Virus record (IMG/VR): IMGVR_UViG_2703718827_000009 | Location: 1-4,771 of that record | DNA: 4,771 nucleotides | Source: a virus | Taxonomy: Duplodnaviria > Heunggongvirae > Uroviricota > Caudoviricetes | Reading direction: 5' to 3' (one strand) | The notes under the pieces: generated by a model | What the model was told of the DNA's origin: nothing | Databases searched by the model: none | What the model saw: the letters and a program-made list of their open reading frames with translations, nothing else | Program-made: the position numbers and the translations under genes | Part shown: positions 1 to 4,771 of the stretch, piece after piece | Numbering within the stretch: position 1 is the first letter of the stretch | How the letters are laid out: every line of letters starts with the position of its first letter

Positions 1-318
1 TCACACCATCCTGTCGTCTTCGATCGCACTGTTGATGAAGTACGTCACCCTTCCCAACACCTCGACCTCTTCCGCTGCCTCACCTTCTATCGCTTCGCCA
101 TCATCCGTGATTAATGCCCTTCCCCTGAGTTTCGCAAATTGTGTTCGACCGCCGGACAAGATCAATAGCACCTGCCCCTGCACTAACCGGGTAACCGGTT
201 CGATAACCGCAAACCCGGAAGACGTTTCCAGGATGCGGGTATCAATGCCCACACCACAGATGAGTTCCGGTGTCATCCGCTGAGACACGTAATCAGCAGC
301 CGGTGAAGGAAAGCCCAT
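1..318 (-). CDS. UmuD'-like (HumD-like) S24/LexA-family beta-barrel protein; N-terminus in window at 318, 3' end beyond the window edge
   Basis: The product begins M-GFPSPAADYVSQR, matching from memory the segment of E. coli UmuD that follows its RecA-mediated cleavage site (GFPSPAADYVEQR). Later segments (GQVLLILSGGRTQFAKLRGR; EVEVLGRVTYFI) align loosely with the UmuD C-terminal strands. An in-frame stop lies 17 codons upstream (372..370), so no N-terminal arm is encoded. Start ATG 318..316 has a strong SD GGGAGGG 7 nt upstream and overlaps the stop of the upstream ORF (TGATG). Confidence 0.6.
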   Translation of the reverse strand: MGFPSPAADYVSQRMTPELICGVGIDTRILETSSGFAVIEPVTRLVQGQVLLILSGGRTQFAKLRGRALITDDGEAIEGEAAEEVEVLGRVTYFINSAIEDDRMV

Positions 319-557
319 CAGTGAACCCTCCCCATGTTGCGCAGGATCCAGTAGTGATTGTCGGTTCCGTCAGTTGTCTTGTCGGTAAAATCTGGCTGGT
401 AGTACTTTATCCACTCGTTGGCGTCGGCCCGGGTGAAATGCCAGTGGACCTTTGCCAGCTCGCGGATAAAGTCTTCTGTGCGTAAGCACCGGTAGCCCTT
501 GGAGTTTAGCTGTATTGCGGCCACAAATGCGCTGTGAATGTCTGATTGGCGGGGCAT
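318..557 (-). CDS. Small hypothetical protein (79 aa from ATG at 557; the reading frame stays open up to 644), first gene of a putative SOS-regulated pair
   Basis: Open frame 644..318 in the ORF track. The internal ATG at 557 is preferred because the LexA box (572..591) would otherwise lie inside the coding sequence; an AAGAG purine tract sits about 8 nt upstream of it. Its stop is translationally coupled to the downstream UmuD'-like gene. I recognise no family for the product (MPRQSDIHSAFVAAIQLNSKGYRCLRTEDFIRELAKVHWHF...). Confidence 0.45.
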   Translation of the reverse strand: MPRQSDIHSAFVAAIQLNSKGYRCLRTEDFIRELAKVHWHFTRADANEWIKYYQPDFTDKTTDGTDNHYWILRNMGRVH

Positions 558-571
558 GATCTGCACTCTTT

Positions 572-591
572 TACTGTTTTTATATACAGTA
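572..591. promoter_or_regulatory. LexA (SOS) box, TACTGTTTTTATATACAGTA
   Basis: Palindromic CTGT-N8-ACAG with an AT-rich spacer, matching the gammaproteobacterial consensus TACTG(TA)5CAGTA at about 17-18 of 20 positions. It lies 15 nt upstream of the minus-strand ATG at 557 and about 7 nt upstream of a strong plus-strand SD (598..604), in a divergent intergenic region. Confidence 0.7.
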
Positions 592-615
592 GTTTTAAAG
601 GAGGTGCAGATCAAG

Positions 616-696
616 ATGGCTAGGCCTATCAATGGAGCAACCATGAGATTTAGCAGTTTGCGACCGCCGCTCCTCCCTCAAGCGAAACCACCGTGA
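616..696 (+). CDS. Candidate 26-aa small ORF (MARPINGATMRFSSLRPPLLPQAKPP) behind a near-perfect Shine-Dalgarno sequence; speculative
   Basis: AAGGAGGTG at 598..606 is a near-perfect anti-SD complement, followed after an 11-nt spacer by ATG 616 and an open frame to TGA 694..696. It sits directly downstream of the LexA box and upstream of, on the same strand as, the glycosyltransferase gene. The peptide is basic and Pro-rich with no recognisable family; it may equally be a chance ORF. Confidence 0.2.
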   Translation: MARPINGATMRFSSLRPPLLPQAKPP

Positions 697-702
697 TATA
701 TT
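694..702 (+). promoter_or_regulatory. Possible extended -10 element (TGaTATATT) for the glycosyltransferase gene
   Basis: TG at 694..695, one spacer base, then hexamer TATATT at 697..702 (5 of 6 matches to TATAAT). No good -35 is visible. It lies about 30 nt upstream of ATG 732, which has SD AAGGA at 720..724. Confidence 0.3.
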
Positions 703-731
703 TACGCCACACACACTATAAGGATCTTAAG

Positions 732-1913
732 ATGAAAGTTGCTGTTTTGATGATGCAAAAGGATGAGTACCGGCTTCTTGAGCCATGGATACTGCATCAT
801 GCTGAGCTTTTTGGCCTTGAAAATTTATACGTCTACGATAACGGGTCAGCAGATGAGCGATGCCTTAACATTCTTAAGGAATATTCGGGAAAAGGGATGA
901 ATGTCGTTTATGACAGAAGCACCTTTGATGATTTCAATACCAGACATATCTACTTCGTAGACAAATACGAAGAATTAAAGAATTATCATGGCTATGATTT
1001 TATGATGCCACTTGATTGTGATGAGTTTGTCGGCGTTGAATTTTCAAAGGGTAAGGTGTCGCTGTCTAAAAATGACGTGTTGAATGAATTATCAAAATAT
1101 ATAGAAACCGACGCCACATTTAAAATTAAATATACATATGGCAACCACCCGCTTAACCCCAAAGAATTTGCGTTAAGCCCTAAACCTGAGAAAGTGTTCT
1201 TCCCTAAATCAAGAATCACTGCGCTGGGTAATGGCTTCCATCGCGGTGAGGTTGAGTCAGGCCATCAAGTTGATACCGATATCATTTACCTTCATTTCCA
1301 TCATAAAAAATATGATGACTATATCGCCAGCGCCCGTAATAAACTGGAAGGTCTTGTTGACGTCAATGATATTGAGGCTCTGAAGGCATTCAAAGGGGCG
1401 GGACATCATTTAGTCAAAAAGTTCCTGATGACTCAGACTGAATATTACGATATGCATGCAGCTTCGAAATCTATCAACCCGTCTAAGTTCTTTATTATGG
1501 ATGGAGTTTATGAATACCTGAAGGGTATGGGGCTGAATCTGGAGCAAGCATTAACGGTTGAGCACGATGAAAGTAGAATAACGTGGCATGGTTACGTAGA
1601 CAGGGTAAGAGAAGAGGAAGCGTCATGCGTTTTCACAGGGTGGTGCGTGCCCACTGAGGGCGTTGAGCAGCAGTTCTTTAACTTACGCATAGGACAGGAG
1701 ATCCTGCCCGGTTTTCTGGAGGAAAAAATTCAGCGCTCAGATGTTGTAGCGAAGTTCCCAGATTACAATCTGGACTGCGGATATTTAGTGAGATTCTACG
1801 GATTAACCAAAGGTGCATTGCAGCGTAACGAGTGGGAATTTCATGTTACTGCCGGATGTAAAGGCACTGGTTCAAAACTCAACAGAAGGAAAACAGAGTC
1901 ATACTTCCAATAA
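732..1913 (+). CDS. GT-A fold glycosyltransferase (family-2-like, resembling the Glyco_tranf_2_4 type), 393 aa, with a C-terminal domain of unknown function
   Basis: The N-terminus MKVAVLMMQKDEYRLLEPWILHHAELFGLENLYVYDNGSADE follows the E-W..HH...G....Y.YDNGS.D pattern of GT-A enzymes, and a DxD-type motif PLDCDEF lies about 90 aa in. ATG 732 has a good SD (AAGGA, 7-nt spacer); the GTG at 693 listed in the ORF track has none. Stop TAA 1911..1913 is followed immediately by a strong terminator. No obvious transmembrane segment. The gene is visibly more AT-rich than its flanks. Confidence 0.65.
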   Translation: MKVAVLMMQKDEYRLLEPWILHHAELFGLENLYVYDNGSADERCLNILKEYSGKGMNVVYDRSTFDDFNTRHIYFVDKYEELKNYHGYDFMMPLDCDEFVGVEFSKGKVSLSKNDVLNELSKYIETDATFKIKYTYGNHPLNPKEFALSPKPEKVFFPKSRITALGNGFHRGEVESGHQVDTDIIYLHFHHKKYDDYIASARNKLEGLVDVNDIEALKAFKGAGHHLVKKFLMTQTEYYDMHAASKSINPSKFFIMDGVYEYLKGMGLNLEQALTVEHDESRITWHGYVDRVREEEASCVFTGWCVPTEGVEQQFFNLRIGQEILPGFLEEKIQRSDVVAKFPDYNLDCGYLVRFYGLTKGALQRNEWEFHVTAGCKGTGSKLNRRKTESYFQ

Positions 1914-1916
1914 AAT

Positions 1917-1940
1917 AAGGCGGGAAATCCCGCCTTTTTT
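1917..1940. terminator. Bidirectional rho-independent terminator between convergent transcription units
   Basis: GGCGGG (1919..1924) pairs with CCCGCC (1929..1934) around loop AAAT, followed by TTTTTT (1935..1940) on the plus strand. On the minus strand the same hairpin is followed by a U-rich tract (TTATTTTATT). It sits 3 nt after the glycosyltransferase stop and about 40 nt after the stop of the minus-strand 80-aa ORF. Confidence 0.75.
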
Positions 1941-1975
1941 ACCTTCCCATGCCTTAGAATTGCCATTATTTTCAG

Positions 1976-2218
1976 CTAGCAATCAATTGTCGCATAAGGA
2001 AGTTCTGTCTTCGCATGTTTATAGCACTGCTCGAAGATATTAGGACCAGCGAGGTCATAATCGCATTCCATTGTTTGACGGTCTATCTGTGCTTTTTCGC
2101 CGGTTATTGGATGGTCAATATACTGAATGAGATCGTATTGTGCACGGTACTTTCCGTGCACTCTTGGCAGTTCAACGCGAATATAAACAGATCCTTCATT
2201 ATCATTCGTCAGTGCCAT
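1976..2218 (-). CDS. Hypothetical small acidic protein, 80 aa; last gene of the tailspike operon
   Basis: ATG 2218..2216 is preceded by SD GAGGT with a 5-nt spacer; stop TAG at 1978..1976. The start overlaps the preceding small ORF by 17 nt. The product (MALTNDNEGSVYIRVELPRVHGKYRAQYDLIQYIDHPITGEKAQIDRQTMECDYDLAGPNIFEQCYKHAKTELPYATIDC) has balanced composition with no signal peptide or transmembrane segment, and I recognise no family. The antisense plus-strand ORF (2015..2245) has a low-complexity hydrophobic product and looks spurious. Confidence 0.5.
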   Translation of the reverse strand: MALTNDNEGSVYIRVELPRVHGKYRAQYDLIQYIDHPITGEKAQIDRQTMECDYDLAGPNIFEQCYKHAKTELPYATIDC

Positions 2219-2363
2219 TCTTTACCTCGTGAAGAGATTCGATAGGGCTATCTAATTCTGCCTGCAATGCATTCATTGAAGCATTAAAAGCAGGAACTTC
2301 ATGACCGCTAAGATTTACGCGAAGCATAAACTGCATGATATTCTGAATAGTTTGCTTATCCAT
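2202..2363 (-). CDS. Hypothetical small acidic protein, 53 aa, immediately downstream of the tailspike gene
   Basis: This ORF is not in the supplied track (too short); I translated it by hand as MDKQTIQNIMQFMLRVNLSGHEVPAFNASMNALQAELDSPIESLHEVKNGTDE. ATG 2363..2361 is preceded by SD CAGGAC with a 6-7-nt spacer, only 12 nt after the tailspike stop. Stop TGA at 2204..2202 lies inside the start of the next ORF (17-nt overlap), suggesting translational coupling. Confidence 0.45.
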   Translation of the reverse strand: MDKQTIQNIMQFMLRVNLSGHEVPAFNASMNALQAELDSPIESLHEVKNGTDE

Positions 2364-2375
2364 TTTATTGTCCTG

Positions 2376-3878
2376 TTAAGTTAAACCAATTAATCCATGC
2401 CCGGTTGAAGCATGTAAGTCCTGAATTAATGCTGCAACTACCTTTGCTAAATCTTCGTGAGTTATTGTACCAGAATTAAACGCAGCTCTGGAAGTTGTAC
2501 CAGTTGGAGAACCCCATCCAGTTTTCCTCCCAGAAAGAATTTGATTGCCATTAACTCTAACATTCAGGTTGTTAAAGTTAGCCCAGTTCTCCGTCCTGTT
2601 AAGGCTCAAGTATGTCGTATTTGCAGGGCCTGTTCCTACGACAATTCTTTGATTGTCACCCAGCAAAATTGCGCAGTTATTACTGAACCCAGATTCAGTT
2701 AGAGAAATACCCACTCGGAAATTTCCATTTCTGAATCGTATACCATTTGCAGCGTTTGATAAAATAGATCCTTCAAGGCGCACATACTCGCCATTACCAA
2801 CTACAGTAGGTGCCTCTGTTGGCGGTACAATTGAATCGCCCCTGAATAGCAAACCAGTCCATATATACCCGTTAGGCGCAGCCGAGCCTCTTCCGACGTT
2901 AATCATGTGGGTTACACGGTTACTGCCATCGGTAGTGGTACAGACCAGACCTCGCGTATTTCCTTCCAGCTCAGCGCCTACCATCCAACCCTTATCTATG
3001 CTGCATCCATTATTGAGGTTGAATTCATGAACAATTACTGATTTGGCCCCTGTATTTGCTCCTCCAGTGCCTGCATCTCCTGATACTGCGCCGTACGACC
3101 ACCCGCCCCAAGCTTCGGCATTAGCATGGCGAGCCTCCCCCCTGAAATGAGCACCAACTAATTGCCCCGTCCCTCCTTCATGCCTTGCAGCAAAGGTTGC
3201 GGCAGCGCCATAAGCTGAACCACCTTGCTTTTCAAGATAACCGTAAAAGCACCCCTGTTCCCAACGCGAGACACCATCATCACGAGTTGCATTGGACTTT
3301 TTTTCTATCCATTGAACTGGATCTGGCGTGTCTGTAAGGGGTACTGAATATCGTTGCCGCATGGCATTCGAATATTGGATTGTGTTGTTATTGTAGATGT
3401 TTACACCAGCAACATCAGACCCCGTCCAGCCGCCTCCACCATAAAGATCGTCAAGCCCTTTCCCGTCTTTACCTGCAAATAAAGACCTCAAAGAGGCATC
3501 CCCAACACTTACCCATGCTCCGAGCCCAATTCCACCAGTGGAAATAGGAGTAGAGCCAGCTGGAACTACTTTACCGCCAGGAGGAAGCGCACCATCCCAT
3601 CGATAATATTCACCAGTGCTTGTATCTCGTAAAACCTGATTATATAACTCAATAGTTGCGCCAGATTGAAAAGAATCTAATGTTATATATCCAAATGAGG
3701 AAATAGCAGAAGCAGCCATTTCCTCAATTCCATACCACGTCTTACGCTTCCTTCCAAAGCGGTCCTGCCAGAAGGTAGAGTTTAAGTCATTTATTGCAGA
3801 GTCAAAGTTTTGTGAGTTGTCATATAGATCGCGCGGGTCTACTGAGCCCGGCGGATTATTAGTGGCGTATTTGGTCAT
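2376..3878 (-). CDS. Phage tailspike / receptor-binding protein with a predicted parallel beta-helix (polysaccharide depolymerase-like) body, about 500 aa
   Basis: Long minus-strand ORF (track 2376..3893). The central and C-terminal parts are Gly/Asn/Thr/Ser-rich with short repeats of alternating hydrophobic residues and Asn/Gly turns (e.g. NGIRFRNGNFRVGISLTESGFSNNCAILLGDNQRIVVGTG; NLNVRVNGNQILSG), typical of tailspike beta-helices. It sits directly downstream of a large tail structural gene. Start ATG 3878 is preferred (SD GGAG, 5-nt spacer) over ATG 3893, which directly abuts a T-run with no SD. The specific family was not identified from memory. Confidence 0.6.
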   Translation of the reverse strand: MTKYATNNPPGSVDPRDLYDNSQNFDSAINDLNSTFWQDRFGRKRKTWYGIEEMAASAISSFGYITLDSFQSGATIELYNQVLRDTSTGEYYRWDGALPPGGKVVPAGSTPISTGGIGLGAWVSVGDASLRSLFAGKDGKGLDDLYGGGGWTGSDVAGVNIYNNNTIQYSNAMRQRYSVPLTDTPDPVQWIEKKSNATRDDGVSRWEQGCFYGYLEKQGGSAYGAAATFAARHEGGTGQLVGAHFRGEARHANAEAWGGWSYGAVSGDAGTGGANTGAKSVIVHEFNLNNGCSIDKGWMVGAELEGNTRGLVCTTTDGSNRVTHMINVGRGSAAPNGYIWTGLLFRGDSIVPPTEAPTVVGNGEYVRLEGSILSNAANGIRFRNGNFRVGISLTESGFSNNCAILLGDNQRIVVGTGPANTTYLSLNRTENWANFNNLNVRVNGNQILSGRKTGWGSPTGTTSRAAFNSGTITHEDLAKVVAALIQDLHASTGHGLIGLT

Positions 3879-3893
3879 GCTCGCTCCGGGCAT

Positions 3894-3914
3894 AAAAAAC
3901 CCGCCGTAGCGGGT
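3894..3914 (-). terminator. Hairpin plus T-run (intrinsic terminator or attenuator-like) between the upstream tail gene and the tailspike gene
   Basis: On the minus strand, ACCCGC-TACG-GCGGGT (6-bp GC-rich stem, 4-nt loop; 3914..3899) is followed by five or six T. It lies 20 nt after the stop of the upstream gene (3937..3935) and directly before the tailspike start region. Probably partial or read through by antiterminated late transcription. Confidence 0.45.
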
Positions 3915-3934
3915 CAGATAGTTTTGATTTGCTG

Positions 3935-4771
3935 TTAAGCGGCGTCACCGGGGTATGTGGCGTCGTCATAGGCATACTTTCCTGGGTGGTACTGGATGGC
4001 TGTTACCTGACTGATCCCGTCATTGCCTGGGGATATTTCCCCCACCAGTGCGTCATACGGCACACGGACAGACGAGCAGAACAGCAGGCGCGGCGGCTCA
4101 ATGTACGCATCGTTCATTGCCCATAATTCCGGCTCCAGCGCGGCGCTGTACGGCACCGAGATCGTGAAGTCGTCAATGCGAGTCGGCACCACCATGGCTG
4201 ATGCCCTGCCGTCCTGATGGCGGATAATTACGCGCGGGTTTTCAAACGACCAGTCCGGGGACTCACTGAGCGTCATAGTGATTTTGCTGCTGTCATATGT
4301 CATATCGGTAATCAGGCAACTCAGCGTCTGGCTGCCGGGGATGTCATCGGCCAGCACAATGCGATCCATGAACTCATAACAGAGCGCATCCATCTCTGTT
4401 GATGTGGTGTGCTGCAGGCGCTGAAGCTGGTAGCCCAGCAACCGGCGCATGCCGATGCGGTAAGCGCGGTCCTCGTCCAGAACGCCATCCAGCGTGTAGC
4501 TCTCGATTTTCACCGGCGTAGGGTTGCCAGGCAGGCGACACTGCACGGTCTCCTCTGCCCAGGTGGTACCGTTGATATACGTCACGTCCACGCCATCGTA
4601 ATCGTCCTGAGACGGGGCCTTAAACGCGGTCTGCAACTCCTCGGTGGTTTCCTGCGGGGTGATCATGCCTACCCAGGGTTTAATCCCTTCCCGGCCAGCA
4701 GACGCCAGCCCGTCAGACAGCAGGAAATACCCCATCCCCGCGTTGGTGATTTTCTGCAGCACCTCAAGTGC
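3935..4771 (-). CDS. C-terminal ~275 aa of a large phage tail structural protein (possibly central tail fibre or tail-tip, host-specificity type); 5' end beyond the window
   Basis: The minus-strand frame is open from the window edge (reads ...ALEVLQKITNAG...) to stop TAA 3937..3935. GC-rich with enteric-like codon usage (frequent CTG, GCG, CGC). It sits immediately upstream of the tailspike gene. I could not match it confidently to lambda J from memory, so the identity is inferred from position only. Confidence 0.5.
   Translation of the reverse strand, partial: ALEVLQKITNAGMGYFLLSDGLASAGREGIKPWVGMITPQETTEELQTAFKAPSQDDYDGVDVTYINGTTWAEETVQCRLPGNPTPVKIESYTLDGVLDEDRAYRIGMRRLLGYQLQRLQHTTSTEMDALCYEFMDRIVLADDIPGSQTLSCLITDMTYDSSKITMTLSESPDWSFENPRVIIRHQDGRASAMVVPTRIDDFTISVPYSAALEPELWAMNDAYIEPPRLLFCSSVRVPYDALVGEISPGNDGISQVTAIQYHPGKYAYDDATYPGDAA

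Follow-up and report, generated by a model that had tools for sequence, protein, structure and literature searches.

A shortened HumD-type UmuD′ homologue of enterobacterial phages with a degenerate peptidase site, a predicted winged-helix partner and a putative LexA-controlled promoter

Temperate phages can carry UmuD′ homologues that are produced in the pre-activated form, and such proteins can alter the mutation rate of lysogens exposed to DNA-damaging antibiotics. To our knowledge, HumD of phage P1 is the only one of them that has been characterised. McLenigan et al. are said to have found in 1999 that HumD substitutes for UmuD′ with host UmuC; the database record of the protein carries the annotation that it complements UmuD′, and a LexA site is annotated at P1 humD. 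Together with N15 gp26, HK140_028 and the homologues of phiKO2 and HK639, HumD forms a group (NF051876) whose members begin with M-GFPSPAxDYVE and have no pro-peptide. They have the S24 fold, a C-terminal extension ending in DDxP[VI][IL] and a LexA-box promoter, and no umuC gene lies next to them.

The current structural model of Pol V places one UmuD′ arm beside the UmuC active site, inserted between palm and little finger, while the UmuC C-terminus docks on UmuD′ residues S36/E69/T71/K73 (PMC11791011). In UmuD numbering (conversion +24) these are S60/E93/T95/K97, i.e. the former catalytic cleft. UmuD′ without its arm can still form dimers but supports no mutagenesis (PMC11791011). In the mutasomes of Gram-positive bacteria, accessory subunits with different globular parts have only the arm in common (PMC12926913).

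We analyzed a stretch of 4,771 nucleotides from a Caudoviricetes record (IMGVR_UViG_2703718827_000009, positions 1 to 4,771), referred to below as the window. One end of it holds the gene of a strongly reduced protein, here called mini-UmuD′, whose family shares the above features of the HumD group, from the GFPSPAxDYVE-type start without pro-peptide to the missing umuC neighbour.

A complete gene for a shortened HumD-type protein

The gene occupies positions 1..318 on the minus strand (ATG 318..316, TGA 3..1) and encodes a protein of 105 aa, MGFPSPAADYVSQRMTPELICGVGIDTRILETSSGFAVIEPVTRLVQGQVLLILSGGRTQFAKLRGRALITDDGEAIEGEAAEEVEVLGRVTYFINSAIEDDRMV. The minus-strand frame and its beginning, MGFPSPAADYV, had been recognised correctly in an initial annotation of this DNA. 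The same annotation had the gene running out of the window, which is wrong: the stop codon lies inside, the protein is complete and what is out of view is only the downstream DNA. Its proposal that translation starts at the residue where UmuD is cleaved was confirmed, as residues 2-17 align with UmuD 25-40, exactly from the Cys24/Gly25 site onwards. The pro-segment with the Cys/Ala-Gly self-cleavage site is missing and the protein opens with Met-Gly, the equivalent of UmuD Gly25. As also argued in that annotation, no longer precursor is possible, because an in-frame stop lies upstream and is followed by 17 sense codons that offer no alternative start before the ATG.

Searches of Pfam, the PDB and NCBIfam with the single sequence detected no more than the first ~19 residues. 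Pfam gave zero matches, and phmmer against the PDB gave a match confined to residues 2-17 (UmuD 25-40). The NCBIfam HumD equivalog NF051876 was hit with 28.4 bits (cut-off 120) over residues 1-19 only, and the UmuD model NF007621 with 15.4 bits (cut-off 110) over residues 2-15 only. PF00717 was touched by one of 25 family members (E 0.013). Using a family profile, hhalign matched residues 2-96 to UmuD 25-136 (97.9%) and aligned the family with P1 HumD from end to end (98.7%, 31% identity, 1-106 on 1-129). When the PDB was searched with hmmsearch, UmuD was found with an E-value of 3.3e-10 and the arm-less UmuD′ structure 1ay9 with 0.0025. The ‘UmuD-like protein’ profile phrog_3469 was matched with E 4.5e-45, residues 1-103 falling on profile positions 1-103 of 106. 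The family has the C-terminal beta-fold of LexA, UmuD and CI (S24 fold); Foldseek against BFVD returned weak matches only, to the S24 domains of repressors. By sequence, mini-UmuD′ clusters with UmuD and HumD and not with repressors. Judged from these alignments, the 105-aa protein is a shortened descendant of the phage HumD-type ‘pre-cleaved’ UmuD′ and is nearer to HumD than to cellular UmuD. The earlier view of it as a HumD-like, pre-processed and non-cleaving UmuD′ homologue is borne out by the two hhalign results.

We also considered an unrelated fold that carries a borrowed or coincidental N-terminal motif, which the initial annotation had named as the finding that would overturn its proposal. 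This is excluded by the full alignments, and it is likewise rejected by the profile and fold tests and by bridging sequences (e.g. P0241).

The family comprises 1065 proteins at E ≤ 0.01 in a 90%-clustered database, and 190 representatives, nearly all of about 105 aa, in a 50%-clustered library. Members occur in at least 14 enterobacterial genera, and E. coli, Klebsiella, Enterobacter, Salmonella and Leclercia are among their hosts. Some of the members found in databases are fusions or frameshifted. The 105-aa ORF is under strong purifying selection with a median dN/dS of 0.08. PHROGs and the RefSeq entry for phage mEp390 already list the family as ‘UmuD-like protein’. Our literature searches on the family, on mEp390 and on the phage ‘UmuD-like protein’ returned no functional study and no paper on the reduced architecture, the LexA-box promoter, the winged-helix partner described below or the function. 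Megablast of window positions 1-700 against phage genomes gave no match, and PADLOC reported no match to a defence system.

At 105 aa, mini-UmuD′ is shorter than HumD (129 aa), and it differs from HumD by an 11-residue deletion over the Ser60 loop and by a second deletion of about 11 residues before the last strand. hhalign places the first of these over UmuD 57-67 (SGDSMIDGGIS), Ser60 included, and the absence of the UmuD Ser motif that had been noticed in the single sequence is thereby established. The assertion that the Lys strand is retained proved right for the window copy, in which FAKL (K63) aligns with UmuD VKKL (Lys97), but not for the family: the lysine is present in only 13 of 30 diverse members, whereas loss of its conservation is not a trait of HumD. 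No serine outside the arm is conserved among 30 diverse members, and the family lacks the Ser-Lys dyad formed by UmuD Ser60 and Lys97. With no Ser60 loop and no conserved Lys97, we regard the family as pseudo-peptidases; mini-UmuD′, not being a peptidase, therefore does not need RecA-mediated activation. Decay of the catalytic site appears to predate the shortening, because the full-length HumD-type proteins N15 gp26 and HK140_028 have already lost Ser60 (‘GATHY’).

The comparison with cellular and plasmid UmuD/UmuD′ (MucA, RumA, ImpA; PF00717, NF007621) gives a similar picture. In contrast to these proteins, mini-UmuD′ lacks residues 1-24, the Ser-Lys dyad and a Pfam match, is encoded without an adjacent umuC and carries a C-terminal tail of the HumD type. 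Non-catalytic S24-like domains exist elsewhere, and the C-terminal domain of the phage 186 CI repressor is used only for protein-protein contacts. Unlike such contact domains, mini-UmuD′ has no DNA-binding domain attached and does have the UmuD′ arm.

This arm (GFPSPAADYVS in the window copy) is encoded by codons 2-12, at 283..315 on the minus strand, and matches UmuD 25-40 and HumD 1-19. With the almost invariant consensus GFPSPAxDYxE it is the best-conserved part of the family. The initial description of the protein as having ‘no N-terminal arm’ is thus correct for the 24-residue pro-segment, which is missing, but not for the UmuD′ arm, which is present and more conserved than anything else. 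G35, G48, D73-G74, V87 and G89 are conserved as well. The family also has a motif of its own, ITxDGEAIEGEALDD, to which nothing in UmuD or HumD corresponds. The choice of full-length members for this conservation analysis favoured carriers of the motif; the unfiltered list was similar, with few degenerate or fused exceptions. The C-terminal extension ending in DDxP[VI][IL] is common to the family and HumD and absent from UmuD. The last residues are P[VI][IM] in most of the family, while the window copy has the variant tail ...EDDRMV.

A predicted winged-helix partner and SOS promoter

Immediately upstream of mini-UmuD′, a 79-aa ORF (phrog_3893) extends over 318..557 of the minus strand (ATG 557..555, TGA 320..318). 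Its stop codon and the start codon of the 105-aa ORF overlap by 1 nt (TGATG), an arrangement of translational coupling. The Shine-Dalgarno sequence of the 105-aa ORF, GGGGAGGG, was read from the sequence at 326..333 on the minus strand and falls within the C-terminal codons N-M-G-R-V of the 79-aa ORF, whose NMGR residues are conserved in two alignments. The 79-aa protein is predicted to adopt the H-b-H-H-b-b arrangement of a winged-helix fold. We rejected a DinI/ImpC-type protein, since DinI gave no match and the fold is of the winged-helix and not of the DinI kind; known antirepressor families gave no match either. The ORF is under strong purifying selection (median dN/dS 0.20). A search that started from this partner found a UmuD′-type gene directly downstream in 74 of 79 loci, namely 69 mini forms, three of 129 aa and two with a variant arm. 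The winged-helix gene therefore essentially never occurs without a UmuD′-type gene. It could serve as a DNA-targeting or assembly factor.

A predicted LexA (SOS) box, TACTGTATATAAAAACAGTA, lies at 572..591 on the minus strand, 14 nt upstream of the 79-aa start codon. Such boxes were defined as CTGT-N8-ACAG (consensus TACTGTATATATATACAGTA), and this one matches the consensus at 18 of 20 positions. It is unique in the window, with 0 matches expected from 200 shuffles. A putative sigma-70 promoter occupies 586..614 on the minus strand and consists of a -35 element TTGATC (614..609), a 17-nt spacer and a -10-like TACTGT (591..586). The latter is the left half of the LexA box, so that the box covers the -10. 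A generic promoter scan of positions 1-800 did not flag this promoter, and our call is based instead on the conservation of the arrangement across loci.

To describe this conservation, we use 230 related viral-contig loci from three single-protein scans, corresponding to sub-branches; the collection is pattern-seeded and over-represents close relatives. CTGT-N8-ACAG was present upstream, at a fixed distance, in 220 of these 230 loci, and the whole layout TTGAYN-N16-18-TACTGT-N8-ACAG in 188. In two sub-branches the 79-aa ORF follows the box, and the UmuD′-like ATG comes about 275-281 nt after it. In the third (~50/75 loci), the UmuD′-like gene lies in a nin-like early region with the box 38 nt before it and without the 79-aa ORF. 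Since the box is kept with or without the 79-aa ORF, predicted SOS control appears as a constant feature of the UmuD′-like gene. Promoter and box recur in mEp390, where the box reads TACTGTATATGCATACAGTC, in a viral locus designated L070 and in HK140, and the same arrangement stands ahead of the full-length HumD-type genes of HK140 and N15 (gp26). According to this sequence layout, the two genes are predicted to be transcribed together, and the promoter they would share is overlain by a near-consensus LexA box.

The closest E. coli genomes are 91% identical across the whole window. In these, the 105-aa gene is the last gene of a lambdoid prophage of ~45 kb inserted between yciB and yciA, and host yciB starts ~135 bp beyond its stop codon. 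A Y-family polymerase gene, for which the initial annotation had suggested inspecting the downstream DNA, does not follow in these genomes, the next gene being yciB, and umuC is not annotated anywhere in the prophage. A tblastn search with UmuC gave a match in one of about 240 viral loci (L070), and in 28 species-representative genome loci from about 14 genera it found no umuC apart from a 33-aa scar. In L070, a family member of 107 aa is translationally coupled (TGATG) to a umuC gene that is 84% identical to the E. coli gene and contains an in-frame stop. In another locus (L276), the 3' end of umuC is left as a scar directly after the family gene. The coupled gene and the scar suggest that the order 79aa-umuD′-umuC is ancestral, or that recombination with host umuDC took place, and that the polymerase gene was lost afterwards.

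In mEp390 the gene pair is located between a divergent dinI and attP, with the 79-aa ORF unannotated. HK140 has the identical module (dinI, box, 79-aa gene, HumD-like gene, attP), in which the HumD-like protein has 129 aa. The module is found in phages with different immunity regions and in plasmid-prophages related to N15. As a small, predicted SOS operon outside the immunity region with a small first gene and a link to dinI, it resembles the Gifsy dinI-gfoA/gftA operons, 186 tum and impC-impA-impB. It differs from them in that the 79-aa protein is a predicted winged-helix protein that matches no DinI or antirepressor family, and in that the cognate repressor is self-cleaving.

Possible roles at the host polymerase

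We think that the invariant N-terminal arm most likely engages host UmuC (Pol V). Our preference for a positive role like that of HumD, in which the phage provides host UmuC with a ready-made accessory subunit after SOS induction, is a tentative one. In such a scenario, DNA damage would cause LexA cleavage and the gene pair would be switched on. The arm of mini-UmuD′ would then insert into the UmuC of the host, or of a plasmid, as modelled for the UmuD′ arm. Like P1 HumD, the phage would in this way supply a Pol V accessory subunit without the delay of UmuD processing, and translesion replication of the induced phage and of host DNA would be helped.

The precedent of HumD and the coupled umuC gene of L070 are our reasons for favouring the positive role. 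The initial annotation had likewise proposed a Pol V-type accessory subunit or a modulator, and the invariant arm, the umuC coupled in L070 and the umuC scar in L276 lend this indirect support. Several observations speak against it. ITxDGEAIEGEALDD, having no UmuD or HumD counterpart, suggests that the surface has changed. umuC is missing from 239 of 240 viral loci and from all 28 genome loci, and the one adjacent copy, in L070, contains a stop. The score with the HumD equivalog HMM is far below the cut-off (28 bits versus 120). Moreover, UmuD′ S36 and K73, at the modelled dock for the UmuC C-terminal carboxylate, are the counterparts of the deleted Ser60 loop and of the variable Lys97, and normal UmuD′2-UmuC assembly may therefore be impaired.

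Whatever its sign, the family illustrates how far UmuD′ can be stripped, with pro-peptide, catalytic loop and conserved lysine gone and the arm invariant. It amounts to a natural experiment on what UmuD′ must keep in order to engage UmuC, and it bears on the structural models that put the arm at the polymerase active site and the UmuC tail into the old catalytic cleft. The YqjX/YolD subunits of Gram-positive PolY mutasomes are similar in concept, combining a conserved arm with a globular part that can be reduced or replaced (PMC12926913). Their arm sequence is unrelated and they belong to a different bacterial lineage; the likeness drawn here is one of concept.

The loss of the cleft also lends itself to the opposite reading, in which mini-UmuD′ acts as a negative modulator or decoy. 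Its arm might plug the UmuC cleft, or its domain might heterodimerise with host UmuD or UmuD′, and the resulting complex would be inactive. We consider this rather unlikely but treat it as a serious rival, since the deletion removes the very cleft that is modelled to hold the UmuC tail, and Lys97, a second residue modelled to bind the UmuC C-terminus, is variable. A damping of SOS mutagenesis or of the UmuD2C replication checkpoint by the induced phage, which would be the outcome, is held in equal doubt. DinI is a damper of UmuD processing, and in mEp390 and HK140 its gene diverges from this same control region; the new conserved acidic surface motif and the lack of a umuC in the prophages themselves would fit a decoy as well. 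On the other hand, HumD as the closest characterised relative acts positively, the L070 gene is translationally coupled to umuC as expected of a subunit gene, and the HumD-type proteins of N15 and HK140 are likewise devoid of Ser60, so that loss of catalytic residues need not abolish accessory function. We regard it as unlikely, slightly more so than the decoy, that mini-UmuD′ and the winged-helix protein jointly take over or disable the mutagenic polymerase of the host, the arm sitting in UmuC and Pol V being locked inactive or redirected to phage DNA. If true, the pair would be an anti-mutasome or anti-checkpoint factor and a new class of phage translesion-synthesis regulator built from a pseudo-peptidase. 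Should the pair promote or block Pol V, common prophages would modulate both SOS mutagenesis and the evolution of resistance.

Roles away from the polymerase seem less probable than any of these. An uncleavable S24-like domain might fill the groove of the RecA* filament and, as a DinI analogue, tune the timing of SOS or prophage induction. The S24 fold is common to LexA, CI and UmuD, which all dock on RecA* (PDB 8gmt and 8s7g were among the matches), and predicted SOS control as well as the dinI gene located nearby in some phages would agree with it. We nevertheless judge RecA* binding improbable, given that the UmuD′-specific arm, absent from LexA and CI and dispensable for docking on RecA*, is what the family conserves best, and given that the relic linkage to umuC favours the polymerase over RecA. 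Marginally less probable still is an SOS-triggered induction or antirepressor module, in which the winged-helix protein, the S24-like protein or both would inactivate the phage repressor. Mixed oligomers with the CI C-terminal domain, which the S24-like fold resembles, could be imagined, and small LexA-controlled operons outside the immunity region are known from the Gifsy dinI-antirepressor operons and 186 tum (PMC3121763). Such a module would go with a cognate repressor that does not cleave itself. The repressor of the closest prophage is a standard self-cleaving CI-type protein of 230 aa (HTH and Peptidase_S24, E 2.5e-18), so an antirepressor is not needed there. The module furthermore spans phages with different immunity regions and N15-type plasmid-prophages, and the conservation of the arm would be left unexplained. 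Finally, the lost catalytic residues, the disappearance of umuC (of which rare relatives keep a scar or a copy with a stop) and the fused or frameshifted database entries might be taken as signs that the gene is all that is left, without function and in decay, of a umuD′C operon once captured. This explanation is effectively refuted by the selection and conservation data: more than 1000 homologues exist, nearly all of about 105 aa, dN/dS is 0.08, and the arm, promoter, LexA box and translational coupling are conserved over roughly 14 genera.

umuC sequences beside the mini-UmuD′ module

The SOS module comprises the LexA box, the 79-aa winged-helix ORF and the mini-UmuD′ gene. Among the related loci that we surveyed, it is followed by a umuC in only one (L070, 3724..6256). 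This umuC shares 84% identity with its E. coli counterpart and its start is coupled through TGATG, and the reading frame is interrupted by an in-frame stop after 281 codons. The next gene, on the other strand, is SRAP/YedK-like; an association between UmuC and SRAP has been noted (PMC12926913). The L070 umuC could be prophage-borne or could derive from integration or recombination at a host umuDC locus. In a Buttiauxella metagenome-assembled genome (L276, 6326..6420) 33 aa of the UmuC C-terminus survive (…QMKKELLSPRYTT…) directly 3' of the mini-UmuD′ gene, which is itself broken by a stop or frameshift. The remnant is a scar left by deletion of umuC.

Architecture and annotation of the mini-UmuD′ gene and its partner

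One sub-branch of the mini-UmuD′ family, typified by the protein P0139, lacks the 79-aa partner (L085, 3963..4324, and about 50 similar loci). Its members have their own start 38 nt downstream of the LexA box and do not lie at a prophage end; they occupy a nin-like region with replication genes on one side and RusA, Q and lysis genes on the other.

Three database members of the family are chimeric. P0149 consists of a UmuD-type pro-peptide fused to the mini domain (…FSDSMQC|GFTSPAADYVE), P0162 joins the 79-aa protein and mini-UmuD′ in frame, and in P0183 the domain is preceded by the fused beginning of the 79-aa protein. These fusions suggest either that sequences have recombined within the conserved stretch encoding the arm or that assembly or frameshift artefacts are present.

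The 79-aa partner itself is unevenly annotated. In phage mEp390 (L003, NC_019721) the ORF (3762..4001) is unannotated, and a 42-aa 'gp25' has been called within the same stretch on the opposite strand (3795..3923). Because the 79-aa ORF is conserved in HK140 (HK140_027) as well as in hundreds of prophages, the 'gp25' call is probably a mis-annotation. For some genomes the winged-helix protein carries the name 'DNA polymerase V' in PGAP and UniRef (318..557, minus strand, in the window; 5318..5557 in the related locus L002). Neither the sequence nor the predicted fold of the 79-aa protein supports this name, which appears to have been assigned through association with the adjacent gene.

Attachment site and other genes of the window

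In HK140 (L245, 2857..3003) the annotated attP covers the last 30 nt of the HumD-like gene, and several IMG/VR contigs likewise have their predicted prophage boundary exactly at the stop codon of the mini-UmuD′ family gene. The attachment site may abut or overlap this gene.

Within the window, the SOS module and a tail spike gene flank a family-2 glycosyltransferase gene on the opposite, plus strand (693..1913; Pfam Glyco_tranf_2_4, E 4e-9). Its GC content (0.36-0.45) is lower than that of the flanks (0.50-0.58), and in related E. coli prophages the slot is missing or otherwise occupied. The gene looks like a moron, possibly with a role in O-antigen modification.

The tail spike, which has a TSP1/gp66 N-terminal domain (2376..3893, minus strand), adjoins the gene for the TipJ host-specificity protein, represented on the same strand by its C-terminal part (3935..4762) and continuing beyond the window. 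Related prophages carry SGNH/GDSL esterase or other tail-fibre genes in place of the spike, with the flanks conserved; the region behaves as a receptor-binding cassette. Downstream of the spike lie two small overlapping minus-strand ORFs of 80 and 53 aa (1976..2218 and 2202..2363). Both are hypothetical in the E. coli E3 annotation and returned no informative family match; their products may act in chaperoning or assembling the spike.

Follow-up and report, generated by a model that had tools for sequence, protein, structure and literature searches.

A conserved 79-residue phage protein with a predicted winged-helix fold, encoded ahead of a UmuD'-like gene in a putative LexA-repressed operon

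DinI (PF06183) is a protein of about 80 aa that binds RecA filaments and modulates the SOS response; it is built as a three-stranded sheet on two helices and carries an acidic C-terminal helix. The plasmid gene impC, which is placed ahead of impA, reportedly encodes a DinI homologue (Yasuda et al. 1998). In coliphage 186, a DinI-like domain is fused to an antirepressor to give the LexA-controlled protein Tum, split versions of which occur in PSP3 and Fels-2. Smaller antirepressors are encoded by the Gifsy prophages and Fels-1 (GfoA, GftA and FsoA) and by Qin (Rem), and these act on repressors of the GfoR/GftR/DicA type (PMC3121763; PMC10448788). The locus described here resembles that of ImpC/DinI in three respects: the product has about 80 aa, the gene is predicted to be LexA-controlled, and it lies immediately upstream of a umuD-type gene (as in impC-impA-impB). 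A sequence-only reading of this DNA had already likened the layout to that of impCAB while seeing no homology, and both halves of that statement hold. The 79-aa protein gave no Pfam match to DinI or ImpC (nothing at E<=1 except noise), and a DinI HMM run on the E3 prophage, the closest relative, gave no match, although the same HMM found both Gifsy-2 DinI and Tum.

The window, by which we mean the whole stretch of 4,771 nucleotides that was analysed (IMG/VR record IMGVR_UViG_2703718827_000009), carries the operon past the tail-spike genes of a lambdoid prophage, at its outer end. The features on which the argument turns are the following:

586 to 614, minus strand: predicted sigma-70 promoter, read from the letters, with -35 TTGATC (614-609), a 17-nt spacer and -10 TACTGT (591-586)
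572 to 591, palindromic: LexA (SOS) box TACTGTTTTTATATACAGTA, an exact match to the consensus, ending 14 nt upstream of the ATG at 557
566 to 570, minus strand: putative weak Shine-Dalgarno AAGAG of the 79-aa ORF, 8 nt before its ATG
318 to 557, minus strand: coding sequence of the 79-aa protein (MPRQSD...NMGRVH), PHROG 3893, predicted winged helix (profile match, homologue lengths, dN/dS, AlphaFold2)
326 to 333, minus strand: Shine-Dalgarno GGGGAGGG of the UmuD'-like gene, within codons 75-78 (Met-Gly-Arg-Val) of the 79-aa ORF (codon usage)
316 to 320, minus strand: TGATG stop/start overlap between the two cistrons, with 1 nt shared
1 to 318, minus strand: second cistron, encoding a shortened UmuD'-like protein of 105 aa (MGFPSPAADYVSQR...) (PHROG 3469, N-arm match, alignment)

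The LexA box agrees exactly with the 20-nt consensus, at all 12 specified positions of TACTGT-N8-ACAGTA, and none of 200 shuffles gave a match. CTGT-N8-ACAG is kept at -32 to -41 in 70 of 72 related loci, and a LexA box also precedes family members in four further genomic contexts. The left half of the box doubles as the predicted -10 hexamer, TACTGT; the same TTGAyn-17-TACTGT layout is found in HK140 and HK225 and at loci L110 and L111, and the LexA site at the annotated p95 promoter of phage 186 likewise opens with the -10 hexamer, six bases long. A promoter consensus scan did not flag the predicted promoter at 586 to 614. The ORF does sit between the LexA box and the UmuD'-like gene, as first described, and we read the two genes, from sequence, as a LexA-repressed two-gene SOS operon in which the 79-aa gene is promoter-proximal.

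The extent of that gene had been left between two starts. On the minus strand the ORF runs from 644 to 318 (108 aa), ending in TGA at 320-318, and an internal ATG at 557 gives 79 aa. The PHROG 3893 profile aligns over all 79 of its positions with residues 30-108 of the long ORF (E 1.4e-38), homologues are 76-79 aa long among the best 120, and an in-frame upstream ATG exists in only 3 of 74 related loci, all of which point to the start at 557. The LexA box and the predicted promoter would, in addition, fall within the supposed N-terminal extension, and the 108-aa form was rejected in favor of the shorter one. The dN/dS ratio is 0.12 in the 79-aa frame, whereas the two shifted frames give 1.25 and 1.66, and distant family members in other contexts match PHROG 3893 at E 1e-15 to 1e-21. 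The claim that the ORF encodes a real small protein is thus borne out by the low dN/dS, the end-to-end profile match and the constant length of the homologues, and we take the ORF from 557 to be a genuine conserved gene, far beyond chance.

The product had also been said to belong to no recognisable family. This stands as far as Pfam, NCBIfam, PADLOC, the PDB (by sequence and by profile) and Rfam are concerned, since no relatives were found in any of them (the best PADLOC match, to a “trypsin-like” model at E 0.007, was not significant), but it does not stand for PHROG 3893, an enterobacterial phage family annotated without function, which contains the gene. A search of the literature on UmuD-like proteins, HumD, antirepressors and LexA found no study of this family; a paper on Gifsy-1 STM14_3218-3220 turned out to have no bearing on it. 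Natural fusions to S24 or DinI domains were considered as well and discarded, as every longer database entry proved to be a frameshift or an assembly artefact.

The two genes are knit together at their junction. The stop TGA (320-318) and the ATG of the 105-aa gene (318-316) have an A in common, and the Shine-Dalgarno of the second gene lies inside the last codons of the first, both just as the sequence-only reading had it. The T[GA]ATG overlap is kept in nearly all related loci, and LexA box, 1-nt overlap and UmuD'-like partner recur together in about 70 of them. Codon usage at the embedded Shine-Dalgarno is strikingly skewed: Arg77 is AGG or AGA in 53 of 53 distinct coding sequences, whereas AGR makes up 7% at other positions of the gene, and GGG encodes Gly76 in 58 of 64 (5% elsewhere), a bias which indicates that the embedded site is selected at the nucleotide level. 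In a divergent subfamily whose members end in NPNGG, GGAGG is likewise encoded at this position. Conservation of the overlap and the codon bias both support the earlier suggestion of co-translation, and the 79-aa ORF is probably translationally coupled to the UmuD'-like gene.

The 105-aa partner has the N-terminus MGFPSPAADY and begins at the UmuD cleavage point; its N-arm matches UmuD residues 25-41, and it matches PHROG 3469 (“UmuD-like”) at E 4.5e-45. A full-length MAFFT alignment with UmuD'/HumD shows an 11-residue deletion and the absence of the Ser60 loop. Because the AlphaFold2 model of the partner is poor (pLDDT 43), UmuD' homology beyond the N-arm rests on this alignment and on the context in phage CobraSix, where a homologue of the partner is found in a LexA box - umuD' - umuC operon. 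The partner family appears to be a real Pol V accessory. We propose that, after DNA damage, LexA would leave the box that overlaps the -10 hexamer and the operon would be transcribed; ribosomes ending the 79-aa ORF would restart, or be recruited, at the Shine-Dalgarno in its last codons, and the second product would then be made, a shortened UmuD' mimic born already “cleaved.”

The AlphaFold2 model of the 79-aa protein (pLDDT 89.6, pTM 0.79) has the topology H-b-H-H-b-b, which fits that of a winged helix (H1-b1-H2-H3-b2-wing-b3), and its structural matches are generic winged helices; the prediction, a high-confidence one, is of a single winged-helix domain. The idea of a LexA-like protein that had been split at the cleavage site was also considered and rejected, as there is no profile similarity (hhalign gave a probability of 0.07% for the LexA N-terminal domain against the 79-aa family) and the best structural matches do not include LexA.

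Family DNA occurs in about 2% of complete E. coli genomes, and the family is present in many prophages of Enterobacter, Leclercia, Klebsiella, Salmonella, Erwinia and Pantoea and on some conjugative plasmids. The divergent neighbor of the small ORF is a glycosyltransferase gene in the window and DinI or other genes elsewhere. A DinI-like gene divergently adjoins it in mEp390, HK140, HK225, Flotzy, Eeyore and LLS, and adjoins it in 12-16 of 80 IMG/VR loci; because the two are so often side by side, they are not simple substitutes for one another. More distant members are found in different surroundings. In the P2-like prophages L103 and L104, the family member stands alone behind the only LexA box in 20 kb, at the tum locus, where phage 186 has p95-tum. 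The repressors of these prophages are HTH proteins of 113-120 aa with no S24 domain, and an identical small protein occurs with two such repressors that have the same C-terminal halves but different HTH parts. In L110, the member is alone behind a LexA box and adjoins int, and in L100, where it has no LexA box, it follows a theta/HOT gene.

In L113, the only LexA box in 20 kb precedes the family member, which heads a LexA-controlled unit in the nin region, with a Rem-like gene after it; L113 has a repressor homologous to GftR (36% identity, E 4e-28) and contains no DinI gene. The Rem-like assignment is weak, as the gene belongs to a function-less family (PHROG 340, at 8.6e-14) and the precomputed Pfam match to Rem was marked “weak” and was unreproduced in our own Pfam scan. 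At the place that matches the L113 unit, Gifsy-2 has LexA box - dinI - gftA (seen in its sequence; also PMC3121763). Among carriers, a non-cleavable repressor is found only in these phages with distant members (L103/L104 and L113). In the closest carriers (the E3 prophage, mEp390, HK140 and Flotzy), the repressors are of the HTH+Peptidase_S24 kind and contain the GDSM and Lys motifs and the Ala-Gly site; these carriers encode a self-cleaving CI, and the gene is therefore unnecessary for inducing their own prophage. For the same reason, a role as antirepressor of its own prophage was rejected for this window. Since family members also stand alone behind LexA boxes, the constant feature of the family is SOS control, rather than UmuD'.

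The explanation that we tentatively put forward, as possible rather than probable, is that the 79-aa protein is an SOS-induced accessory factor which binds protein and takes the part that DinI/ImpC plays elsewhere. It would bind another protein, not DNA, would belong to the RecA*/UmuD'/Pol V branch of the SOS response, and would be a functional analogue of DinI/ImpC, not a homologue. The main argument comes from genomic position, as family members fill the same four slots as DinI-type genes: before a umuD-like gene (for the DinI type, before impA); alone behind a LexA box at a prophage end (DinI-type genes likewise stand alone at prophage ends); first in a LexA-controlled nin-region operon of a phage with a Gifsy-type repressor (compare the Gifsy LexA-dinI-gfoA operon); and at the tum locus of P2/186-type prophages (where the DinI type is fused into Tum). 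This slot-based argument is circumstantial. The same reading is favored by the net acidic charge of helix 3 and the wing, by the persistence of the pairing with UmuD' over partner classes and small-protein subfamilies, and by the Pol V connection of the partner family. Several observations count against it: DinI genes neighbor the small ORF, the two differ in fold and have no sequence similarity, L100 lacks a LexA box, and the Rem-like call in L113 is weak.

The sequence-only reading had suggested instead a regulator or partner of the UmuD'-like protein. A dedicated partner would bind the mimic, for example at its GFPSPAxDY arm, and would stabilise, chaperone or regulate it, or the use of host UmuC; co-translation would supply the two in matched amounts. 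The pairing, with its 1-nt overlap, is near-universal among close relatives, is kept in both subfamilies of the small protein, and spans three classes of partner (105-aa, 107-109-aa and 127-129-aa HumD types), so that it outlasts swaps between mini-UmuD' and HumD in which the N-arm is the only clearly common segment. An IncFIB plasmid, too, has the two genes as a joint cassette, about two thirds of mini-UmuD' phage records also carry the small ORF (a count taken from two match lists), and the mean pI of the small protein is 8.2, near neutral, against an acidic 4.4 for its partner. Yet the same LexA box and leader stand directly before the UmuD'-like gene, with no small ORF, in Kp4871-1, BUCT554 and OXA245phi3.2, the small ORF is absent upstream of humD in P1, N15 and HK639, and family members are alone or have other neighbors in L103, L110, L113, L100 and HK225. 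With the genes separable in both directions and SOS control as the constant link, we consider a specific partnership doubtful. Rather less is to be said for an unrelated cargo gene, or “moron,” on an SOS promoter (an anti-defence, superinfection-exclusion or host-takeover factor, for example), whose linkage to umuD' would have come from the use of one promoter and from recombination at the conserved sequence of the arm, and not from a shared function. The prophage end is a typical cargo region, with a glycosyltransferase cargo gene adjoining; the small ORF and the UmuD'-like gene are each optional; and a family member is also found in an early-left operon with no LexA box. SOS control, however, is kept in five different genomic contexts, the pairing persists across deep divergence and on plasmids, and PADLOC gave no significant match, all of which make simple cargo quite improbable.

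An antirepressor like Tum, GfoA/GftA or Rem, made under LexA control during SOS and binding a phage repressor so as to lift lysogenic repression, is in our view unlikely. Where the phage has a self-cleaving CI, as is the case here, its targets would be co-resident prophages with short non-cleavable repressors, on which it would act in trans. There is a precedent in FsoA of Fels-1, which acts in trans and comes from a phage with a cleavable repressor (PMC3121763), and the distant carriers are suggestive: of the genes in 20 kb of the P2-like prophages, the family member alone is LexA-controlled; it occupies the tum locus opposite repressors lacking S24, and is identical beside two repressors alike in the C-terminal half but not in the HTH, and the L113 repressor is related to GftR. 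Set against this are the HTH+Peptidase_S24 repressors of the closest carriers, the retention of the protein across phages with different immunity regions, the lack of similarity to Tum (hhalign probability 0.1%) or GftA (the family HMM gave no match in Gifsy-2, GftA included), and the Rem-like gene just downstream in L113, which is the more obvious candidate there. A sequence-specific winged-HTH regulator of DNA, tuning its own operon, the divergent dinI/glycosyltransferase gene or other phage promoters, seems very improbable. Helix 3 is invariant or nearly so at A46, N47, W49, I50 and Q54, but the wing and helix 3 are net acidic throughout the family (mean net charge -2.1 and -0.8, respectively), which is unusual for a DNA-binding winged helix; this charge argument is itself weak because the LexA recognition helix, which we take to be acidic too, binds DNA. 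Inspection of the upstream sequences by eye revealed no conserved candidate operator besides the LexA box, and the divergent neighbor varies. A broader formulation would make PHROG 3893 a new class of SOS effector, a compact winged helix unrelated to DinI, Tum, GfoA or Rem, lying behind a LexA box in at least three temperate-phage lineages and serving as a switch that binds repressors or S24 proteins; it would be an antirepressor or co-factor in P2-like and Gifsy-like phages and, in lambdoid phages with self-cleaving CI, would act in trans on neighboring prophages or on host UmuD/RecA*. We hold this, too, to be unlikely.

SOS-controlled phage genes set the timing of prophage wake-up and the extent of error-prone repair in damaged cells, both of which have consequences for how virulence and resistance genes spread and for antibiotic-induced mutagenesis. 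The module described here would supply a UmuD' that needs no RecA-mediated cleavage, and would thereby bypass the main timing checkpoint of Pol V. A companion that modulated RecA*, Pol V or phage repressors would bring a new fold into the small group of known SOS modulators (DinI, RecX, PsiB, Tum and GfoA), and would offer a reason why phages keep the pair together.

Compared with the systems set out at the beginning, the 79-aa protein shares its positions with DinI/ImpC but neither the fold (alpha/beta in DinI, a predicted winged helix here) nor any sequence similarity. Like Tum, it would be expressed from a promoter in which the left half of the LexA box serves as the -10 hexamer, and a family member holds the tum locus in a P2-like prophage with a non-cleavable repressor; the 79-aa protein is, however, half the size of Tum, and the phage type of the window has a self-cleaving CI. 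Like GfoA/GftA, it is small, encoded outside the immunity region and LexA-controlled (as those of Gifsy are), and a family member heads a LexA-controlled nin-region unit in a phage with a GftR-type repressor; GftA differs in having no similarity to the family, and L113 has a separate Rem-like gene after the family member. DdrR with UmuDAb in Acinetobacter and gp7 with LexA in GIL01 may embody the same concept, a small protein whose gene adjoins that of a UmuD- or LexA-type protein or which acts on such a protein; DdrR and gp7, which bind S24-family SOS regulators, are reported to be co-repressors acting with DNA-binding S24 proteins, and the parallel is one of analogy, not homology. The lxr gene of P1 was considered as a relative and set aside: it encodes 190 aa on the opposite strand, and the P1 locus gave no match to the family HMM. 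As for the second cistron, HumD of P1 and gp26 of N15 are LexA-controlled, pre-processed UmuD' mimics at the end of the tail-fibre region, like the partner in the window; humD is a single gene in P1, N15 and HK639, whereas the partner described here is shorter, lacks the Ser60 loop and is preceded by the small ORF.

The sequence-only reading placed a small ORF of 79-108 aa, of "no recognisable family," between a LexA box and a UmuD'-like gene, and every sequence feature that it described, both neighbors included, is indeed present:

1-318, minus strand: shortened UmuD'-like protein (the partner), 105 aa, beginning MGFPSPAADY
644-318, minus strand: small ORF, long form of 108 aa; an internal ATG at 557 gives 79 aa
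333-326, minus strand: purine run GGGGAGGG, the Shine-Dalgarno (SD) sequence of the partner, within the last codons of the small ORF
320-318 (stop TGA) and 318-316 (partner ATG), minus strand: stop/start overlap TGATG, one base in common
572-591: LexA box, 20-nt palindrome TACTGTTTTTATATACAGTA, an exact match to the E. coli consensus
614-609 (-35, TTGATC) and 591-586 (-10, TACTGT), 17-nt spacer, minus strand: promoter predicted from sequence
732-1913, plus strand: family-2 glycosyltransferase gene (Pfam Glyco_tranf_2_4, E 4e-9)
1976-2218 and 2202-2363, both minus strand: overlapping small ORFs of 80 and 53 aa, just 3' of the tail-spike gene
2376-3893, minus strand: tail spike with an N-terminal Tail_spike_N (TSP1/Gp66) domain
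3935-4762, minus strand: C-terminal part of the TipJ/host-specificity protein

On comparative evidence the small ORF is a real gene, and its start is at 557. The start at 644 was rejected: the profile of PHROG 3893 (a phage family of unknown function, 79 positions) covers residues 30-108 of the 108-aa ORF end to end (E 1.4e-38), 137 relatives came out of 5.8 billion proteins searched and the best 120 of them have lengths of 76-79 aa, and an upstream in-frame ATG precedes the MPR start at only 3 of 74 loci. The predicted promoter and the LexA box also fall within the putative 29-residue N-terminal extension of the longer form. For 63 distinct coding sequences the dN/dS ratio of this frame is 0.12, vs. 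1.66 and 1.25 when the frame is shifted, and an HMM run exhaustively against 1.84 billion cluster representatives returned just 160 clusters at E<=0.001, almost all of about 79 aa (the longer ones being frameshift artefacts that read into the downstream gene). The protein thus has a family, PHROG 3893; the earlier statement holds in that no Pfam domain was found in the best 120 of the 137 relatives. Source names of the relatives are "hypothetical protein," with a few UniRef entries called "DNA polymerase V."

The LexA box was matched in none of 200 dinucleotide-preserving shuffles, and CTGT-N8-ACAG lies 32-41 nt 5' of the start in 70 of 72 related loci (two phage genomes and 70 IMG/VR contigs). 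TTGATC-17-TACTGT is the likely promoter of the SOS operon: its -10 hexamer doubles as the left half-site of the LexA box, an overlap also annotated for p95, the SOS promoter of phage 186, and the layout is found again in other family loci; it is missing from the list of a simple consensus scan. Downstream, a T(G/A)ATG overlap followed by a protein beginning MGF(P/V/A/T)SPA is present at essentially every locus extending far enough. All 53 of the distinct genes compared use AGG or AGA for Arg77 (AGR makes up 7% elsewhere in the gene), and 58 of 64 use GGG for Gly76 (5% elsewhere), a skew showing that the embedded SD is selected at the nucleotide level; a divergent subfamily ends in ...NPNGG instead of ...NMGRV and still encodes GGAGG at the same place. 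Because of the conserved overlap, the selected codons and this subfamily, the translational coupling that had been proposed from the overlap and the SD is well supported. Sequence and conservation together demonstrate this predicted operon logic.

The partner matches PHROG 3469 "UmuD-like" (E 4.5e-45) and has no match to Pfam Peptidase_S24. Only its N-terminal arm aligns in PDB profile searches and with UmuD in hhalign, and the NCBIfam HumD/UmuD match is confined to its first 19 residues. This arm, GFPSPAADYV.QR, corresponds to UmuD residues 25-37, so that the protein starts exactly at the RecA-stimulated cleavage point of UmuD; loss of the initiator Met, which is followed by Gly, would yield the UmuD' N-terminus. 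When the partner is aligned by MAFFT with UmuD' and HumD-type proteins, its remainder aligns too, with an 11-residue deletion that takes out the loop with catalytic Ser60 and leaves the N-arm and C-terminal strands (the AlphaFold model, pLDDT 43, is unusable). In Enterobacter phage CobraSix a complete operon (1450-3062) has a 101-aa homologue of the partner behind a LexA box and directly 5' of a UmuC homologue (IMS, IMS_C, DUF4113). This amounts to a phage-encoded Pol V, and its gene order makes the partner family a Pol V accessory. The CobraSix UmuD'-like protein lacks the GFPSPA arm.

Relatives of the small protein occur in 47 phage records (E. coli, Klebsiella, Enterobacter, Erwinia, Cronobacter, Pantoea) and 88 plasmid records, including an IncFIB conjugative plasmid that carries the small ORF and partner as an isolated cassette, and there is a DNA-level match in about 110 of 5,426 complete E. 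coli genomes. E. coli E3 is 91% identical across the whole window, and there the SOS operon is the final element of a prophage whose integration site adjoins yciB. The operons of mEp390, HK140 and Flotzy have the tail fibres on one side and attP/int on the other, often with a DinI-like gene in divergent orientation. Three classes of partner are paired with the small ORF (105 aa, 107-109 aa and a 127-129-aa HumD type that Pfam recognizes as S24). The pairing is not obligatory: Kp4871-1, BUCT554 and OXA245phi3.2 have the same LexA box and leader directly 5' of the partner without the small ORF, which is also absent upstream of humD in P1, N15 and HK639.

Other members, matching PHROG 3893 at E 1e-15 to 1e-21, have no UmuD' gene at all. 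One (locus L110) is alone behind a consensus LexA box adjoining int; two in P2-like prophages (L103 and L104) are alone at the tum locus, preceded by a LexA box with no other in 20 kb; another (L113), from a lambdoid phage, occupies the nin region and likewise follows the sole LexA box in 20 kb; and a last (L100) lies directly 3' of a theta/HOT gene without a LexA box. Predicted SOS control, and not UmuD', is therefore the constant feature, in five of six contexts. This range of contexts was not described in the literature searched. In L100 and L101 (2767-3231) the member belongs to a lambdoid early-left operon, where it is translationally coupled (TAAATG) to the gene for DNA polymerase III theta (HOT-like), a second case of a replisome accessory protein paired with a family member. 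In phage HK225 (2501-2800) the small ORF is lengthened to 99 aa and a DNA invertase replaces the UmuD'-like gene, which looks like a natural partner-less variant produced by rearrangement.

Elsewhere in the window, the glycosyltransferase gene is divergent from the SOS operon, with its 3' end at a bidirectional terminator (1917-1936), and is probably a cargo gene adjoining the tail spike, e.g., for O-antigen modification; related E. coli prophages have a GDSL/SGNH esterase at its position, and a variable spike body with conserved N-terminal domain and TipJ. The 80- and 53-aa ORFs matched no family; the E. coli E3 annotation lists both as hypothetical proteins, and other E. coli strains conserve them at 80-90% DNA identity.

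The AlphaFold2 model of the small protein (pLDDT 89.6, pTM 0.79, 25-sequence alignment) is a canonical winged helix (H4-14, b23-26, H27-36, H43-53, b57-59, b69-72; last four residues disordered). Foldseek found nothing in the PDB at E<=0.001 and only the protein's own family in BFVD. A classical DNA-binding regulator is very unlikely. Family-wide, the net charge is negative in both helix 3 (-0.8) and the wing (-2.1), a hint, though no proof, that the domain would bind protein, not DNA. The small ORF and partner could in principle be the two halves of a LexA-like protein divided at the cleavage point, with the winged helix in one and an S24 fragment in the other, for which support is limited to the generic fold, and it is doubtful that the ORF is simply unrelated cargo. 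A dedicated UmuD' partner, itself improbable, would best account for how tightly the genes are coupled and for the persistence of that coupling when partners are swapped, but leaves the stand-alone members unexplained.

An antirepressor, for which we see slightly less likelihood, fits the P2-like case well, where the repressors are HTH proteins of 113-120 aa without an S24 domain. However, the closest carriers (the E3 prophage, mEp390, HK140, Flotzy) have HTH+S24 repressors with the GDSM, Lys motif and Ala-Gly site, so only a trans-acting role would remain, as for Fels-1 FsoA; the small protein has no similarity to Tum or GftA; and L113 has its own, weakly Rem-like, candidate 182 nt downstream of the member with no predicted terminator between. 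The L113 repressor is homologous to GftR (36% identity, E 4e-28). The two P2-like prophages (L103 and L104, 620-1375), about 99% identical over some 16 kb, encode an identical PHROG 3893 protein and repressors of 59% identity with different HTH parts and nearly the same C-terminal half (EEQKLIENYRAMD.AARLN); GftR and the L113 repressor also have a similar motif after the HTH.

The most likely role, which we hold tentatively, is that of a protein-binding accessory factor, induced by SOS, that would act on the RecA*/UmuD'/Pol V axis as DinI/ImpC do, as a functional analogue whose fold differs from theirs; both target and effect we infer. The DinI analogy is weakened by the frequent co-occurrence of the family with DinI-like genes; none was found in the stretches examined of L113, L103 and the E3 prophage. 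Gifsy-2 has a second consensus LexA box (45546) at its right end, inside a second DinI-like ORF (45340-45609, minus strand), a locus that mirrors the prophage-end SOS locus of the window.

The argument for a DinI/ImpC-like role is that the four SOS contexts of the family mirror those of DinI-type genes one for one. The layout is of a known kind, seen in SOS or mutagenesis operons of phages and plasmids that LexA controls and a small gene heads, and impC precedes impA in impCAB as the small ORF precedes the UmuD'-like gene; the resemblance to impCAB drawn earlier, without homology, holds for this arrangement and not for the leading gene, which belongs to a different, uncharacterised family with a different fold. 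The member alone behind its LexA box corresponds to dinI alone at prophage ends. The DinI-like half of phage 186 Tum corresponds to the member at the tum locus of the P2-like prophages, and the LexA-dinI-gfoA order in the Gifsy nin region (PMC3121763; Gifsy-2 sequence examined) to the member in the nin region of L113.

Follow-up and report, generated by a model that had tools for sequence, protein, structure and literature searches.

The window, meaning the whole 4,771-bp stretch of viral DNA analyzed here, begins with two genes on the minus strand, read toward its left end. The first (318-557, minus strand, with its ATG at 557) encodes a 79-amino-acid (aa) protein that belongs to PHROG 3893 and is predicted to adopt a winged-helix fold. 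The second (1-318, minus strand) encodes a pre-truncated, 105-aa homologue of UmuD'/HumD that starts M-GFPSPAADYV. The stop codon of the first gene and the start codon of the second share 1 nt (TGATG), and the pair is translationally coupled. A 20-bp palindrome (572-591) lies 14 nt upstream of the 79-aa gene. Beyond it, on the plus strand, follow a GGAGG sequence (600-604), a 26-codon open reading frame (ORF; 616-696), and a divergent "moron," a family 2 glycosyltransferase (GT) gene (732-1913; PF13704, E = 4e-9). This inventory of neighbors, a small ORF and a UmuD'-like ORF on one side and GGAGG, the 26-codon ORF, and the GT gene on the other, agrees with the one given by an earlier sequence-only reading of the same DNA. 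Farther to the right, a GC-rich hairpin with T-runs on either side (AAGGCGGGAAATCCCGCCTT, 1917-1936) forms a bidirectional terminator that separates the convergent GT gene from the last small ORF of the tail operon. Two small overlapping minus-strand ORFs of 53 and 80 aa (1976-2363) are situated downstream of the tail-spike gene; they could be assigned to no family, the search giving a weak match to phrog_18977 only, and related loci carry two or three such ORFs (61, 87, and 80 aa) at the corresponding place. PADLOC returned no credible match.

The palindrome is identified as a LexA operator (SOS box) by its statistics, by its identity to a known operator, and by its conservation. The plus-strand 20-mer at 572-591, TACTGTTTTTATATACAGTA, differs from the perfect palindrome TACTGTATATATATACAGTA at two positions. 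The motif CTGT-N8-ACAG has a single exact match in the window (574-589), with 0.04 matches expected from 200 dinucleotide shuffles, and the shuffled windows contained no match to TACTGTATATATATACAGTA at up to three mismatches. A position weight matrix was built from the 18 SOS boxes that PMC3009722 (Table 4) lists in front of UV-induced E. coli genes; two of these boxes, those of umuD and sbmC, are identical in sequence to the box studied here. The site scores 27.7 bits, or 26.4 bits with umuD and sbmC omitted from the matrix, and falls inside the span of known E. coli SOS boxes (12.8 to 28.2 bits); with the same matrix, the best of 500 shuffles reaches 18.6 bits. Read on the minus strand, the box is TACTGTATATAAAAACAGTA, which equals the umuDC operator of E. 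coli K-12 letter for letter (L004, 329-348; L numbers denote individual loci of the comparison set). The CTGT-N8-ACAG operator that the sequence-only reading had called at 572-591, and for which it had proposed scoring with a LexA matrix, is real: it is unique in the window, and at 26 to 28 bits it stands far above the next-best site, at 5.9 bits.

There is a negligible probability that the palindrome is a chance match, or a hairpin acting in RNA or as a terminator, and no protein-binding site at all. The box is AT-rich and palindromic, and a weak terminator-like match lies nearby (549-564). However, the low number of matches expected by chance, together with a matrix score 8 bits over the best of the shuffles, argues against coincidence, and the RNA hairpin of the palindrome amounts to only -5.4 kcal/mol (z = -1.07). 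In addition, the half-sites are kept and the spacer varies across the 26 variants of the box found in related loci, a pattern that argues for a protein-binding site. The match at 549-564 overlies the ATG of the 79-aa gene and is regarded as fortuitous. An Rfam scan of the window gave no match.

The box appears to be embedded in a promoter of the umuDC type that points toward the gene pair. The minus strand of the window was aligned with the upstream region of K-12 umuD and with three E. coli prophage loci. The alignment follows the pattern ATTGATAG(G/C)C, then (T/C)ATTGATCTGC, 17 bp, and TACTGT inside the box, and promoters homologous to that of umuDC read ATTGATAG.C ... TTGATCTGC, 17 bp, TACTGT. 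On the minus strand of the window, the predicted -10 hexamer is TACTGT (586-591), which forms the first 6 bp of the operator and aligns with that of the umuDC promoter. It is preceded by a 17-bp spacer (592-608) and by the predicted -35 hexamer TTGATC (609-614), which was located both by the umuDC alignment and by promoter scoring. Farther upstream, the block ATTGATAGGC (624-633) has ATTGATAGCC as its counterpart in the umuDC promoter region; this block consists of invariant columns in the alignment with umuDC and recurs in many loci. With weighted hexamers, the minus-strand promoter scores 8.9, the best in the window and within the top 0.02% of positions on both strands; promoter scores of this kind are rough. 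A simple consensus promoter scan called nothing in 540-731, missing the leftward promoter because it matches just 7 of the 12 consensus positions. The leftward promoter is thus assigned from homology to umuDC combined with weighted hexamer scoring. A 47-bp synthetic promoter derived from umuDC, with the same layout, was reported to be tightly SOS inducible (PMC9074414). Given this homology to umuDC, the SOS box would overlap the core promoter of the minus-strand pair. The Shine-Dalgarno sequence of the 79-aa gene, AAGAG (566-570, minus strand), has one base fewer than that of most relatives, AAGGAG. Positions 566-571 read AAAGAG, and nearly all relatives have AAAGGAG or AAGGGAG; this one-base deletion in the ribosome-binding site should weaken translation initiation.

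To see the box in its wider context, 89 related loci (genomes and viral contigs) were compared along with E. coli prophages and named phages. An exact CTGT-N8-ACAG stands 14 to 20 nt before the start codon of the 79-aa gene in 90 of 97 loci. These 90 boxes comprise 26 sequence variants, with constant half-sites and a varying spacer. Among the seven exceptions, the box carries a single mismatch in five, is intact but displaced by an intron in L023, and is absent only from L092. Of 74 distinct upstream sequences, 54 have TTGATC in the -35 register. According to a rough, ORF-based classification, 58 loci have a co-directional tail-fiber or tail-spike gene as their upstream neighbor, 23 have a divergent gene (the GT found here, GtrB-like transferases, or acyltransferases), and 11 have nothing within 700 bp upstream. 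Since the box is kept whatever lies upstream, it travels with the cassette and not with the cargo on the other side. At least 68 loci have the gene starting with MGFPSP in second place, again with a 1-nt overlap, and many of the remaining contigs end at this gene. The sequence-only reading had held that the controlled side could not be decided from sequence. The leftward umuDC-type promoter and the retention of the box with the minus-strand pair in 90 of 97 loci indicate otherwise; on this comparative evidence, the controlled side is the minus-strand pair.

The closest complete relative of the window is the E3 prophage of E. coli, with 91% identity over the whole window. There, a lambdoid prophage ends with the cassette, next to yciB; the rest of the E3 prophage contains no second LexA-like site (best score, 9.4 bits). 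A megablast query of the whole window against phage records returned a 43-bp match only. The cassette itself is found in lambdoid, P22-like, and other backbones, in prophages of E. coli, Leclercia, Enterobacter, Citrobacter, Klebsiella, and Salmonella. Second high-scoring LexA boxes occur about 2 kb downstream of the cassette in L012, L087, and L088 (5292-5311 in all three), L019 (5105-5124), and L079 (5104), presumably in host or neighboring genes; one example is CACTGTTTTTTTATACAGTT, at 22.8 bits.

On the plus strand, the GGAGG at 600-604, previously described as a strong Shine-Dalgarno sequence, falls inside the 17-bp spacer of the predicted leftward promoter and is not conserved. The three closest loci with the same GT gene (E3, L032, and L034) have GTAGA in its place, and the GGAGG does occur in three loci without a divergent gene (L035, L064, and L084). 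For its ATG, the 26-codon ORF uses the complement of the promoter's upstream block. This ORF is open in L034 with 9 of its 26 residues changed, which leaves no sign of purifying selection among the four sequences compared, and the ORF is probably not a gene. As for the GT gene, a candidate extended -10 element, TGaTATATT (694-702, plus strand), has the best plus-strand score (5.6). It lies outside the SOS unit, at a distance of 103 bp from the box, and does not vary among the four loci that carry the GT gene. A transcript starting from it would have a leader of about 22 nt containing AAGGA, and the element is a plausible promoter for the GT gene. Because the GT gene has a conserved candidate extended -10 of its own, LexA control of this gene is unsupported, and the GT gene is probably not controlled by LexA. 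The GT position holds different cargo or none in related loci. The interval that separates the tail-spike genes from the cassette, just ahead of the cassette promoter (700-2370 in the window; also L007-L010, L024, L067, L074, L085, L086, L089, L092, and L093), is a hot spot for exchangeable surface-modification cargo, mostly divergent from the cassette. Besides the GT2 gene found here, this cargo includes GtrB-like bactoprenol glucosyltransferases (MKISLVVPV...) and acyltransferase-3-like proteins.

These observations also bear on a bidirectional arrangement, in which the same LexA dimer would repress a rightward promoter as well, so that the GT gene would be SOS induced too. A candidate for such a promoter can be drawn on the plus strand (-35 TGCACT at 562-567, 17 bp, -10 TACAGT at 585-590; score, 5.5). 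The P1 annotation gives one LexA site to the divergent lxr and humD in a similar geometry, dinI diverges from the same box in phages HK140, HK225, and Eeyore, and in HK140 a good promoter on the opposite strand, TTGACT-17-TATTTT, encloses the box. In the window, however, TGCACT is the complement of the ribosome-binding region of the cassette, a rightward transcript would need a 141-nt leader, and the position of the dinI-type rightward -10 is degenerate (TTTTAA, 592-597). Moreover, loci without a divergent gene keep the box equally well, the GT gene comes with a conserved candidate extended -10 (694-702), and lysogenic-conversion genes are usually expressed in the uninduced lysogen. We therefore consider a bidirectional operator unlikely at this locus and retain leftward control of the gene pair as the preferred reading.

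Mobile elements have inserted at the box in several relatives. L102 (4076-5984) and L023 (about 1076-2985) carry a group II intron, in sense orientation, directly after ...AAAAACAGT, between the positions that correspond to 573 and 572 of the window. The insertion point, after ...TACTGTATATAAAAACAGT, is the 3' edge of the LexA box. The intron, which scores 186.6 bits with Rfam model RF02005, codes for a 494-aa reverse transcriptase/maturase. Its sense orientation at 573/572 in both loci indicates that this point is transcribed leftward. In E. coli AR_0128 (L106), the same intron separates umuD from the umuDC operator on the chromosome, and on plasmid p98219 (L105) it adjoins a umuDC operon. 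A 70-nt junction probe detected the box-intron junction, mostly on plasmids, in 166 of 5,426 complete E. coli genomes. The junction match in AR_0128 begins exactly at the first base of the box, so that the 5' exon sequence in common with the phage copy is limited to the 19-nt box. This pattern suggests that the operator palindrome serves as the homing site of the intron, which may perhaps read the operator as a hairpin, by analogy to class C introns and terminators. No report of a group II intron at LexA boxes was found in the literature. In L104, an ISL3-family element (4656-5971) with a 406-aa transposase sits inside the LexA box, flanked by an 8-bp duplication that corresponds to 578-585 of the window, and parts the cassette from its -35 and -10.

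Of the two cassette products, the 79-aa protein gave an AlphaFold2 model with a pLDDT of 90.4. A Foldseek search with this model yielded no significant match, and the protein has no sequence relative in the PDB. The 105-aa protein belongs to phrog_3469 (E = 4.5e-45) and begins at the equivalent of UmuD Gly25 (M-GFPSPA), without the N-terminal pro-segment. Its residues 2-15 are 86% identical to UmuD residues 25-38, and it starts directly after the position of the Cys24-Gly25 cleavage site. BLASTP and hhalign with a shallow profile matched the protein across its N-terminal 14 to 18 residues only. The HumD model NCBIfam NF051876 gave 28.4 bits over residues 1-19 only, below its cutoff of 120, and the Pfam Peptidase_S24 model matched none of 32 family members. 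An exhaustive profile search recovered 233 representatives of the family (E <= 0.001, 50% cluster level). The profile of this diverse family aligned with HumD/UmuD' over the full length (hhalign probability, 98.8%; E = 7e-17; 107 columns), which justifies the label "UmuD'-like" that had been attached to the ORF at 1-318. The alignment has a gap of approximately 10 to 12 residues where UmuD and HumD carry the loop with the nucleophilic Ser, and the Lys column is kept. Judged by these profiles, the protein is a short, evidently protease-dead member of the pre-processed HumD lineage. Its AlphaFold2 model, from a shallow alignment, has a pLDDT of 44, too low to be of use. Three members of the short HumD-like family have kept traits of ancestral UmuD, namely a UmuD-like pro-segment with the end ...SDSMQC|GF in P0265 and the HPSAT motif in P0348 and P0377. 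They bridge the short family to canonical UmuD. A HumD-like role of the 105-aa product in mutagenesis is uncertain because the Ser loop is absent and the score is far under the HumD cutoff; the product could equally be inhibitory.

Several known systems resemble the locus. The umuDC operon of E. coli shares with it the 20-bp operator, the -35 TTGATC, the 17-bp spacer, the -10 TACTGT, and the upstream ATTGATAG block, and in both cases a umuD-family gene lies downstream of the operator. Unlike umuDC, the cassette has no umuC, and the 79-aa winged-helix gene is interposed as the first cistron. Its UmuD homologue lacks the N-terminal 24 residues and the Ser loop of UmuD, and the leader measures 14 nt, in contrast to 19 nt in umuDC. 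P1 humD, N15 gp26, and phiKO2 gp23 encode pre-processed UmuD' homologues that start with MGFPSPA, as in the window, and have a LexA box 15 to 19 nt before the ATG. The P1 record annotates a LexA binding site 19 nt before the humD ATG, and N15 gp26 and HK140 gp27-gp28 have the same box and promoter as the window. According to a note in the P1 record and the title of McLenigan et al. (1999), cited in PMC4713147, P1 HumD functionally replaces UmuD'. The P1, N15, and phiKO2 proteins are 128 to 129 aa long and UmuD-like over residues 25-139, whereas the protein of the window has 105 aa and falls below the HumD cutoff. P1 and N15 also differ from the window in lacking the 79-aa first gene.

The same two-gene cassette is present in the lambdoid phages HK140 (gp26 DinI, gp27, gp28 UmuD-like), mEp390, Eeyore, and HK225. 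Phages of this HK140 type have the same box, the same promoter, and the same position between the tail-fiber genes and att/int, and their 79-aa protein is 65% identical to that of the window. However, HK140 gp28 is of the long, canonical HumD type, in contrast to the short protein of the window, and dinI diverges from the box where the window has the glycosyltransferase gene. The dinI-divergent boxes lie in HK140 (L097, 1171-1260), HK225 (L095, 2440-2500), and Eeyore (L094), and in phages of the HK140 type one operator probably controls back-to-back promoters. LexA boxes before pre-processed umuD homologues are thus known already from P1, N15, and HK140, and the locus joins them. The new member combines the 79-aa first cistron with the short form of HumD; the papers searched describe neither, and the literature searches returned none on the cassette.

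Taken as a whole, the palindrome very probably serves as LexA operator to a leftward, minus-strand sigma-70 promoter of the umuDC type. We infer that, as long as the lysogen is undamaged, a host LexA dimer sits on 572-591. It would cover the -10 (591-586) and the predicted start site (~579), so that RNA polymerase would be blocked. Upon activation, RecA* would bring about LexA self-cleavage and release a short-leader bicistronic mRNA, encoding the 79-aa winged-helix protein and the coupled 105-aa HumD-like protein. The latter would amount to a UmuD' made already "processed" and without the protease loop. The umuDC operon is among the most tightly repressed and late-induced SOS operons; as operator and core promoter match those of umuDC, the cassette is expected to be tight and late as well. 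Like P1 HumD, its products would likely target the translesion pathway of host UmuC/RecA* during SOS, and the loss of the Ser loop might leave the 105-aa product either activating or interfering. The proposal of the sequence-only reading that accessory genes are switched on by DNA damage, apart from the late-gene program, is consistent with the high quality of the operator and with the isolation of the cassette by the terminator at 1917-1936 and the convergent GT gene.

Non-immunity prophage loci wired to host LexA by the same logic include Gifsy dinI-gfoA/gftA, 186 tum, and N15 antC (PMC3121763). The products of these antirepressor loci are unrelated in kind to those of the window, and the E3 relative has a self-cleaving CI. 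It is very unlikely that the cassette is an antirepressor module under LexA control, akin to Gifsy GfoA/GftA, 186 Tum, or N15 AntC, with a product that triggers induction by inactivating the prophage repressor. The 79-aa protein has no assigned function, and small LexA-controlled genes outside the immunity region do induce Gifsy prophages (PMC3121763). However, the second gene is a UmuD'/HumD homologue and not of an antirepressor type, and Pfam, PHROG, and NCBIfam hold no antirepressor annotation for the cassette products. The cassette is also spread over lambdoid, P22-like, and other backbones. Furthermore, the repressor of the E3 prophage is of the CI type, with an HTH and a Peptidase_S24 domain (E = 2.5e-18), and self-cleaving, which makes a Gifsy-type antirepressor role unnecessary.

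We also considered, as a quite improbable extension of leftward control, that the cassette is not simply a spare UmuD'. The winged-helix protein and the protease-dead UmuD' mimic, made together and only during SOS, could form a new regulator or decoy. The two products together would resemble the two halves of a cleaved LexA/CI-type repressor. Such a decoy might titrate UmuD, UmuC, or RecA*, or its DNA binding might reshape the host SOS response or the cross-talk between prophages.

What had been described as a divergent control region can now be seen as a defined unit, a umuDC-type SOS promoter-operator joined to a widespread, uncharacterized two-gene prophage cassette. The adjacent surface-modifying gene should accordingly not be taken as damage inducible. 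Should the HumD-like product act on Pol V, an extra SOS-wired modulator of mutagenesis would be present in many lysogens, which, if true, would bear on antibiotic-induced mutation.

Follow-up and report, generated by a model that had tools for sequence, protein, structure and literature searches.

NeuO, which is carried by prophage CUS-3 of Escherichia coli K1, is a soluble cytoplasmic enzyme whose target is an ABC-exported capsule, and its gene sits between the integrase end of the prophage and the tailspike gene. CUS-3 is a P22-like argW prophage and NeuO, as a modifier of the surface polymer, protects against K1 phage (PMC9659370). A second case is TarP, a prophage-encoded wall-teichoic-acid GlcNAc-transferase of Staphylococcus aureus (PMC9650247), and the two enzymes are soluble cytoplasmic precedents that contradict the view, implied in the preliminary description of the DNA studied here, that phage conversion is always carried out by membrane-embedded enzymes (PMC9659370; PMC9650247). 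The GtrABC modules (P22, SfV, Hf4s and K-12 CPS-53, where the genes are named yfdGHI) are in fact of the membrane-embedded kind, being three-component systems that act in the periplasm via Und-P-glucose, and in Hf4s the gtr-mediated conversion stops adsorption of the phage's own kind (10.1101/2021.06.09.447823).

We analysed a window of 4,771 nucleotides of a tailed phage, in which a plus-strand gene (732..1913) encodes a 393-residue protein (WP_061353793.1), a soluble enzyme of GT-A type with a beta-sandwich in its C-terminal part. This is a rare, uncharacterised soluble glycosyltransferase of an E. coli prophage, located in a slot for surface-altering genes. The GtrABC modules lie in the same slot, with the integrase on one side and the tailspike on the other, and presumably serve the same end, whereas here there is one soluble protein, and family searches of the window retrieved no gtrA, gtrB or gtrC neighbour and no Gtr-family match. 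The likeness to NeuO and CUS-3 is positional, since it is also at argW/intS that the prophages of strains PK12 and 19KM1803 have the present gene; however, NeuO is a phase-variable O-acetyltransferase with a proven target and the present enzyme is a glycosyltransferase. For TarP, no link with the gene of a receptor-binding protein has been described, whereas the present gene adjoins that of a tailspike.

The open reading frame was confirmed at 732-1913 on the plus strand and, although mechanical translation opens it earlier, at a GTG at position 693, we take the ATG at 732 as the true start, because every homologue aligns from the residues MKVA onwards. A Shine-Dalgarno motif (AAGGA, 720..724, plus strand) lies 7 nt 5' of this ATG and is kept in four loci, and a candidate extended -10 element (TG-A-TATATT, TGATATATT, 694..702, plus strand), read from the sequence, is identical in the same number of loci. 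A consensus promoter scan gave no -35/-10 pair at this candidate element (694-702), so the promoter of the gene is a proposal made by eye. On the other side, the gene converges with the tailspike operon and a bidirectional intrinsic terminator lies between them (1917..1936, matched by the scan on both strands), with a stem of 8 bp (6 G-C pairs) and an RNA fold of -15.8 kcal/mol (z -4.5) whose stability was equalled by 0/200 shuffled sequences. The gene is opposite in strand to the tail genes and its GC content is 41.8%, against 54-58% in the backbone genes. Its own terminator, deviant base composition and independent orientation are the traits of a moron, and it is probably a prophage accessory gene of this type, with an extended -10 promoter of its own and independent of the late operon. 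The Shine-Dalgarno motif, terminator, low GC content and candidate extended -10 had already been noticed in the preliminary description, and all of them are present. The gene is under purifying selection (dN/dS 0.05-0.23).

We are confident, from family profile and structural model, that the product is a soluble glycosyltransferase of GT-A fold with a DxD motif. The Pfam family PF13704 (Glyco_tranf_2_4, clan CL0110) matched residues 11-106 with 37.2 bits, above the cut-off of 27.5 (E 4.2e-9), and the AlphaFold2 model (pLDDT 88.5) contains a single Rossmann-like alpha/beta/alpha nucleotide-binding domain. The catalytic core (732..1301, plus strand; residues 1-190) includes a YDNGS nucleotide-binding loop (D36-S39) and the nearly invariant H188 and H190, and the DxD codons (1014..1022, plus strand) encode D95-C96-D97, followed in the alignment by the invariant E98-F99. 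These five residues are invariant in 37/37 aligned family members, with the DxD also present in all 12 full-length ones, and further downstream H170 never varies and H188/H190 are conserved to at least 90%. The domain and structure-similarity searches suggested earlier thus bear out a GT-A enzyme with a DxD. The absence of an obvious transmembrane segment was likewise confirmed, the highest 19-residue Kyte-Doolittle mean being 0.41.

The C-terminal part had been taken for an unrecognised domain of about 200 residues, which needs revision. A helical subdomain (1311..1526, plus strand; residues 194-265, defined by the helices of the model, with invariant K204, L205 and G224) belongs to the conserved family core, as residues 1 to about 250 are common to the homologues. 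A linker modelled with low confidence (residues 266-284) then precedes the additional domain, of only about 100 residues, a recognisable Ig/CBM-like beta-sandwich (1584..1856, plus strand; residues ~285-375). By structure comparison, this sandwich is similar to the accessory domains of TarK/TarL, TarS, RmlT and GalS1, and as a sequence query on its own it matched a single fragment.

The nearest solved structure is that of GalS1, a GT92 beta-1,4-galactan synthase (PDB 8d3t), at an identity of only 15%, and the profile of CAZy family GT92 (Pfam PF01697) scored 14.2 bits, below its cut-off of 23. TarP (PDB 6h1j), with its relatives TarS and RmlT, is a fold match at about 16% identity, and the GT-A catalytic domain followed by a C-terminal accessory or oligomerisation domain, as in TarP and TarS, is a layout that the model also predicts here. 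TarP acts on wall teichoic acid, a polymer that is absent from E. coli, the present host being Gram-negative. The GT-A fucosyltransferase WrtF of the Rhizobium tropici O-polysaccharide (PDB 9omh) is 11% identical to the present enzyme. Catalysis by WrtF is reported to be metal-free (PMC12595478), whereas the present family keeps an invariant DxD, and the gene of WrtF is chromosomal whereas the present gene is phage-borne. No PDB chain matched the enzyme by sequence, searches of PHROG and NCBIfam gave no family match, those of anti-phage defence families and RNA families gave no match either, and the literature on the strain names and the accession contained nothing useful.

The enzyme belongs to a family of about 2,300 representative sequences, none of them characterised. 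As a tblastn search of 50,697 phage records returned no relative, the family is without phage precedent among them; the argW or P22-like seroconverting coliphages Kapi1 and Hf4s use an acyltransferase candidate and gtrABC, respectively, instead of this gene. The cluster at 90% identity, of 148 members, extends to Enterobacter hormaechei, and one homologue with 50% identity adjoins a phage lysozyme gene. Full-length homologues with 29-36% identity are found in polysaccharide loci, beside multi-domain glycosyltransferases of 720-1250 residues, nucleotide-sugar genes and rml genes, and on two E. coli plasmids homologues lie within kps-like ABC-transporter capsule loci. Judged by this gene content, the distant homologues belong to loci for polysaccharides that are assembled in the cytoplasm by large glycosyltransferases, a context that suits the option, raised in the preliminary description, of action on a cytoplasmic intermediate. 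It also bears on a quite different role. Phages are known to encode glycosyltransferases that modify DNA, and one of the weak BFVD matches, at rank 43, is a TET-associated glycosyltransferase from phage phiRSL1. However, glycosylation of bases in the phage's own DNA is extremely improbable here, considering that family searches of the window found no genes for hypermodified-base synthesis, that the phages are of temperate lambdoid or P22-like types, that homologues occur in polysaccharide loci and that the present gene is laid out as a moron.

The tailspike (2376..3893, minus strand; 505 residues), matched by PHROG tail fibre/spike families, has a Tail_spike_N anchor (PF18668, residues 63-132) followed by a receptor-binding region (residues 135-505) with no sequence relative in the PDB. 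As known tailspikes are matched by the N-terminal anchor domain only, the earlier term "polysaccharide-targeting" goes beyond what the matches support. Identity to this receptor-binding region is 96% in E3, 68% in PK12 and 33% in locus L008, and the linkage holds even at the lowest of these values: the glycosyltransferase, an 80-aa ORF, a 53-aa ORF and one tailspike receptor-binding family are found together in both siphovirus-type and podovirus-type (P22-like) prophages. The 80-aa ORF (1976..2218, minus strand), of unknown function, always lies between tailspike and glycosyltransferase, with copies 76-100% identical in L001, L002, L003 and L008. The 53-aa ORF (2202..2363, minus strand), also of unknown function, is directly downstream of the tailspike, with copies 62-100% identical in five loci, and is cut to residues 1-38 at an IS1 scar in L011 and L012. 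By comparison of these loci, the glycosyltransferase and the tailspike receptor-binding domain move as one cassette between two phage morphotypes. The P22-like prophages of PK12 and 19KM1803 have the order argW-intS-cassette-tailspike, and in K-12 CPS-53 the order argW-intS-yfdGHI places gtrA/gtrB/gtrS at the position held elsewhere by the cassette, so that the placement beside the tailspike described earlier not only stands, it is that of gtrABS in CPS-53. An IS1-associated deletion removed the glycosyltransferase gene in 3/6 complete genomes carrying this tailspike family.

The constant company of the tailspike and of two conserved small ORFs, the 80-aa one with three cysteines, would also fit an enzyme that glycosylates proteins instead of a polysaccharide, be it those of the virion, such as the tailspike, the two small cassette products (80 and 53 aa) or one on the host surface, and the proteomes of phages and giant viruses often include GT-A enzymes. 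We nevertheless hold a protein target to be very unlikely: the gene runs opposite to the structural genes and ends at a terminator of its own, homologues elsewhere occur in polysaccharide biosynthesis loci without phage genes, family searches of the window revealed no glycocin-like set of leader peptide, transporter and immunity genes, and the CBM-like C-terminal sandwich is unlike the helical peptide-binding domain of SunS.

The genomes of two complete hosts allowed us to compare the enzyme with the surface polysaccharides. In E3, the O-antigen locus is of the O18 family and the kps locus, of K2 type, encodes a CDP-glycerol glycerophosphotransferase, i.e., one for a teichoic-acid-like polymer, and PK12 has an O11-family locus and a kps region 2 of the type of E. 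coli 536, a K15 strain. Despite these differing O and kps loci, the two enzymes are ~97-98% identical (7 amino acid differences). The other four genomes with a PK12-type tailspike were absent from the O11 genomes listed (60 of 66) and from the listed genomes sharing kps region 2 of PK12 (60 of 63). We thus found no association with O or K type, because the two hosts differ in both loci and the carriers of the PK12-type tailspike are absent among the matches listed. The host types, together with the presence in E. hormaechei, argue against a serotype-specific repeat unit as the acceptor, and the host-type data do not tie the target of the enzyme to the tailspike receptor. The earlier suggestion that the enzyme converts the same polysaccharide that the tailspike recognises therefore receives no support from the host serotypes (O18/K2 and O11/536-type, with near-identical enzymes).

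Two further readings depend on these data. A near-identical enzyme across O and K types and in a second genus, and a tailspike type without association to O11 or to the PK12 kps type among the listed genomes, would fit cargo that serves host fitness and is unrelated to adsorption, altering a conserved envelope glycan (LPS core, enterobacterial common antigen or osmoregulated glucans) and so helping the host to evade immunity or to tolerate stress, with the tailspike as neighbour only because prophage ends are the usual cargo slot. Such ends are general moron slots, and the 50% identical homologue occupies another slot, beside a lysis gene; yet co-transfer with one receptor-binding family, across two morphotypes and down to 33% identity, is unexpected for random cargo, and we judge this explanation unlikely. 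The other is a narrower version of the explanation we favour, in which the enzyme decorates a group 2 or 3 ABC-transporter-dependent capsule in the cytoplasm and the tailspike is specific for that capsule. Group 2 kps loci are present in both complete hosts examined, that of E3 points to a teichoic-acid-like polymer, the sandwich resembles domains of teichoic-acid enzymes, the E. coli plasmid homologues lie inside kps-like loci and NeuO, on the argW prophage CUS-3, sets a direct precedent by its position (PMC9659370). However, region-2 genes differ between E3 and PK12 while the enzymes hardly do, none of the listed genomes with the PK12 capsule region is one of the four others that have a PK12-type tailspike, and two capsulated hosts out of two are weak evidence, so that so specific a version appears unlikely.

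The explanation that we favour, to which we give a probability of about 50%, is that this is a soluble prophage enzyme of lysogenic conversion which, like TarP and NeuO, works from the cytoplasmic side, here on an intermediate of an envelope glycan. The gene would be expressed in the lysogen from its own extended -10 promoter, apart from the late operon, and in the catalytic domain the DNGS loop and D95-x-D97 would bind a nucleotide-sugar, with metal-dependent and probably inverting GT-A catalysis, while the C-terminal beta-sandwich may bind the acceptor glycan or serve in oligomerisation. The sugar would be added to the intermediate while this is still at the cytoplasmic face of the inner membrane, candidate acceptors being a lipid-linked O-unit, an ABC-transporter-exported capsule, the LPS core and the enterobacterial common antigen, and the altered polymer, once exported, would bring about lysogenic conversion with masking of the receptor and so affect phage adsorption, following the logic of TarP and NeuO and not that of GtrABC. 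In Wzx/Wzy pathways an O-unit modified in the cytoplasm still has to be flipped and polymerised, a known constraint that counts against this explanation, as do the differing O and kps loci of hosts with near-identical enzymes, the absence of the other PK12-type tailspike genomes from the O11 and kps genomes listed, the occurrence in E. hormaechei, the promoter proposed by eye, the loss of the glycosyltransferase in half of the complete genomes with this tailspike family, the empty search of phage records and the absence of a characterised close relative.

More tentatively, we considered a Gtr-independent class of seroconversion in Enterobacteria, possible but doubtful at present, in which one soluble GT-A protein that bears a CBM-like domain would travel with a tailspike receptor-binding domain, be swapped among prophages of podovirus and siphovirus type, and remodel an envelope glycan assembled in the cytoplasm (group 2 capsule, enterobacterial common antigen or LPS core), thereby blocking the partner tailspike, as a Gram-negative counterpart of TarP. 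If a surface glycan is altered, one small transferable gene would shift both serotype and phage susceptibility, and standard seroconversion screens based on gtr and oac would miss it; this would also be the first function for the family. The fixed pairing with one tailspike receptor-binding family would connect a modification with the receptor-binding protein that it blocks, which could be of use in predicting phage host range and in serotyping from genomes.

Upstream of the gene, a LexA box (TACTGT-N8-ACAGTA, 572..591) is the one perfect match against 0.01 expected and is conserved in four loci. It lies 14 nt upstream of a minus-strand ATG at 557, overlapping a promoter-like TTGATC-17-TACTGT, and is most likely the operator of a divergent minus-strand UmuD-like operon. 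LexA (SOS) control of the glycosyltransferase, which the preliminary description had entertained, was rejected on geometry, given that the box precedes the candidate -10 element of that gene by ~105 bp, neither overlapping its promoter nor just downstream of it, and 14 nt from the divergent 79-aa ORF. A link with a small upstream ORF fares no better, as the 26-aa ORF at 616-696 is doubtful: its Shine-Dalgarno motif is not conserved, AAGGAGG reading AAGTAGA in three other loci. The first gene of the LexA-box operon is the 79-aa ORF (318..557, minus strand), a match to phrog_3893, of unknown function; the match covers residues 30-108 of the mechanical ORF and a 240-nt gene is annotated in three genomes. 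It is followed by a UmuD'-like protein of 105 residues (1..318, minus strand; phrog_3469, PHROG E 4.5e-45), part of the conserved cassette, whose gene is found in L001-L003 with remnants in L011/L012. The product of the 80-aa ORF, which had no family match in Pfam, PHROG or NCBIfam, has one of its three cysteines as the C-terminal residue. At the other end of the window, the C-terminal part of a TipJ-family tail-tip protein (3935..4771, minus strand; NCBIfam NF040662, E 2e-71) belongs to the siphovirus backbone, and its gene extends past the window end, the complete 3084-nt gene being present in E3.

The 4771-base window, on contig LONM01000021.1 of the E. coli draft genome GCA_001575785.1, comes from the end of a prophage adjoining yciB, and its gene at 732-1913 (plus strand) is best read as a prophage moron for a soluble, metal-dependent GT-A enzyme that would remodel a surface polymer. 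The existence of the gene was confirmed, and its start was placed at ATG 732 instead of the mechanical GTG 693, because the homologues all align from MKVA... and AAGGA lies 7 nt upstream. Pfam PF13704 (Glyco_tranf_2_4) matches above its curated cut-off, confined to residues 11-106; PHROG, NCBIfam and PADLOC searches with the enzyme gave no match, and a PDB search no sequence relative. A model computed with AlphaFold2 from 37 homologues has high confidence (pLDDT 88.5), and in the homologue alignment D95-C-D97-E-F, D36, S39, H170 and K204 are invariant, and His188 and His190 nearly so, in agreement with the GT-A enzyme with DxD motif of the preliminary description. The absence of a transmembrane segment also held, the hydrophobicity maximum (19-residue window mean) being 0.41, far under membrane-helix level. 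As described, the gene is AT-rich (41.8% GC vs 54-58% for the flanking conserved phage genes) and has its own Shine-Dalgarno sequence and terminator, a hairpin (1917-1936) of -15.8 kcal/mol that beats 200 of 200 shuffles and is positive on both strands in a terminator scan. Among five alleles, dN/dS is 0.05-0.23 in every pair except the near-identical PK12/19KM1803 one (0.77, 4 nt differences) and, therefore, the gene is maintained by selection.

Residues 1 to ~250, common to the homologues, comprise the GT-A core and a helical subdomain, followed in the model by a low-confidence linker and a ~100-aa beta-sandwich, so that the ~200-aa C-terminal domain proposed earlier had the wrong size. Modelled alone, the beta-sandwich reached pLDDT 87 and matched Ig/CBM-like sandwiches; given the modest scores and how widespread the fold is, we go no further than to call it a likely module for glycan binding or oligomerisation.

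The gene is rare, being present in three of the 5426 complete E. coli genomes; its 90%-identity cluster comprises 148 E. coli and Enterobacter hormaechei members, annotated as 'glycosyltransferase family 2 protein' and nothing else, and tblastn of the enzyme against 50,697 phage records gave no match. E3 is 91% identical over the whole window and its prophage is of siphovirus type (tape measure and TipJ genes); in the window, the end portion of a TipJ-family tail-tip gene runs from 3935 onward (minus strand). PK12 and 19KM1803 carry the same cassette (UmuD'-like gene, 79-aa gene, glycosyltransferase, 80-aa ORF, 53-aa ORF and the C-terminal two-thirds of the tailspike) inside a P22-like prophage at tRNA-Arg/intS, at the position where K-12 CPS-53 has gtrA/gtrB/gtrS (yfdGHI). 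A fourth locus combines an 88% identical enzyme with a tailspike receptor-binding region that has diverged to 33%. Three other genomes (E. coli CFSAN061770, EP91A and EF5-18-41) have the PK12-type tailspike and lack the glycosyltransferase gene; what remains there is a truncated 53-aa ORF, a UmuD'-like remnant and an IS1 fragment, and this points to removal of the cassette core by an IS1-associated deletion. In these genomes (L011 and L012, 5314-5988 in both), the IS1 fragment replaces the stretch from the 53-aa ORF C-terminus through the 80-aa ORF, glycosyltransferase and 79-aa ORF up to the UmuD'-like N-terminus. The enzyme is, therefore, persistently linked to one tailspike receptor-binding family in two virion types, yet dispensable.

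The window tailspike (505 aa, 2376-3893, minus strand) had been called polysaccharide-targeting, which is unproven, as its match to known tailspikes is limited to the N-terminal anchor domain. The PK12 and 19KM1803 tailspikes join the window-type receptor-binding region (68-69% identical) to a P22 head-binding domain; this chimeric ORF is intact (478 aa; 13677-15113 in both loci), and its RefSeq call as an incomplete 'head-binding domain' pseudogene is wrong. The receptor-binding region has one isolated-phage relative, in Kagunavirus LM02P1 (56% identical); tail spike proteins from coliphages of ~145-150 kb (nieznany, tuntematon) match it at 24%. A weak resemblance links the last ~50 tailspike residues to the C-terminus of P22-type tail needle proteins. 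The 80-aa and 53-aa ORFs (1976-2218 and 2202-2363, minus strand) are 100% identical to 19KM1803 and 85-89% to E3, whereas the receptor-binding region shows the reverse (69% and 96%, respectively), which places a recombination junction at the 3' end of the tailspike gene; the final ~45 tailspike residues are common to all compared loci.

Among 1.84 billion representative proteins, a profile search retrieved 2282 relatives of the enzyme with differing C-terminal modules (384 at E < 1e-30). In species-representative genomes (Acetobacteraceae, Alteromonadaceae, Azomonas, Sphingobium and picocyanobacteria), every relative is <=38% identical. Full-length relatives sit in polysaccharide loci, beside dual-GT2, RgpF or WbsX-type multi-domain glycosyltransferases, UDP-glucose dehydrogenase, nucleotidyltransferases and rml genes, and two E. 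coli plasmids carry relatives (36% and 29% identity) within kps-like loci that contain an ABC transporter, export proteins and a GT92 gene. Such neighbours indicate that the family takes part in assembling glycans of the type made by soluble cytoplasmic glycosyltransferases. They are at odds with glycosylation of a protein, a rather improbable role, to which a SunS match and the conserved small ORFs would point; DNA modification by the enzyme is very unlikely. The plasmids are pPSJ-12_1 (L094, IncY, 84 kb) and p13QT31-2 (L095, IncHI1B, 190 kb), IncY being the replicon type of P1-like phage-plasmids; in both, the kps-like ABC-transporter locus is complete, with a ~910-aa methyltransferase, a ~810-aa GT2 protein, the distant homologue, the GT92 gene and rfbBD. 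On a short metagenomic contig (L014, 148-2211), a homologue with 50% identity is followed directly by a 90-aa ORF and a phage lysozyme, and thus the family also occupies a second phage cargo slot, beside lysis genes.

We propose that the gene is expressed in lysogens and that the enzyme, which from its type would act at the cytoplasmic face, transfers a sugar from its donor, presumably with inverting chemistry, to an envelope-glycan intermediate before export; the surface polymer would be altered as a result, and adsorption may be affected. This putative logic resembles that of TarP, from a S. aureus prophage (PMC9650247), and of NeuO, on the argW prophage CUS-3 (PMC9659370), and differs from the periplasmic route of GtrABC; given these precedents, the premise that phage conversion is always membrane-embedded was too strong.

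The E3 loci are of the O18 family (Wzx/Wzy) with K2-type kps, and those of PK12 of the O11 family with kps region 2 shared with strain 536, yet the two enzymes differ at 7 residues in total; no other genome with the PK12-type tailspike was found among the 60 of 66 O11 genomes listed, nor among the 60 of 63 listed genomes of the 536 kps type. This weakens a serotype-specific repeat unit as acceptor, and with it the idea that enzyme and tailspike address the same host serotype polymer, and makes a conserved acceptor (LPS core, ECA or a shared linker) or a promiscuous enzyme more plausible. The same host diversity speaks against an otherwise attractive capsule-specific version of the conversion model, which we consider doubtful. 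The missing serotype association would agree with a host-fitness cargo gene with no relation to adsorption, a possible if unlikely explanation with which the persistent tailspike linkage disagrees. For the preliminary description, the observation of the gene is confirmed and the interpretation partly supported: the ~200-aa domain has the wrong size, the membrane premise is too strong, and the same-polymer idea and the LexA link gained no support. As a putative surface-glycan-remodelling moron, the gene is an uncharacterised addition to the prophage-borne enzymes of this kind, and its appeal lies in the pairing with one tailspike family, which is directly testable.

The perfect LexA box (572-591; one match vs 0.01 expected) is kept in four loci. 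The divergent 79-aa/UmuD'-like operon starts 14 nt downstream of the box, which overlaps a promoter-like TTGATC-17-TACTGT on that strand and precedes the candidate extended -10 element of the glycosyltransferase gene by ~105 bp; this placement fits the divergent operon and gives no support to SOS control of the enzyme. The 26-aa ORF (616-696), to which the gene had also been tentatively linked, has a strong Shine-Dalgarno sequence in this window alone. A 9-bp inverted repeat, GATCTGCAC / GTGCAGATC, flanks the box (558-566 and 604-612) and is probably not functional, since its right arm is ATTCAGATC in three other loci. The LexA-box-controlled operon (1-591; 11304-11857 in the PK12, E3 and 19KM1803 loci) encodes the 79-aa phrog_3893 protein (318-557, minus strand) and the 105-aa UmuD'-like protein (1-318, minus strand). 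The latter starts with MGFPSPAADY, at the point where processed UmuD' begins, and its match to the HumD family model is limited to its first 19 residues; it looks like a pre-truncated UmuD'/HumD analogue, present in both prophage types.

Follow-up and report, generated by a model that had tools for sequence, protein, structure and literature searches.

A tiny acidic protein encoded directly behind phage tail fibre and spike genes as a candidate spike-assembly helper

In phages lambda, P2 and Mu, proteins of the Tfa/gpG/gpU type (Pfam Caudo_TAP) are encoded directly downstream of the tail fibre genes, and Tfa-type proteins are about 175–200 aa long. Fibre trimers fold from the C-terminus and are aided by small separate proteins; T4 gp57A has only 79 aa, is absent from the virion and is needed for trimerisation of fibre proteins (PMC3004832). 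Modules consisting of a fibre and its chaperone are common to different phage families. For example, Alteromonas phage V22/A5 has a fibre that, together with the cognate chaperone encoded downstream, forms a module found across morphotypes, and the dependence on such “transient chaperone caps” differs between fibres (PMC10579305). Intramolecular C-terminal chaperone domains (Peptidase_S74 type), by contrast, belong to the fibre chain itself, from which they are removed by cleavage (PMC4690869). Here, we analysed a 4,771-nt stretch of a Caudoviricetes record (IMGVR_UViG_2703718827_000009, positions 1 to 4,771; hereafter, the window), in which two small ORFs, ORF1 and ORF2, follow a tailspike gene (Table 1).

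Table 1. Features of the tailspike–ORF1–ORF2 unit and its convergent neighbour in the window.
Feature	Position	Strand	Basis or remark
Tailspike gene, 505 aa	2376..3893	-	Sf11 gp13-like N-terminal adaptor, receptor-binding domain, C-terminal module
Conserved tailspike C-terminal module (last 55 codons) ...RKTGWGSPTGTTSRAAF...LAKVVAALIQDLHASTGHGLIGLT	2379..2543	-	
Spacer between tailspike stop and ORF1 start, 12 nt, containing Shine-Dalgarno AGGA	2364..2375	-	Read from the sequence
ORF1, 53 aa, acidic	2202..2363	-	Homologues, dN/dS, AlphaFold model
Conserved core of ORF1, aa 1–38, invariant motif F..RV.L.G.EVPAF	2250..2363	-	Homologue alignments
ORF2, 80 aa, acidic, motif C.Y.L.G.N.FEQCY and C-terminal ...DC	1976..2218	-	
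Bidirectional terminator-like hairpin, ending the spike–ORF1–ORF2 unit and the convergent GT2 gene	1917..1936	both	
GT2 glycosyltransferase gene, convergent, adjoining the module	732..1913	+	Low GC, as in the module

The layout described in a first-pass annotation of this DNA was borne out: two tiny ORFs are present behind the tailspike on the minus strand (53 and 80 aa), and the 12-nt gap, the separate Shine-Dalgarno sequences and the 17-nt overlap can all be read from the sequence. The ATG of ORF1, 12 nt 3′ of the tailspike TAA, has AGGA upstream at a spacing of 7 nt, and the ATG of ORF2 follows GAGG at a spacing of 6 nt; in the overlap (2202–2218), the two genes use different frames. The terminator claimed at the module end corresponds to a hairpin located 39 nt past the ORF2 stop, with an 8-bp stem (6 GC), a 4-nt loop and T-runs on both strands, which makes it terminator-like in either direction. 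No terminator was found between the spike and ORF1/ORF2, and no promoter-like site was found upstream of ORF1. The late tail operon would end with ORF1 and ORF2, transcribed together with the tailspike, and their translation may be coupled to that of the tailspike. The ORFs had also been described as more AT-rich than the tailspike, which was only partly the case: overall GC is slightly lower (0.395 and 0.428 versus 0.466), but GC3 is the same (0.35–0.38 versus 0.36). Given this match in GC3 and a main compositional break that separates the TipJ gene (GC 0.585) from the tailspike, ORF1 and ORF2 share the composition of the tailspike and form no separate island, and AT-richness loses its value as a sign of foreign origin.

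ORF1 and ORF2 are real genes and not chance ORFs. The ORF1 family comprised 31 close clusters and grew to 261 with a profile search, all 42–77 aa long and unnamed, and homologues of both ORF1 and ORF2 kept their length down to 64% identity. As judged from the substitution pattern, both genes evolve under purifying selection, with dN/dS pairs of 0.071/0.377 and 0.158/1.10 for ORF1 (ratio about 0.1–0.2) and a dN of 0.046 against a dS of 0.30 for ORF2 (dN 0.08–0.11 where dS was saturated). Two other ways of reading the DNA were rejected, namely a single frameshifted gene (every homologue has ORF1 and ORF2 as two ORFs, each with conservation in its own frame) and a gene on the opposite strand (antisense ORF 2015–2245, +; the substitutions fit the minus-strand frames). 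The motif F..RV.L.G.EVPAF of ORF1 was retained in homologues on contigs with a GC of 0.34 to 0.62. The tail past residue 38 varied with the identity of the next gene, and mosaic break-points were located inside ORF1 after codon 38. The AlphaFold monomer of ORF1 was predicted to be a helical hairpin (residues 3–16 and 24–38) with a disordered C-terminal tail (pLDDT 81–89 over residues 1–40). Both proteins are acidic, as previously claimed (pI 4.65 for ORF1 and 4.95 for ORF2), and the claimed absence of transmembrane segments agreed with Kyte-Doolittle profiles over 19 residues, in which neither protein had a hydrophobic stretch (maximum 0.38 for ORF1 and −0.25 for ORF2).

The first-pass annotation recognised no family for either protein, and profile and fold searches (Pfam, NCBIfam, PHROGs, PADLOC and PDB) likewise identified neither. 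In Pfam at E up to 1, ORF1 matched only NET2A_C (E 0.018, below the cut-off), ORF2 had no match, and Caudo_TAP was found for neither. PHROGs matches were confined to families of unknown function, none annotated as fibre assembly or chaperone, among them a weak match of ORF1 to phrog_18977 (E 4.4e-4), and PDB profile searches with both proteins returned nothing significant. Neither protein had sequence or fold similarity to known fibre chaperones (Caudo_TAP/Tfa, gp38, gp57A-type PHROGs and S74), and no Peptidase_S74 match was found in the spike, ORF1 or ORF2 in Pfam and PDB searches. The analogues of ORF1 and ORF2 described below yielded only weak or unknown-function matches in Pfam, PHROGs, NCBIfam and PADLOC. 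Furthermore, Rfam found nothing relevant in the whole window, a scan of species-representative genomes with the ORF1 and ORF2 families gave no relative, megablast of the region against phage records gave no match, and these small genes were not described in the literature searched. Conserved motifs have been published that flank the receptor-binding domains of lytic E. coli phages, but those elements are different ones (PMC10408124).

In the loci read, ORF1 lies directly 3′ of a tail fibre or spike gene wherever the upstream gene was identifiable, and it was found in this position in at least 12 phage lineages. The gap between the two genes was −14 to +26 nt in nearly all loci and 40 nt in Phapecoctavirus nieznany and tuntematon (L031), where the 3′ end of the fibre gene is frameshifted; the ORF1 of a marine clade lies behind a 114-aa ORF within the fibre cluster. 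Phages that carry ORF1 included E. coli TipJ-type prophages (the window, L002, L005, L006 and L014), P22-like prophages (L001, L003 and L004), the virulent Kagunavirus LM02P1 (L034), a P2/HP1-like myophage (L039), unrelated metagenomic phages with a GC of 0.34–0.62 (L015, L027–L030, L092, L095 and L107) and Aeromonas phage AsC4_1 (L032), which its authors called virulent (PMC12184794). In AsC4_1 and L038, the small genes are flanked by the spike on one side and a minor tail protein on the other. The myophage has the order Baseplate_J, Tail_P2_I, H-type fibre, ORF1, ORF2 and HP1_ORF34 baseplate protein, and no Caudo_TAP protein was found in this locus. In P2-like phages, the fibre-assembly gene sits precisely where this myophage has ORF1 and ORF2. 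This gene order and the location directly behind fibre and spike genes agree with the earlier claim that the ORFs occupy the position of fibre-assembly genes.

An exchanged receptor-binding cassette was seen in LM02P1. Compared with its relatives AV104 and Bas72, homology is lost at about spike residue 55 and returns 15–19 nt past the ORF1 stop, and Bas72 has no gene after the spike; ORF1 thus lies within the exchanged cassette, near its end. Among 50,697 phage records, those with ORF1 (7 records, 5 phages) are those with a type-B fibre C-terminus, and those with ORF2 are those with a type-C fibre C-terminus. The combination of spike C-terminus and ORF1 is common to podo-, sipho- and myophages. 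Whether the ORFs travel with this spike type had been raised as a point to check, and the outcome favours movement of ORF1 together with fibre and spike genes, given its place behind them in these lineages and inside the LM02P1 cassette. The linkage of ORF1 to fibre and spike genes is tight and widespread; its position is kept down to ca. 50% ORF1 identity and over a GC of 0.34–0.62, which implies long-term linkage and not recent co-transfer. Linkage by itself cannot tell a functional partner from a passenger gene in a recombination unit.

The tailspike matched Pfam Tail_spike_N (E 3.7e-19), and its residues 9–172 matched PDB 9occ_G (E 6.8e-36), the structure of the Shigella phage Sf11 gp13 adaptor (PMC12724387). 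Residues 135–505 were 68% identical to a P22-like prophage spike, and P22-like prophage spikes carry a head-binding N-terminus in place of the adaptor. In three E. coli genomes, the last 75 nt of the spike and the first 114 nt of ORF1 were 97.5–98% identical to the window with different flanks. Most of the fibres and spikes upstream of ORF1 share the C-terminal module; its variants, all with ...HGLIxxT at their end, were found in loci L006, L007, L011, L014, L015, L024, L027–L030, L032, L034, L038, L039 and L095. Strict dependence of this fibre module on ORF1 was rejected on the basis of 24 viral contigs in which a type-C ...HGLIAT fibre end is followed by at least 800 nt: 18 of them carry none of the four small-gene families. 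ORF1 homologues also occur behind fibres without the HGLI end (the marine clade and L107), and conservation is higher in the ORF1 core than in the fibre module, which would also fit a conserved partner other than the fibre.

ORF2 is the variable member. It formed 29 close clusters (80–81 aa), and when 1.84 billion proteins were searched exhaustively with HMMER, only nine representatives were found. In the loci read, it always lies within two genes of a fibre gene, adjoining ORF1 or alt-ORF1; it is broken in L011, only its last 30 codons are left in L012 and L013, and phage AS2 has the opposite order, in which alt-ORF1 follows ORF2. The two-gene module of the first-pass description is not a fixed pair, given that ORF2 may be absent, replaced (ORF2′), decayed or joined by other small genes. 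ORF2 is rare, optional, replaceable and sometimes decayed, and ORF1 is the constant element. In profile-profile comparison, neither ORF1 and alt-ORF1 nor ORF2 and ORF2′ showed homology to each other, and they were therefore treated as analogues and not as relatives. The AlphaFold monomer of ORF2 was predicted to contain three beta strands, a helix and a short strand (pLDDT 72). A zinc site formed by His36, Cys52, Cys65 and Cys80 was considered and rejected, as His36 and some of the cysteines are lost in distant homologues.

The evidence leans towards the reading based on chaperone position, without proving it. We consider it somewhat probable (ca. 55%) that the spike is co-expressed with ORF1 and ORF2 as its accessory proteins and that ORF1 serves as an assembly factor or cap at the C-terminal end of the spike; ORF1 is most likely a new, tiny spike-assembly helper and not a toxin or anti-defence gene. 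ORF1, an acidic hairpin of roughly 6 kDa with predicted helices and an almost invariant L.G.EVPAF turn, would be the constant partner and would act on the C-terminal module of the tailspike, in which an amphipathic helix is followed by HGLI. Acting in trans as a small assembly factor or as a transient cap, it could bring the three chains into register or shield them while the trimer folds from the C-terminus. ORF2, with a predicted beta-beta-beta-alpha-beta mini-domain of roughly 9 kDa and conserved cysteines, might be a second, dispensable accessory that works beside ORF1 or a non-homologous ORF1 analogue. We infer contact with the spike, a chaperone or cap activity of ORF1 and any role of ORF2.

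Alternatively, ORF1 and ORF2 might be passengers with host-directed functions (anti-defence, DNA mimicry or host takeover) that hitch-hike in a recombining receptor-binding segment, a possibility that we regard as doubtful. Both proteins are small, acidic, soluble and unlike any chaperone, and accessory genes are known to occur in the region behind fibre genes; convergent glycan-modifying genes and the small membrane protein phrog_1443 are also present at these loci. However, the ORFs stand at the end of a late structural operon without a promoter of their own, which would be too late for a counter-defence needed at entry. The break-points inside ORF1 past codon 38 and the frequent occurrence of the fibre module without ORF1 suit cargo, whereas a position that is constant over very divergent lineages (ORF1 identity down to ca. 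50%, GC 0.34–0.62) and lies within the tail modules of virulent phages with compact genomes does not. No known Acr, Ocr or Ard family or solved structure matched either protein: the closest solved anti-CRISPR, AcrIC5, was not significant (E 0.23), PADLOC returned nothing meaningful, and no HTH (aca-like) gene adjoins ORF1 or ORF2. The extreme conservation of the ORF1 core across hosts would fit a conserved host target. A further reading, in which ORF1 (with ORF2 optional) has a host-directed function other than assembly and was selected to travel in receptor-binding cassettes, seems improbable. Under it, one recombination event would provide both a new adsorption specificity and a factor for the newly accessible host, for example if the invariant GQEVPAF turn served to neutralise a conserved host protein, and such linked host-range determinants would represent a new principle in podo-, sipho- and myophages. 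Even as host-directed cargo, the strict link to host-range cassettes would be a new observation in itself.

The two remaining readings are unlikely. A toxin–antitoxin or superinfection-exclusion pair guarding the lysogen, with ORF1 as the antitoxin and ORF2 as the toxin, appears very improbable. The overlap of a small gene with a larger one that follows it resembles a type II operon, ORF1 is found alone while ORF2 was never seen without ORF1 or alt-ORF1, and ORF1 combines a folded N-terminal part with a disordered acidic tail that varies with the downstream gene. Nevertheless, ORF2 is acidic (pI 4.95) and belongs to no toxin family, ORF1 belongs to no antitoxin or DNA-binding family, and searches for toxin and antitoxin families (Pfam, NCBIfam and PADLOC) gave no match to either, with non-specific results in fold searches. 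Members also occur in virulent phages within tail gene clusters, there is no separate promoter for expression in the lysogen, the context of ORF1 is fibre genes instead of varied, and the reversed order in AS2 does not fit. The decay of ORF2 beside an intact ORF1 is the opposite of antidote loss, yet compatible with toxin loss; for exclusion, neither protein has the membrane segment needed for action at the envelope. Scarcely credible is a role as serotype-conversion helpers, in which ORF1 and ORF2 would regulate or join GT2 in O-antigen modification. GT2 adjoins the module with a similarly low GC, spike, ORF1, ORF2 and GT2 occur together in L001, L002, L004, L005 and L007, and convergent glycan-modifying genes follow ORF1 in unrelated loci as well. 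Yet GT2 is a separate unit on the opposite strand, and ORF1 and ORF2 are kept without it in L006, L014, L019–L022, L024, L032, L038 and L039, as is ORF1 alone (e.g., L034); virulent phages have ORF1 without any such enzyme. The moron-type functions that the first-pass annotation had listed (toxin–antitoxin, superinfection exclusion and anti-defence) are disfavoured overall by the occurrence in virulent phages and tail clusters, the lack of an own promoter and the coupling to late genes.

Swaps of receptor-binding domains occur naturally and are also used in engineered phages, tailocins and diagnostic spikes, and such exchanges frequently fail if a helper gene that went unrecognised stays behind. 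If the role in spike assembly is correct, ORF1, with roughly 50 aa, would be among the smallest known trans-acting assembly factors or caps, and the spike C-terminal module plus this mini-gene would form a portable unit, functional on three tail morphotypes; ORF1 would then have to be included by annotation pipelines and in the design of cassettes. Four hypothetical mini-protein families that are blank in current databases now have names and testable roles.

Among the known systems, ORF1 resembles T4 gp57A in being a very small separate protein; ORF1 is encoded with a trimeric receptor-binding protein and is soluble and, according to the model, a helical hairpin. The gp57A gene, however, is not known to adjoin the fibre genes that it serves. 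ORF1 contains Phe, Pro and His, whereas gp57A has no aromatic residues and no Pro; in searches for similarity to gp57A, no chaperone PHROG was matched, and PDB sequence and fold searches gave nothing significant. Proteins of the Tfa/gpG/gpU type share the gene position, as ORF1 also lies directly after the fibre and is co-transferred with its C-terminal part, but the Tfa-type proteins are three to four times the size of ORF1 and the families are unrelated. The V22/A5 chaperones are described as resembling intramolecular chaperone domains, whereas the ORF1 model is a helical hairpin, and no sequence or fold relation to them was detected; what the two systems share is a module that crosses morphotypes (here, the spike C-terminus and ORF1). 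Dependence on the chaperone differs between fibres in that system, and here the fibre module is also found without ORF1. Finally, Peptidase_S74-type domains (T5 pb1 and K1F endosialidase) exemplify a C-terminal element that nucleates trimer folding, as proposed here for the spike, with the difference that the S74-type domain is part of the fibre chain and the ORF1 candidate is a separate gene.

The window represents the tail end of an E. coli prophage whose late genes lie on the minus strand; its features and those of related loci are collected in the table. The prediction of the 505-aa product as a tailspike is solid, and its residues 9–172 match gp13 of the Shigella siphophage Sf11 (PDB 9occ_G, E 6.8e-36), the N-terminus of which attaches the spike to the distal tail protein (PMC12724387). 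The UmuD-like and phrog_3893 genes abut at position 318; this pair adjoins the prophage end or an integrase in two related loci (L001, L002) and is found together with the cassette in many others.

Features of the window and of related loci (L handles)
Sequence	Feature	Coordinates	Strand	Match
Window	UmuD-like gene	1-318	minus	phrog_3469, E 4.5e-45
Window	Small gene, 80 aa	318-560	minus	phrog_3893
Window	Family-2 glycosyltransferase (GT2), convergent	732-1913	plus	Pfam Glyco_tranf_2_4, E 4e-9
Window	Bidirectional hairpin terminator	1917-1936		
Window	ORF2, 80 aa	1976-2218	minus	
Window	ORF1, 53 aa	2202-2363	minus	
Window	Tailspike, 505 aa	2376-3893	minus	Pfam Tail_spike_N, E 3.7e-19
Window	43-nt stretch	3883-3925		Erwinia phage Midgardsormr38, 93% identity
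Window	Terminator-like hairpin	3898-3915	minus	
Window	TipJ-type host-specificity protein, C-terminus	3935-4762	minus	phrog_23466, phrog_469
L001	Spike ORF, 478 aa	12477-13913		
L003	Spike ORF, 478 aa	6130-7566		
L081 (AV104)	Spike gene and 105-aa gene	1318-3118		
L031 (nieznany)	Fibre gene	3602-5433		
L035 (Mwe-JY08)	980-aa protein	1139-4081		
L028	Glycan-modifying, convergent	5162-5866		
L029	Glycan-modifying, convergent	5519-7873		
L030	Glycan-modifying, convergent	5503-6947		
L039	Small membrane protein	4499-4723		phrog_1443
L014	Small membrane protein	6344-6694		phrog_1443
L011	Small membrane protein	3973-4266		phrog_1443

The features described in the first-pass annotation are all present: ORF1 follows the tailspike after a 12-nt spacer (TAAcAGGAcaataaaATG), the start region of ORF2 is GAGGtaaagaATG, the two ORFs overlap by 17 nt, and a terminator comes next, which we place 39 nt past the ORF2 stop. 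Both products are acidic (pI 4.65 for ORF1, 4.95 for ORF2) and have no hydrophobic segment. Homologues formed 31 clusters for ORF1 and 29 for ORF2 (80–81 aa, identity down to 64%); dN/dS was 0.071/0.377 and 0.158/1.10 for ORF1 and 0.046/0.303 for ORF2, with a dN of 0.08–0.11 where dS was saturated. Both are genuine genes. Their proposed AT-richness was slight in overall GC (0.395 and 0.428 vs. 0.466 in the spike) and absent at third codon positions, where GC3 equalled that of the spike. A sharp break at 3893/3935 separates the TipJ C-terminus (GC 0.585, GC3 0.73) from the spike, ORF1, ORF2 and GT2 (GC 0.40–0.47, GC3 0.35–0.44); therefore, both ORFs compositionally go with the spike. The entire right-hand block appears to have been imported as a cassette. 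A terminator-like hairpin separates the TipJ stop from the spike start, and its T-run extends to the spike start codon. The 43-nt stretch around it resembles an unannotated intergenic stretch of Midgardsormr38, the sole megablast match that the window gave in the phage collection. This element may serve as an attenuator, or as a recombination linker on the cassette's left side.

The evidence on ORF1 comes chiefly from the synteny of related loci, approximately 60 of which were read. In many contexts, its homologues begin −14 to +26 nt past the end of a tail fibre or spike gene. These contexts are TipJ-type siphoprophages (the window, L002, L005, L006 and L014), P22-like prophages (L001, L003 and L004), Kagunavirus LM02P1 (L034), Aeromonas phage AsC4_1 (L032), described as virulent (PMC12184794), a P2/HP1-like myophage (L039), and unrelated metagenomic phages with GC of 0.34–0.62 (L015, L027–L030, L092, L095 and L107). 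The P22-like spikes have a head-binding N-terminus but the receptor-binding domain and C-terminus of the window's spike; in the E. coli prophages L001 and L003, the spike ORF combining these domains is intact, and only its first ~120 codons are annotated in RefSeq, as an ‘incomplete’ pseudogene, probably an annotation artefact. In Phapecoctavirus nieznany and tuntematon (L031), the gap is 40 nt and the fibre 3′ end appears frameshifted, the gene of Escherichia phage nieznany matching the C-terminal module in two pieces. In a marine clade (L016, L036, L090–L106), ORF1 lies behind a 114-aa ORF within the fibre cluster.

The receptor-binding parts of spikes upstream of ORF1 were as low as 25%–32% identical, and most of these fibres and spikes nevertheless share a C-terminal module in one variant or another, ...(R/Q)QTG...TGT...L..LA...AL..HGLIxxT. 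The genes of the myophage locus L039 run Baseplate_J, Tail_P2_I, H-type fibre, ORF1, ORF2 and further baseplate genes, and no Caudo_TAP protein was found there; thus, the small genes stand where a fibre-assembly gene classically lies, in agreement with the position proposed at first pass. The spike gene and the gene for a minor tail protein flank them in AsC4_1 and L038. Between LM02P1 and its relatives AV104 and Bas72, homology stops at about spike residue 55 and returns 15–19 nt past the ORF1 stop, and Bas72 has no gene behind its spike. In this member of a virulent genus, ORF1 therefore belongs to the exchanged receptor-binding cassette. In Escherichia phage AV104, a gene of 105 aa begins 10 nt past the annotated 490-aa spike gene; its sequence appears to continue the spike, which may be split or frameshifted.

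Across 50,697 phage records, the ORF1-bearing set was the set with a type-B fibre C-terminus and the ORF2-bearing set was that with a type-C C-terminus. The link is nevertheless one-directional. Type-C ends (...HGLIAT) are widespread in contigs with GC of 0.36–0.75, and 18 of the 24 such contigs with enough downstream sequence had none of the four small-gene families, so the rule that a type-C end requires ORF1 fails; moreover, some ORF1 homologues sit behind fibres with other C-termini. ORF1 thus occurs in fibre clusters, nearly always directly after the fibre or spike. In a 980-aa protein of Microcystis phage Mwe-JY08, the module is internal (...LAQLARRVGAIWAALHAETGTHGILGPS) and is followed by ~30 mostly proline residues and a domain of ~450 aa; it can therefore form a junction as well as a terminus.

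The two-gene module originally proposed is not a fixed pair. ORF1 occurs alone (L034, L015, L027–L030), with ORF2, with ORF2′ (L003, L031), an unrelated gene of 68–90 aa with the motif GW..GFY.KPN, or with both (L032). A non-homologous alt-ORF1 (64–75 aa) takes its place in L019–L022 and L033. No relation between ORF1 and alt-ORF1, or between ORF2 and ORF2′, emerged with hhalign. Among the ~60 loci, ORF2 was never seen without an adjoining ORF1 or alt-ORF1; it is frameshifted in L011, and only its final 30 codons remain in L012 and L013, with ORF1 intact. The 90-aa ORF2′ of nieznany ends in ...PPYAATSIDC, resembling the ...LPYATIDC of ORF2 and suggesting that the two families have recombined or that the C-terminal peptide is functional. 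As a whole, the arrangement is rare (7/5,426 complete E. coli genomes) and was absent from the species-representative genomes scanned.

Searches of Pfam, NCBIfam and PADLOC placed neither protein, and the only recurring matches were weak ones to two uncharacterised PHROGs (phrog_18977 for ORF1, phrog_18037 for ORF2), consistent with the initial failure to recognise a family. The ORF2 profile retrieved nine representatives among 1.84 billion proteins in an exhaustive HMMER search, and the ORF1 profile 261 clusters; members in the 120 clusters listed are 42–77 aa long, unnamed and without Pfam domains. AlphaFold predicted a helical hairpin (residues 3–16 and 24–38; pLDDT 81–89) with a disordered tail for ORF1, and three long beta strands, a helix and a short strand for ORF2 (pLDDT 72); fold searches with these models gave generic matches only. 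The ORF1 core F..RV.L.G.EVPAF is invariant in the protein alignment (A3) and almost unchanged in remoter homologues, and the tail past residue 38 is variable. ORF2 keeps C.Y.L.G.N.FEQCY and usually ends in ...DC.

Other genes recur beside these cassettes. GT2 has a low GC (0.418), abuts the ORF1/ORF2 module and shares its terminator. Convergent glycan-modifying genes (TylF methyltransferase; Glyco_transf_61 with ATPgrasp_TupA; DUF1796) directly follow the ORF1 homologue in three unrelated contigs; these genes and GT2 look like serotype-conversion cargo lodged beside the receptor-binding cassette. Small membrane proteins of one family (phrog_1443, E 1.4e-30; motif REHTQAEYRWI...GKRANMPWWGGFDWRVW) adjoin the cassettes of three different phage types.

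The best-supported explanation, to which we assign a probability of roughly 0.55, is that ORF1 and ORF2 serve the receptor-binding cassette as accessory proteins. Translational coupling at the late operon's end would tie their synthesis to that of the spike, with ORF1 as a tiny assembly factor working in trans, or a transient cap, for the C-terminal end of the spike and ORF2 as an optional second accessory; we infer both the interaction with the spike and the activity. Passenger genes carried inside the recombining segment and acting on the host, for example in anti-defence, are a less likely explanation, given their late expression without a promoter and long-conserved position. A toxin–antitoxin or exclusion pair is very improbable: ORF2 is acidic, no toxin or antitoxin family was matched, the ORFs are present within tail clusters of virulent phages, and their order is reversed in phage AS2. 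That they help the GT2 enzyme is harder still to credit, because most loci keeping the ORFs are without GT2. The finding is chiefly of practical value, because swaps of receptor-binding cassettes may need ORF1 too.

The favoured reading has precedents. Fibre trimers fold from the C-terminus, aided by separate small proteins, among them T4 gp57A, a 79-aa helper absent from the virion (PMC3004832). Fibre-plus-chaperone modules are common to several phage families, and chaperone dependence varies (PMC10579305). Helper genes behind fibre genes are already known as a kind; the families described here are unnamed, unusually small and modular, and occur across three tail morphotypes.

Follow-up and report, generated by a model that had tools for sequence, protein, structure and literature searches.

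Two questions are raised by this locus, in which a tailspike gene begins directly behind a hairpin of the type that ends transcription: what such a hairpin does between two tail genes, and how the protein encoded behind it is built and attached. The window, a 4,771-nt stretch of viral DNA (positions 1 to 4,771 of IMG/VR record IMGVR_UViG_2703718827_000009), forms the right-hand end of an enterobacterial prophage that is lambdoid and of siphovirus type. Its closest relative is a prophage of E. coli E3, with 91% identity across the window and a lambdoid gene order. In E3, a 207-aa ORF after rusA and ahead of the lysis genes matches phrog_753 (“anti-termination protein Q-like”; E 2e-61); this gene belongs to the relative, the window stopping short of that region. 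The gene upstream of the tailspike, in its 3′ part (3935..4771, minus strand, TAA stop at 3937-3935), is a tail-tip (host specificity) gene of the TipJ family. It matches phrog_469/phrog_31 tail protein J (E 3e-81), and at the amino acid level the fragment is 96% identical to the C-terminal part of the E3 TipJ (1027 aa); a sequence search against the PDB gave no match. A tailspike gene behind a recurrent stop hairpin, with an anchor of a solved type, is real but mostly ordinary.

The two genes are separated by a 56-nt intercistronic spacer (3879..3934, minus strand), made up of an A-rich stretch, the hairpin, a T-run, and a leader with a Shine-Dalgarno (SD) sequence. The hairpin (GACCCGC-TACG-GCGGGTT, 3898..3915, minus strand; 5′ arm 3915-3909, loop 3908-3905, 3′ arm 3904-3898) is identified by terminator scan, folding, and covariation. 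Its stem has 7 bp, five of them G-C pairs, capped by a tetraloop; it is predicted to fold at -13.1 kcal/mol (z = -4.0), which none of 200 shuffled sequences equals. A run of six T (the U-tract, 3894..3899, minus strand) lies directly 3′ of the stem. An earlier, sequence-only reading had described a GC-rich hairpin and T-run as filling the gap between TipJ and the tailspike: both are present at the positions it gave, but the gap is not filled, with about 20 nt of A-rich spacer 5′ of the hairpin. Its description of the hairpin as a terminator holds to the extent that all the sequence hallmarks of a putative rho-independent terminator are present. An Rfam search at the hairpin found nothing, and a search for repeats or inversion sites around the cassette found short chance matches only.

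The long ORF behind the hairpin (2376..3893, minus strand) encodes 505 aa counted from its first ATG (ATG1, 3891..3893). This codon is in frame and directly follows TTTTTT (3899-3894), without an SD sequence; a second ATG (ATG2, 3876..3878) has GGAG (3884..3887) at a spacing of 5 nt. Both points are exactly as the sequence-only reading had them, and the N-terminal peptide it quoted is likewise correct. ATG1 is separated from the TipJ stop (3937-3935) by 41 nt, ATG2 by 56 nt. By comparison with relatives, ATG2 is the real start of the gene, because relatives lack ATG1 or do not have it in frame, homologues all begin MT.Y.T.NP, and PGAP uses ATG2 in E. coli E3 (product “tail fiber/spike domain-containing protein”). 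ATG1 is absent in L008, L009, L011, and other loci, is replaced by ATTG in Erwinia phage Midgardsormr38, and falls outside the reading frame at the first L006 junction, so that conservation rules it out as a start; GGAG, GAGG, or GGA is kept in relatives at the spacing seen before ATG2. The tailspike (or tail-fibre) gene is then 500 aa long (2376..3878, minus strand, stop at 2376-2378), and its product is predicted to begin MTKYATNNPPGSVDPR... rather than MPGASMTK.... Several database entries begin at MPGASMT, and for the E3 tape measure gene PGAP picks the equivalent of ATG1. Fixing the start at ATG2 is of use for annotation, gene callers being inconsistent at this hairpin-RBS unit.

A GC hairpin with a T-run is found in 51 of 66 homologous loci from other genomes, compared to 3.7% of random windows from the same 66 loci and 1% of shuffles; the arrangement is more than chance. 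The end of the stem is 15-21 nt from the start codon in 50 of the 51, and 28 nt in the remaining one. There are 31 distinct stems among these loci, and compensatory changes give 27 and 20 double-sided cells, reached by none of 500 shuffles; the loci for this test were chosen by hairpin detector, and the percentage paired is therefore inflated. Among five E. coli prophages the stretch from hairpin to start is invariant except in the loop, with flanking coding DNA differing by 12-14%. In distant relatives the sequence is wholly replaced while pairing and the one-sided T-run are retained, which indicates selection on RNA structure. There is no hairpin before the tailspike gene of the P22-like prophage with the same tailspike body, and none in the virulent Sf11-like phages Bas80, 64795_sal3, and Sa179lw, which have a different 39-nt spacer in common.

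The hairpin is no peculiarity of the tailspike junction. It is one copy of a widespread intercistronic unit in the tail operons of temperate proteobacterial phages, consisting of GC hairpin, U-run, SD sequence, and a start codon 15-21 nt past the stem. In IMG/VR, the hairpin-T-run-CCCGGAG unit occurs at at least 123 viral-contig sites, preceding tape measure, Dit-like, baseplate, chaperone, and fibre genes. The E3 tail operon has three copies, before the major tail, tape measure, and tailspike genes; Hafnia phage Pocitis76 has the unit ahead of its tail tube and tailspike genes; and in the otherwise unrelated Erwinia phage Midgardsormr38 it is 93% identical and stands before gpM. The idea that it marks only high-copy genes is weakened by its presence before tape measure, baseplate hub, and chaperone genes.

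The best explanation as a whole, which we consider probable if by no means assured, combines an intra-operon terminator, read-through of the Q type, and a modular receptor-binding protein. The hairpin (3915-3898) and its U-run would form a rho-independent terminator within the late (tail) operon, at the boundary of TipJ and tailspike. The tailspike gene would have no promoter of its own, and would be translated from ATG2 (3878) by way of the GGAG. During lytic growth, late-operon polymerase modified by a Q-type antiterminator would ignore the hairpin and transcribe the tailspike gene; unmodified polymerase, for example in spurious transcription in a lysogen, would halt there. Both termination and read-through we infer from sequence: given a lambdoid closest relative with a gene for a Q-like antiterminator, the most likely role of the hairpin is that of a terminator inside the operon, which polymerase under antitermination would pass. 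A consensus scan of the TipJ-tailspike junction found no sigma-70-like promoter (such scans miss weak or activator-dependent ones), and this would make read-through of the late transcript the likeliest route of expression, in agreement with the dependence on read-through proposed earlier. Precedents exist: a terminator ahead of P22 tailspike gene 9 was reportedly found by Berget, Poteete and Sauer in 1983, and also by Adams, Brown and Casjens in 1985. In the lambdoid phage L, terminators lie within the late operon; two roles have been put forward for them, a block on transcription that is not antiterminated and partial termination, and the same paper describes the roles of such terminators in late operons as not known (PMC8022706). 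Given how strongly the hairpin is conserved, a single prophage and a handful of reporters would suffice to address that question.

Against the terminator reading, the unit sits tight to the next start and goes along with the 5′ part of the gene behind it (L006), neither of which is required of a pure terminator at the 3′ end of an upstream gene. The unit might be mainly an insulator or stabiliser of expression at the RNA level. If an endonuclease cut the A/U-rich spacer, either the downstream mRNA at its 5′ end or the upstream mRNA at its 3′ end would be capped by the hairpin, and the closed GC stem and U-rich single-stranded tract would keep the SD sequence accessible whatever gene lies upstream, making the downstream gene a portable cassette independent of context. 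The narrow range of stem-to-start distances, the shifting of the unit together with the tailspike 5′ end, its position ahead of high-copy genes (tail tube, tailspike), and the use of one leader type before many different tail genes would all fit. A minimum of U-run, SD sequence, and spacer would also give tight spacing, however; the low-copy tape measure, baseplate hub, and chaperone genes have the unit too; and a GC stem, tetraloop, and 6-8 U are exactly the architecture of an intrinsic terminator. On balance we regard this reading as rather unlikely.

If the hairpin does terminate, it could conceivably be a leaky terminator that tunes stoichiometry, so that even in lytic growth the tailspike gene and those after it are transcribed less than the tail genes before them. 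Its canonical terminator features allow this, as does the partial termination proposed for phage L (PMC8022706), but several observations make it quite improbable. By analogy with Sf11, a virion would need 18 tailspike chains and only 3 hub/TipJ chains (PMC12724387), the reverse of what attenuation would produce; the hairpin also precedes the gene for the tail tube, the most abundant tail protein; and the E3 relative has its Q-like antiterminator. The unit often stands before genes needed in more copies than the gene preceding them (tail tube, tailspike), which speaks against any substantial attenuation, on the preferred terminator reading too. Very improbable, finally, is a conserved 35-45-nt unit acting chiefly at the DNA level, as a near-identical linker shared by gene boundaries, where homologous recombination could take hold and exchange tail-gene modules between phages: its invariance among E. 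coli prophages with diverged flanks, its near-identity in the Erwinia phage ahead of a different gene, more than 120 exact pattern copies at tail-gene boundaries, and homology of the window with the second L006 tailspike that begins exactly at the hairpin (window 3916) are in its favor, but distant relatives keep pairing and one-sided T-run despite complete sequence change, the best-documented joints are inside coding sequence (residue ~135-150), and serving as a linker does not conflict with terminating transcription, of which it may be only a by-product.

The preferred reading, of an intra-operon terminator read through by Q-modified polymerase, also takes the tailspike to be a modular trimeric receptor-binding protein. 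Its N-terminal anchor had been called unidentified, and had been said to differ from the P22 head-binding and T7 gp17 types. The difference is borne out, but the anchor can now be assigned: residues 4-60 are of the Sf11 gp13 type, and residues 63-132 are PF18668. Residues 4-167 align with residues 4-161 of the Sf11 tailspike gp13 (PDB 9OCC, 9occ_G) with E 7e-36. Residues 1-60 (3699..3878, minus strand), a helical segment for attachment to the tail, are homologous to residues 4-59 of Sf11 gp13 and have helices at 15-33 and 48-59 in the AF2 model; in Sf11, gp13 residues 4-59 form a helical bundle with the adaptor helix of the distal tail protein (PMC12724387). Residues 63-132 (3483..3692, minus strand) are a Tail_spike_N (TSP1/Gp66 N-terminal) domain, scoring 69 bits over a cutoff of 25 and covering model positions 2-70 of 70; this region (pLDDT 78-91) matches the CBA120 TSP structures 4oj5, 5w6h, and 6nw9. 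Together the helices and the PF18668 domain would dock the protein on the tail tip. Counting against this, the partner of Sf11 type, a 457-aa distal tail protein, is absent in the E3 relative, whose counterpart, a 156-aa phrog_384 protein after the tape measure, has only weak similarity to gp17 residues 5-85 (E 0.078).

The sequence-only reading had placed a modular joint at the hairpin. The main joint is inside the gene, at about residue 135-150, within a neck (residues ~133-150; 3429..3482, minus strand) where identity profiles switch. Two relatives (P0006, P0008) are 100% identical before the joint and 36-44% after it; a third (P0003), with a P22 head-binding N-terminus, is unrelated before it and 52% rising to 68-100% identical after it. 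The N-terminus is thus the conserved part and the body the variable one, the pattern that the sequence-only reading had proposed to look for. The hairpin, its leader, and the anchor remain beside the tail genes, or else relocate together as one unit (L006). Recombination at the joint would couple the anchor to an exchangeable body.

The presumed receptor-binding body (residues ~151-420; 2619..3428, minus strand) belongs to an uncharacterised family with 128 cluster representatives (E<=1e-10) among 1.84 billion proteins. It has no match in Pfam or NCBIfam, and its predicted structure has no significant fold match. E285, D317, and E364 are conserved residues. The tailspike does not match the beta-helix families PF09251, PF12708, or PF13229; in two distant family members a match to PF12708 stays below threshold and extends over no more than its first 25-44 positions. 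Hardly any intrachain strands are seen in the model of the body (pLDDT 78.9, pTM 0.70), which is a monomer model of an obligate trimer. The C-terminal module (residues ~421-500; 2379..2618, minus strand) is akin to the C-terminal end of gp26, the tail needle of P22: its family profile matches 4lin, 2poh, 3c9i, and 5bu8 in the PDB with E 2.5e-9 to 1e-8, the single sequence reaching only E 0.15 against gp26. It would close the tailspike chain. On its own, the gp26-like module is present in many unrelated proteins.

Two small overlapping ORFs follow (1976..2363, minus strand; 53 aa at 2202-2363 and 80 aa at 1976-2218). They encode hypothetical proteins and accompany the tailspike body, with an unchanged order in the siphovirus-type prophage of E3 and the P22-like one of PK12. 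A bidirectional terminator hairpin predicted by terminator scan (1917..1936, both strands) ends the tailspike unit and a convergent GT2 gene. Body, downstream ORFs, and GT2 gene are shared with P22-like prophages. The body, the two ORFs, and the oppositely oriented GT2 glycosyltransferase would together make up a cassette that podovirus prophages also have, there behind a head-binding domain of P22 type; this sharing fits a module for O-antigen-directed adsorption and seroconversion. The GT2 protein has no match in the PDB or NCBIfam, and O-antigen is a putative substrate of the tailspike.

More speculatively, residues 150-420 could be an undescribed fold, probably an intertwined trimer, that binds or cleaves O-antigen and moves between podovirus and siphovirus prophages with a matching GT2 seroconversion gene. 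The hairpin unit could have spread by recombination among the tail operons of siphovirus- and Mu-type temperate phages, and could be both an expression insulator and a crossover point that makes tail genes swappable. These readings, of the hairpin-U-run-CCCGGAG-start unit as a portable cassette and of the body as an undescribed O-antigen fold, are unlikely. For phage engineering, the locus offers a well-defined splice point at about residue 135-150 for new bodies on a gp13-type anchor; a body family, without structure or Pfam model, used on P22-type and siphovirus-type virions; and a compact terminator-RBS unit reused naturally before many tail genes.

Among the known systems closest to the tailspike is gp13 of the Shigella siphophage Sf11. 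The N-terminal ~160 residues are homologous, including a DPRDL motif with Arg16; in both, N-terminal helices are followed by a PF18668 domain and an exchangeable body, and the tailspike gene comes directly after the tail-tip hub gene (J Virol 2025, PMC12724387). Sf11 is virulent, however, and its relatives have a hairpin-free 39-nt spacer; its docking partner, the 457-aa distal tail protein, is missing from the prophage lineage; and its body is described as P22/Sf6-like, whereas the one here has no detectable beta-helix. With CBA120 TSP1-4 and G7C gp66 the likeness is in residues 63-132, which match full-length PF18668 well over threshold. In those phages the domain is part of branched multi-spike assemblies in myo- and podoviruses; here it comes after a helical anchor of 60 residues, and the siphovirus prophage has a single spike. 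The last ~75 residues share the motif VxGxRxTGWxxxTGT...ALxxDLxxHGLI with P22 gp26 (2POH, 3C9I, 4LIN), where the module ends a cell-piercing needle rather than a tailspike or fibre. The proposed terminator, lastly, is like those of phage L and P22 in being a terminator-type hairpin inside a late operon with a single Q-antiterminated promoter, with the proposed role of stopping transcription that lacks antitermination. It differs from them in being a sequence-conserved unit, fused to the ribosome-binding site of the next gene and recurring before many tail genes.

On the minus strand, the window runs from the 3' end of a TipJ-family tail-tip gene (4771–3935) through a 56-nt spacer (between 3935 and 3878) to a tailspike-like gene (3878 or 3893 to 2376; 500 or 505 aa) and two small overlapping ORFs (2363–2202 and 2218–1976). 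Convergent to these is a family-2 glycosyltransferase gene (GT2; 732–1913, plus strand), with a bidirectional terminator between (1917–1936), a perfect 8-bp stem (AAGGCGGG-AAAT-CCCGCCTT) that has a T-run on each strand; the sole Rfam match, below threshold (PrrB/RsmZ 3' end, E 0.47), is merely this terminator. Two more small minus-strand ORFs follow: one at 644–318 (79/108 aa; phrog_3893), and a UmuD/HumD-like one at 318–1 (105 aa), matching UmuD-like phrog_3469 over its full length and the HumD NCBIfam model over its first 19 residues only. Together they form a conserved right end of siphovirus- and P22-type prophages with differing integration sites. The E. coli strain E3 prophage adjoining yciB/ompW is the closest record, at 91% identity across the full window. 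It is lambdoid, with integrase, exo/bet/gam, repressor, DnaB-like helicase, ninB/ninE/rusA, lysis and head genes, and tail genes of the type TMP – 156-aa protein – DUF1833 – CHAP-like – TipJ.

The TipJ gene ends in TAA (3937–3935, minus), 41 nt before a first ATG (3893) and 56 nt before a second (3878). Between stop and first ATG lie a hairpin, GACCCGC-TACG-GCGGGTT (3915–3898, minus; -13.1 kcal/mol, z -4.0; 0/200 shuffles fold equally well), and a T6 run (3899–3894); GGAG (3887–3884) precedes the second ATG. Every sequence detail given in the sequence-only reading held on sequence check and folding. The start codon is the second ATG: it is the PGAP start in E3; every homologue opens MT.Y.T.NP.GS; many relatives lack the first ATG, with leaders such as TTCGCCTGGAG and TACGTCTGGAG; its position reads ATTG in an Erwinia phage copy; and in another prophage the corresponding upstream ATG lies in a different frame. 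Even so, a number of database entries have MPGASMT as their N-terminus. Among relatives the Shine-Dalgarno sequence is kept as GGAG, GAGG or GGA, 5–8 nt upstream of the start.

A locus search that covered a single genome for each bacterial species, and used an alignment of the first 140 residues, returned 80 loci, in 66 of which the match starts at residue 1. A GC hairpin with T-run precedes the start codon in 51 of these 66; its end lies 15–21 nt from the start in 50 cases and 28 nt away in the other. Control rates are 3.7% (random windows, same loci) and 1% (shuffles). The junction observation is real and statistically robust. The 31 stem variants (for example ACCCGC, ACCCGGC, AGCCAGC, GGCCAGC, GGCCCCT, GAGCCCGC, AACCGCC and GAGCCACCC) are spread over Enterobacterales, Alcaligenaceae, Halomonas and Comamonas. 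Double-sided changes occur in 27 and 20 pair-count cells, values reached by 0/500 shuffles, with the caveat that a hairpin detector was used to choose the set. Given such rates, and wholesale stem differences with paired changes, the structure and its one-sided U-run are under selection, the signature of an intrinsic terminator that acts in the direction of late transcription. In the hairpin-free loci (Stenotrophomonas, Pseudomonas, Alcanivorax, Malikia) the upstream stop is just 15–25 nt from the start.

The hairpin is not specific to tailspikes; it belongs to a widely reused terminator–ribosome-binding-site unit. The E3 tail operon has three near-identical ACCCGC-N4-GCGGGT hairpins with T-runs (locus L001, 1073–1092, 3118–3135 and 9851–9868), preceding the major tail, tape measure and tailspike genes. 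The tape measure copy has the leader TTTTTTTATGCCCGGAG (ATGCCCGGAG) found at the tailspike, and again two in-frame ATGs; PGAP chose the first there and the second for the tailspike. Such hairpins also precede the tail tube and tailspike genes of Hafnia phage Pocitis76, apparently temperate in view of its O-antigen conversion genes, and the tailspike gene of Enterobacter phage CobraSix. The window's 45-nt unit (3925–3883) is 93% identical to an intergenic copy in Erwinia phage Midgardsormr38 (L094, 3501–3545), ahead of gpM (minor tail protein M). An exact scan of IMG/VR for ACCCGC-N4-GCGGGTTTTTT-N1-5-CCCGGAG found at least 123 units (contigs L095–L214) in siphovirus- and Mu-type phages; among the matches listed, an ORF begins 3–10 nt past the unit, encoding tape measure, gp13-type tailspike, gpM, Dit-like phrog_384, Mu-type baseplate hub/wedge, tail assembly chaperone or tail fibre proteins. 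The hairpin was not found in the virulent Sf11-like phages examined (Bas80, 64795_sal3, Sa179lw), which have a different 39-nt spacer in common.

A consensus scan showed no promoter-like site at the TipJ/tailspike junction, so transcription along with the tail genes is the likeliest route to tailspike expression. In form, the element is a canonical terminator hairpin inside a late operon. Lambdoid late operons have a single promoter, and terminators are read through by Q-modified polymerase. In the E3 relative, a 207-aa ORF after rusA (L089 14464–15087, minus) matches phrog_753, "anti-termination protein Q-like" (E 2e-61); with no Pfam match and a PGAP label of hypothetical, it is probably a late antiterminator lacking annotation. 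Intra-operon terminators are documented in phage L, where blocking of non-antiterminated transcription and partial attenuation are suggested roles only (PMC8022706). Given the Q-like gene and the lambdoid precedent, the favored reading is that the junction terminator would be silent under Q-driven late transcription and would otherwise block stray transcription. A plain terminator, however, explains neither the closeness of the unit to the next ribosome-binding site nor its behavior in an E. coli CUPF06 prophage (L006), where it accompanies the 5' end of an additional tailspike gene sited after an acyltransferase gene, and where homology with the window sets in exactly at the hairpin. Both observations keep two rivals alive, a role as an RNA insulator or stabilizer and one as a recombination linker. 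Attenuation by partial termination is unlikely, since the hairpin is often followed by a gene whose product is required in greater numbers than that of the preceding gene: the tail tube gene sits behind the tail terminator gene, and on the Sf11 analogy 18 tailspike chains would stand against 3 of the hub. The CUPF06 prophage, possibly a dual-specificity siphovirus, has tailspike genes at L006 1826–3928 and 5040–6968 with the acyltransferase gene between, one GH28-like with an ACCCGGC-type hairpin, the other, of no assigned type, with the window's ACCCGC-type hairpin and leader.

The earlier interpretation was half right, and the catalytic beta-helix stays a conjecture. The N-terminal anchor it could not place is a known, structurally solved domain: residues 63–132 are Pfam PF18668 (Tail_spike_N TSP1/Gp66 domain, 69 bits), and residues 4–167 align to tailspike gp13 of Shigella siphophage Sf11 (PDB 9OCC, E 7e-36). 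TipJ has no solved relative by sequence. The anchor occurs at 55–75% identity on hundreds of proteins whose bodies represent more than 10 Pfam families, among them pectate-lyase-like, beta-helix, GDSL esterase, P22 tailspike, endosialidase N-terminal and peptidase S74. The proposed modularity stands, but not its position at the hairpin: identity profiles place the joint inside the tailspike gene, around residues 135–150. Homologues P0006 and P0008 share 100% identity with the window ahead of the joint and 36–44% past it; P0001 is 56–96% identical over residues 1–200 and 96–100% from 201 onward; and P0003 has a P22 head-binding domain in place of the anchor, on a body 68–100% identical.

Over window 3192–1, which takes in the body beyond about residue 230, the two small overlapping ORFs, GT2 and the final pair of ORFs, the DNA is 87% identical to that of a P22-like prophage (L005) located at argW in E. 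coli PK12. GC content falls from 58% in TipJ to 36–52% in this cassette (36–45% in GT2). The GT2 protein has no match in PDB or NCBIfam; its gene is probably an O-antigen seroconversion gene moving with a matching tailspike body, and their co-transfer suggests an O-antigen-directed adsorption and seroconversion pair. The body (residues ~150–420) has no Pfam or NCBIfam match, and its family is of modest size, with 128 cluster representatives at E <= 1e-10 out of 1.84 billion; its conserved E285, D317 and E364 could be catalytic. In a profile search, the last ~75 residues (~421–500; window 2379–2618) matched gp26, the P22 tail needle, at its C-terminus (E 2.5e-9), a module that stands alone on many other proteins; a ~60-residue end of the form ...TGW..PTGT...LA..V.AL..DL...HGLIG is seen on dozens of otherwise unrelated ones.

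Modest interest attaches to what the recurrent intercistronic unit does and to how the body family folds and acts. In Sf11, residues 4–59 of three gp13 chains bundle helically with one adaptor helix of gp17, the distal tail protein (PMC12724387); that gp17 has 457 aa, whereas in the window lineage its place is taken by the 156-aa phrog_384 protein, only weakly similar to the gp17 N-terminus (E 0.078).
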